The position numbers and the translations under genes were made by a program. The notes under the pieces are model-generated. The model was not told the origin of the DNA. It saw only the letters and a list, made by a program, of their open reading frames with translations, and ran no database searches. This document shows, one piece after another, positions 1 through 64,000 of a stretch of DNA of 64,000 nucleotides (within the stretch, counting starts at the first letter, position 1; each line of letters begins with the position of its first letter). Source of the DNA: Paragordius varius (Eukaryota; Animalia; Nematomorpha); the NCBI GenBank assembly GCA_964247055.1, contig OZ176051.1, positions 8,742,001-8,806,000 of the forward strand. Direction: 5' to 3'.

Positions 1-2279
1 AAGATATGAAACAAAACCCTTTCCGGCTCTACCAAAAAATGTGTGGCTAAAGTGGAATCCCTCGTAACCCCGATAATGGGGAAAATACAAAGCCCAATAT
101 CCGTATCATGAATCTTTTTAGATAAAAGATTATTTTTTTGTTAAAATATTGATATTTAATTATATTACAACTTAATATTATCTTACAATTTGAAAATATT
201 AATAATTAAAAATGATTATTTTTTTATTATTACGATTATAGATTACCCACATATTAGTAAAATCAAGGAAGGTAAAACATTAGGACTAAATTTAAATTGG
301 AGGAGGCATGATGTTAATTCTCGGTCTTATTTATATATATATGTAATTAGACAATAGGCGAAACTTGATCTATAAAATTTTTTATTTTATGATTAAAAAA
401 GGTGGATCAGTTTTAGTGCTGGTTGCACTAACAAATTAACTGGTAGTTGTTATCAAATTATACAATCATAATAATTGAAACATAAAAATTTTAGCGGTCA
501 ACAACTACGATTCTACCATAACATTTAAAATTATTTTTAATATAAAAATTTCCCAATAATGAGTTTAAGTAGAAATTAAATATTTGGCTTTTAGAGTTAC
601 CGATCAATTATATTAAAATTAAAGAATTAAAAAATTGGTTGTACTATTGATTGACTGAGATACCGACAATCATTATAATTATTTGACACTTTTACATGCA
701 TTGATCTGGGTATTTAATAATAATAATTATAATCTATATAAGAGTATATTAAGAAACAGTGTTACGCTTTGAATACATTATTTACAGGGCTTTGAAACGG
801 AACCACATGAAGCGGGTACCCGGTTCTTATATGGTTTCTTTTCAAAAAATAAACTTTTTTTGTTTTAATAGCTCAATAACATAATTTCTAATTTACCATC
901 AAAATGGAATAACCATCATAATTTTTAAATTTTTTGGTTAAAATTATTAAAATTGATCATTTGATAACATTTTGTTCTTGAATCCGATTGAAATGGAATA
1001 ACCATGCTGTTTGAATATCATACCTCACTTAAAGAAAACACAGACATAATTGTTTACTTATTTTCCAAATCTATAGATTAAGAACATTTTCCTTTATAAA
1101 TCTGGTATAAAACCATAAATATAGCGTATATAATAAATTACTTATAACGGAAAAAATGATCTACACTATCTTGGTAAACCAGAGCCCATGGGCCGAATGA
1201 GGCCCACAAAATTTTTTTGACCACAGATTTTGTAAAATATCATCGTGTAGGTTACATTAACGATATATATTACGGCTTACAACATAGAAAGAACATATTT
1301 CACGCTATATTAAATATTTTCAGAACTGAGAACTAGTCTTACGACCCAAGTACTTGATTCAATAATTTATGTTAATACTCTTATTACTTATCTTTATTAT
1401 TATACATTTGGCTATTTATTTTTTTCTAACAATTATGAATGAAATGTTGTATGAAAATCATTTAATGAAAAGTCAATTTCGGACACAAACTTCCAGAACC
1501 CGGCTCCAATTCCACTTTTTGCGAATCGGATCGAAACCCTGATAGTTTATGATATGTGCATATTATCAAAAATAATATAATTGTATTACTTCTCCCATAT
1601 TTTTCCGTTTTATTGTACATTATTTGCGATCCTGATTTCACAAAATCTGATGGTTGATACAAATAATTATACAATTTTTTTGGCAAATTAATTATAAGAC
1701 ATGTAAAAATATTTTTAAAATATCTCTTTGTCATACATGTATACACATATATATATATAATCTAAATTTAATAAAAAGCAAGAGCAAAGCATTCTTTAAT
1801 TTACAATTAAAATTAGGTTATATAAAATCTTTGATACTTGATTATACCATTTTTTCAATTTGGCTTTAATATTCTTCAAAAAAATGAAACATGATCCATC
1901 GCACCTTAAAAACGGTCGGGGGGGGAGATATTATTGTTTTGAAAAATAAATTAATGTTATAACCAATTCTTTCATAGGTTTTAAGCACTTCTATTGATTT
2001 CTAAAGGGTCAGAAAACAATCAGTCATATTATAAAAAGAAATGTAAAGGTAGTAAGCAGTCAAATTTTTTTTCTTCATTATGTTTTTGGGTATTCATAAG
2101 TCTTTATAATTGTCATAAAAAAGGGAAGACACTGTGATATTCGAATGTTTAATATTGCGCTCTTAAAAACACGATTATTTGATTTCCTAAAAAACAAATT
2201 TGGGCTTATGTGCTCGTAATGGACGCTTAAAATAAGTTTTCCTTTTGCCATTAAATTTTAGAGACCTAACCCTATTATT

Positions 2280-2520
2280 ATTCGAGAGATAAAATAAAAG
2301 AGAATGGAAAAAGTTCTTTTGGAGAGATGACGGATCTTATAAGATTTAAAAATTAGGAATTAAATTGCCAAATAATAAGTTGAGACGGTGGATTAGGAAC
2401 AAAACAATTTTGTTCGGTCATATTGTAAATTTTGTCAGGATTCATTAAATTCAAATGACTGGAGTATAGTTGAAGGGAAAGGGACAATGGCTGCATTAAT
2501 AGAGAGATAGAACTCAGTTT
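2280..2520 (+). mobile_element. Degraded 3' fragment of an RTE-clade LINE
   Basis: Frameshifted translation gives RTE C-terminal-like motifs (FGHI, IVEGKG); it stops just before the Helitron-like element at 2531. Confidence 0.5.
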
Positions 2521-2530
2521 TCCTAGTTAA

Positions 2531-3735
2531 TCTATATATTTATAAAAATGGAAAATGCTGGCTTTGTGATCTGTTTCCAAACGGGTAAACCCATTCAAAT
2601 CCAAATATCAAAAAATTATAATCATTAATGAATGCCCCTATAATACCTTCGCCCTTTTTTGAATTAGGTCCCCAGCTCGGGTCCACCTCGTGAAAAAACG
2701 GGTTTTTTATGAAAACAGAAGTCCACAAAAATCGTGTCTTTGAGACAATTTTCCGGAGAACGTGTTGGACCATTCAATTTAAAATATGATTTTTGTTTAC
2801 TTATTTTCGATTGCGCCGAACATAGTCGGCTCGCTTTTTTAATTTGGGCCCTCTTTTTACCCACTTCCCCCGTAAAATGCCATTTTTTTAAAAAAAACAA
2901 AGTCCAATCAAAAATAATTTTTTGATTCTATTTTTCACCCAAGGTATGAGACCGTAAAAATTCAACAAAGATTCCACGTATTCCCTGTTAAAAGGCAAAA
3001 ATTTTAGTCAAGCGTTTCTTTGATGATGGCTGCTGGGTAGGGAGCTACCCGCTAAAAACTGATTTATCATGTGGCTTTGTGATCTGTTTCCGGAAAACCG
3101 GTGAACCCATTCAAATCCAAACATTGAAAAAATATAATCATTAATAAATGCCTCTACAATAGCTTCGCCCTTTTTTTGAAATAGGCCCCCAGTTCGGGCC
3201 CACCCCGTGTCAAAAAAGGCGTTTTTTAGTAAGGAGCTACCCGCTAAAAACTGCATCATGTGTGGTGATCTGTTTCCGAAAAACTGGTAGACCCATTCAA
3301 ATCCAAATATCGAAAAAATATAATCATTAATGAATGGCCCGACAATAGCTTCTCCCTTTTTTTGAAATAGGTCCCCAGTTCAGGCCCTGCCCGTGTCAAA
3401 AACGGGTTTTAAAATCGTGTCTTTGAGACAATTTTCCGGAGAACGTGTTGGACCATTCAATTTAAAATATGATTTTTGTTTACTTATTTTCGATTGCGCC
3501 GAACATAGTCGGCTCGCTTTTTTAATTTAGGCCCTCTTTTTACCCGCTCTGTCAGTAAAATGCCTTTTTTTTCAAAAATTAAGTCCACAAAAATAATTTT
3601 TTGATTCTATTTTTCGCCCAAGTTATGAGACCGTAAAAATTCAATAAGGATTCCACATATTCCCTGTTAAAAGACAAAAATTTTAGTCAAGCTTTAATGA
3701 TAGCTGCTGGGTAAGGAGCTACCGGCTAAAAAGTG
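2531..3735 (+). mobile_element. Head-to-tail array of three Helitron-like non-autonomous units
   Basis: Starts A|TCTATATATTTATAAAAATG (Helitron-style 5' TC end). Units at ~2531-3062, ~3072-3255 (internally deleted) and ~3262-3735 share GGCTTTGTGATCTGTTTCC...CCCATTCAAATCCAAA. No TIR or TSD. Homologous to 4478-4988 and, inverted, to 39699-40716. Confidence 0.6.
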
Positions 3736-4324
3736 ACCAGTCATATGATAGCGTGCTTTTGAGGCTAAATTTCTGAAAACTCATCAGGCCATATGAGTTC
3801 AATAGCTGCCTAAAGTATTACCCGTAATCAAAAATTTAAGTCGAGCGGATTTTTTGAATTAGCCGTTAAATACGCCTTTTACTCCCTAAAAACTGCGCTA
3901 TCATTGAACTATTATTAAGTTTGAAGCCATTCTTCCATAAACTATTAGGAATGAACGATGATTCCTGGTATAAATGCAAAATTTTTTATTCTTATATTGG
4001 CCTCTGGGGGGGCTACCCCCCTACAACTGCGCCATGATATCGATACAGCATGCCTTTGGAGCCAAAGAAAACTTATGAGACTATGTGAATCATTTTAAAA
4101 CTTCGTGCCGCATAACAAAATTGCTTATAAAATCAAAAATATATTATGCTCATTTTAAATAAAATTGTCTATCTCAATATTCGAACGAGACAATTAAATG
4201 ATCAATCAGACTTTTTTGATTTCAAACATAAAATCGTATTAGTTTTTTGTTTTATTATTTATTTATCTATCATATGTATAGGATGTTGAAAAATATATGG
4301 ATAATAAAACATTATTTATGTTAA

Positions 4325-4477
4325 TCTATCTATATATTTGATTGGATATGATAAAAGAGGAGACTATAATGGCATTAAACGATCTCAATCTAGCGGTAAA
4401 AGATAGAAGAAAATGGAAAGAAATAGTGAGACTATATCCAAAAAGTCGTTTATGACTTAGGAATAACCAACCAACCA
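4325..4477 (+). mobile_element. RTE-clade LINE extreme 3' end with (CCAA)n tail
   Basis: Translates as DMIKEETIMALNDLNLAVKDRRKWKEIVRLYPKSRL*, resembling the RTE/BovB C-terminus, followed by AACCAACCAACC. Probably the continuation of 2280-2520. Confidence 0.6.
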
Positions 4478-4988
4478 TCTATATATTTATTAAAATGGAA
4501 AATGCTGGCTTTGTGATCTGTTTCCAAACGGGTAAACCCATTCAAATCCAAATATCAAAAAATTATAATCTTTAATGAATGCCCCTATAATAGCTTCGCC
4601 CTTTTTTGAATTAGGTCCCCAGCTCGGGTCCACCTCGTGAAAAAACGGGTTTTTTATGAAAACAGAAGTCCACAAAAATCGTGTCTTTGAGACAATTTTC
4701 CGGAGAACGTGTTGGACCATTCAATTTCAAATATGATTTTTGTTTACTTATTTTCGATTGCGCCGAACATAGTCGGCTCGCTTTTTTAATTTGGGCCCTC
4801 TTTTTACCCGCTCCCCCCGTAAAATGCCATTTTTTTTAAAAAAACAGAGTCCACAAAAATAATTTTTTGATTCTATTTTTCACCCAAGGTATGAGACCGT
4901 AAAAATTCAATAACGATTCCATGTATTCCCTGTTAAATGGCAAAAATTCTAGTCCACGCGTTTCTTTGATGATAGCTGCTGGGTAAGG
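4478..4988 (+). mobile_element. Helitron-like unit, 3'-truncated
   Basis: A|TCTATATATTTATTAAAATGG start; near-identical to 2531-3040. The duplicate ORFs 2540-2773 and 4490-4720 in the track come from this repeat. Confidence 0.6.
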
Positions 4989-5856
4989 ATATGTGGATAA
5001 TTTTATCGTCCCTTTTTTAAATAGCCCCCTTCCCCCTCCTCCCCCAGAAGTCCGAAGGACTTCCTCGGGCTGCGTGACGAGATTTACGCTGATAAATATT
5101 GGAATAATTGATATTTAAATTTAAACTTAGGGTATATACCAACCAAATTAAAATAAAATTATTTCACGGTTATATATTTGATTAAGAAGAGCGTGAATAA
5201 AATTCCAGTGATTTTGTTCTGGGAAAATTTCAGAATATTTTGTTAAACTTAAATGGGGGAGCAAAATGTGCTGAATATATAAAAGTATTGAAAGATTTCA
5301 GGTATTTTTTTGTCAATGTAACCGATTTTTTATGTAAAAATCTTAATCTCAATGATTGTTGCGGTTGCATTTTTTTCATTCAAATTAGAATGTAGACTGT
5401 AACTTAGAAATACCCATTAATTTTGGATAATGATAAAAAAATGTTATTTCTGCTTCTATTGGTAAAATTAAAAAAAATTTAGTAAAAAATAAAAATAATT
5501 TATACTTTGCATTAAAAAGTTTAATAACTAGAAAATAATTTAAATATTTTTTTTGAAACGTTTATACCTGGCGTTCCATTCGTTTTAAATAGAATAGTTA
5601 TGGTTAGGTTTCCACAAAAACAGTGGTCACAATCCCAATATTATAAACAATTATATTGCATACATTGCATATAAATTGATAATATAACTAATACTATTAG
5701 TCATTATTTAATTTAATTTTACATTTAATAAGTAATTATGATTACATTTTATTATGTTTTAAACGAAAAGAGTCATAAAAAATTAATGTTTAATCCACAA
5801 AACGCGAATGATTAGCCTAAAAGTAGAAGTTTTAAATTAAATATATTACATTTTAC

Positions 5857-7850
5857 CGTTGTTATGTTCACAATCAGTTATCATAACTTTGATGGGATCA
5901 GTCTGAAACGGCAGGTAGTAAACATCACCTCCTGGGATACGGAGTTCTATTCTGGTAAAATATTTGATTCGTCGATTAAATATTCTTTCGATCGTTAAAT
6001 TCGGATAAATTTCATGTATTTGTAGGGAATCATTGTGTGGTTGTAAAAATCTCAACTATTAATTTAAGACATATATTTTTGCAAAAAAATTCAAAATTTT
6101 ATTTATAATGGTCTGATGTCTATGATTGTTTTGCTAAAGTCAAAAGCCTTTACAGAAAAATGTGTTACTTGTTGAAGAGTTTTTATATTGTACAACAATC
6201 GAAAGCGAGAAAAATCGTAACATAATTCAATCTCTTTGTTGAGATTATCATCGCCATACGTGACACCAAAATCATCGTTATCGTGACCACATACTTTTGT
6301 GATAGGAGTTACTAAAGGTCGGATATCCAGAAAAAACTAAATATAAAAATATTTAAGCAACATATGGTTAAAGCAGCCCATAAAATGCACAAGTTTTTTA
6401 GTAAATTAAAGTTTATTTTAAAATATAGATGTAATTTACAAGAACTGAGGGGGAACTATGGTTGCTATTTTTTTCCGTTACATCAACCTAACATTAGATT
6501 GAAAGCGATAATTGTTTGGTTAAATATGCCTGGGAATTAGTTTAATACGGGTGCATGACATTTAATGAGTTCATTATTTGTTAAAGTCTTTTAGCAAAAT
6601 AGGAAATACATTGACAAGATTCTGCCCCTTTAGAGGCTCTTGTACTGATACTAAGTGTTAATTCTTATTAAATTGTTTGTTTAGAAAATATATTAATTTT
6701 AAAAAATTTATCTTAATAAAATTTATTTTAGCCTTTTAAATATATGTTCACTTAGTCTTTTTAGAATAAGATATTTTTAGATAAAGTAGGGGTATGCAAT
6801 GCCCTTTAAAAATAAGGCATAAAAATGGTAAACATATGCTAATAAAATTCCTAACTTAACTTTGAAGAGCATAACGCTGTTTTAGTTATTAACAATTTTT
6901 AAAAAAGCTTAACAAAGCTCTATGTCCCTAATGGTCAAAGATTATTTTAGTTGAAAATAGAAGATTATATTTTTAATCAATAAAAATATTAAAATTTTAT
7001 CTAGACAAAATAAGATCGAAAAACAATACAACTCTAAACTTTTTCAATTAAAGTATCTTTTTGCATACTGTTGTTTATATCAAAAATACTTAGCATTTTT
7101 GTATTTTTGTTTGTTTTCTCACGTCCTTTGGACGCTTCTCGCCATTTTATTTTCATGCCAACAATTGTTTCTAAATATCACTAATCGATTTAATTTGGGT
7201 TAAATTAAAGTTAAAATTTTACAAAAACTACTGAAGGAAACGGTCCTAATTTAATTTATGCTTATATCCTAATAAAAATTATATAAATAAGCTAAAATAT
7301 TTTATAAATTTTCGTTTTAAAAAAAACGTTCCATGTCAAACTACTTCGACGCCTTTTTATTTGGCAAAATGTGCAAAATATCGCGTCCGTTTATTTTTCA
7401 AGGCGTAATTAACAATTTTTTATTTACACATCAAATAAATATCAAGTATTTTAAAAAAGGTTTTTTAATTCCGGTTTATTAATATATAAGTAGAAAATTT
7501 TGCCATGGTTTCTATTCCTTCCATAGTTTTTAAAGCATTTATTTACAGGCCTGGGGTATCCACTAGCCCATTTTGGATCGAAGGACTAAAATGAATGTGT
7601 TGTCTCCAAGTCTTAATCCGCATTAAATAGTATATATATATATATATATTAAGAAAAATAATTTAAATTTACGCTGGCGTTAAAAATTAGAATATATAAT
7701 TGCATATCGTGATAGTCTTCCCAGGAAAGATAATATTCATAATTTGGTCTTCCTCTGGTTATTTTTCGATTTTGATTAAGTAATGCCAGATGGTGTCTTG
7801 AATAAAATTTTTGCAGAATGTGATTGGCAAGAAAACGGTCATGATATCTT
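5857..7850 (-). CDS. Three in-frame internal exons of an unknown gene (7850-7673, 6336-6169, 6055-5857); possible paralog of the Ig-like gene at 23409-28533
   Basis: All three are bounded by AG/GT and splice in frame (phase 2>0, 0>0, 0>1) without stops: RYHDRFLANHILQK...YYLSWEDYHDMQLYILIFNAS|FFLDIRPLVTPITKVCGH...NIKTLQQ|LRFLQPHNDS...DCEHNN. Start and end exons are not established. Confidence 0.5.
7200..7620. repeat. Dispersed repeat family (TE-derived), also at ~59895-60420
   Basis: AAAAACTACTGAAGGAAACGGT at ~7225 and ~60283 (same strand); ACAACACATTCATT(T/C)AGTCCTT on the - strand at ~7600 and the + strand at ~59917. Confidence 0.55.
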
Positions 7851-8317
7851 CTACAATACACATAAAAAAATAACCTTCAACAAAAATTGAAAGATTATTG
7901 ATAAAAATAGTATGTCAATGGGTTTAAACACGATATAAATTTTTAATTCTATTGTTAACATATTTTTTTAATTTCTTCTATATGTACTAAATCGTTATGA
8001 AACACTTAATCAACCGCAAAGAGCACCTATTTTTATAATGAAAAACGCAAAATGCCCTTCTCTCATATAGTTCTTATAGTCCTGGACAATTTTTTTTTAC
8101 CAAATTCAACGTATTATACAAATAAATAATAGCCGAATTAATTTGCTACAACTAAAAAACTAATTAGACCATATATAAATTTAACAGCTCCAAATGTTAG
8201 TATTTCGGTATTTGAACAATTTTTAATAGATATATCCTGTTTTTAGAGTACATAAAGTTTTTATCGGAATGTTTTAATAAAGGAATTCTTTTAACCTATG
8301 TTAATGGGCCTTTAGAT

Positions 8318-8488
8318 CAGGGGTGTCATGCGGTCCATGAAAAATTTGGATATCCATAATTGGCACAAATATGCAGATGAATATTAATAAATTGGTATTT
8401 TTTTAGCAAGTTTTCTAAATAAGCTAGACAATCGGCAAACTTGAAAAAAAAGTTATGTATTTCGCAGTTTTATGATTATATTTATTAT

Positions 8489-8553
<65 letters not shown>

Positions 8554-8593
8554 AAATGCAGCCTGTTAAGCCATTTGTGTTGAATAGCCCCTG
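8318..8593. mobile_element. hAT (Buster-type) MITE containing a (TA)n tract
   Basis: Ends CAGGGG...CCCCTG; perfect 8-bp TSD CTTTAGAT (8310-8317 and 8594-8601) with the central TA typical of Buster targets; (TA)n at ~8491-8548. Confidence 0.85.
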
Positions 8594-8710
8594 CTTTAGA
8601 TTATTAAGGGAGATGTTTGTAAGTAACGGAATTTTTAATATTATATTTCATGAATTTAAATAATCATTTATATATGGATTTTGAAAAATTATTAAAAATT
8701 TGGTCTAAAC

Positions 8711-10167
8711 TAGGGCTTCTTAAACTTTTCTGAGTCGCGACCCCATTTGTGATCGCAAATTTCTTGGCGACCCCAATAAATATAATGGAAAAATAATTAA
8801 TATTTTTTGGTGATATATTTATTAAGAAACAATATATATGTGCATAAAAATATATAAATTTAGAATTCGTTTTGAAACATAAAAAATTATAAATCAAAAT
8901 TTGCACTATTCCGATTATTATAATATATTGCATAAATTTACTATGAATCCGTAGATGTTATAGAAATTTATTAATACATATATTTTTGTCCATCTCTTAA
9001 AACCGAAATAATTATTGTTATTGAAGGACGAGATCGAAATATTTTAACTGAGTAAAAATGAGAATTTGCTGCTTTTTTTCAAAATGACTTGTGGCTATCC
9101 AAGTGTTATTTGTCGGAAATAATTGCGAATTAAACGATCCCAACTTGTATTTTCACGGAAAAACATGCATACATATACTTCAAGCGATGAAATTGCAAGT
9201 TTTATTTAAAATAACAGCATTTCTAAAATTAATTTTGTAATTAAGAAAATTGATTGTAAAATTTATATTGAAAACTTTGTAGATCACTAAAAAGCGCTAG
9301 AAATACATTTCCTGACATATTTTATATTAAATATTATTAAATTATTTGCATTCAAAAGCCTTGGATTGGCTTAAGTAAGATTGATCATCTGCTACTTAAA
9401 ACTCAAGAGGAATTTGCTAAGATTTTGTGTAAAACTACAATTCCAAAAAATCCCTTGAATGAATTCTGGATCTAAACTAGGACTGAATCAATCGCCGACA
9501 TGAAATGTACTTTTGCCATTTAACACCACATATTTATGTGAAGTTACTTTCTCAACTTTAACAAACATTAAATCCCAATATCGTTCAGCGATAAAATATG
9601 TTGAAGAGGTTTTACCTAGTTTCAAAGATTACACCAAGATTACAGTCTTTCAAAATATTCTTTAGATTTATTGACATACGAAACATGCTTTGATTCAAAA
9701 TGTTAATTTTGATGGTTTCATACTCTCCGAAGCCAATAATTTATTTATCAAAGAGGTTGTTCATTACCATTACAATTTTGAAATGTGAAGAGAAAAAAAG
9801 AATTATATTTTCTTTTTCGCATATTAGATGTCTCTTTTCCAATACTTTGTCCTGACTGAGAAGAATTTGTTGTTTTAATATCTTTGTCATTACAATTTTT
9901 ATTTAACAGCCATTTATCTATGGGCAAAAATTATTTTTATCCTAAATAAATATATAAAAATAACATATTGCAGATTATATTTGATATACTGAATAAAAAG
10001 AAAAATCTTGTTACAGAGTGACAAATTAAAACTAGAAGAGCAAATATAATTGTTTTTTCACAAAAGACGTTCCCAAAGACAATTTTTTCTTCAATCTTAA
10101 TTAAAACATGTGAATCAGCTATGTTCGGAAGAGATATGCTGGTATAAACAATTTTTCGGAACCAGAT

Positions 10168-10217
<50 letters not shown>

Positions 10218-10331
10218 ATTGTTATTTATTATAACAATAATTTTACAAGTTAAAAAACATTTTTTGTTAAATTGAATTTTTATTACTCGCGACCCCAAAT
10301 GTGTTGGCGACCCATAGTTTAAAAACCCCTG
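8711..10331 (+). mobile_element. Internally deleted Buster/ZBED-type hAT transposon
   Basis: TIRs TAGGGCTTCTTAAACT / AGTTTAAAAACCCCTG; TSD GTCTAAAC / GTCTAAAT. Decayed transposase at ~9000-9630, including LPFNTTYLCEVTFSTLTNIKSQYRS (hAT C-terminal dimerisation motif). Confidence 0.85.
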
Positions 10332-12790
10332 GTCTAAATAGTTATTAAATTATCAAAAAAACATTAATTACCCCAATAATGATATAATTATAAAAAAACT
10401 GAAGAATGTGTCCATAAAAAATTTGATAAATCTTATATATAAATTAAGATTCTCATATAAGTTTAACCTATGGGTGATATTAGTAAGTTATTGCGACTGT
10501 GGTAAATGTTCCATATCAAAAATGGTAAAATTTGAGCATAATTTGGAAAATAATTTTTTTGAATGCGTCATTTCAAAATATAACTAAAATATATTATAAA
10601 TATATAAGCAAAAATATTTTTAATTAGTTGTGAGCTCTGAAAGTCTAAAATTTTTAAACCTGTCCGAAATAAGTTTTTTAAATGAAAAGGGCCAAGTGAT
10701 GATATTTTTTATAGCCAAGTAAAGCGAGTGGGTTTTAAACACTTTTCATTACTTATATAATTCAATAATTTTGAACGTTTCTATCACCGCACAATTTAAA
10801 TTTAAAGGTTTTCCCTTCAAACCCGGTTGATTTTATTCAACATCAATATATATAAAAATGTGTTTTTACGAAACGAGTTTTTCCGTTTACATCATCAATC
10901 AAAATAGCAAGAACTATGCCTCAATAAAATTTTGCTAAACAATAAACTTTTAAATGAAGTATACATTTTTCGAAATATATTTTTTGATTCCATAATCTGG
11001 CATACAAAAAATAATAAAATGCGTTTATTCTAAGAAAACTAGCCCAATTTAGTGGTGGGAAAATTTCGACTTTAGAGCCCATATTTAATAATTAAAATTT
11101 TTTATTTAATTGTTTACTTTTTTATAGTTTATCCTATATTTTAAAATCTTCGCAATAAAGCCTTCAGCTTCTTTTAAAAAATTTGTTAAATATTGCTATT
11201 TTACGATGAACAATTACCACAAAAATGATAACTCGCTTATACAAAAGAATTCTGATACATTTATATATCAGATTATCTTTTCATTGAAACCCCATGATAT
11301 GGTGGGCAGTATAGTCGTTTTTATTATTCCATGCTGTTTCTTTTATTTTAATAAGTGCTTTAAATTTTGGGTGAAATATAAAATATGCTTTTTAAACGTT
11401 CTAGGCTTCAAAATCTTAATTTTTTAGACGTCATTGCATTTCTTAATCGCTAATTCTGCATGTAAATAATGTATATTATGGTTAAATGTCATATTATTAT
11501 TACAAAAAGCACTAATGTATAACTCATGAATTTATATTTATATCCAAATCAGCTGTTTGTTTTAATTGTTTGTGGTTTAATTAGAAGATACAAAATTGTA
11601 TTAAAAAGCTATATAACATAATAATTATAAAGAATATTCAAAACAGTACTTTATATATAAATTAAATAACGGATAAAAAATCAACAAAAAAAGTTGGCTA
11701 GAATAAATGAAAAGGTAGGGAATCTCAAAATAAATGATTTTAGATAAATGATTAAAATAGACTATAAAATATTTTTAGAAAATGATTATTATATACATAT
11801 TTTTATAATAATTTATACTCGGTTATATTCATTGGCTTAGAAATTTCTTCAGTTCTCCACTCTAATCGATTGCATAAAACTACATATAAATTATATTAAT
11901 TTAAGTGTAAAATATATATAATATAAAACTGTAATAATAAATACATTTTGTAGTTTCATCCAAACCCGTCTCTGAGGTAGTTGATTCGGCATATATTATT
12001 CCACCTATTTGAATTTAAAGATGTTTAACAAAAATATATTAAACTTATCTGAGATTAGTTTCATTGTTATAAAATGACAGCATCTAAAAATATGACCGTC
12101 TCCAAAAAACTACTCAAAAATTATTAGTATTATTTAACACGTGATTGAACAATGATACAAAATTATTTTAATATTAGGTGAAGTTAGTTTCATTGTTTCA
12201 ATTGCTTCAATTAATAACTGTAATGTAAGAAATTTTATTGGTAAGTTTATTTTGTAATCATTATATTTGTATTCTATTTCGCCATATCTAGATATCCAAC
12301 ATTACTTAGTGACTTTTATCAGAACAAATAGTATTTTTATAGTAAACTTTTAAATTTAGCTTATGTATAAAAAATGTATATTTTTTTCAAATTTGCCCGC
12401 TGAAAGAAAATATTTTTATTTTATTGATTACTATGAACTTTTCACATTTGTGTCGGAAAATTGAAATGTAAGAGACAATTAAGTGTTCTTTCACTTTCTT
12501 ATAAGCTAAAGATAAAATGCTGATTTTCAATTGCTTAGCCTATTTGTTTTTTGCATCTATTAGTTCTTTTACATGGAGTTTACCCATTTTAAAGATTTTG
12601 AAAGCGTTTCATTCACACATAAATCCAAAAATGGAAAATATATTAATTCATTAATCTTTTGTATAAAAATTTGGTATATTATAATAATTATAAAAGCTAT
12701 ATGGACACTTTAAATAGAGATATGGTTTGATTAATTTTATTTTATTCATTGTAGTGTTTTTCAAGTTTTTAATAAAGTTACAAGACATAC

Positions 12791-12839
12791 CTGTCGACAA
12801 AGTACAAATTACAACTAATAATTCCAAGAAAATACGCAT
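12791..12839 (-). CDS. Candidate signal-peptide first exon
   Basis: ATG...MRIFLELLVVICTLST followed by a phase-1 donor G|GTATGT. I could not link it reliably to downstream exons. Confidence 0.3.
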
Positions 12840-13467
12840 GATATGATGGAATTTGTATATAAGGTTAAGGTTATATAACTATTGAAAAAAATTAATATTT
12901 GTTAAAAGAAAAAAGACTTAATCTGTAAATTAATATACATAACTAATATAAAGTTCACATGGAGTTTAAGGACCTTTTATCAAAATATAGTCAGCAGTGC
13001 TGATGTATGGAAATCTATTTTTACACGATAACGCATAGGTTAAAAGAATCACGTTCCATGAAAACACTGCAAAAATTTGGATAAAATTGTCAATAAATAA
13101 TAATAATAAAATATGTATATAGCTAGAGACATCCCATAATTCTAGTCATTGGTTCTTTTAAAATGGATGTGAATGCCGAAAAAAGGCGATACTAAATTGT
13201 AACTAGTAGATATTTTTTCATATAAACCCATTTTAACTACTTTCTAAAATTTAACGAAGTCTTAATCTTTCTATCCCCCTCTTTGGAGAATGGGAAGGAT
13301 TTACAATTAATTACATGTATTATTGTTTTAAATTTTATGACCCTAAATATGTTTAATCCAATAAACATTTTTTTGAAAAAATTAAGCCATACACATTAAA
13401 ATATGGAAACTATGTGGCGATTTAAAATTTATATTATATGCTTAAATATATGGGTCTAACCATTTAA

Positions 13468-14794
13468 TATACCATTTCCCAGTCTAAATAAACGTTTTCC
13501 CAGTCAATCTAAACGTTTTCCCAGTCAATCGAAACATTTTCCCAGTCAATCGAAACGTTTTCCCAGTCAATCGAAACACTTTCCCAGTCAATCGGAACAT
13601 TTTCCCAGTCAATAAAAACATTTTCCCAATCAATAAAAACGTTTTCCCAGTCAATAAAAACGGTTTTATTTTGATGATAAATATCAAAATAAGATATAAA
13701 ATAACTTTCAACCATTATCAGCGTAATATTAGGATATTATTTTTTATAAAAACACAATTATTGAATGACAATTTTTCCAAGTATATCCCAGTGCACAATC
13801 ATTAATGACTTATTCTTTAAAGGTTATATTTTTGGAATTTGAGATGTTTTTAAGATAATATTTTTTATTTTATCGATGGATTTTAAACATAAATTTTACC
13901 CTAATTTTATAATATTTAACATTTGGTTGGAAGCCTAAGGTTTCCTTCCGAGTATCTTTGTGCGGGCCGCAAAAAATTTGGAAAACCATATGCAAAAATA
14001 TACCCACAAAATCTTAGTAATATTCATATTTCTTACGCAATTATTATGAATAAATCTATTAAATTGGTAATAAATTAAAAAAATTGTTATATTGGGTTTG
14101 TATTTTACAGGCTTATTAATCGAAAAATTATGTGAATGCCCGTATATATTTTTGGGGAACCGTGTGCTTTTTGAGTTAAAAATGCGGCCCGCGAAGGCAT
14201 TTAGTTACACCCTTGTTTTAGTCAAGTATCTTTTTTATTAAATATTTATAAATCAACAACATTTTTATCAAAAAATATTATCGTTTAGATATTTTTTCCG
14301 ACAGTATTTTTATAGACAAACCGGACATATTTAAAAATTATTTGAAGCGCGCAAATATTAATGCGCACCATCGATAAAACAAAAAATATTATCTTAACTC
14401 AAATTCCAAAAATATAGCATTTAAAGAATAAGTCTTAATGATTGTGCACTGGAATATACTTGGAAAAATTGTCATTCAATAATTGTGTTTTTTTATTTAA
14501 AATTATCACCATATATTACGCTAATAATGGTTAAAAGTTTTTATATTCTTGTTTTGATATTTATCATCAAAAATAAAACCGTTTTTATTGACTGGGAAAA
14601 CGTTTTTATTGATTGGGAAAATGTTTTATTGACTGGGAAAATGTTTCGATTGACTGGGCAAACGTTTCGATTGACTGGGAAAATGTTTCGATTGAATGGG
14701 AAAACGTTTCGATTGACTAGGAAAACGTTTCGATTGATTGGGAAAATGTTTCGATTGACTGGGAAAACGTTTATTTAGACTGGGAAATGGTATA
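13468..14794. mobile_element. Foldback-type non-autonomous DNA element, copy A
   Basis: ~410-430 bp TIRs starting TATACCATTTCCCAGTCTAAATAAACG and ending CGTTTATTTAGACTGGGAAATGGTATA; subterminal array of a 21-bp unit GAAACGTTTTCCCAGTCAATC; ~490 bp non-coding core. Confidence 0.85.
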
Positions 14795-14982
14795 ACGCAT
14801 AAAACGAGATTGAAACGGCTTTAATAATTAACCATAAAAGTTTATACCTATGTTTATATTAGGTTAAGGTCTTTAGCCCATTTCGGGCAAAAATTAAACA
14901 AATTATGGCATTATTAATAAAAGATAACATTTTTGAGATTACCTTCTAATATTTTTTAACGTATTGAATGCTTGATGTTAAG

Positions 14983-16248
14983 TATAATTTCCCAGTTTAA
15001 ATAAACGTTTTCCCAATCATTCGAAACGTTTTCCCAGTCAATCGAAACATTTTCCCAGTCAATCGAAACATTTTCCCAGTCAATAAAAACATTTTTCCAG
15101 TCAATAAAAACGGTTTTATTTTTGATGATAAATATCAAAACAAGAATATAAAAATAACTTTTAACTATTATTAGCGTAATATATGGTGATAATTTTTAAT
15201 AAAAAAACACAATTATTGAATGACAATTTTTCCAAGTATATTCCAGTGCACAATCATTAAGACTTATTCTTTAAAGGTTATATTTTTGGAATTTGAGATG
15301 TTTTTAAGATAATATTTTTTATTTTATCGATGGATTTTAAACATAAATTTTACCCTAATTTTATAATATTTAACATTTGGTTGGAAGCCTAAGGCGGCCT
15401 TCCGAGTATCTTTGTGCGGGCCGCAAAAAATTTGGAAAACCATATGCAAAAATATACCCACAAAATCTTAGTAATATTCATATTTCTTACGCAATTATTA
15501 TGAATAAATCTATTAAATTGGTAATAAATTAAAAAAATTGTTATATTGGGTTTGTATTTTACAGGCTTATTAATCGAAAAATTATGTGAATGCCCGTATA
15601 TATTTTTGGGGAACCGTGTGCTTTTTGAGTTAAAAATGCGGCCCGCGAAGGCATTTAGTTACACCCTTGTTTTAGTCAAGTATCTTTTTTATTAAATATT
15701 TATAAATCAAAAACATTTTTATCAAAAAATATTATCGTTTAGATATTTTTTCCGACAGTATTTTTATAGACAAACCGGACATATTTAAAAATTATTTGAA
15801 GCGCGCAAATATTAATGCGCACCATCGATAAAACAAAAAATATTATCTTAACTCAAATTCCAAAAATATAGCATTTAAAGAATAAGTCTTAATGATTGTG
15901 CACTGGAATATACTTGGAAAAATTGTCATTCAATAATTGTGTTTTTTTATTTAAAATTATCACCATATATTACGCTAATAATGGTTAAAAGTTTTTATAT
16001 TCTTGTTTTGATATTTATCATCAAAAATAAAACCGTTTTTATTGACTGGGAAAACGTTTTTATTGATTGGGAAAATGTTTTATTGACTGGGAAAATGTTT
16101 CGATTGACTGGGCAAACGTTTCGATTGACTGGGAAAATGTTTCGATTGAATGGGAAAACGTTTCGATTGACTAGGAAAACGTTTCGATTGATTGGGAAAA
16201 TGTTTCGATTGACTGGGAAAACGTTTATTTAGACTGGGAAATGGTATA
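14983..16248. mobile_element. Foldback element copy B (part of a 1454-bp tandem duplication)
   Basis: Same architecture with a degenerate left end (TATAATTTCCCAG). Identical ORFs at 14485/15939 and near-identical ORFs at 14956/16410 give a 1454-bp period. Confidence 0.85.
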
Positions 16249-16436
16249 ACGCATAAAACGAGATTGAAACGGCTTTAATAATTAACCATAAAAGTTTATA
16301 CCTATGTTTATATTGGGTTAAGGTCTTTAGCCCATTTCGGGCAAAAATTAAACAAATTATGGCATTATTAATAAAAGATAACATTTTTGAGATTACCTTC
16401 TAATATTTTTTAACGTATTGAATGCTTGATGTTAAG

Positions 16437-17101
16437 TATAATTTCCCAGTTTAAATAAACGTTTTCCCAATCATTCGAAACGTTTTCCCAGTCAATCGAA
16501 ACATTTTCCCAGTCAATCGAAACATTTTCCCAGTCAATAAAAACATTTTCCCAGTCAATAAAAACGGTTTTATTTTTGATGATAAATATCAAAACAAGAA
16601 TATAAAAATAACTTTTAACTATTATTAGCGTAATATTAGGATATTATTTTTTATAAAAACACAATTATTGAATGACAATTTTTCCAAGTATATACCAGTG
16701 CAGAATCATTAATGACTTATTTTTTAAATGTTATATTTTTGGAATTTGAGTTTAGATAATATTTTTTATTTTATCGATGGTTATCATTAATATATGCGGC
16801 TAACCTAAAAAATCTATAGTTACGGAGGATTAATAAAATTTACAAAAATATACCATTTATATCACAAAGGTCATTTAACACTTTATATTGGATCTTAAAC
16901 ATAAATCTTACGCTAATTTAATAATATTTAACATTTGGTTGGGGGCCTAAAGCGGCCTTCCGAGTATCTTTGTGCGGGCCACAAAAAATTGGAAAAACAT
17001 ATGCAAAAATATGCTCACAAAATCTTAGTAATATTCGTATTTCTTACGCATTATTATGAATGAATCTATTAAATTGGTAATAATTAAAAAAAATTGTTAT
17101 A
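16437..17101. mobile_element. Foldback element copy C, truncated at copy D
   Basis: Left arm plus the start of the core, matching A/B up to AAAATTGTTATATA, where copy D begins. Confidence 0.75.
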
Positions 17102-18489
17102 TATACCATTTCCCAGTCTAAATAAACGTTTTCCCAGTCAATCGAAACATTTTCCCAGTCAATCGAAACGTTTTCCCAGTCAATGGAAACATTTTCCCAG
17201 TAAATCGAAACGTTTTCCCAATCAATCGAAACGTTTTCCCAATCAATCGAAACATTTTCCCACTCAATAAAAACATTTCCCAATCAATAAAAACGTTTTC
17301 CCAATCAATAAAAACGGTTTTATTTTTGATGGTAAATATTAAAACAAGATATAATAATAACTTTTAACCATTATTAGCGTAATATTAGGATATTATTTTT
17401 TTATAAAAACACAATTATTGAATGACAATTTACCAAGTATAATCCAGTGCACCATTAATGACTTAATCTTTAAAAATTATAATTTTGGAATTTGAGATGT
17501 TTTTAAGATAATATTTTTTATTTTATCGATGGTTCGCATTAATATTTGCCGAACGCTTGTCAGGTTTTTCCATAAAAATACTGTCGGAAAAAATATCTAA
17601 TTTTAAAAATATTTGATAAGATATTTGACTACTAGAGGGGTGTCCTACCAAAAGACTTCGCGGGCCGCATTACTCAAAAAGCACGGTGTTCCGCATTTGA
17701 TATATTTCATAAATAATTTTTCGATTAGATATAAGACTGCAAAATACAAAAATTTAACAATTTTTTTTAATTTGATACCAATTTAATAGACTCATTCAGA
17801 GTAATTGCGTAAGGAATATGAATATTACTAAGATTTTGTGGGCATATTTTTGCACATGGATCTCTATATTTTTAGTGGGCCGCACAAAGATACTCGGCAA
17901 TCCGCGTTGGGCACCCGGTGAACCAAATGATAAATATTATAAAATTAGGGTAAAATTTATTTTTAAGATCAATATGAAGTGTTAAATGACCTTTGAGATA
18001 AAAATGGTATATTATTTTTATTTTTAATATTTCATCCGTAACTATAGATTTTGTAAGTGCCGCAAATAATGCGAACCATCAATAAAATAAAAAATATAAT
18101 CTTAAAAACATCTCAAATTCCAAAAATATAATTTTTAAAGAATAAGTCATTAATGATTGTGCACTGGTATATACTTGGAAAAATTGTCATTCAATAATTC
18201 TGTTTTTATAAAAAATTATCACCATATATTACGCTAATAATGGTTAAAAGTTATTTTTATATTCTTGTTTTGATATTTATCATCAAAAATAAAACCGTTT
18301 TTATTGACTGGGAAAACGTTTTTATTGACTGGGAAAATGTTTCGATTGACTGGGAAAATGTTTCGATTGACTGGGAAAATGTTTCGATTGACTGGGAAAG
18401 TGTTTCAATTGACTGGAAATGGTTTCGATTGATTGGGAAAACGTTTCGATTGACTGGGAAAACGTTTATTTAGACTGGGAAATGGTATA
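17102..18489. mobile_element. Foldback element copy D (core in opposite orientation to A-C)
   Basis: TATACCATTTCCCAG...CTGGGAAATGGTATA ends, 21-bp arrays, core is the reverse complement of the A core. Confidence 0.85.
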
Positions 18490-18788
18490 TTATGATGAAT
18501 ATTCAATAAAGATAAAACTTACTGAGTATTATCGAAATTCAATAATACCTAATATATTTATAATTTCCGACTTAAGCATTCTATGCAATTATCTAAAATG
18601 GCTCATTCAAAATTTGCATCATTAAATGTTAGTTCAATAGTTTATTGTGGAGTAATATAGTATGTATATTACAAAAATATGAGGAAAGCAAATAAAGAAA
18701 AATTTATCAATAATTTTATTTTTACATTTTTAATTATATTTAATGTAGGACTATATGTTAAAGTCTTCTATAAGAAACCAATAGAGAT

Positions 18789-21700
18789 CAGGGGTCGGCA
18801 ACCTAGGACTCGCGAGCCAAAATTTTCACGACGTGTGTTTTTTACATGGCTAGCCAGGGCATTTAGGAAAAATTAAAAATTAAATTTAAATTTAACCGTA
18901 AGCGGGCCGAAACGCGGCTTGTAAACAATGACTACTCTTTTGGTTGAATCATTTGATAAGGAATTTTTTGTATGAAATACATACAATATAACGTTGTTAT
19001 CTAATTTTCAGAAATTGCACGCGCGCGCGTTCGCCCATCTGACGCAACTTCAAAAACTAAAAATTCTTAATTAGTTTTATATCAAAATTGTTATTTATAC
19101 CAATTATTATAATTATCTATTGTTCTCTATTTATTTTCAAAATTTATTCTATCTATCAGTTTTTCTCATTCATTCAAAAAATGCGCGAAATTACCTTTAT
19201 AATATTTTTCATATATTTTATCTATTTATCGTTTTATTTGAATTATTTACATATTCCGAATTAAAATTCTTATTCCTCAGTTGTAAAGATGCGTATTTTA
19301 TTTCATTTTTATTTATTGATATATATTTATATATGTTTTTTTTATTATTATTATTTTTCGGTTAAAATTTTTGATTCTTTTTTAGTTGCATTTACATATT
19401 AGTTACTATATATTTTAGTGTTTATTTTCATCTATATTATTCTTCTAATTTATTGTATTTTTGTGTTTTGTTTTATGAGTGTTTTTTGTAAGATGTGCAG
19501 GCCAGCGGCCAGTCATTGCACGGAGGTAGGGGCCAATAGGGATAAGGAAGGTTGTAGAATGTGTTTTGCCAGTATAAATGTTGGTTCGTTAAAAAGTAAG
19601 TTATATGATTTAGTTGAAACTATGAGGGTAAAAAAAGTAAATTTTGTGCATTCAGGAGACCAGATACCGTGGAAATGGTACTAAGACGTTAGAAGGTAAT
19701 TATAAAATGTTTTATTCAGGTTCTACGGATGGTTACAGTGGGGTCGCCATAATAGTGTGTCCAAGATTTGCCAATCAAGCAATTGAGGTTAGACGTGCTG
19801 ACAGTAGAATTATAAGTGTCGACCTATTGTTAAATAGGAGGGTTTTTACTATCTTTAGCGTTTATGCCCCCCAGATAGGGTTAACTAAACCGGAGAAAGA
19901 TAAATTTTATAAGTTGTTAGACGCAGAAATGACTTTATTAACGAAAGACAGAGAAATTATATTTTGTGGTGATTTTAATGGGCACGTGGGACAAAATAGG
20001 AGAGGATTTGAGCCTTGGCACGGCGGAAAAGGTTACGGGGTTATAAATGAGAAGGGGCTAGTTTATTAAGATTTGCCCAATCTTATAACTTTGCTATAAC
20101 AAATACTTTTTTTACTAAAAGGGATAGCCACTTAATTACCTACGAAAGTGGAAATAAGAAGTCACAAATCGATTATATTCTAGTACCACGAAAGTCTTTA
20201 AAGTTTGTTTTGCACTGCAAAGTGATACCTAATCTGCAGATTAGCACACAACACAATTTAATTATGTGTAAATATATGACAGATATACCAATAAATGCCA
20301 AAAAGCCTAAGCTTATAGCCCCGAAGGTAATTAAATGGGATTCCCTAATAAACAGTAAAGAAAGATTTGTAGAAACGGTAGGCATACTAAACAGGAACAA
20401 GAATCCTGAAAGTGTTTGATCTCAGGTGGCAAACAAATAAGAGAGGCGGGAGTTAAGATGTGCGGAATGAAAGGTGGTAGAAATCAGGTTTATAGAGAGG
20501 CATGGCTGAAGACGAAAAAATAATTCTGACGAGAGAAAAGAAAAGCTTTTAAAATGTGGAGGTTTACCCACCAAGCAGAAGACAAGGAAAAATATAAAAG
20601 GATTAATAGGAACTTAAAAGGCTTGTAAGATTGGTCAAAAAAGAAAAGACGGCATCATTATATGAAGAGTTAAACAGTAGGCAAGGTTTAAACAAAGTTT
20701 ATAAAATTGCTCGACAAAGACACAGAAGAAAGCTGGACTTGCCCCCTTACGCGACAGCTATTAAAGATAAAAACGGCAAATTACTCGTTGAGGAAGCGAA
20801 AATATTGAAAAAGTGGAAAAAATATTTCCAGGACCTTGAATTGGGCGTCAGTGAAACAAGTTTACCCGAAACACCAGATTATATATATGCGCATATTGAA
20901 AGTATAACAAAAGAAGAAGTCCAGGCTGGTTTAGAAGAGATGTCAATAAATAAGGCTGCAGATCCAGACGATATCAACATAAACTGTTGGAAAATAATGT
21001 CAGAGAAAGGTATTGAATTTTTGAGGGATATTTTTAATAATGTAGTTACTACAGGCATGATACCAACCGAATGAAAGGAGAGTTTCACTGTTCCCATTTT
21101 CAAGGGTAAAGGAGATATTAATTGTAATAATTACAGAGGGATAAGATTGATGTCGCATACAATGAAGTTATTTGAGAAAGTACTAGAGAAAAGAATAAGA
21201 AAAATGGTTTTTATAGAGGGTAATCAATTTGGTTTTATTCCAGGAAAATCCACCATTGATCCGATTCACGCAGTAAGAAGGCTAATCGAGAAGCATATAG
21301 AAATGAAAAAGGAGTTGCATGGTATTTGTATTGATATTAAAAAGGCATTTTACAGAATACCTCGGAACACAATATGGTGGAGCTTAAGACGGAAAAAGGT
21401 CCCTGAAAGTTACATAAAGATTCTAAAAAGCATGTACGAATCACACCAAACCAAAATTAAAACACACCAGGGAATACAGGTCCTATTAAAATAAACGAAG
21501 GGGTCTATCAGAGGTCTGCAATCAGCCCGTTACTATTTATAATATGCATAGACGAAATTTCAAAAGAAGTGGGGCAATATGGTGGCTGGTATTTTCTTTA
21601 TGCAGACGACCTAATAGTGCTGTCCGACGAGTTGCATCAATTAAAAGAATTGGTAAATGGATTGATGTGTTACGACGATGCGGATTAAAAGTTAATAAAA

Positions 21701-23278
21701 TGAAAACGGAACTGATAAATTTTGGCGGGAAAAAACGAGAAATAGAATTAGAAGAAGGGTAGGTTTTAAAAGGTCAGGAGGAATGCAAATATTTAGGAGC
21801 GATATTAGCAGCAGATGGTTCTTTAACACTTGATATTAATTTAAGAATTCGAAATAGTTGGGCAAATTATAAAAAGATCTCAAATGTTTTGTGTGACAAA
21901 AACATTAACCTAAAAGTTAAGGGTAAGATTTACAGTGCTGTTGTACAACCAACAATGATGTACAACTCACAGACATGGGCAATAAAGAAATCAGAAGAGA
22001 GGCACTTTGAGGTTACTGAAATGAGAATGCCTAGATTGATGTGCGATGTAACGAGGAAAGACAAGGTGAAAAATATCTACATAAAAGGAAGTACGAAATC
22101 AAACCGGTAACGCAAAGATGATGGTAAATCGTTTAAGATGGTTCGGACATGTTGAAAGAAGAGATAATAATCACATTGTTAAAAAGATTGATGATTATAT
22201 TGTGAAAGGCAAGAGGGGAAAAGGGCGCCCTAAAACGCAATGGATAGATACAGTTAAGAGGGACATGGCAAAACTGAACCTAAAACGCGAAGACGCCTTA
22301 GACAGGGTTCTATGGCGAAATAGTTTACGGATATGACCACTCGAAAGAGTGATATCATATAATGTAATTATTATATAATTTTCAGAAGTAAGATGACTTA
22401 CCCGCTGAAAATTCCGAAAATATTTTTTGAATTGATAAATTAAAACTAATGTTTTTGGCTGAAAAAGATAATTATAACCCAGAAATAAATTTTGGAAGGC
22501 TCTGCGATTTAGCTTTTATGGTTGATATCACGGCTTATTCAAATAACAAACATAACATTGCAAGGAAAAGAAAAGATCAACGATTCATTGGAGATATAAA
22601 AAGTTTCCAGCTAAATTAAATTATTTATTTTGCAACTCAAAAAGAATAATTATTCTCATTTGTCCACATTGCAATCGTTTATGACTAAAACGGTTAAACA
22701 ATGTCCCTCGCATAATATTATAAAAAATTAATTTGGATAAAAATTGTCATCGGTTTCAAAATTTTTATGCACACGAAAAAGATATATTAATTTTTGAAAA
22801 TTCTTTTAATTTTAATATTGTATAAGCATCAGAAAATTTACAACAGAGTTTGCCAGTTAAAAATGCATATAAACATAATTTTGAATAAAATAATTTGGTT
22901 GCATTTTATTCAAATCTACCAGAAAATAAATTTACCAATATAAAAAATTTTGCGAAATGATTTGCACAAGCACCTATTTATACGAACAAGCGTTTTCAAG
23001 AATTAATTTCTTACAATCAAATTGAACAAGGTTGATGGATGAAAGTTTCCAAAACTTGTTGAGAATATCAGTATCGAAATCACAACCAGATTTAAATGAA
23101 TTATCAAAGAATATTAAAGAACAGAAAGCACATATAGCATGTAATGTTAAGAATTTTTCCATTTTATTAATATACTATATTGACATAGAGTAAGTACTAT
23201 TTTAGTTATATTTTCAAGCATAAGGCTCGCCTAAATTTTTTTTTTAAACGACTACTCTAAAAATATTTCCGTCCCCTT
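18789..23278 (+). mobile_element. SPIN/GTF2IRD2-type hAT relic interrupted by an RTE LINE
   Basis: Left TIR CAGGGGTCGGCAACC; degenerate right end TTTCCGTCCCCTT. Decayed C-terminal transposase at ~22600-23130 (FYSNLPENKFTNIK...STYLYEQAFS...RLMDESFQNLLRIS). TSD only a partial match. Confidence 0.7.
19014..22375 (+). mobile_element. Full-length but inactivated RTE-clade LINE (APE endonuclease + reverse transcriptase)
   Basis: 12-bp TSD TAATTTTCAGAA (19002-19013 and 22376-22387). APE motifs CIQETR, GDFNGHVG; RT motifs YRGIRLMSHTMKLFEK, NQFGFIPGKST, YADD; C-terminal RLRWFGHVERR; 3' hairpin CACTC-GAAA-GAGTG and AT-rich tail. Several stops and frameshifts. Confidence 0.95.
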
Positions 23279-23408
23279 ATCTATATTATCGCCCTTTATA
23301 TATGTATATACAGTCATGTATCCTTTTATCAAAAATTTATTTTTTTTGTTAAATGAGGATTGCTCTCATGACACGTTGCATGAAACTACACATAATAAAT
23401 AACTATTG

Positions 23409-24308
23409 TTACTTTTTAGCGTTTATAATATATTTTGGTTTATTAATCCGTTTGTCGAATGAACAAATTCTTGCTATTTTTATCATTTTTGATGACAACC
23501 TATACGATCGAATCAATCTAGCCCCATTCATCACGGCTTTTAATACCCCAATCTTATAATTATTTGGAAAATTTTGCGAAACATAAGCATTGGTTGTTAA
23601 TCTTTTTGTAGCAACTTGCAATTTTTTTATCCAAATATTTTCTTGAAATATTGGTTTGTGATTAAAACTAATTAATAATAAAAAATTTAAACCGAAAAAA
23701 GCTCTGCGAAAAACTTTAATTTTACACGGGATGGGCCAGAACAGGAGCTAATTATGAAAGTGGCAATACTTTTTTTATAAATATATAGATTAATAAAATT
23801 AACATAGTTGATGATATATTTTATTTATTGTAAATCATATAGAATGGTGCTCAAATAATTCGTTAAATTCAATAGACATTGATAATTAATGTAATTTAAA
23901 TTTTTAAACCAAATATAAAGTATAATAATGAAAAATATGGAATAATATGCAAAATATTAAAGTTGAAAAACAGATAATTTAATAAAGAATAGTTATTGAT
24001 TCCAATTTATTTTAAGCTTATCACATTCAATATTTGATTGAATGAAATTTTTATTTTATTGCCAATTTGCTGTTTTTCTTTTTTACAATACTCTGGTCTG
24101 CAAAGAAAGATGTCAGTCGATTTATTTCTATATACCGTCACTTGAGCTGTTTCTTGATATGGCAAAAGATATGGTACTATTTGCTCCCATGTGCCCTTTC
24201 TATTGTTCCAAGTAATATCTGTAAATACAAACAAAGTAGTAATTATAAAAATGTATTTATTCATAGTAAATGTAATATGACAAGTTTCATTGTGTTATAA
24301 AAAGTTTG

Positions 24309-24351
<43 letters not shown>

Positions 24352-27300
24352 TTTGAGTTTTATTCTTGCAAATAACAGGTTGCAAAGTTATTTCATGAAG
24401 AGTTTGACCTTTTTTCAGATATATGGTTCTGTATTTGGCCCAAACATCATTCGGTGCTCTCAAAACCAATTTATTATCGCGCATATGAGTTTGAATGTCA
24501 TCAGCAAATTCATACAACGGGTTTAAAATTTCTGTTTTGTCTTTGGCCCAACCCAGGGTGGAGAAACTTATGGAATTTTCACATTCATAGTATTTTCTCG
24601 TACTTTTACCTAAAAGTCAATGATGTAAAAATATAAATAAAAAAAGGTTTAATTTAAAGGGTAATATATACATACCATTTACAATTCAGACCCTAAAAAT
24701 AAATTATGTGTTTTCCGAACTAATATATCTCATTATTAATATGAAATATATCTTAATGGCTTAGTTTATTATTTTTTAGAACAAACAAAATATAATTTTT
24801 TAAAAATTATAAAAAATATAGGTAACTTTTAATCTTATAAACAATATATAATATTTTAGGGTGGATTTGATTGTTCGAGGGTTAATTTATATTGTTCAAG
24901 GGTGAATTTAAAGTGTAAATAGTAATGTGAGTACATCATATAACCTATTATTTTGGCTTGTCCAGGAACTTGCTTATCTGGTTGGGAGACAATCAATACT
25001 AATAAACAATTATTAATATTTTTTTAATAAAAAATAAAGGTTTTGAATATTCAAGTATAAACCAAATATAACAATGTATAATAGAGTGAAATAAATTATA
25101 TAAAACTTTAAAATATATTATACAATTCTTTTTTAAATTTGGTGGAGGAAATAAAAAAAGGTTGGGAACCACGGACCCATTTAACACTCCATGATCTTTT
25201 AGGATATTTTCATATCCTAGAGCGATTCGAAATTTGATCTTAAAAATTATTTAATTAGCTCGAAAAAATCTCCTTTCTTTAGCCTTTTCATCGTATTATG
25301 CAAAAAAAATTAAAATTTGTAAAAAAATGATCATTTCAAATTTTTCACTGCCATTTTTTCCATAAATTTTTAAAATTCCTAATGCAACAGGCAAATAATT
25401 GTATTTTATGGCTCAAAAAGGTAGATAATTAACGTTAAAAGGCTTTTAAGCTACATTTTACCAGCAAAAATCTTATATTCGACTTTTATATCAACTGTTC
25501 GTTTTAATAGTGTTTTGGACTGCCCAAGTTTAGATTCCATAAGTCATATAACTGTAAAAATATATATTTATATCTAACACATCAGAATAATGATAAATTT
25601 TATAAAACAACTTTTATAACAGTAGTTTATTTATAAAATTGAGCTATGAGATACAAACGTACTGAAAAAGTTTAATTATAATTATATGGCCGAATATATA
25701 TTTCCAATCCAAATAACCTTACCACTTTAATAATTTGAGATGCTATCCGATCTTAAATCTAATCTTGCCCAATCTGACTATACTTATATATGAAAAAAAA
25801 TTCCATGCGCTGTTGAGCCGATATCGGGATAAATAAGAGACAAATTATGTTCAAACAAACATCATGTAACATGAATGGTTCAGTCGGTTGTACGATACAA
25901 AAAATCAAGAAATTATTTTGGTGTGAACCGCTACTAATGGAGTACATAAATTTTCATAAAAAAATTTAATCTGGTGGCGACATTTTCAATTAAACCGGTC
26001 ATATTTACATATATATATTTAATTATTTGAATACGATTGATGACCATGTTAAACAAACTTTTAAATTATTACATTCACTGACAATATAAATATTTTCTAA
26101 AAAACACGATTGCTGGAATTCATGGAAAACCAGAGATAAGTTTAACTATTAAATAAAAACCAAAATATTTACATAAGCTGTAGTCATAAGTCCTTACGGT
26201 TTGACTAAGAGAACACATTAGCGAAAAGTAAGCAAGCGATTAATTTAACTCAGGTGTTATTTTGTGCATATGATATTATACAATATTGAGTCTGCCAAAT
26301 ATTACTATCTTATTTTTATTATTTAATTATATCGAAAATAGTGAAGCAGTTGGGCCACTGATTACTTTTTTCATTCATCGGAGGATAGAGATTGTTATTA
26401 TGGGGATAACTTCTGTCGATTAAAGCATTTAAAAGGTTTTTAAATTTTCGATTCGAAAGAAGGTTAGAGCTGGTAGACCACACTGCGAAAGTGACAAACT
26501 GTTGAGGTTATGGATTAATGACCTGCTCAAACTTAACGGCAATTGGCAGAAGCATTACAGATATGACTAAAACAATCAGTACACTTTTACAAAAAATGGG
26601 TAATACCAATAAACTCAGTAAATGGGTAACTCCCAATATGAATGGATATCTAATGTTATGAGGGAAAATAATATTAATTAATTTGGGAAGTTTAGTATTG
26701 TTAATTTCTTTATTTTGCAAATCTAAAGCGTATAAAAATAATGTCTTTTAGCTTGCCAAGCCGATCCATTGACATCAAAGCCAAATCGCTTAAGCAAGAA
26801 GACTTATGGCACAAAGCAATAATGCATATAATTAAATTTTAGGCGCGCCGTTAATACCTAATGTTATCGCCAACAAATAACCAATTAAAATTATGCATCA
26901 ATCGAATAATGACTAAAAAGGGCCAGACATGGTAAAGTGATCTTGTTACATGCACGTTTGACGAAGCAAAACCAGTGAAAGACACTCAAAAATCGCTTCG
27001 ATGGGAGATTCTTAGGCCACCCCGTATTCTTTCGACCTGAAGCCAATTAACTATTACCTAATGTGGCATACACTCGCAGAGCAGCACTATAATTTTCATT
27101 GGAAAATGGCTTGATGAACCACAAAAGACAATTTGTTATTCGGCATGTCATTCATATATAATTTAAAATATGGGCGAAATATGTATAGAGTGTATACCTC
27201 TGGTAACTTTTACTACTATATTTTCTTAAAAATTATTAAATTTAAATATTTAAAGATCAAGAAGATCCATTTTATAATAAATACGATATGTAAAATTTAA

Positions 27301-28533
27301 ACACCCTGATATGATATTTCCTTAATTTGGCGCTTATCATAACTTTTATGAATAACTCTGGCACCAAACTTTAGCAATATCCACTTTTTACTTTTTTAAT
27401 TTGATCAATCGTTAAAATTAAATTTTCAAACGAGATCCCTAATTTGTGGATTATTTCCATCAATATTGATATTTTACTTTATAAAAACCAAATATAACAA
27501 TAACAATGTATAGCCAACCTTTTCTTGTTATATTCCATTCTCGGATCAATTGATTATCGGTAAATAATCTATAGTTAGCCTTGTTTATTGCCGTCATATT
27601 TATTTCAATATATCCCATCCCTTTTTGTATAACATTATTGTTAACGTCCCGTAATTGAAGTTGACACTGTTGGGCTAATTTTATGCTTCTATATAGTGGT
27701 ATACAACTTTGCTCAGCCACAAACCTATTATTGTAGGAGATGTATGGTAATGTTGGAGCATAAAACATAATTGTTCTCGTCATTATCAATTTTCCTTCTA
27801 TATAAATTTTATAGATGCCCATGTCTTCAATATACCCTGATTTAATTAACCAATAACCACCATCTTTTGTGGAATCAAAGGTATCACTCCTACCATTCTT
27901 TTGTAACGTTACAATGGGGGCGTGTCCTTTAGGTTCATAATAGTTTTTGGTCATAAACGACAATGAAATGGTTGATTTCCATGCTACAGTGTATTTTTCC
28001 TCAAGCGCTATAACATAAAATAGATGAATATTTTATATATATTAAAATGTAAAGCTTATGAACTATTTTTACTATTAACAATTTTAAATTTTTTCCTAAT
28101 ATTACATAATAAAAAAAAGTTTTTAATTCGCAAATTGTGGTTTCTTATCCAACAAGTCAAAACTTTGGAATATAAATAATATGTCTCGTAGTTAAATTAT
28201 AAATAATATTTTTTTGGTTTACTTACGAGTTAAAATTATGGTTCCCGAAGCTATCGTCTTTCCATCCTTTGTGACGGTATATCTACCATCTACCAAATTA
28301 TATTTGGCAGGAAAACTGTTTCTTTGCAACAAAGTATAATTGAGGTTAGCGTATGTATAAGTCCATCCCGAAAATTGGATTGTAAAATTAGCTGTCCCAG
28401 TAAATGGGCTTATAAGGCGATCGTAAATGGACCAACCGACAGGCAGACTTACATCTCTGTTCACCACACAATAAATCGCACTAGGTTTCGCGATCACTAA
28501 AAATATGGCCAAAACGTATTGATAATACAGCAT
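23409..28533 (-). CDS. Secreted protein of ~479 aa with about five tandem Ig-like beta modules (exons 28533-28227, 28007-27519, 24609-24352, 24218-24092, 23667-23409)
   Basis: Signal peptide MLYYQYVLAIFLVIAKPSA. All four introns are GT-AG and splice in frame (1440 nt; first three phase 1). Modules end in a recurring pattern: DGRYTVTKDGKTI / DMGIYKIYIEGKLI / NKANYRLFTDNQLI / VWAKYRTIYLKKGQTL / KAVMNGARLIRSY. No transmembrane helix. The last junction is the least certain; the Ig fold is inferred. Confidence 0.7.
25740..26010 (+). mobile_element. Mariner transposase 3' relic
   Basis: NLAQSDY resembles the mariner PDLAPSDY motif; EWFS and an SGGDIF-like C-terminus follow. Heavily decayed. Confidence 0.45.
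26250..27203 (+). mobile_element. Decayed, internally deleted mariner (Mos1-like) in intron 2 of the Ig-like gene
   Basis: Mos1-like ends TCAGGTGT...TGTATACCTCTGG|TA. Frameshifted motifs DPAQT*RQLAEALQ, TISTLLQKMG...KLSKWV, KPNRLSKKT, HGKVILLH, AKPVKDTQKSLRWEIL. Confidence 0.8.
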
Positions 28534-29428
28534 TTCTTGATAGAGGATAAAAAAATTTAAGTAAAAATTTATTATAGATTGAATTGCAAAAATTGAAATT
28601 TTTTTATGTATTTGTACATATTTGTTAAATATATTTTTTGTTATTGATAATTTTTCTTTAAGTTGTACGCAATTGGGCATCCTAAGGCCTATGATATTAT
28701 AAGATGATAGTGCCAAAGTCAATATTATCTGTTATGTTTGTTATAAATGATGCAATATTCTTATCAATATTAAAATTTTACATATTCCAATATGATAAAC
28801 TAAGCAAACAAAAAATGTCAAATAGATGGTAAGCGATATAACCATACTTTAAGGTAGGGGTTGTCAAAATAATATTTTTGCCGTTACTTGCTTATAAAAT
28901 GTAAAATTTAACCAAAAAAGGTTTCTCCATCTAACTAAATATAAAAGAAAGCAAATGTTTTTTTTGATGAATGTACAGCACTTTGCGCTCCTATTTAACT
29001 TTAACCAGTTTTGATATACAGTAAAGGTTATATAATACAGACAAAACGTAAACAAAAATATTTTATTTAAAATCACACCATATTTATAAACGCCAAGAAC
29101 AACATAAATGGCTTCGTCGGGGCTGCATTTTGAGCTAAACGGTGGATCGCATTAGGATTATAACAGATAGACATCACTTAATATATTATTATAAAATTGT
29201 TATATATATTAAATCTACGATATATCAAATTATTTTATTTGTTGGCGAAATTAAATATATTCAGATTTGACTATATATATTATAAAATCAAAAGTCATCT
29301 TAACCTTCAATAAAAAAATTAAATACAGATTTCCCTCATTAACACATTGATTAAATGATAGTTTTTTAAAGAACGCTTATTTACAAAATTTTATTTGATA
29401 TTAATATGTAATTATATAAATATATCGT

Positions 29429-29640
29429 CAGGGGCATGATAAAGTTCTACCACCTTCAACAATTTTTTTAAATTTGTCTATTCAATTGCCAAGAACAAAA
29501 AATTGTTAAATATGTTTGCATTTTAGTCTTATATTTGAAGTCTATTAAATTATATATGCCCCTATAATTGTTCCAAATATGTGGCCGCTTTTTTAAGTTT
29601 TAAATGCCCCCCTCAAAGCCATTTGCGTTTGGCACCTCTG
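29429..29640. mobile_element. Degenerate hAT MITE
   Basis: CAGGGGCATG...AAAGCCATTTGCGTTTGGCACCTCTG ends; right end resembles the hAT-like segment inside the foldback cores; no TSD found. Confidence 0.5.
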
Positions 29641-32600
29641 TTTCTAAATATAATGTTCAGACAATTCACAAAAACTGGGGCCATAAGTTGATAATAAAAT
29701 ATATTAATTCCAATATTGGTGCGAAAATTGACCTTGAAACAAATCCATGTATAAAGTAAAAATTTGTTTACAAGAGAGGAACATAATAAAAAACCGGATT
29801 TACGCGGTGTTATAATTATATTATACTAATTGAGCATATGAAGTCTTACCCTTAAACCATAATTAGCTAGTTCTAGTTTTCACAAAGACAAAACTAATGT
29901 GAGAGTTTTTATTTTATTAACCCCCCTATAGCCCTACTCTACGCTACATACATCTCATGTATAAGGGCTAAGATTTTAGTCGGTCCATCTTTTTGATTAA
30001 CCATGGATGGAGCATCGCTATATAAAGAATCCGTCTACATATGAATATATATGGTTAATTGGCAAACAAAAACAACATAATTTTCTAATGGTATAGGGAT
30101 TATGCCTAAATTAAATGTTTTTAATTTATATTCACATTTAAATGTAATGAATACCTTTTTAAATATATCATATTTTAAAATGTAATACATTGGCTTTAAA
30201 AAATTTTGAACGGAAAATATACACCATATAATTACACTAAGCGATTTTTACTTTACGCGCCACTTTTTTGAGTAAGAACTGTTTTACCTATCCGTGTAAA
30301 ATTTGCGTTCGAATGTTCATATATATTTTATTCAACAGGAAACGTATAAAAGCGGAAAATATTAGAAGATGAGTACTTTTTAAGGCGTAAATTATTCTCC
30401 TCTTTCGACACTAAAATTTCACCCTAAATATTATTTTCCGTAAAAATTGTGAGTTATAATATTTTCTATATGTTTGGAATATAAATTTTTGTCTTATTGC
30501 TTTTGTTGAAAATTAAAAAATATCCAGATTAAATCTATATATTAAAAATTAAATTTACTATCATTTCATTGTGCCTTTGGGACTTCGAGTGATTAAAGAA
30601 AGTCATTTGTACGTACTGGCTTATCAAAAGGTCAGAAAATCAGCGCAATACTGAATATATTTTTTTCGGATCATCTAAATATATAATAAACTATCTAACA
30701 GCAAAGCAATGGTTATTATAAATTTAACTGCCATGCATAGGCCCCGAACGGGTATTATTTTTCGGACCACCTAAAAATTGTCTATTTTTAATACAAATAT
30801 CCTGAGATTACATGTTAAAAAATATATTCACAGCATCCAAAAAACTCTTATAAAATATATTTAGTCTGAAGGAAAATGTATTAGGATATCATAGTGCTTT
30901 TGGTTTTGGCACCTATGAAATGATTCAAGAAAGTTATTTTGTGATGAGTGACATCAGAGATAAAAAAAAATTTGCATACATTTTTTTAATAATTTTTTTT
31001 GGTGAAAAGGGCCTCATTCTAAAAAATATGACCAAAACAGATAAACTACCTATAAAAAGCAAAACAATATTTTTTTAAAAAAATTCGGATGTAGGCTTCG
31101 AAAGTTCCAAACTTTTTTGTTTTTTTTAAAAATTGGTTCTTTTATAACAAAAGTAAAAATGCCGATATTATGCAATAAAAATTTCAAATATATGCTAAAT
31201 TTTAATATCAACTAAAAATAGTTTTTGAAAACTACATAAGTATTTTAAAAATTAAATTTTAGCGAAATTTTGTCAGGCCTATTAAACTATTTAGAGGCAT
31301 GCTGGAAACGGTATAAAAATGCTTTAAGACATTAAAACACTTTTTCTCTATAATTTGATGGTGATAACCATTTCTATCACCTCATTGATTAAAATATTTT
31401 TGTCTAATTATGTTAAAAATAAATTGTGTTACTTTATTTAAATATGTACCAATTAGGTAAACGAACATTAAAATTATTCTATAGCGATAGAAATATTCAA
31501 CATCGAATTATTTAAAAAACGTTTTATAATATCTTAAAACGTTTTCAAACCGTTTTATATCCCAATTCTAATAAAACTAAACTATTATTTTTGAAAGTTG
31601 TTTTAATTAAAATTTAATTATCGAACATTGTTCTCATTTATTAGATCTGCTCCAAAACAGGATTTCAAACAGCTGATATTAAAATCAAAAATCAATTTTT
31701 TGGTGGTAAGCCTGAAAGCTTTTAAAAGTTAATTATACATTTTCTAACCATAATATATAACAGAGGCCAGTCCTTTTAATACTCCCTTTTGGCGTAGTTT
31801 CTGCTGCCACTTTTTTTCACTATTGTGCAAATAGGCGAAAAGAATTGGGACTTTTGGAGCCCACATCTAAAAATTAAATTTTTTGAAAATATTGTTATAA
31901 TTTTTATACGTAGTTTATGGTATATTCAGTGATATTTTTGGAATGAAGCATTTAGTTCCCATCAAAAAAATAAAAAATATGGTCAAATTTTGCCATCTGA
32001 TATGGAGTACTTATTATAAAAGTGTAAATTCTTTCTTAAATCACTCGTAATCGCCAATATCAAAAGCACCATAATAATTGTGATTTCCAATCAGTTCAGG
32101 TTATTTTTAAACCCTTTGATTTCGTACGCTATGTATGATCTTAATTATAAATTTCAAAAAATATCTTAAAAATGCATATTTTGATTGAAAATTTATGTTG
32201 TGACGCAATGAGTACATGAAAATCTTTTTTGACTATTCAACAAAGATTATTTTTCTGATTTTAACCATAATATATCACATCTAATAATTAGAGTTATTAA
32301 TAAGTAAATAATAAGACGAGTGACTTTTTATGAGTGCAGTGATTCAAAATAAAAATCATATTATAAGAATAAATTTAATAATATAAACACAATAATATTT
32401 TTTCTCAAAAGACCGATGTAACTTTGTAATATGTTTAAAATAGAGGTTCATTGGTAAAAGGAGTAAAATTTGTAAAAATTTATGTGTCTTTTCGTCCGAT
32501 ACTTTTCATCCGATACTTTCCCTTAACCACATTTTCTGGATCTTTCAAAACTCAACACAACAAACAATAGTTTTATTGCATTTAATAATATGGGAAAATA

Positions 32601-32696
32601 TGATAAAAATAAAATACACAATTCAATATTAATTTAAATTTTATACCAATTCATACTTATACCAGATATAGATAATAATTTTAAAAGATAACTTAC

Positions 32697-32830
32697 CTAT
32701 TAAGTTTCCTTTTTTTGTCAGGTGGAAACTCTAGAACTTATTTGAGGCTACGTGTCATTTAATTGGACCTAATCCTTTAATAAATCTTAGATTTGCATAT
32801 GTAACTTCAATAGTTTGGCTTCAAATTAAA
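32697..32830 (-). pseudogene. Pseudo-exon paralogous to exon 1 of the Ig-like gene
   Basis: Translates as QTIEVTYANLRFIKGLGPIK*HVASNKF*SFHLTKKGNLI, aligning to WTYTYANL-(20 aa)-YTVTKDGKTI with the same 20-residue spacing; ends in a phase-1 G|GTAAGT donor; two in-frame stops. Confidence 0.55.
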
Positions 32831-33650
32831 AATAGCTGACTTTTACAATGATAATCAAAAACTTATTCCAAATTAAAATATATTTACATTTTTTATTAGC
32901 ATTTTAATACATAATATGTGACTAGTAAAACATTAGCATTTAACAATATTACATAAATATTCTCTTAGTACACCCGTAAAATGTTATTGCATTTATCATC
33001 ATAATATCAATTTATAATGAAAATATAACCTGAATGTTAAATAAATGTCCAAAATGTTGAATTTGCCAACTTTTTCCATCAGAATATTATCATTACGATT
33101 AAAATGACAAATTTAGACAAAAGCTTTTACGTTATGTTGACATAATTTAGCATCCAAATAAGCGTTTTATATTTTTTTAATTATACCTTTCAAATATTTC
33201 ATACTCCCCTGCTTGTATTTTTTGAGTGAGCCAATCTTATTGAATTCAGATAGGTAGGATATTCAAAACCAATAATTTTTGAATTAATACATAAGTATAT
33301 AACTATAATTCCCATATTGAATTAGATGTCATGTTTTTAACTATTGCCAAATCATAGGGTGTTTAATATATAGAATGACTATGAAATTTTGAAATGGAAA
33401 TAGTTCATAAATTACTTTTGAATAACTAATGCAATTTTTTTGGTTTCCACTCTGTCAATTTAAATAACAGTTATTACATATTAATGATAAAATATTAAAT
33501 TTATTTCTTAAATATTTCCAAATACAAATATAATATGGTAAGTAAAGTACAATTTGTATTTTTGTATCAAAGCGAAATTTGTATGTCAGATTGTGTTAAT
33601 TATGGTAAAGTATTTTCCGTCTGCACAAAGCTATTTACAAATAAGTTATT

Positions 33651-35354
33651 TTAAGGGAATTTGTGTTTAAGAAAAGATCGTAAATGTTTATCAAAACAAA
33701 TGAAGAGTATAAAACCCCAGGCGGAATTAAGTATCTCCAGGAAATTGCTTACTGTTACCAGATCTCTGAAGAGACATGTGTTTGGCAAGCAAATAAAAAA
33801 TTCGTAGCTTATGGCCGTTATGGACATGGGAATGCAAAGCATGATATAAAAAAACATTAGGAGAAATAGAATGTTTGAGGCTGAGTCTTTTGTTATCGTT
33901 GACTGTTGCAATAAATTTTTTTTATCATTCCTTAAGTTATCTAATCTTCTGTCACTTTCTTTTTTACAAGCTTTAATTGTATTTTGTAGATGATTATTGG
34001 ATTCATACGGTTGGTTCGCACTTTTAACATCGGGCATTGATGGAAATTTAAAATCGTCGTTAATTTTAACTTTCAAAGTTTGTTGTAAAGATTTTTTTGG
34101 AGACACTAATTTTATTTGTTTATACAAAAGAGATCTGCGTTTACGAAGGTATTGCATATAGTTATAACATGTTTTACCATTCACAATGATAATAAATACT
34201 ATTGGTAAGATATTAATAATTATTTCTCGGATGTTTTCATAAATCTTAAAGGATTGGGTTTTACGAAATTCCATCATTTTATAGCGTATAATAATTGAGT
34301 CGTTTAAATTTGTTGCACTTTTATTGGATTCATAGTACTTATTATCGTTTAATGATCTCTCATTTCCATTACTATTTTTGCTATTGCTGGAAAACTTTGG
34401 ATCTTTAGTAAAGTATAACTGGCCAATTAGGTACCAACGAAATATGGGTATTTGCCAAGCCAAGCAGAACATAAAACTTAAAAAGATACTTATTACAATA
34501 TGTTTTTTAGTGAATAAGCTACTATAGAGTAGAGGTTTGCATATAGCTACGTAACGCTCTATCGAATATATCAGGACAATGAATGTCGCCGTTTTATTCA
34601 GGGTTGTGCGCATAGGAAAACACCAATTTGTCATGAACACCCAATACGATCTGTCATAAAAGTAGCCTGGCTCTTCGTGCGATAAATATATAAAGGGTGG
34701 ATGTTCTTGTTTATACTCAGTTTTATCTAAATCATTAGCATCCTCACTAAGAGACACCATTGTTCCAGTCATCGTTCTAACATAATTCCCATAATAAAGG
34801 AGAAATGGCCAAGGGACATTTAGGATGCAGATCATGAGATATAAAATTAACATACTAATGACATACAAGTAATAATTGCTCATGGTTTGTTGAGCCTTGG
34901 GTTTTGCTACATTACTTGTGTGGTGACCTTCATCCATATTGACTGCTTTATTCGATTTAGCTGATTGATCACATTCGTTAATTTTCTTAAAATTATTATT
35001 ATCCTGATATATGGTATCCTCCTCGACGTTATACATTGTAATTGAGGTTTGGCAAGTCGATTTTTGGAAAAATTTTGGCCGATATAATAATTTTATCACA
35101 TTAGTAAAGTATATTTTTTTCGTTGTAACTTTAGGAGGTGTATCAGATAAGGTTGGTGGTTGGGTGCTTTTATTATTTTTTTTCCTCAAATTTCTTTTGT
35201 ACGACCATATTAGACATAAAGTTAACCCATTTCCAACCATGCCAATGATTGAAATTATGGGTGTTATAACTACGTACAGAACGAATTCCGTCCTATTTAT
35301 AAGAATTAAATTGGTAGCATTTGATAGCGAATAATAATCAAACACCGTACTCAT
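33651..35354 (-). CDS. Class A (rhodopsin-like) peptide-type GPCR, FMRFamide-receptor / B0563.6-like; intronless, 567 aa
   Basis: Seven hydrophobic segments; TM1 IIGMVGN; TM3 SIERYVAICKPL; TM6 LCIP; TM7 NFLEILNSAWGFILF; N-terminal sequons NAT and NRT; long loop insertions. Confidence 0.92.
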   Translation of the reverse strand: MSTVFDYYSLSNATNLILINRTEFVLYVVITPIISIIGMVGNGLTLCLIWSYKRNLRKKNNKSTQPPTLSDTPPKVTTKKIYFTNVIKLLYRPKFFQKSTCQTSITMYNVEEDTIYQDNNNFKKINECDQSAKSNKAVNMDEGHHTSNVAKPKAQQTMSNYYLYVISMLILYLMICILNVPWPFLLYYGNYVRTMTGTMVSLSEDANDLDKTEYKQEHPPFIYLSHEEPGYFYDRSYWVFMTNWCFPMRTTLNKTATFIVLIYSIERYVAICKPLLYSSLFTKKHIVISIFLSFMFCLAWQIPIFRWYLIGQLYFTKDPKFSSNSKNSNGNERSLNDNKYYESNKSATNLNDSIIIRYKMMEFRKTQSFKIYENIREIIINILPIVFIIIVNGKTCYNYMQYLRKRRSLLYKQIKLVSPKKSLQQTLKVKINDDFKFPSMPDVKSANQPYESNNHLQNTIKACKKESDRRLDNLRNDKKNLLQQSTITKDSASNILFLLMFFYIMLCIPMSITAISYEFFICLPNTCLFRDLVTVSNFLEILNSAWGFILFICFDKHLRSFLKHKFP

Positions 35355-35465
35355 TAAATATTGGCAATGGTAAAATTTTTTATGTTTACAAAAAATTCGT
35401 CACGTATAACACCTTGATTTCGGTTCTAACAGGTTTTTCACAGCATAAAAATATATTGATTATCA

Positions 35466-35518
35466 TATTATATATATATATATATATATATATTGTAACA
35501 TAAATCCTAATTAAAAAT

Positions 35519-35557
<39 letters not shown>
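35466..35557. repeat. Paired (TA)n microsatellites 110-200 bp upstream of the GPCR ATG
   Basis: Directly visible. Other (TA)n tracts lie at ~7631, ~8491, ~10151, ~24311 and ~53645. Confidence 0.9.
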
Positions 35558-35560
<3 letters not shown>

Positions 35561-37173
35561 TTATTTTGCATAATAGGATATTTAGCATAAATTTTTCGAC
35601 ATTCATTTTTACAATTCCGATTTTCGATTCACACTTCTTGCAATGAGGGCGAAATGCGTAAACGTTTGATTTTGACCTTGGATGTTGGTCACTAATGCAT
35701 AAAATAAATATGTAAATGTATGAATATTATCAAAAGTGTTAATATTTGGTGTAGTTGCTAAATAATTTAAAATAAAATCGGAAGTAGCTGTTAAAATCTA
35801 TAAACTCTGATCTGATTACCATTATTTTTGAGTAAATTTTTTAGCTATTGACTTTTGAAAATTTTATCGTATGGATAAATTAAATTTAGAGCTTTTTTTG
35901 GTTTAATATGTTAAAATCATTTAAAAAATACAGATAAATGACTAACTTTTTATATTATAATATTATTTTTTATACAATTTGCCCCGTCAGGCGTCGCTGT
36001 AATTTAGTCATATCGTAACCTAACTCAAAAACACAATATAAAACTGAATAAAAAATAAAGATATTGAAAACTGGATTAATTATTAATTAGTAGGAGAGTA
36101 AATATCCTGAACGAATATATAATAGCTAAAACTTCATCAAGATTTTCATGGTGCTTTTGAGGCAAACGAGTCATTTAAGTCAACATTAAAGCTTTTTGAA
36201 ATAGATAATATACCAATATTTTATTATTATAAATCAGGTGACGAACACGCTGCCCTCCAAAATATTTCTGCAGCTATCGAAAAATTTATATACCAAATAA
36301 ATGAATAATTTTCATAATTAAAATGATTTCTTTTGTAAATCTAAGGTAAAATCCATCAATAAGTTATCAGAAACCGTTAAAATAAATAGAAGTGATATTC
36401 TGTTAGTAATTTTTATACAATCTCAAAGTTTGAAATCTAGTATGATTCTCATATGTTTTGCAAATAAGGTTAGTCGGATTTTGGAGTCAAATATGCGGCC
36501 CCAAAGCCATTTGTGCTGGACACTTCTATAAATTATATCATTACAATCATATTAAAACAAAAATTTTGCTCCCTATAAAAACGGTGGCTCAAAATTCCGT
36601 GAAACTTTAATACTAAATGAAACCGATTTTGTTTTTGTTTAAAAAAACATACAATGCTTTAAAAATTAAATTACAGCAAATTTAGTTAATTAGAATTTAG
36701 AAGCATGATGAAATACGATATAACACTGAAGGTAAAAAGGTTTATATAATTATTTGGATATTTCTACTAGTCAATAAATTTGGTTAAATTTTTTTTAAAA
36801 GTTATTTAATATCTTAAGGGTTAAAATCAAAATTTGATGGAATCTTTTTGGAACCCTTAAAGTAAAAATAATGTTTTTATGAGAGCTTTGAATCGGTTCG
36901 AAAAATTGGAGCCGGAACCGGCATTAGTCTAAGGTTTTTATAATAAGTGTATTTGAGGTAATCTTTATTAAAAAATTATTGTACCAAGGGATTTGATCGT
37001 CATATTCCTTCTTAGATATAAAAATATTAAATTTACCGTGAAAAAATTTCTTATGTTGTGAGCCGATGTACCGCTAATCAAACTACCCTTACCTGATAAA
37101 ATATTAATAATTAATTTGTGACCAAAAAAATCTTGATGGCCTCAGGTGACCCCTGAGGTTTGAATGCCAATGA

Positions 37174-39430
37174 TATACCATTTTCCAGTCTAAATAAACG
37201 TTTTCCCAGTCAATCGAAACATTTTCCCAATCAATCGAAACGTTTTCTCAGTCAATCGAAACATTTTCCCAGTCAATAAAAACATTTTCCCAATCAATAA
37301 AAACGTTTTCCCAATCAATAAAAACGTTTTCCCAGTCAATAAAAACGGTTTTAATTTTGATAAAAAATATTAAAACAAGATATAAAAATAACTTTTAACC
37401 ATTATCAACGTAATATTAGCATATTATTTTTTATGAATTAACAATGATTGAATGATATTTTCTATATATTCCAATACACAATCATTAATAATTAATTCTT
37501 TAAAAGGTATATTTTATTAACTGGAAGAATACTTTATGGTTTTTAAGTATAATTAAGAAAATATTTAATAATTTTTTTATTTTATCAATGGTTCGCATTA
37601 ATATTCGAGGCTAACTTATAAAGTCTATAGTTACGGATAATAAAATTTATAAAAATATACCACTTTCATCTCAAATTGGTTATTTAACGCTAATTGGATT
37701 ATAAACATGTCGAATTGTGTATAAAAATACTGTCGGAAAAAATCTAAACAAAACATGGTTTTAATATGTTATTAAAAATATTTTATAGAAAAGGATATTC
37801 TAACACAATGGCTTCGCGGGCCGCATTTTAAATCGAAAAGCACGGCGTTCCGCATTCGTATTATATACCGACATTCATAAATAATTTATTCGATCTTAGA
37901 CATGACTGTAAAGAACACAATATACCATTTGCACTTCAAGAGTGTCCTTGAACACTTCAAGTTGGTCCTTGAACATTTTAAGTTGGTCCTTGAACATTTC
38001 AAGTTGGTCCACATTTCAAGTTGGTCCTTGAACAGTTCAATGGTCCTTGAACAATTCAAGTTGGTCCTTGAACAATTCAAGTTGGTCCTTGAACACTTCA
38101 AGTTGGTCCTTTGACTTTTTTGTTTTGTTTTTAACATCAATCAAATCGTAAATAATTCATATATTTTATTGTTTTGAACCTATTTTCTATTATATAACAT
38201 AAATTAATCGATTTGAACTTTTAAGCTTTGAGAAACCGTATATCTTTATAAATTTCTTAAAATAATTTTGGATTTTTAAGATTTTAACACGAATTGAAAA
38301 AATATATATGTTTTCTGGGTTATTTATAAAAATTTTTCATCAAAAACATTTAAAAGACAATAATTTTGTTCAATTGAAAAAAATTAGTTTGAAACAAAAA
38401 GTGGTTTTTTAATAAAAATTTTAATTTTTAAATGAATAAATATATAACAAATAAAGAAAATTAGGTTAATAAATAATAAAATAAAAAAAATAAATGCAAA
38501 AATTATGGTTAAATCAAAATTTATAAATTTTAAGGACCAACTTGAAGTGTTCAAGGACAACTTGAAATGTTCAAGGACCAACTTGAAATATTCAAGGACC
38601 AACTTGAAGTGTTCAAGGACCAACTTGAAGTGTTCAAGGACACTCTTGAAGTGCAAATGGTATATATTTTTTTTTAATTCGTTGCCAATTTTATAGACTC
38701 ATTCAGAATAATAGCGTAAGAAATATGAATTTTACTAATTGAGGGAATATTTTTGCATTGGATTTCATAATTTTTCGCGGGCCGCACAAAGATTCGGAAG
38801 GCCGCCTTAGGCCTTCGATGAACCAAATGATAAATATAAAAATAGGGTTAAATTTATGTTTAAGACCCAATATGAAGTGTTAAATGACCATTAAGATGAA
38901 ATTTGTATATTTTTATAAATTTTATTATTTCCTCCGTAACTATAGATTTTTTAAGTTCCGCAAATATTAATGCGAACCATCGATAAAATAAAAAACATTA
39001 TCTTAAAAATATCTCGAATTCCAAAAAGTAAAACTTCTAAAGAATACATTAATGATTGTGAACTGAAATATATTTGGAAAAATTGTCATTCAATAATTGT
39101 GTTTTGATAAAAAATAATGTTCTAATATTACGCTGATAATGATCAAAAGTTATATTTATATCTTGTTTTGATATTTATCATCAAAATTAAAACCGTTTTT
39201 ATTGACTGGGAAAACGTTTTTATTGATTGGGAAAATGTTTCGATTGACTGGGAAAATGTTTTGATTGACTGGGAAAATGTTTCAATTGACTGGGAAAACG
39301 TTTCGATTGACTAGGAAAGCGTTTCGATTGACTGGGAAAACGTTTCGATTGACTGGGAAAACGTTTCGATTGACTGGGAAAATGTTTCGATTGACTGGGA
39401 AAACGTTTATTTAGACTGGGAAATGGTATA
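37174..39430. mobile_element. Foldback element copy E, carrying nested element F
   Basis: TATACCATTTTCCAGTC...GACTGGGAAATGGTATA ends, the same 21-bp arrays, core oriented as in D and split at 37921/38664. Confidence 0.85.
37921..38664. mobile_element. Second foldback subfamily (element F) with a different 21-bp unit
   Basis: Ends TATACCATTTGCACTTCAAG...CTTGAAGTGCAAATGGTATA; arrays of AAGTTGGTCCTTGAACA(C/T)TTC in inverted orientation at ~37940-38110 and ~38530-38650. Confidence 0.88.
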
Positions 39431-39481
39431 TATAGTTCATTCGCCATTATTGATAATTGATCACGGAGCTATAGTTTATGG

Positions 39482-40907
39482 CAGGGCTTCTTAAACTTTT
39501 TTAGTTCCCGACCCCATTTATGATTGCGAGTTTCTTAACCACCCCAAAAAATATAAAAGAAAAAAATAGTCTCCGAAATAACACTTAGAAATTTCGTTGA
39601 TAATTTTTATAGGGATTATTTCGGTTTTGAGGATTGACAAAAATAAATCTACATTTTTTATAAATTTCTAAAACACTTTAGTAAATTTATACTAAATATT
39701 AGCTGGCCCTGTCACGCTTCGGTGTGGCGTAGTCTTACCGAAATTCTTAATAATTTGCGATAAATAGAGTTAATGGAGATATAAAAAATTATAATAAACA
39801 TATTTAATAAAAAGAATCTCTTTAATTATTCTTTTACGGGTTTTTGCATAGGCTAAAATACTTTTTGCTCGATATTTAATCTGTCCCTTATTAAAGATTT
39901 CAACCATCACTGGATTTATTTTAAGATTTTCGTTTTACAAAATCATGGGTAAAAATTCTAATTTGAAATTATGTTCATACAGCTGGGATCAAGGGATATA
40001 AAAAGTAAATTATTTGTGGTCTCTTTTTAAAGGAAAAAATGTTTTTATATAAATTCACAAGAAATGTGTTTAATTGAACTCGTATAGCTTCCTAAGTTTT
40101 TTGCAAATTTCCAAAACTACACCTATTTTTTGCGGCGTCTCAGTTTTTAAGCCTTTGATGAGCTTGGCTTCATAAATTTTCTGTAAATTAGCTCCAAAAC
40201 GACCCAATTTTTATATAGTGGCGCAGTTTTAGCGGCCAGCTGTTTACCCAGCAGCCAATAAAAACGCAAGACTAAAATATTGCCTTTTGACAGAGAACAA
40301 CTTGAATCCTCAGTGAATTTTAACGGTCTCATACCCTGGTCAAAAAATTATTTAGTTTTTTTGAAAAAAATAGCATTTTAAGGGGGGAACGGGGAAAAGA
40401 GAGCCTAAATTAAAAAGGCAGCCAACTAGGTTCGGCGCTATCTAAAAAAAAGTAAAAATAATCATATTTGAAATCGAATGGTCCAACACGTTTTCCGGAA
40501 AATTAAAGGCACGATTTTTCTGGATTTTTTTTCAAAAAAACCCGTTTTACCTAGGGGTGGGCCCGAACTGGGAGCCTAATTCAAAAAAAGGGCCAAGCTA
40601 TTGTCGGAGCATTCATTAATGATTATATTTTTTCAACATTTGGATTTGAATGGGTCTACCGATTTTCCGGAAACAGATCACAAACCCAGCATTTTTCATT
40701 TTAATAAATATATAGAAAATGCTGGTATAAACAGTCTTTCCGAACCACATTTTAGATATATTTATCTACGATGATTGTTTTTTTTATAATACTAACTTTA
40801 CAAGTTAAAAAGCATTTTCTGTTAAATTGTATTTTTATCACTCGCGACCTCATAATTTTACTATGCGACCCCAAATGAGGTCGCGACCCATAGTTTAAGA
40901 AGCCCTC
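39482..40907. mobile_element. hAT MITE (deletion derivative related to 8711-10331) interrupted by a Helitron-like element
   Basis: CAGGGCTTCTTAAACT / AGTTTAAGAAGCCCTC TIRs; 40717-40907 matches the right end of the 8711-10331 element; no TSD match. Confidence 0.7.
39699..40716 (-). mobile_element. Complete non-autonomous Helitron-like element
   Basis: On the - strand it begins TCTATATATTTATTAAAATG and ends with an imperfect hairpin (CACACCGAAGCGTG) then GGGCCAGCTAA|T (CTRR). Its 5' half is homologous to the 2531-4988 units. Confidence 0.7.
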
Positions 40908-41825
40908 TAACATAATTGGTGAAGGAAACCCTAATTATAAAACGAGTCTACAACTCCAGATAATGGTTCACTATAATCAATATTTTTGTTTCGCATTTAA
41001 CTTAAGATGAAGCTTTATCCAATGACTAATTTAAACAGCTTTTAATCATATTTGTTACCAGCTAAAAAGAAGTATCAATAAATTCCTTTCGTGGCTTTAC
41101 ACAACAGGGTTTAAGATTATTTTGGGGGTTTTAGTATTTTTGGTAAAAAAGTAGGGTATGGCGGTTAAACACAAAATTAAATGTAGCTCGACTATATTTG
41201 GGTGATTCATAATGGAATTTTTTTAAATTTAAAATCTCCCTTCCAATTCTCTAATTATACATTTTTGGAAAAAAGAAGATTTTGAATAAGGTGCAAGAAA
41301 TTCCTAAAGGTAAACTGTTAAAAATCTGTAATTATTATTAGCTAAACATCTATAAATTACAAAACAGTTTTACTGATAGGCATTTCTAATGGATAATCAA
41401 TTGTAATTGCCGCTGAAGCTAAAATATTCTGAGGTACATTCACATAAATTGGGTTATAAAATTAAAATTGATAAAAATATCCAAATTATAAAAAGTTTTA
41501 TCGATAAACGACTGATTTTTACTGGTTTTACGAAAATTTAAACATACTATTTGGCAAAGTTTTACTTAATTTCCTAAAAATATTTAAGAGAAAATGTTTT
41601 TTTTGGTGTTTATAATGCGGTAAGGGGCTGTTTAAGTCTCACTTCAAAGTGAGATAAAATCAAAAAACTTATATTGATAATCGACTATTTTTTTAGAAAT
41701 TAAAATGCAAGCTAATTAAATAGAGGGCTCTAGGTACATTTTAGTCTAAAATGTTATTTGAAAAATCAAACGTAAATCACCAGATTCCTTTAAAGTTTCG
41801 CATTATATTTTTTTTTAATAATTAC

Positions 41826-42570
41826 CCATAGAATCTTCTTCATTAAAATTGAAATCTTTGTCGCTCAAAAAGTGATCGTTTCTATCCTGCGTATAATAGA
41901 TTTAAATTGGCTACACTTTATGTCAATTTCACTTATATATAAACTGAAAGTTATTACTTTATTTCCAACACAAAATAAAATAAAAAGACAAATACCCTTT
42001 TGAACAGCCACACTTTTAAACTTTAATTTTTTCTCTGATTTCGAATCCGAATATATATTTAAGAAATCTACATTTCTATTTTTCTTTTTCTCGACAAAAA
42101 AATATTTGTCTTTTAAATTTACGTTTTTATTTTATAATTTAATTTTTGGTATTTAAAAAATAGTTCTTGACTTTAATAGCTGCATGATCCGCCCTTCGGT
42201 TAAGCATACGCAACTTGTATTCTTCAAATATCAACTTTGACGTTTCAATGTATAAAGCGCAGAATTCTGATTTGACATACGAAGTCCAATCCTACAATAA
42301 TAATATAATTTTTATATAATTAAATGACATTATTTTATTTTAAAACCAAAAAAATAAAACCGAACAAAAATTTACCTCTGCAAGGTCACCATAGGCCGTA
42401 TATGTCAATTCGCAATACAAATCTTTTGAATTCACTTTTCCTAGCAACACTTTTACACCAACCCCGGGCTTCATGCTAATTGTTTGAACATCCCCAAATG
42501 CATTAACATTACACAATAAAAATTCGATAATGACGATAATAAATTGGGAGCGTAATAACGGATTATACAT
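41826..42570 (-). CDS. MYDGF: Myeloid-derived growth factor-like (UPF0556) protein; exons 42570-42376, 42291-42172, 41886-41826; final exon not located
   Basis: Signal peptide, then ISMKPG...YCELTYTAYGDLAE|DW...FCALY...LIFEEYKLRM|...DHFLSDKDFNF, which follows the recalled MYDGF pattern (FDVKPGG, CxFTYASQGGTNEQW, CTIW, LYFTQFKAEV, DVPLKTEEF). In-frame GT-AG junctions. Confidence 0.7.
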
Positions 42571-42823
42571 TTTTTAAAATATATTTTTATTAAAATTTAT
42601 TTAAAAGGTTAAGATTGATTTAGCACGAACTTTATAATAATAAAATTTATCTCTATAACCAAAAAACTCACGCAACCTATTTTGACAAGCTAAGCAAAAT
42701 ACATATTTTTAGCTTGTTATCATTAACCATGTTAGTTAAACACAAAACAAAATGTTATTAAAATCGAGGTAAGTACTAACCGTATATTTATATTTACATC
42801 ATTTACTTCATTTTATCTTAATA

Positions 42824-43996
42824 ATGGGGGAAATGGACTCTAAACCAGAATTGTATCGTAAATATAGTAATTATCAATCCCTTTGTGCAAAAACCGTTCT
42901 AAATGCCATGTGGAGTTTAGAAAATGACTTAAATTATTGGAATCCAGATAATAAGGATACAGAAAACAACTTTCATTTTGGGAAAAATATCCGTATATTA
43001 GATGTTGGATGTGGATACGGGTCCACAACTAAATTTATTTATGAAACAATGATGGGAAAAATCACACAATTAATCTCGGAGAGAAAATCCAAAATTGAAC
43101 TTAATGAAAATGACTTGGGTGACAAATGCCTGATTCAAATAATTGGAATGGATCTTAATTCTGATATGATAAAATATGCATCGAAGTTAAACACGATTAA
43201 CACTGAAGACGCATCTAAATCAATAGGTATTGATATACCCAATATAAATGGAAATGTTAAGAAGAAAATAAATTTTCAACTTTCTTACATTACCGGTAAT
43301 ATTGAACAATTCGAAACTATTACTTTTGAGGGTAATAAAACGGCTTTAATGGATATTATATTCAGTTTTAACTGCATACATTGGATACCTGATCTCACGT
43401 TAGCCTTTAAAAACATGAGGCGATTGTTAAAGACTAAAACAGGCATTTTAAGATGTGTTTTTCTTGGAGAGCCCATTCAGTCTTTAAGTTTTGCCACACA
43501 GAAAACCATAAATTATTTTTGTGAAACATCTAAAAGCATCAGTGCAAGTGCAATTAATGAGTGGTTGATAAATAGAGGAATTGTTTTTAATGAAAAAGAC
43601 ACTTCTATAAATCATAATAAAACAATAAATGATTTTTTTGAATTTTTATGTCAGTTAAAACGCATTTGGGATTCAGGAAATATTCCATGGTGCCGATCTT
43701 ATTCGAATGCTGATTGCCCGGTTAACACACTGAAAAATATATTATTAGAAGCAGAATTTACACAAGTAAATATAACACCATTACAAAATTTAAGGTGGTT
43801 TTGTTTACCATCAGAAACTTATTTACATGCTACTCATCAAGCAATTTTCCCAAATCTCACCAAAATCGGAAACATTAGTCTTCAAAATGAATTTTTATCT
43901 TTATTTAACACGTTTTGTCATCAATACAATGAAAGATTTCACGGGGATGTCTGTAATCAGCTTGCATGCGAGTATTATATCGAAGCATATGCATAA
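42824..43996 (+). CDS. Class I SAM-dependent methyltransferase, juvenile hormone acid O-methyltransferase (JHAMT)-like; intronless, 390 aa
   Basis: Motif I ILDVGCGYG; IIGMDLNSDMIKYA; DIIFSFNCIHWIPD; N-terminal ELYRKYSNYQ resembling JHAMT LYxxSNxLQ. Confidence 0.88.
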   Translation: MGEMDSKPELYRKYSNYQSLCAKTVLNAMWSLENDLNYWNPDNKDTENNFHFGKNIRILDVGCGYGSTTKFIYETMMGKITQLISERKSKIELNENDLGDKCLIQIIGMDLNSDMIKYASKLNTINTEDASKSIGIDIPNINGNVKKKINFQLSYITGNIEQFETITFEGNKTALMDIIFSFNCIHWIPDLTLAFKNMRRLLKTKTGILRCVFLGEPIQSLSFATQKTINYFCETSKSISASAINEWLINRGIVFNEKDTSINHNKTINDFFEFLCQLKRIWDSGNIPWCRSYSNADCPVNTLKNILLEAEFTQVNITPLQNLRWFCLPSETYLHATHQAIFPNLTKIGNISLQNEFLSLFNTFCHQYNERFHGDVCNQLACEYYIEAYA

Positions 43997-44679
43997 AATA
44001 GTTAAAAAAAAAATTAATATTTTATGTGATCAAATAAATTAATTTTTATATATCAGTTTAGCATTGCTATATACTTAAATTGTTCAAGGCCTTTGGACAA
44101 AAATTACAATCATAGCTCCCAAGTTAAAAAAATAATAACTTTAAGGTGTACCCCTAACAATTCCCTCATTTTATGGCTTCAATGTTTTGCCATTCATTTA
44201 GATTCAATTTTTATTTACTTTATCGAAAGTAAAATATTTTGCAATTGATTTTTTGGTGGTGTTGTAAACGGATGAAAATGACAAATCCAATATAATCTTA
44301 TCTATTAATTTTTAAATGAAGATGGTATGTTTTTTGGAATAAAAAAAAATCGACCGAATATATAATTAACTCTGCTAGTATTTGTTGCCAAAATGCTAAA
44401 ATGATGATTTTATCACTTATTTGATATCCACCATCTTGGTAAATAAATGGAGCCTCTTTTAATTGTTGTTCTTTTAAAAAAAATATTTGGGAAATTAAAT
44501 TACATTAAAATCAGCGTAATTAGTTAGATGATTTGATACCACATTCCGCCTGAGTCTCGAGAGATGGATTCATAAGGCTGTTAGTATAATGATAAACAGT
44601 GTCCAATAGTTCTACTACAAGCTTTTTTTTCGTTGTTTCCAATTTATATTTTATTTTTTTTTTAATTTAAACTACGGAG

Positions 44680-44864
44680 CAGAGGTATAGCCTAAATGAA
44701 AAGTCAAAATTAAACCGTACTCATAAATGGGTGATTGTTTTATGTATAATTTAAAATAATAACTTTTAAATACCTATATACATTTAAAATAAAATTAAAA
44801 AATTATAAAATCCGTCGCCCGGAGCATTAGCCCCCTTCCCCCTCCCCCCTTAGATACGCATCTG
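44680..44864. mobile_element. 185-bp hAT-like MITE
   Basis: Imperfect TIRs CAGAGGTATAGCCTAA / TTAGATACGCATCTG; 8-bp flanks CTACGGAG / CTATGAAG (6 of 8 match). Confidence 0.6.
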
Positions 44865-47782
44865 CTATGAAGTTGCCATGTTCAGGATTGCGGCTTATCT
44901 AATATACCGTTACAGCGTTTAGTATTAGTCCAGGTGAATCAATTAAACTGGAAAAATACTAGTAGAATTTAAAAAAGTAAATATCTATAACGATAAGATA
45001 TAATTTTGGAAATATTTAAAATAATCAAGTCAACCACAGGGAGTGTGTATATCAAAATATCATTTTTACTACCTTTTTGAAAGCATGGATGTTACATGTC
45101 TCTGGTTCAGTCCAAAAACTACAATAGAATATAACAACAATCCATCAAATGATTCATTTTTACTAAAATACACACATCAACCAGCAAGTGGGATTTAATT
45201 TAGTTATATTGTCAAACAATTATCAATATGGCATTTTTCTCAGGACATTTTAATAACCGCTCATAATCAGTTTTACCCAATAAAACGGTAAAAGAACCAA
45301 TCGCCGCTCCAAATCAAACTTCTAAAAGCCTTTTAAAGACAAAAGCGATAAAAAGTATAAGGTCTGAGTTAATACAAAAAGCTTTAAAAGTCACTGAAAA
45401 ACCCCCTATCTAGAGATATTGGAAAAGAGTTGAAAATTTTAAGATATATTTCACCTATGTTACTTTGTAAATCAAATCCGTTGACATCAGGGGTTTACTC
45501 CCAAATTTTCATTATGTATTTCAAATTACTGTGTTCTTTTATGGGCTGCATTTCTTATTATCTTTCACTCCTCCAAGTATAAATCATTTACTCTTTTATG
45601 GTACACTTTCCTTCTGCTTTCAAACCCATTTTATGTGGTCTCTAACAAAACCAAAGCATGTGTCTTTAATTACCATCTAATTAGTTATGCAACATTCAAA
45701 TCATCCGGAAGATTAGAAAGTCTAATTCATTCTGGCTATGCCGTCACGGTTATAGTAGGTTGTAAAAAATATAGCCTATAATATCTGAAAAATCAAGATT
45801 ATATATTTTATCAGTCCGGTTTAGGTTTAATGATCAAATTTTCCAACTTTAGGATTTGCACCTCATCAGCTTTCAGTGTCCTAAATTAGGGTTCATGTTA
45901 GATAAAAAGAACCGATAAATTGAGAGAATTCAGCTACAATATCGGTTATAAGGATTTGGTAAAACTTGGTAAATCGTAAGATACTTTACATTTAAGCATG
46001 TTTCACTGAGCCTCGACAAATAAGTAAATTGAATATGCACAATTCAAATTTTCGGTTTAAATATAATTATAACAATCTATATGAGGGTTTTAAAATGTTA
46101 GAATATTAAATAAATCTTTTTTTTCCGGAATCGCTTAACATTTTTAAAAAAACCGTGATTAAGCCATTAGCAATGATAAAGAAATAGAAAATATATTTTT
46201 TGGTGGAATTGACTCACAAATTTGGCATTTATATTTTATAAAGTAACATTACTTTTTAAATAAAAATATTTTGCTCTTATAAACACTTATATTATATCTT
46301 AGCGATAATTACATATTTTAAACATTAGTCGAGGCCAGTATACAGATAATCGTATTTATACAATATGGAAACTTAGTGATATCAGTTAAAACTCCTTAAA
46401 ATTCACATTTTTATAGAATTTAAAATTTAATAAAATTTTATTTTTGACACTTTCCTTTATAAATGATAAACCTTGCAAAACTCAAGCTTATATATATTTT
46501 GATTATTATATATTGATATAGCCATTTTCATAAAAATAAAATATGGACTGCTTATTGGTTAGTTTATTTTTTGTATTAACCGATCGTCAAAATAGATCGA
46601 AATAAGCCACGATAACTAAGCGCTCTAAAAATGATCAATCATAAACTGAGAATCTTTTTTAAAAGATTGTCTATAAAAAATCAAATCTGCACTATGGCAT
46701 TATAACCACTGCTTACAAATAGTTTACCTTATCCAATATGATTTATTAGTATAAATAATTTTAATATTCTATACCTTTCACCTCCGTGCATAGTATTACT
46801 AAAATGTCAAATATTTATTTCGCCTATATAAATAATAATTAAAATAATAATTCAAAAATAAGATAATAAAGAATAAAAGATAATATTTTTTAATTCACAA
46901 AACCGCATACCACTAAGAATTTATAAAAATAACGGTTTTAATTAAACTCAATTAACGTTACATATCATACATAGCTATAGAATAAATTTATAAAAATGAT
47001 AACACATTAATATACTAATCTATATTTTAATATTGGATTTGGAAATGAATTATTTCTTGATTGTATATAAAAATATCTCTATAGATAATCGTCATAAACT
47101 TTTTTGAAGTTACGTGATCTAATTCAGATCTAGGTATAAAAATGCGATTTCAAAAATTTGTCGATTGAAGTAATATTTTTTTCTTCGCTCATAAATAATT
47201 ATATTCTCCGCCTACCTGTACTTATTATTTAAAGAAAGTATAAATTACTAATAATTATTTGCAATTTGATCTTATCTTCTTAAAGAAAAGCAACTTCCAT
47301 CTTTTCCAAATTCATTAATTAATTATGAGGATTCATCAACAAGGTAATTTGCAATCGAAGGATAACATGGGCTCTTTCGCGCATCAAGATACTTTATTAA
47401 ATACTCATAAATTTTTATATATGTCTTAAGAACTACGTATTTACGTAATATTATATAAATGTTTATATTTAGTTTAGTAAAAGTTTAATGCAAATGAGTA
47501 AAATCATTAATGATAAATATTACCCAATTTGTTTTTATCAACTTCTTATTACTATGACAACATTTTGTAGATTACTATATACCTTTTCTTATTATTACTA
47601 CACAATTCTACGTAATGATTTCAATTGCATCTATATAAATTTTAGTTAAAAATAATTAACGCATAAAGTTCAAGATTTTTTGTATAAATAGACCTAATCA
47701 CATACAAAAAATATTTTTATATTTGGTGACGCTTTGATTCCGTTCGATTCGATATTGTCTCATCCGAAATATATTAACGGAT

Positions 47783-50600
47783 ATGTTTAGTTTCATAGAG
47801 GTAATTAATTATACAATTATTTTAACTGTTATTCTATTTATATAGCATGTATGTCATAATTTCCTAAAGACAAGGGGTTGTATTAACATTTTTATTTTTC
47901 GAGCGACGATGTGACCTAGGAAGGCGATGATTTTAAATTTTTTAAACAAATCACTTCAAACATATTAAATGGTAATATGTCAAAAATTTTGATTAATGAT
48001 AACGATCAAAACATAGCTAAGTGATGACAATAGATAAAAAAATTTTAATAACTGTTGTCATTCCTAAATATCCATGCCAGAATTTTTAGGTATTAAAGCA
48101 ACATTTTACTAATTTAAATAAGATATCAAATTTAGATCATACGGTTATTTATCATATCTTTTTATTAAAGTTTATAAGATAATAAGATATGTTTGGGTGT
48201 TTATAATTTAGGTCTAAATTTTATATGGTATAAGTTTGAAAGTTAAATAGTATTGAGAAGGAATAAAGAGTTTGATAAAAAGTTTATATGAAAATTCGCA
48301 TTAAAAATATAGGTTAATTTTAAATATGCTTATACGTTTCAAATATATTTATAGATTATTATTTATTATATATGTTTTCCTATAGAACGGATTTTTTTTC
48401 GTAATGCTGTTGATATTTCAAACACAAGGGCAGATACAGTCCATTTCCTCTCCTCGTGATAATCGCGATCTCAAATTTTATGACAACAGAAATGAAAATC
48501 TTGATTTAGCTAAAGAACAATTGCATGACATAGATGAAGAATTTGGGAATCCCAATATTGAAACATTAAATGATTTTTATCCCCATAAAGCGATGGACAG
48601 GTTTAGGGTTAGATTCTCAGGTTTACCCGCAAAACGAAAATTTCCAACAAACAAAAATCGCTTAAATAGTGCTTGGATTGTACAAGATAACTATTATAAC
48701 GGTATTTATTATACGATTTTTATCAAAGAAATTAATATAATAACAGTAGTTCTAGTATTAGCGGATCCTGCTCCAGAAATCTTGTTTTTAAATATCATGT
48801 ACACATATATAAAATTTTAAAAACAAATCAAGATCATCCGAGACAAGATCTTTTGTTTAAATAAATAATGAGGCCTGTTCAGTTTAGGGATGAATTGCAT
48901 TATAATTCAATGTTACATGTTCATATTATATTAACCAGGAAAATTAAAACAATCTTTTTATGTTTGAATATCTTGGTTTAATCTTTGTTTAAATATTGCA
49001 CATAAATAGGCGACAAAGAGATTCAAAATAAAAAACACTTGACTTAAAAAAATTTAGTAAGAGTTATGGCTTCAAAAAACTTCATTGGGACAAAAAAATC
49101 TCTAATTACACGCTTATTAAATATTGTTCTAAGGTCCAATGTTTCATACTAAAATATTTTGTGTATACAGGTTATAAATTTATCAAATAAATGAGGTGCT
49201 TTTTTAATATTTTATGCATGGACCCAAAATATTTTGACTTTGTGCTATTTTTTTAATTTAAACCCGAAAAGCTACATATATCAGCGGTAGCGAATTATAC
49301 AAAGTGAACATTCTTACATGTGTGATAAATATGATAGAAGCAATAGATTAAAATACCTTTTATAATATTTTTTAAATTTTGATCTATGCAACTAAGCGGT
49401 TTTTTAGCGATATTCATTGGTAAATTTTAGCATTAAATTTATTACGCAGTTTGGATTTTTTTATGTATCTAGACAGTTTTAAAAAAAATTAAGTGTACTC
49501 ATATTTCACGAAATTATATTGGCTATTGAGCATATTTTTATTATATAATTATTACATGCTTTAATTGGTCTAAAATTGTTTTTCATATTTGTGCTTCAGT
49601 GTAATTATGATGTTTTATTAAAAAGCAAAAAATGTGATTTTTTAAAACTCCACTTACCTCCTAATTCACGGCTCTCAACAATATATCGATAGACTCGTTT
49701 TTCCAATTTAGGAGTTTATTAGGTAAAATTACCGTATATTTCCTTTGCTAAACTGTTATATTATAATATCCTATTTATCAAAACTGAAATACAGATGGCC
49801 ATGTTATTTTTATAATATAAACTTTTAAATACCATCTTCACAAATATGCCATTAACTGCCGAAATCTTATATTTTTATGATCCACCAATTTTATGTTAAT
49901 TTCTCTCTACAGCAAATATAATATTATTGATAAAGAAGAAGTTATAAATATTTTTTTAAACTGTGGTCGTCACGATTTTGAGCATCCATAACCGATCAGA
50001 AATCTTTCCTATTCCAATTAATTATTTATATATACAAACTTTATGTTTAGATGAACACCCAAGTCTCAGTTCCAAAACAAACATTATTTGGTTAAAGTCA
50101 AAAAAAGGGCCCTCTTTCTCAATGTCTCGGTTATTCCCATATTATGAACGGAAGCGACCTCTAAATTATGGCAAATCATACTATAATTCAAATCTCTTGT
50201 TTAGACAAGTATATATAAATACTTAATGTGACTATTGTTAATGGGTTTACTCCAATAAAATAAAATCCATTTTTTCCGGAAAGGTTTTGAAACCAAAAAA
50301 AAATCCAAAAAATGTTTAGTTTTCACTTTTTGCTGCTATTAACAAAAATAACGCTTTGCTCAAAAATCTATCTGGCAATATTTACTGAAAAATAGGAATG
50401 TGTATTTACTCATACTGTATCATTAGGGCATACATAAAAGAAATGGGCAACTAGATGGCAATGTAAAGCCAATTACGAATCCCCATTTTTTGGTTCGACC
50501 AGCTGGAGGTGGTAAGCGCGACGCATATGAATTAATTAAGAGTGTATTGCTCCCGAAATCTGTGTTGGATAGCATCGTGGATGAAATTTTATCGGAATAA
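47783..50600 (+). CDS. Neuropeptide / peptide-hormone precursor-like protein, 221 aa (exons 47783-47800, 48386-48701, 50051-50208, 50427-50600)
   Basis: All junctions GT-AG and in frame (phases 0, 1, 0; 666 nt including stop). Signal peptide MFSFIENGFFFVMLLIFQTQG, acidic pro-region, KR / RKR / KR sites and an amidation-type GKR. Confidence 0.75.
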
Positions 50601-51015
50601 GATCTCAAACATTTATTCGTTATAAATTTGTTTATCGTTTGCACTGATTTTTAAAACACTTTAAATAAAATACCATAGATATCACTAATTATTTCTATCG
50701 TACATTCATTATATATTTGTAGATAATTGTGTTGCACCACACACACACACATTACATTTATATCCGTAAATGAATAAATTTTTCAATTAATAATTAACGT
50801 TAAATTATATTTTCAGTTTGTTTGTTTGTTTAACACTTCATGACCTTTTAACTTTTTTATCCGCAATGACACATTGGGGTAGTTTTATAACCCAAAGCTT
50901 AATCTTGTAAATAAAGTACTGTTTTGAAAGTTATTTTAGTTAAAATAGTATCAAACATTGGCCTGTGTTAGAAAAATCTTATATTTTTTACAGTTTTGTA
51001 ATCTAGAATCTAGAG

Positions 51016-53112
51016 CAGTAGTACTCAAACCGCGGCCCCGGGCCGCATGCGGCCCTAAGAGAGCCTTAAAATTGCCCTATGACCATATTGATACTTAAAT
51101 TTTTTTTATTGATGAATTTTTAAAAAACACATAAACTAATTTTAGCTTATTTTAATTAATTTATTTTCTTGGGTTTTAATTTTGGTAATTTTTATTACCC
51201 AATTTGAAATGTAGATAAAATTCCGTATAAAATGATTCTATAATTTTTGGCACACGTTGTTTCTGTTTCTGTATTCTATTTAATATTCTATTTTGAAATT
51301 TTTATTGCATTCCTTTTTTGTATTTAAGCAAGCCTTTTACCCAAACTATAAATATTCTTTTCATTGCTATCCTTCATCATTTTTTATAATTCATTCACAT
51401 AAAATATTTTTCAAGTCATTATCATTAAATTTCGACCTGTTTTTTTAGAGCATAATTCAAATTATATTCCTATTTTTTGAAAAAACAATATTTAAACATA
51501 AATTTCAAAGGAAATTTAATGCTAAAAACGTAAATTATCCTATGAAAATTGCTCCTTTAAAAAAGAATGGGAAGAAAAATTCTTTGTTGTTTTAAATAAA
51601 AATGTTGGTACCTCCCTTATATGTTAGGATAACATAATTATAAAAAAATACAATATCGAAAGACATCTTAATGTGCGCTCTTCGCGAGATTTTGCCGACA
51701 ACATAATCAACAATGAATAATTAAAATTTTTACCAATGAATAATACCACGAAAGGAAGTGATTTTATCGAACTAATTAGCATTTAGTTCGATAAAATGGT
51801 ATATCTATGAAAAATTGGTTTTGATCTTCACAGATGGCTGTCTTTCTATGATTGTAATAAACAAAAGATTTATTCCTCTTTTAAAAACAAATATAATTTG
51901 CAAAGTATTTTATCCTTTTCACTGCTTTTTCATCAACAAAACTTGGTTTCTCGTGAAAATGAATTACTCAATTTAGTAATTAAAACGGTTGGGGATATAG
52001 TTAACCACATCTTGGTGGAGAATTCAGCCGCCTAAATTCAAAAATTTTCTGAAAGATATCCGCAGTGTTGATGATATTCTTTTGTACACCGCTGTGAGAT
52101 GGCTAAGCCTTAGCAAAGTATTAAATAGTTTTTGGTTTTAAGACATGAAATTCTAATATTTATAAAAGATAACAGAAAGTTTGACGAGGAAATCAATAGT
52201 GAATGGTGGGTTTAATACCAACTTTTGCGACATTCCTTATAAACTTAGTATTTTTTATACAAGTCTTCAAGGGAGCAAAATAATAACCCAATTTTCAAAT
52301 CAAATATTTGGTTTTGAAGAAAAATTAATAATATATAAACAAAATTGTATAAATACGCCACTCCTATTTTTCCAACACTTAAAACCATTCATGAAGAAAG
52401 TATAGAATTTATCGCGTAAATTAGTTTAATAATAATAACAAATTTGACATTTTTATGTAATGATATGAAATTCAAATTTCAAAAATTAAGATAGATAAAA
52501 AATTGGTTAAAACTCGTTGAAAATCCATGGCATATGGATATATCCAATATTAAGCAACTTGAGCATTTCGGTTTTGATCAGGCACATATCATTGAAGAAT
52601 TCGTAGATTTGAAAAATGATTCCAATTTTGCAGGCTATATTTAAGGAGAATCTTAGAGAAGAAAGATATGTAGAGTTTTGGCAAGATGTGCCAAATAAAT
52701 ATGAAAATATAAAAAAATGTGGTTGTCCTAACTGTTTTTCCCACACGTGTGAGACGGCATATTTAAAAATGAAGTATGTCAATTCATACAGAAATCGCTT
52801 AACCGATAATCATATGGACGACGTATTAAGATTGGCCTGTCATGAGGCGAAGACGAAATCAAATTTGTCAATAATTTTTGGTTATAATCAAAATAACGGT
52901 TGTTATCAAAATATTATAATTTTTTAAATTAAATGGTGCAAAACGAGTTTTTTAGCTGGATTTTTATGCGATCCGCAGAAAATTCATTATGCTGATTAAG
53001 ACTATAAATATGTGCACATGTGTCAAATAGCTAATGAATATTTGCCATTATAAGGTTCATGGCCCTCGAAAAAATATATTTTATTTGGCCCGTCAAATTT
53101 TTTTGGTGAGTA
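51016..53112 (+). mobile_element. Decayed SPIN/GTF2IRD2-type hAT transposon
   Basis: Left TIR CAGTAGTACTCAAACCGCGGCCC after ATCTAGAG. Fragments EWEEKFFV...KKYNIERH, LLYTAVRWLSLSKVL, and ORF 52616-52927 (EFWQDVPNKY...HTCETAYLKMK...RNRLTDNHM). Right end approximate. Confidence 0.85.
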
Positions 53113-53946
53113 TAGAGTCAAAAATTGGAACAGTTCAAAAGAATTAATTAGACAGCTAAAATCAATAAATATTAATTTGCTGGCAAAATGAAACCTGAAT
53201 TACTTTAATTTCTATTACATTTTCTGACCATAATCTACAATATTTGTCTTTTGTGGCGATTTTAATAAAAGCTGCTAAAATAGGAAAGATGCATACTAAA
53301 TTAGAAACTTTTTATATAATTTTTTAATTAGAGTCTAAAAGTTAAACTAACAGCTATTATATATAATAAATTTGTTAAAATGCAATCAAAAGCGTTTTTT
53401 GTTTTATATTATTTTACCATAAAAAGTTTTTGCATTTGCGGATTAAGGAGATGTTAATATTCCATTATAAAGATTTTTTGTTGATCCGCCTAAAAGGCCA
53501 AAAAAGCAAGTTATAATGCTCGATATCCATACCTTTTGAGTTATTGAATATCAGAGGAACGTTTTTTCCAGTTGGCTACATTTTTGAGAGAAATTCACGC
53601 AAGTACTTCATTAAGTAATAAAATATTTTTTAACTCTAATTATGCATATATATATATATATATATTTACGAATTGGGGTGACTTGCAAGGCCATTTTAAA
53701 ATAAATTATGAAAAAAATTCTTTTTCTCTCCGAATAATTGTGTTTTTTAGGGATAGGCTTTTTATTAATTCCATAATAATTTTTTTGTTTTTATTTTAAA
53801 AGCACTTCAGATGCTAGAATAGATGCCTCTTTTATTTCTCCGTCCCGAAAAGATATGATATTTTTTACTATGCTTTATAATAATTTTTAATTAGCAAATA
53901 TGGATTTTTTTTATTTTTTGCTTTAAATTTATCATTTATGGTGTAA

Positions 53947-55203
53947 CACTGTGTGCAAAAAAATTTTTAACGAAAAAATTTTTTTTTCATGAGATAGCTT
54001 ATGACCAGCGTATTCATTTGCCGCAAAAATTTTTATTTGTTGACAACCTAGTTTTTGAAATATTGAGAGAAAATCGAAATCGGGCAAAAAGTGAAAATTA
54101 AGGATAATTAGGGATAATTTAAAAAATAATGAAAAAATCTGAAATATTATCGTTTATTATCATTTTAGGAGATATATAAATAGCCTAAATTCATATGGTT
54201 TGGGTTTCTATAAAATTTCAGGTCAAAGATGGCGTTTTTCTTATATCACACTTAAAAGACAAAAAAAATTTAATAAATCTAAATTAAAATATTTTTTTTT
54301 TAATTATTTACTACTTAAACTCACTATTAAAATCTTAACATTAATATTTTATTCAGGAAAATAAACTTCTATATCAAAATAAAACCAAAAATACTGTTTT
54401 TTATTTTAGCATTTTTTTCTATGGTTTATCAGTGTATAAAAAATTTATACTGTTTTAATGTGGATTCTTAAATGAGTGGGAAATATTTAGTATATAATTT
54501 ATGCAAAATAGGATTGAAAATTAGTGAAATATCAACCAACAATCCGTACGAATCCCAATACAAATATTAATTTGTCAAAAAACAGACTTGTTACAGGAAA
54601 TTGTAAGGATTGTTGGTTGATGTTCCACTACTTTTAAAACCTATAAGTATACTTAATAATGCTTCATGTAAGAATCAAAAATAAAACAGTATAAATTTTT
54701 TATATACTCACAAACAGATGACAAAAAAATGCAAAAATAAAAAAAACGATATTTTTGGTTTTATTGTGATTTAGAAGTTAATTTTAATAAATAAAATATG
54801 AATGTTAAGATTTTAATACTAAGTTTAGGTAGTAAATAATTAAAAAAAATTATTTTAATATAGTTTTATTAAATTTCTTTTTGTCTTGTAAGTGTGATAA
54901 AAGAAAAACGCCATCTTTTGATCTGAAATTTTATAGAAACCCTAACTATATGATTTTAGGCTATTTATATATTAAAATACCCCAAATGATAATAAACGAT
55001 AATATTTCAGATTTTATCATTATTTTTTAAATTATCCCTAATTATCCTTAATTTTCACTTTTTGGCCGATTTCGATTTTCTCTCTTTCAAAAACTAGGTT
55101 GTCAACAAATCAAAATTTTTGCGGCAAATTAATACGCTGGTCATAAGCTATCTCATGAACAAAATTTTTTTCGTTAAATCAAAATTACCCTCTTTACACA
55201 GTG
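53947..55203. mobile_element. Near-palindromic foldback MITE with Tc1/mariner-like ends
   Basis: CACTGTGT...ACACAGTG|TA. The ~600-bp arms are reverse complements along their length (e.g. TCAACCAACAATCC 54532-54545 vs GGATTGTTGGTTGA 54607-54620); loop about 50 bp. Confidence 0.88.
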
Positions 55204-57086
55204 TAAAAATAATATTTTCGGAATAAAGCATTTACTTTCATTAAAACATTTTATTTAAATTAATAAGCGGTATTCGAATTTTTAATCAAATCAAATGGTA
55301 ACATTATTAGGAAAATTTAGAGCACCTAATGAAATTCTCAATACTTTTGATATGAACCCTGAATTACTGTGTATACCTGTATAGCAAATAAAGCTTTTTT
55401 GTATTCATCAAAATTTAGACATACTGATTTTAACCAAACACCTACTAATTTTTATGAAAAAATTGTTAAAATCCTTTATAGCTTTATTAGTGAATCAAAA
55501 AGAAATTAGCAATAAAATTTTTGTGATAAGGATTTTCTAACAATTTGTAATTAAATATAACTTTAAAGAATGCGGTCAAAAGCTCATATCTAAAGGCGGT
55601 ACGATACCACTGGATCAGGTTCAAATTTATAAATGCTTTGGAAAATGATTGCGGTAATAGCCAAACATGAAAGAGCTGCAGACTCAAATTAGCCTGTGCG
55701 AATGAGCCATATGTTAGTCGGTTAAAAATATCATTTAAAAAATGAACCTTTTTACACCACAAAAATGGTAAGACATTTTGAGTTTTATAACATAAAACAT
55801 TCGATGATTCACCTGAATAATTTGAGCCGGTTCCACTGATTCGTCTGGCACATGGCCTTTAATCTAGATTTGATACTATCAATGATTTTTGATTTTAACT
55901 CTTGCAATGAGGTAGTTTAAAATCAAATATATCAAAAAATATGGAGTAAATAGTTACCATTGCGAATTTGCGCTTATAAAAAATTGATATACCGAAATAT
56001 AAAACAATTATATTGACTTATTTTATGGAAAACTCTAATGGAGTTTTTTTGATAACCATATTTATTTTTGGCTTATTTATATACAGAATAAGTAAGTATA
56101 TATTGCTGAAAAAAAGTTATTAATTATTGCCAAATAGCATATGCAACAAAGAGAATTTTTATTAACTTTAATAGTTATAAGTGAAAAAAATAACTATAAT
56201 CCATAATTAAACTTCCCTTTGTTGTATATGCTGGCAACTAATGACTTTCTAGCAATGTATACTCATATTTAATTATATTAAATAAAAGCATATAAAGTAG
56301 AACCGTACACTTCAATAGTAAATTAAATAGAATCGGGGTCACTGAATACCAATTTATATTAAAATCTTAATGTACTAAAAAATTTACTAAGTAGGTTCAC
56401 ATATTCGATCTAAATAAGGGTAGTTGACATTATTAAAATACGAAATAATTTTACCCCTTAAAAAGTTTGAACTAAAAAATATATAAATTGAGTGGATAAT
56501 ACTTGATTTTTGCATGATTTATCTTAGATATGGTGAGTGGATAATCCAAATTTAAAATAGGAAAATATTTATTTTGTCAACATATGATAATTCAGAATTA
56601 ATTTTAGCGGCAAATTCCAAAAATTTTCTAAAAAAAATCAAGGTGTTGTAGTTTGATCAAACTTTTTTGCAAAAACAAACTTTATTTAATCTTGAAAAGA
56701 ATTTAAAATAAAGGATAGTGATACTGCTATTTTTTTAGTATTGTAATAATATCCATTGCAATTTGGCTAGTCGTCTGATTTGAGCAAGTTATAGCACCTT
56801 GATCTGAATGGACCAATGATTAAGCCTACCACTTCGATTTAATACTTTATGAGCTTTTGGGGGTAGTTTTATATTCCAGAACGATTTGGAATTCGAATAT
56901 CCATGCTTACGAATTGTGAGGAAAAGGTATGGTACACCTACACTATTCGATATATAATTTTGTCTTAAAAATTGTAATTTTAACTCCTCTCCATATATTA
57001 GAATAGTTTTAAATCATACAATCTTTTCATCACAATCTCCCATCATTTATTCTCGTTATCTATATCGAACCTGCGCTATCACATTC

Positions 57087-59720
57087 TTGCCTCTTCAATT
57101 GTTCAAACATTTAGGGAATTTGAATATAAGGATTGGGACATGGAACCTTAGAGATGCTAACAATAATAGTAGAATTGACATAGTAATAATAAATATGATA
57201 AAACACAACATCGATATACTCGGTGTGAATGAATCTCATATCCCTTTTAATGGCATTTTAATATTCGTAAATCACGTACTATTTTATTCCGGCCACAGCA
57301 TTATCAAATACAATGGTACAGGTATTATAATGAGTAAGAAATTAGCAAAATTATTTTACATCTATAATCCTATTAACGAAAGCATGATATCAATGCGTAT
57401 CCAAACTACACCTCAACCTATAAAAATCTTCTAAATCTACGTTTCAAACAATTCATACAGCGACGACAACTCTAAAACGTTTTACAATGAGCTAGAAGCA
57501 TAAAGCAAGCTTCGAAAAAAATTCTGTTTCTGGGATAATAATAATATAGGGAGGAAAACACATACCCTGCTACAGAAGACAAAGGATTGGGAACAAACTA
57601 TGAAGACAATATCATCGAATTTTTCCAAAATCATAATTTATAACAACCTTCATTCAACAACCCAAAAGACGCCTCATGGCGTTCCCCGTGCCAAAAATAC
57701 CGTAATCAGATTGATTTTATAATTGATATGAATAAATATAAAAGCTCATTCCAAAACCCTAAATGTCATCCTGCCTCTGACTGCTACAGTAACAACCTTT
57801 TAGTTACTAAACTGTGCAAGCTCTCCGATACCCAATAAGCCAGAAACATTTAGTAAAACACTAGAATAATACTATCGGTAATTTTAGCATCACATTACAT
57901 AATCGCTTTGATAATCTTGACAACCCAAAAAATTGTCAAAACATAGAAAGTACATAAAATTTTATTCACAAAATCTGCAAAAATACAGCCGATGAATTTA
58001 TATATTCTTAGAAACCATCCAAAAATAAAATTAAACTATCAGCAAATAGTCTTGATACAGCTGAAAAACGCAGATTAGCAAAAGTCAAAGGGTTGTGTAA
58101 ATACACAATTTTAAACACCATTTTCAAAACAGCATAATGACGGATAAAACATAATTGTGTGAAAAGCTAGAAACCGACGCCAAAAACAATCAAAACTTTT
58201 GCCCAAACAAATAGGATAAAACAAAACAAACATTATAATTACCGCGGCCGCATGAGAAACGCTGATAATTATCTTGTCACGGATAAGGCCAAAATCTTAA
58301 AAATTAGGCACGATCACATAAACCTCTACGAAACGAAAACCATTAAAATTTATAATGAAAGCACCCAGGAAAAAGATCATCCTTTGCTAAAAGAAGAAGT
58401 GGAATGGGCTTTAAAATATTAAGCCATAGGAAAAGTGCGCACATCGATATACCTTCTGAAATCATAAACCAATCCCGCTAGATATTCTTCACGATTTTTT
58501 TCGAAACTTTTACTCGGATGAGGAGAGGGGTAAATTTATATTATTATCTATTCTGCAAAAAGGAAATCCCGAAATATGTAACAATTATATAACAATATTT
58601 TTAACAAATCAAATGCCTAAAATCTTAAAATCATTTAAAAAGCCTTCAATCTATGTTAACCAGAAATATCACTTTTTCGGGCTGGTTTCCAAAAAGGGCG
58701 AGGATGTAGAGCTATGATAGCCAATATGAGTGGACAATGGACACAGAGAATTCAATACATATGTGCTTTGTGGATTTTTCCATAGCTTTTGATTCCATCC
58801 AACATAATCATTTACTTTCATTCTTAAAACAACTAGGAGTTTCAACTCATTTAATTGTAATATTCAATATAGTTAAGTTCGACTGCTATGGTTTTCATAA
58901 ATCATGGAGTAACTGATCCCTGCATGGTGAATGTGAGGTTACGTCAGGGCTGCAACTTATCGTCTATTTTTTTAATCCATATCTCAAATGCATAATGAGA
59001 AACTTATTCGATACATTCGGGGTCCAGGTGGGAGGCGATCTACTCTATTCACTATGCAGACGATACGGTCATATTCTCAGACACTCATTGGCCTCATACT
59101 ACAACATTTTGTAGATCTCTCAAAAATATGGCTTGAAGATTAATTAAAGACAAAGATAAAACAAATTAACCCGAAAGGCCGGGAATTCTATTAAAACAAT
59201 CAAAAGTTACACATACGGGAGCTTAATACGTGACGATAACAATTGTCTTCACCAGATAAAACGGGGGATAGCTCTAGCCAAAACGGAATAATTATAACTT
59301 AATTTGGGCACCCATGATGTCAGCTTAAAATGCAATTTGACTCACAAATGTAATTTTTTCCAACTTTAATCCGAACGGATAATAACCTTCTTTGAACTAT
59401 GGGGAGAGGAAAACTCCTGCAAATAAAATGGACGGATAAAATATCTAACGCTTTAAATAAAATCAATCCGATATGTCATTGCTTGGAATGTCCTTCGGCA
59501 CCAAACTACTACTTTGGTCACATTATGAGATCTAACTCACTGAAAAAAAATTTTGATGTTGGGAAAAGTTTGTGGCACACGTAAAAGGGGCCGAAGAAGG
59601 ATAAGGTTGATGGACAATATTCTAAACCAATGTAACCTTGGCAGAACTCAACATTAAAACCAAAAATCGCAAGAAGTTTTATTTAGAATATTGAAAAAGT
59701 CGACCTCGACTGTATCAATA
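57087..59720 (+). mobile_element. Heavily decayed RTE-BovB-like LINE
   Basis: APE IRIGTWNLR...NIDILGVNE...YNPINESMISMRIQ; RT-region KGNPEICNNY, AGFQKGRG, MCFVDFSIAFDSI, RQGC, YADDTV; C-terminal YFGHIMR. Confidence 0.88.
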
Positions 59721-61863
59721 TACACACAAAATGTATTTAAGGTATAAGGCTTTATATAAATATATTTATTTAGCTGGCAAGGCGCATATTATCATAAACT
59801 TTTTCGCCGCAATTTAATTTATATTGGCAAACCCATAGGCTAACAAATATTGCAAATTACCAGCATCTGGAAATTATTTATTTTATAATCAGTTTTTTAG
59901 TTTCACACCTGGATAAACAACACATTCATTTCAGTCCTTTAATTCAAATTGGCGTCTTTGGGGACCCCTGGCTTATTCAAAATAAAATATTTCTTAAAAT
60001 ATGAAACAAACGAGAACATATGCAAAAGTTTGCACGTATATAACATTCAACCGAAATATAAAATAAGATCATTTAAAAAACTTGATAATACTTTTATGGA
60101 TAAACTCCATGAAAAAATTTATTCTTTAGTGCGATTATTAAATCCCAAAACAATGTAAAATAAACCACCTTTCCTTTATATCAATGTTAGCTTATTACCT
60201 TTTGGAATAATTTCATGTCCCAGAGCCATTTGAAATTTAAATATCTAATTTTTCAAACAGACAATATTCAGATATTTTTAAAAAACTACTGAAGGAAACG
60301 GTTCCAATTTAAATTTGTGCTTCTATCTATCTCTTAATGAAATTTAGTTTTAAGAAAAGTTACGTATCAAACTTCTTGGACGCCATTTTTATTTTAAAAT
60401 ATTTTTGCAAAATATCGTGTTTATTTGATTTTAAGCCAAAATTAAGTGTGCTTTTTTAAAATTACACTTAACATTGATATAGACAGAAAAAGTGGTATAT
60501 TTTTCTTTATTTTTATATTTAGCTTATGCACACATGTCATGTTGGCAGAATTTGTACTTTTAGTTTTACCTCATGAGTAATATAAAGTATTTTTAAATGA
60601 CCTTTTTTGCTGCCATTTTTAACTATATTTTCTAAATCGTTAATGCAAAAGGTAATGTAGATAAGTAACTTTAAAAAGCTTTCAGGCTACATTTTACCAG
60701 CAAAACTAGATATGTTTCATATATCTTTGATCTTGTTGAGCTGTCCGAATTTTAGACTCTAGAAGTCACGAAACTGTAAAATATTTTTTATCCCATAACC
60801 AGTTTATTATTAGACTTTAAGTAAAATAACTTTAACGGTAGTTTAATTAGAAAATGTGCTCTGGGTTAAATAACCACCCCAAAAGTAAACTAGGAAAAAA
60901 AAGTTAATGAAGTGTTAGATGTAATTTAAATAAAAAATTAGCTTTTTTAATGTTAGTCAAATTAACATTATATTTTACCATAGCGAGTTTGATCTGGAAC
61001 TTTTTTTCACTAAATCCTATTTAGATCTTTAAGCCTATTTATATAATCGAAGAGTGGTGCTTTTCCCAATTTTAGTCTCAAAAACTCGTGCTTCTTATCT
61101 AATACAGAAGAACAATGTATGATAATTAATTTTAACTAAACTAATTTTCAAAACAGTAAATTTACAAGATTGATGTGTGGATATATAACTATTTTAATTT
61201 GTCATCGCAGAAAAATAGGTCATGAAATGTTAACATTCACCTTGTTTTAAATGGGATATCTAAAGACCTTAGACCATATTTTAATTAATATTAAAAAACA
61301 ACTGAAGTACACGGTTCAAATTAGAATAAATAAGCTAATATTTTCAAACAAAATGGGTTTAAAATTATTTTTAAATTTATCTAAAGCACATATGTTGTTT
61401 TGTTGGATCCTACAGGTTTATCCTTAAAATAAATAACATCAACTCCTTTTTTAAGAGAAATTATTTTTATTCAATGGTTTTAATTTTATATTTTAAAAAA
61501 TATTAGATTTTATACAAGGGTCTGTAGTTATATGTGTTGAACTCAAGAAAGAATTTTACGAAGTCATAAATTTAATAAATATCGCGATCGCAATTTTATG
61601 CACCAATCTAGATAAATTATTTTAAATAACACCCAAAAATTTTGTTTTAAAAAACGCTTAAAGTATTTCTTTGCCATTTTTTAATAAAAAATATGAATAG
61701 TACCTCCTTTTTTATATAAAACACGATGTAACTAGTGATTTGTTTGACAGTGATATATAGTAAAAATATTTATAATATAAAATATATTTCCCTAAAAACT
61801 ATTGCACGAACACGAATTATTTGACACATATTGTAAATATTATAACATTGATGGTATTATTTG

Positions 61864-61875
61864 TGTCACGTGACA
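61864..61875. promoter_or_regulatory. Palindromic E-box / CLEAR-type site TGTCACGTGACA
   Basis: Perfect 12-bp palindrome about 130 bp upstream of the ATG at 62008. Function is inferred only. Confidence 0.4.
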
Positions 61876-62007
61876 ATTAACGAGTTGGAACCTGTATTAT
61901 TTTTACGCTGAATATCAATTCTGAATAATTCATTTCTATGCATCGCGAACATCATCATTTACCTCCCTAACATTAGTTTTTAAATCTATTCAGATATATA
62001 TATAGAT

Positions 62008-64000
62008 ATGATTGAATCCCAACTTCCAATTTACTTTATATCTTCCTCATCACAATTACATTCTTCGATTACATCAACAATTACTGACTCAATATACCTT
62101 ATTAATTTAAGTCAGACTTATAAAAATATTAATTTGCTATCGAGTGTATCAAATATTCATCCCTTTTTTGATACCACTATTATATCAAACCCCAAATTTT
62201 TGACCTTTCTTACTCAGCGGGGCATTGGCTTATCTTCTTCTGTCCCCAAACAATCACTTATATACCTTAATCAATTTGCTAATACACCTATACTTTTAAA
62301 TACACCCCTTCTATCTGAAACATTTTTATCACAATTGAAAACAATATCGAACAAACAGAATTTGTTAATATCGGTATCAAATGAACGAAATGTCAACAAA
62401 TTAGTCAAATCTATCTTACCTTCACAATGTGCTATCACCATTGATATAGCTCAAATGTTACGCTATAATGTCGTTGTGTCTGCTTTATATCGTAAATTTA
62501 TCTCCACTAACGTCACGGGGATCGTTTTAACAACTAGTGCGCTCATTCCAACAAACTCTTTGTTCTGGCACAAAAAGATTGTATCATTGGCTCGTCGTGT
62601 TTTAGATATGTTTACACAAGAGTTTGGCATGTCGATACAACATATCTTTTTTGCTATACCTAATTTTGCCGTTTTTTCTTCTCCTAATGCGTTATTACAG
62701 GTATTTTTTATTTGCCTAGCAATTATTGACCATATTGATATAAAACATGTGGAGAAAATTGACACTTTGGATAAACAATATTTTTGTTGCGTAGTTATGT
62801 TCCTTATTGATATATAATTTACCAAAAATTAGTTATTTTCAATGAACAGGTAATTGCTTTAATTACTTGAAATATTTAAGATTGTCTTAAATAGGCTGTT
62901 GAAAATATATTGAATAGTATTTTCAGGGTAAAGTATTATGATTATTGTTAACTTAGTATGTTTTAAAAAAAATTATCAGCTTTTAAACATATTTTAAATA
63001 ATCTAATCCTGTATAGCCCGGCTTGTAATTAAATTTTTATATGATTACTAGCGTAAATCTCGGGCTGTACATTTTTATATGATTATTTCATATATTTTAT
63101 ATTTTTTATATTATACTATAGTTGAATGAATTGCTGGAACATGAATTGATTAAACCTTTTACGGGTTTAAAGATTGGAGCCGATGTGTCGGATTTTTTGT
63201 TATCGGGGCTTTGTGATACTCATGTTTGGTCCATTCTTTCACCCATCATGGCTGTACACAAGGCTCCTGAAATTGAGTCTTCTCACTTGTCCGATTCACT
63301 TAAGAAAGATGAAACAAAAAACTGCCTCTATATCAATAGCAGTGTATACGATGCTTTTACCCATTTTTCTACTCTTGTTCGACCGGATGACGATACACTT
63401 CCTAACCTTTACCAGGCTGCCACGTCAAATGTCAACACCAGCGGAAATTTGGCAGTTTCGCTAGTTGTACCCAGCTCACTTAACCGTGTTAAGAAAGATT
63501 GTAAAAGTAGTTTTGAAAATATTCACTATGATGTCTATGGCCACACTGGATTCGATGATACAGACAAAATTTTTACAAAGCTATCCTTGAGTTCTGATAT
63601 CACCGATAAAGATTGGCTTCATATCCATTGTTCAACTATTCGCCATGATGGTCAACTTTTGACTGGTGAGGAAGAAAGTGACAACACTATGTTTTTTGTT
63701 GATGATTTGAGCGAACTATCTAAGCCTAGGTTGCGTTATGATTCTGCCATTCCTACACTATTCTATGCCCATGAATTAGATAAGTAAAAGCATTTTATGC
63801 CATAATTTAAAACATTTCGATTTAATATATTTAATTTACATTTTATACGGGTTTTAGAAACAAAATACTTTCAGTTATGCAACCACATTTCATCGTTCAG
63901 TCTTACCATATACCTAACAGTGATTATATGGAGGAGGATGAGCTTTGCCAATTTGGATGCGTTAAAAATGTATCATTTGATTGCGACATCGATCCTGTCC
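62008..64000 (+). CDS. Ornithine decarboxylase-fold pseudoenzyme (antizyme-inhibitor-like); exons 62008-62700, 63122-63783, 63858 to window end
   Basis: Collinear similarity to recalled ODC segments: DSIYLINL~DAFYVADL, HPFF..SNPKFLTFLTQRGIG~TPFYAVKCNDS..L..LGTG, ARRVLDM~ARCVFDM, YINSSVYDAF~YVNDGVYGSF, VYGHTGFDDTD~IWGPTCDGLD, DKDWL~VGDWM. Introns are GT-AG and in frame. Confidence 0.78.

Follow-up and report, generated by a model that had tools for sequence, protein, structure and literature searches.

The window analysed here is a 64-kb stretch of the Paragordius varius genome (contig OZ176051.1; GC content ~26–27%, equal to the 26.93% of the hairworm Gordionus montsenyensis, 10.1101/2023.06.26.546503), and on its forward strand, at 47783–50600, lies a candidate four-exon gene predicted to encode a small secreted precursor. 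This four-exon model, first proposed in an earlier note on the same DNA, was reproduced: the joined exons amount to 666 nt and translate into 221 amino acids followed by a stop codon, with no internal stops. The coding part of exon 1 (47783–47800, 18 nt) specifies six amino acids and ends at the donor GAG/gtaatt; exon 2 (48386–48701, 316 nt) carries the hydrophobic core of the signal peptide, an acidic spacer and the first KR (48632–48637); exon 3 (50051–50208, 158 nt) carries the end of the second fragment, an RKR (50149–50157) and the 17 N-terminal residues of an unamidated 20-mer; and the coding part of exon 4 (50427–50600, 174 nt) carries a KR (50436–50441), a 23-mer, a GKR, a C-terminal tail and the stop. 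The three GT-AG introns of the model measure 585, 1349 and 218 nt with phases 0, 1 and 0; all run from GTA to TAG, and all three donors read GTA[AT][AT]T. The modelled plus-strand frame is the sole stop-free frame across exons 2–4.

An alternative legal first exon, also of six amino acids, is present at 47045–47062 on the plus strand, with a weaker donor and AT-rich sequence upstream. We preferred the exon at 47783 because its donor is the better one and because a leader of raised GC precedes it, along with a TATA-like box (47683) and a CRE half-site (TGACG, 47727); the last two fall in a candidate core promoter (47683–47731, plus strand) recognized by consensus match only, and the leader lies downstream of them, ahead of exon 1. 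With an alternative acceptor at 50000, legal and in frame, exon 3 would be longer by 17 residues, and a polyadenylation-like AATAAA (50664–50669, plus strand) follows 64 nt past the stop. No paralogue of the gene was found within the window, and Rfam and tRNA scans gave no matches.

In order, the precursor comprises a hydrophobic start, an acidic spacer, KR, a 54-amino-acid basic fragment, RKR, the 20-mer, KR, the 23-mer, GKR and a tail of 26 amino acids, with no cysteine in its 221 residues. By a hydropathy rule only, the N-terminus qualifies as a signal peptide, with a short hydrophobic core of nine residues, and there is no other membrane segment. Its dibasic sites for convertases and its Gly-dibasic signal for amidation are features of the prohormone class. 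The 20-mer between RKR and KR is split by intron 3 and has no amidation signal. Translation of the joined exons placed the 23-mer at 50442–50510 (plus strand), as the earlier note had it; the predicted amidated peptide ends in PAGG-amide (calculated MH+ 2400.29), and each of its two internal basic residues precedes a Pro. The Gly-Lys-Arg amidation and cleavage signal (50511–50519, plus strand; G at 50511, KR at 50514) overlaps a donor-like GTAAGC at 50512. The unamidated C-terminal peptide (50520–50597, plus strand; calculated MH+ 2888.58) is weakly PDF-like; an AlphaFold model of exon 4 alone, of modest confidence, gave a tail of two short amphipathic helices and an unstructured 23-mer.

About 4 kb upstream of the gene, an intronless ORF (42824–43996, plus strand) encodes a 390-amino-acid SAM methyltransferase for which the PDB yielded only juvenile hormone acid methyltransferases, at a weak E of ~2e-4 over 47 residues. 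Further upstream, on the minus strand (33651–35354), a single ORF encodes a 567-amino-acid rhodopsin-type GPCR with long loop insertions and a weak 7tm_1 match; it had no relative in a word-index protein library and only faint matches in the PDB, and it may possibly be a peptide receptor. A very high-copy short repeat lies past the gene at 50870–50980, where the summed contig depth in run X3 reaches thousands by comparison with ~80 over the gene. The segment directly downstream of the gene (51015–53100), with a GC-rich end and broken ORFs, resembles a decayed hAT/Charlie-type DNA transposon; Pfam returned no match for the ORF at 52616 within it. A 1.2-kb fold-back element with nested inverted arms that are 76–98% complementary (53974–55171) is probably a MITE or foldback transposon, and broken LINE-type retroelements with endonuclease and reverse transcriptase domains occur at 19400–21500 and 57087–57434, the match at 57087 being faint.

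The KR..GKR motif by itself proves little, as it occurred at rates ranging from 23% (strict form) to 0.8 per shuffled window. In a joint null, exon 4 was held fixed, the upstream 3.5 kb was replaced and signal-bearing models of at least 200 amino acids were scored. Such a model arose in none of 150 block shuffles, none of 150 Markov sequences and three of 116 real grafts (0–3%). In background sequence, the probabilities of stop-free stretches as long as those seen here (105, 52 and 57 codons) are ~0.0003, 0.02 and 0.01, respectively. Exons 2, 3 and 4 have GC contents of 0.34, 0.35 and 0.41 against a background of 0.265, which rank in the top 5%, top 8% and top 0.5%, respectively. A score of codon usage, for which the few long ORFs in the window served as the training set, had no discriminating power.

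No RNA run is recorded as covering the locus, and no spliced reads or contigs were seen there in the runs consulted, of which three were DNA (introns covered) and one, presumed to be RNA, was empty and so is no proof of absence. Run X3 carries a second haplotype, in which the coding changes among those listed are E6W, Q24H, D39G, L45F and three silent changes, with no stops. Polymorphism in exon 2 is only mildly synonymous (three of the six codons listed), and one exon 2 contig in this run is shorter by a net three letters while intron 1 contigs have 12 and 16 gap letters, a pattern that fits a kept frame weakly. The E6W change stems from two adjacent substitutions (47798–47799) that replace Glu by Trp in the final codon of exon 1; these abut the donor, leave its GT intact and render the start of the signal peptide less acidic. 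Neither X3 nor X5 shows any change in exon 4, but its flanks are almost as uniform; variation in exons 3–4 is uninformative, as the whole surrounding block is low in variation. In X5 and X6, which are labelled as two other organisms, 47500–51000 is nearly unchanged at a depth of 2–6, as expected if the worm were inside a sequenced host or environmental sample.

Homology searches were performed with one exon each; the joined protein was translated only, and neither searched nor folded. When exon 4 was compared by phmmer with 1.84 billion representatives, the single match was P0001, and no true relative emerged; P0001 is a thrombospondin-repeat protein in which a 16-amino-acid tandem repeat sums many 2–3 bit matches, and it was rejected as chance. 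Exons 2 and 4 had no match in the word-index library, which sees only proteins of 0.55–1.75 times the query length; no relative was matched among metagenome contigs; Pfam returned no family for any piece of the precursor; and no PDB sequence, peptides included, matched at an E of 10. Short words of the precursor were absent from the literature text, and in the part of the file set of a large precursor supplement that was covered they gave only unrelated matches. The blank searches likely reflect poor lineage sampling as much as novelty, given that the GPCR ORF nearby also lacks a word-index relative. The Atlas returned nothing for exon 4. For exon 2 its top cluster was the chordate secreted protein Frey (0.91), and the nearest named clusters were DH31, PDH, NPFF, NPF, urotensin 2B, PBAN and CCK precursors (0.86–0.89). 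As a lead, these scores would place exon 2 at class level among peptide-hormone precursors, the families themselves being in disagreement.

We consider that the locus is the worm's own neuropeptide or peptide-hormone precursor gene, single-copy in the window, whose 23-mer would act on a GPCR of the same worm with the tail as a companion, and we give this a probability of roughly 0.7. In support of it are the in-frame GT-AG model, the joint null, the GC peaks over exons 2–4, the AATAAA and the Atlas class of exon 2. The prohormone gene is probably real and fits no assignable family, and that family may be either lineage-specific or diverged past recognition. The earlier reading of the sequence as a prohormone is well supported by the anatomy, the null tests and the class signal of exon 2, while expression, splicing, amidation and a conservation focused on the peptide are still predictions.

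Prohormones are cleaved at KR and RKR sites by PC1/PC2-type convertases; carboxypeptidase E then trims away the basic residues, and the Gly-dependent amide is made by PAM. In the proposed mechanism, the signal peptide would direct the precursor into the secretory path, where such convertases would cut at its KR and RKR sites, carboxypeptidase E would remove the basic residues and PAM would convert the last Gly to an amide; the amidated 23-mer, the unamidated 20-mer and the helical 26-amino-acid tail would then be released, and the Pro after both internal basic residues would shield the 23-mer from further cleavage. Neurons or endocrine cells would express the gene. Of its products, the amidated 23-mer would most likely be the ligand of one worm GPCR, and the tail would most likely serve as a companion peptide or in sorting.

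The tail after GKR, which the earlier note passed over, carries the only notable family resemblance of the precursor, a weak one to PDF. In a comparison with published PDFs, made by eye and on position classes, it resembles the PDF/PDH/cerebrin peptides in being the last peptide, set after KR, and in having a Glu followed by a hydrophobic face at i, i+1, i+4 and i+5; its LP is shared with insect and tardigrade PDFs and its LD..D motif is also PDF-like. By eye, a gap-free comparison with Caenorhabditis elegans PDF-2 shows five identities (E4, L10, L16, D17 and D21), and there is likeness to insect PDF at about half of the positions. These features suggest an alternative, in our view unlikely, that the gene is a degenerate second PDF gene of the pdf-II type. 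The tail would then be a PDF-derived peptide that is no longer amidated, the 23-mer would be its drifted partner in a tandem like that of nematode pdf-1, and the action would be through a worm PDF receptor on locomotion or arousal. The predicted helicity of the tail is consistent with this, as are the tandem peptide-GKR-peptide layout shared with nematode pdf-1 and the ancestry of two pdf genes in Ecdysozoa (PMC7235175). The Glu-plus-helix pattern occurred in 0.6% of shuffles, and tighter patterns were rarer, although the patterns were chosen after the match had been seen and these values are inflated. Against it, the tail lacks the two Asn residues that all seven PDFs compared have in common, and it stops without a Gly or amide at 26 amino acids, four more than the longest of the amidated PDFs (18–22 amino acids); the strict PDF core (an N-[AS]-E start with an Asn three residues past the Glu) is absent from tail and 23-mer alike. 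Pigment_DH was not among any Pfam results, and an amphipathic helix after GKR-DA is found in AKH precursors too.

A wrong model or a dead gene is improbable, whether as a chance chain of open frames, as a pseudogene or through splicing at 50512 that removes the amidation site. The three real grafts that yielded models of at least 200 amino acids, the segregating two-base change that adjoins the exon 1 donor and the lack of spliced reads at the locus would agree with such a reading; on the other side stand three long exons that are compatible, free of stops and raised in GC, the class signal of exon 2 in the Atlas and variation in X3 that keeps the frame. GTAAGC is a textbook donor, and the earlier note had named its use at 50512 as an event that would overturn the amidated peptide. 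No exon-like target was found downstream, where the frames reached through acceptors are all short, AT-rich or derived from transposons, and GTRAG occurs at ~0.7 per kb inside the long ORFs of the window.

Hairworms drive their hosts to a timed, light-guided entry into water (PMC12316591), and a real precursor might instead be released into the arthropod host by cells of the glands or body wall, its peptides acting on host receptors. The partial likeness of the tail to insect PDF points in that direction, but no arthropod-like sequence was found in the protein libraries, and thus nothing points to transfer or to close mimicry; together with the native intron-containing structure of the gene and the fact that most prohormones act in their owner, this makes the idea very unlikely. 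A more specific form, in which the tail or the amidated peptide of a hairworm-specific prohormone acts on the PDF (clock/locomotion) receptor of the insect host and so contributes to night-time, light-guided water entry, we regard as hardly credible.

For an endogenous precursor gene, as we prefer to read the locus, the lack of a family is a common situation, such precursors being routine in fast-evolving, thinly sampled phyla. The neuropeptide set of hairworms is almost undescribed; among the matches listed for literature on neuropeptides and Nematomorpha there was no phylum-wide survey, and hairworm neuropeptide data have been called for (PMC11658156). The gene alone opens no new mechanism. 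Once verified, the amidated peptide would be a ready ligand with which to deorphanise the worm's divergent GPCRs and a data point on what was inherited by nematodes and by the phylum sister to them. Should the tail prove to be a degenerate pdf-II product, the two-pdf model of Ecdysozoa would extend to Nematomorpha.

The earlier note could assign the 23-mer to no known family, and the same result was obtained in every test run, be it libraries, Pfam, PDB, literature or family features. The RP..GKR-DA junction presumably resembles that between mammalian GnRH1 and its associated peptide, for which the literature search gave no confirmation; GKRDA is common in unrelated precursors. The 23-mer presumably also resembles neuromedin U and PrRP, whose defining C-termini it lacks; having no C-terminal RF-amide, it does not belong with NPF, sNPF or PrRP.

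With the iPTH/PXXXamide/QSGamide peptides it shares a Pro at –4 from the amide and a GKR followed by a C-terminal extension. This Pro is only mildly conserved in the iPTH/PXXXamide family, which is defined by an N-terminal SDQR.AE motif (PMC7224569); the 23-mer has neither this motif nor G.[IV]DP, and it is not the first peptide past the signal peptide. GnRH/AKH and the nematode RPamides have in common with it an Arg-Pro near the amidated end and a GKR-DA that leads into a helical companion peptide. These families require a pyroglutamate start or a terminal RP-amide (PMC7303124). There is no pyroglutamate start adjoining the signal peptide, no [FW]-[ST]-X2-W and no G[FW]xPG, which excludes GnRH/AKH/corazonin; the RP is not terminal, and the 23-mer does not match the set of terminal RP-amide, Ala3 and Gly5-Arg6 that marks the nematode RPamides (NLP-2/22/23/46).

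DH31/calcitonin precursors are similar in their succession of signal peptide, acidic spacer, KR and long amidated peptide and in a C-terminal AGG, and the closest precursor clusters to exon 2 in the Atlas are those of DH31. Drosophila DH31 has 31 residues and a Pro-amide end (PMC3414713); the peptide here has 23 residues, a Gly-amide, no predicted helical middle and extra peptides upstream, and the N-terminal Cys ring of calcitonin is excluded by the cysteine-free precursor. A brachiopod proenkephalin-related peptide shares the single stretch VRPAG with the 23-mer (PMC8557429 supplement), but the precursor has no Tyr-Gly-start repeats and no Cys-rich N-terminal domain. With so many families matching equally weakly, none of these likenesses appears diagnostic. 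The NPLP1-like precursors differ in that no sequence motif is shared, the L-A-R core included; in architecture, the precursor resembles them and many nematode NLPs, in which several unlike peptides, some of them amidated, lie between dibasic sites in a sequence free of cysteine.
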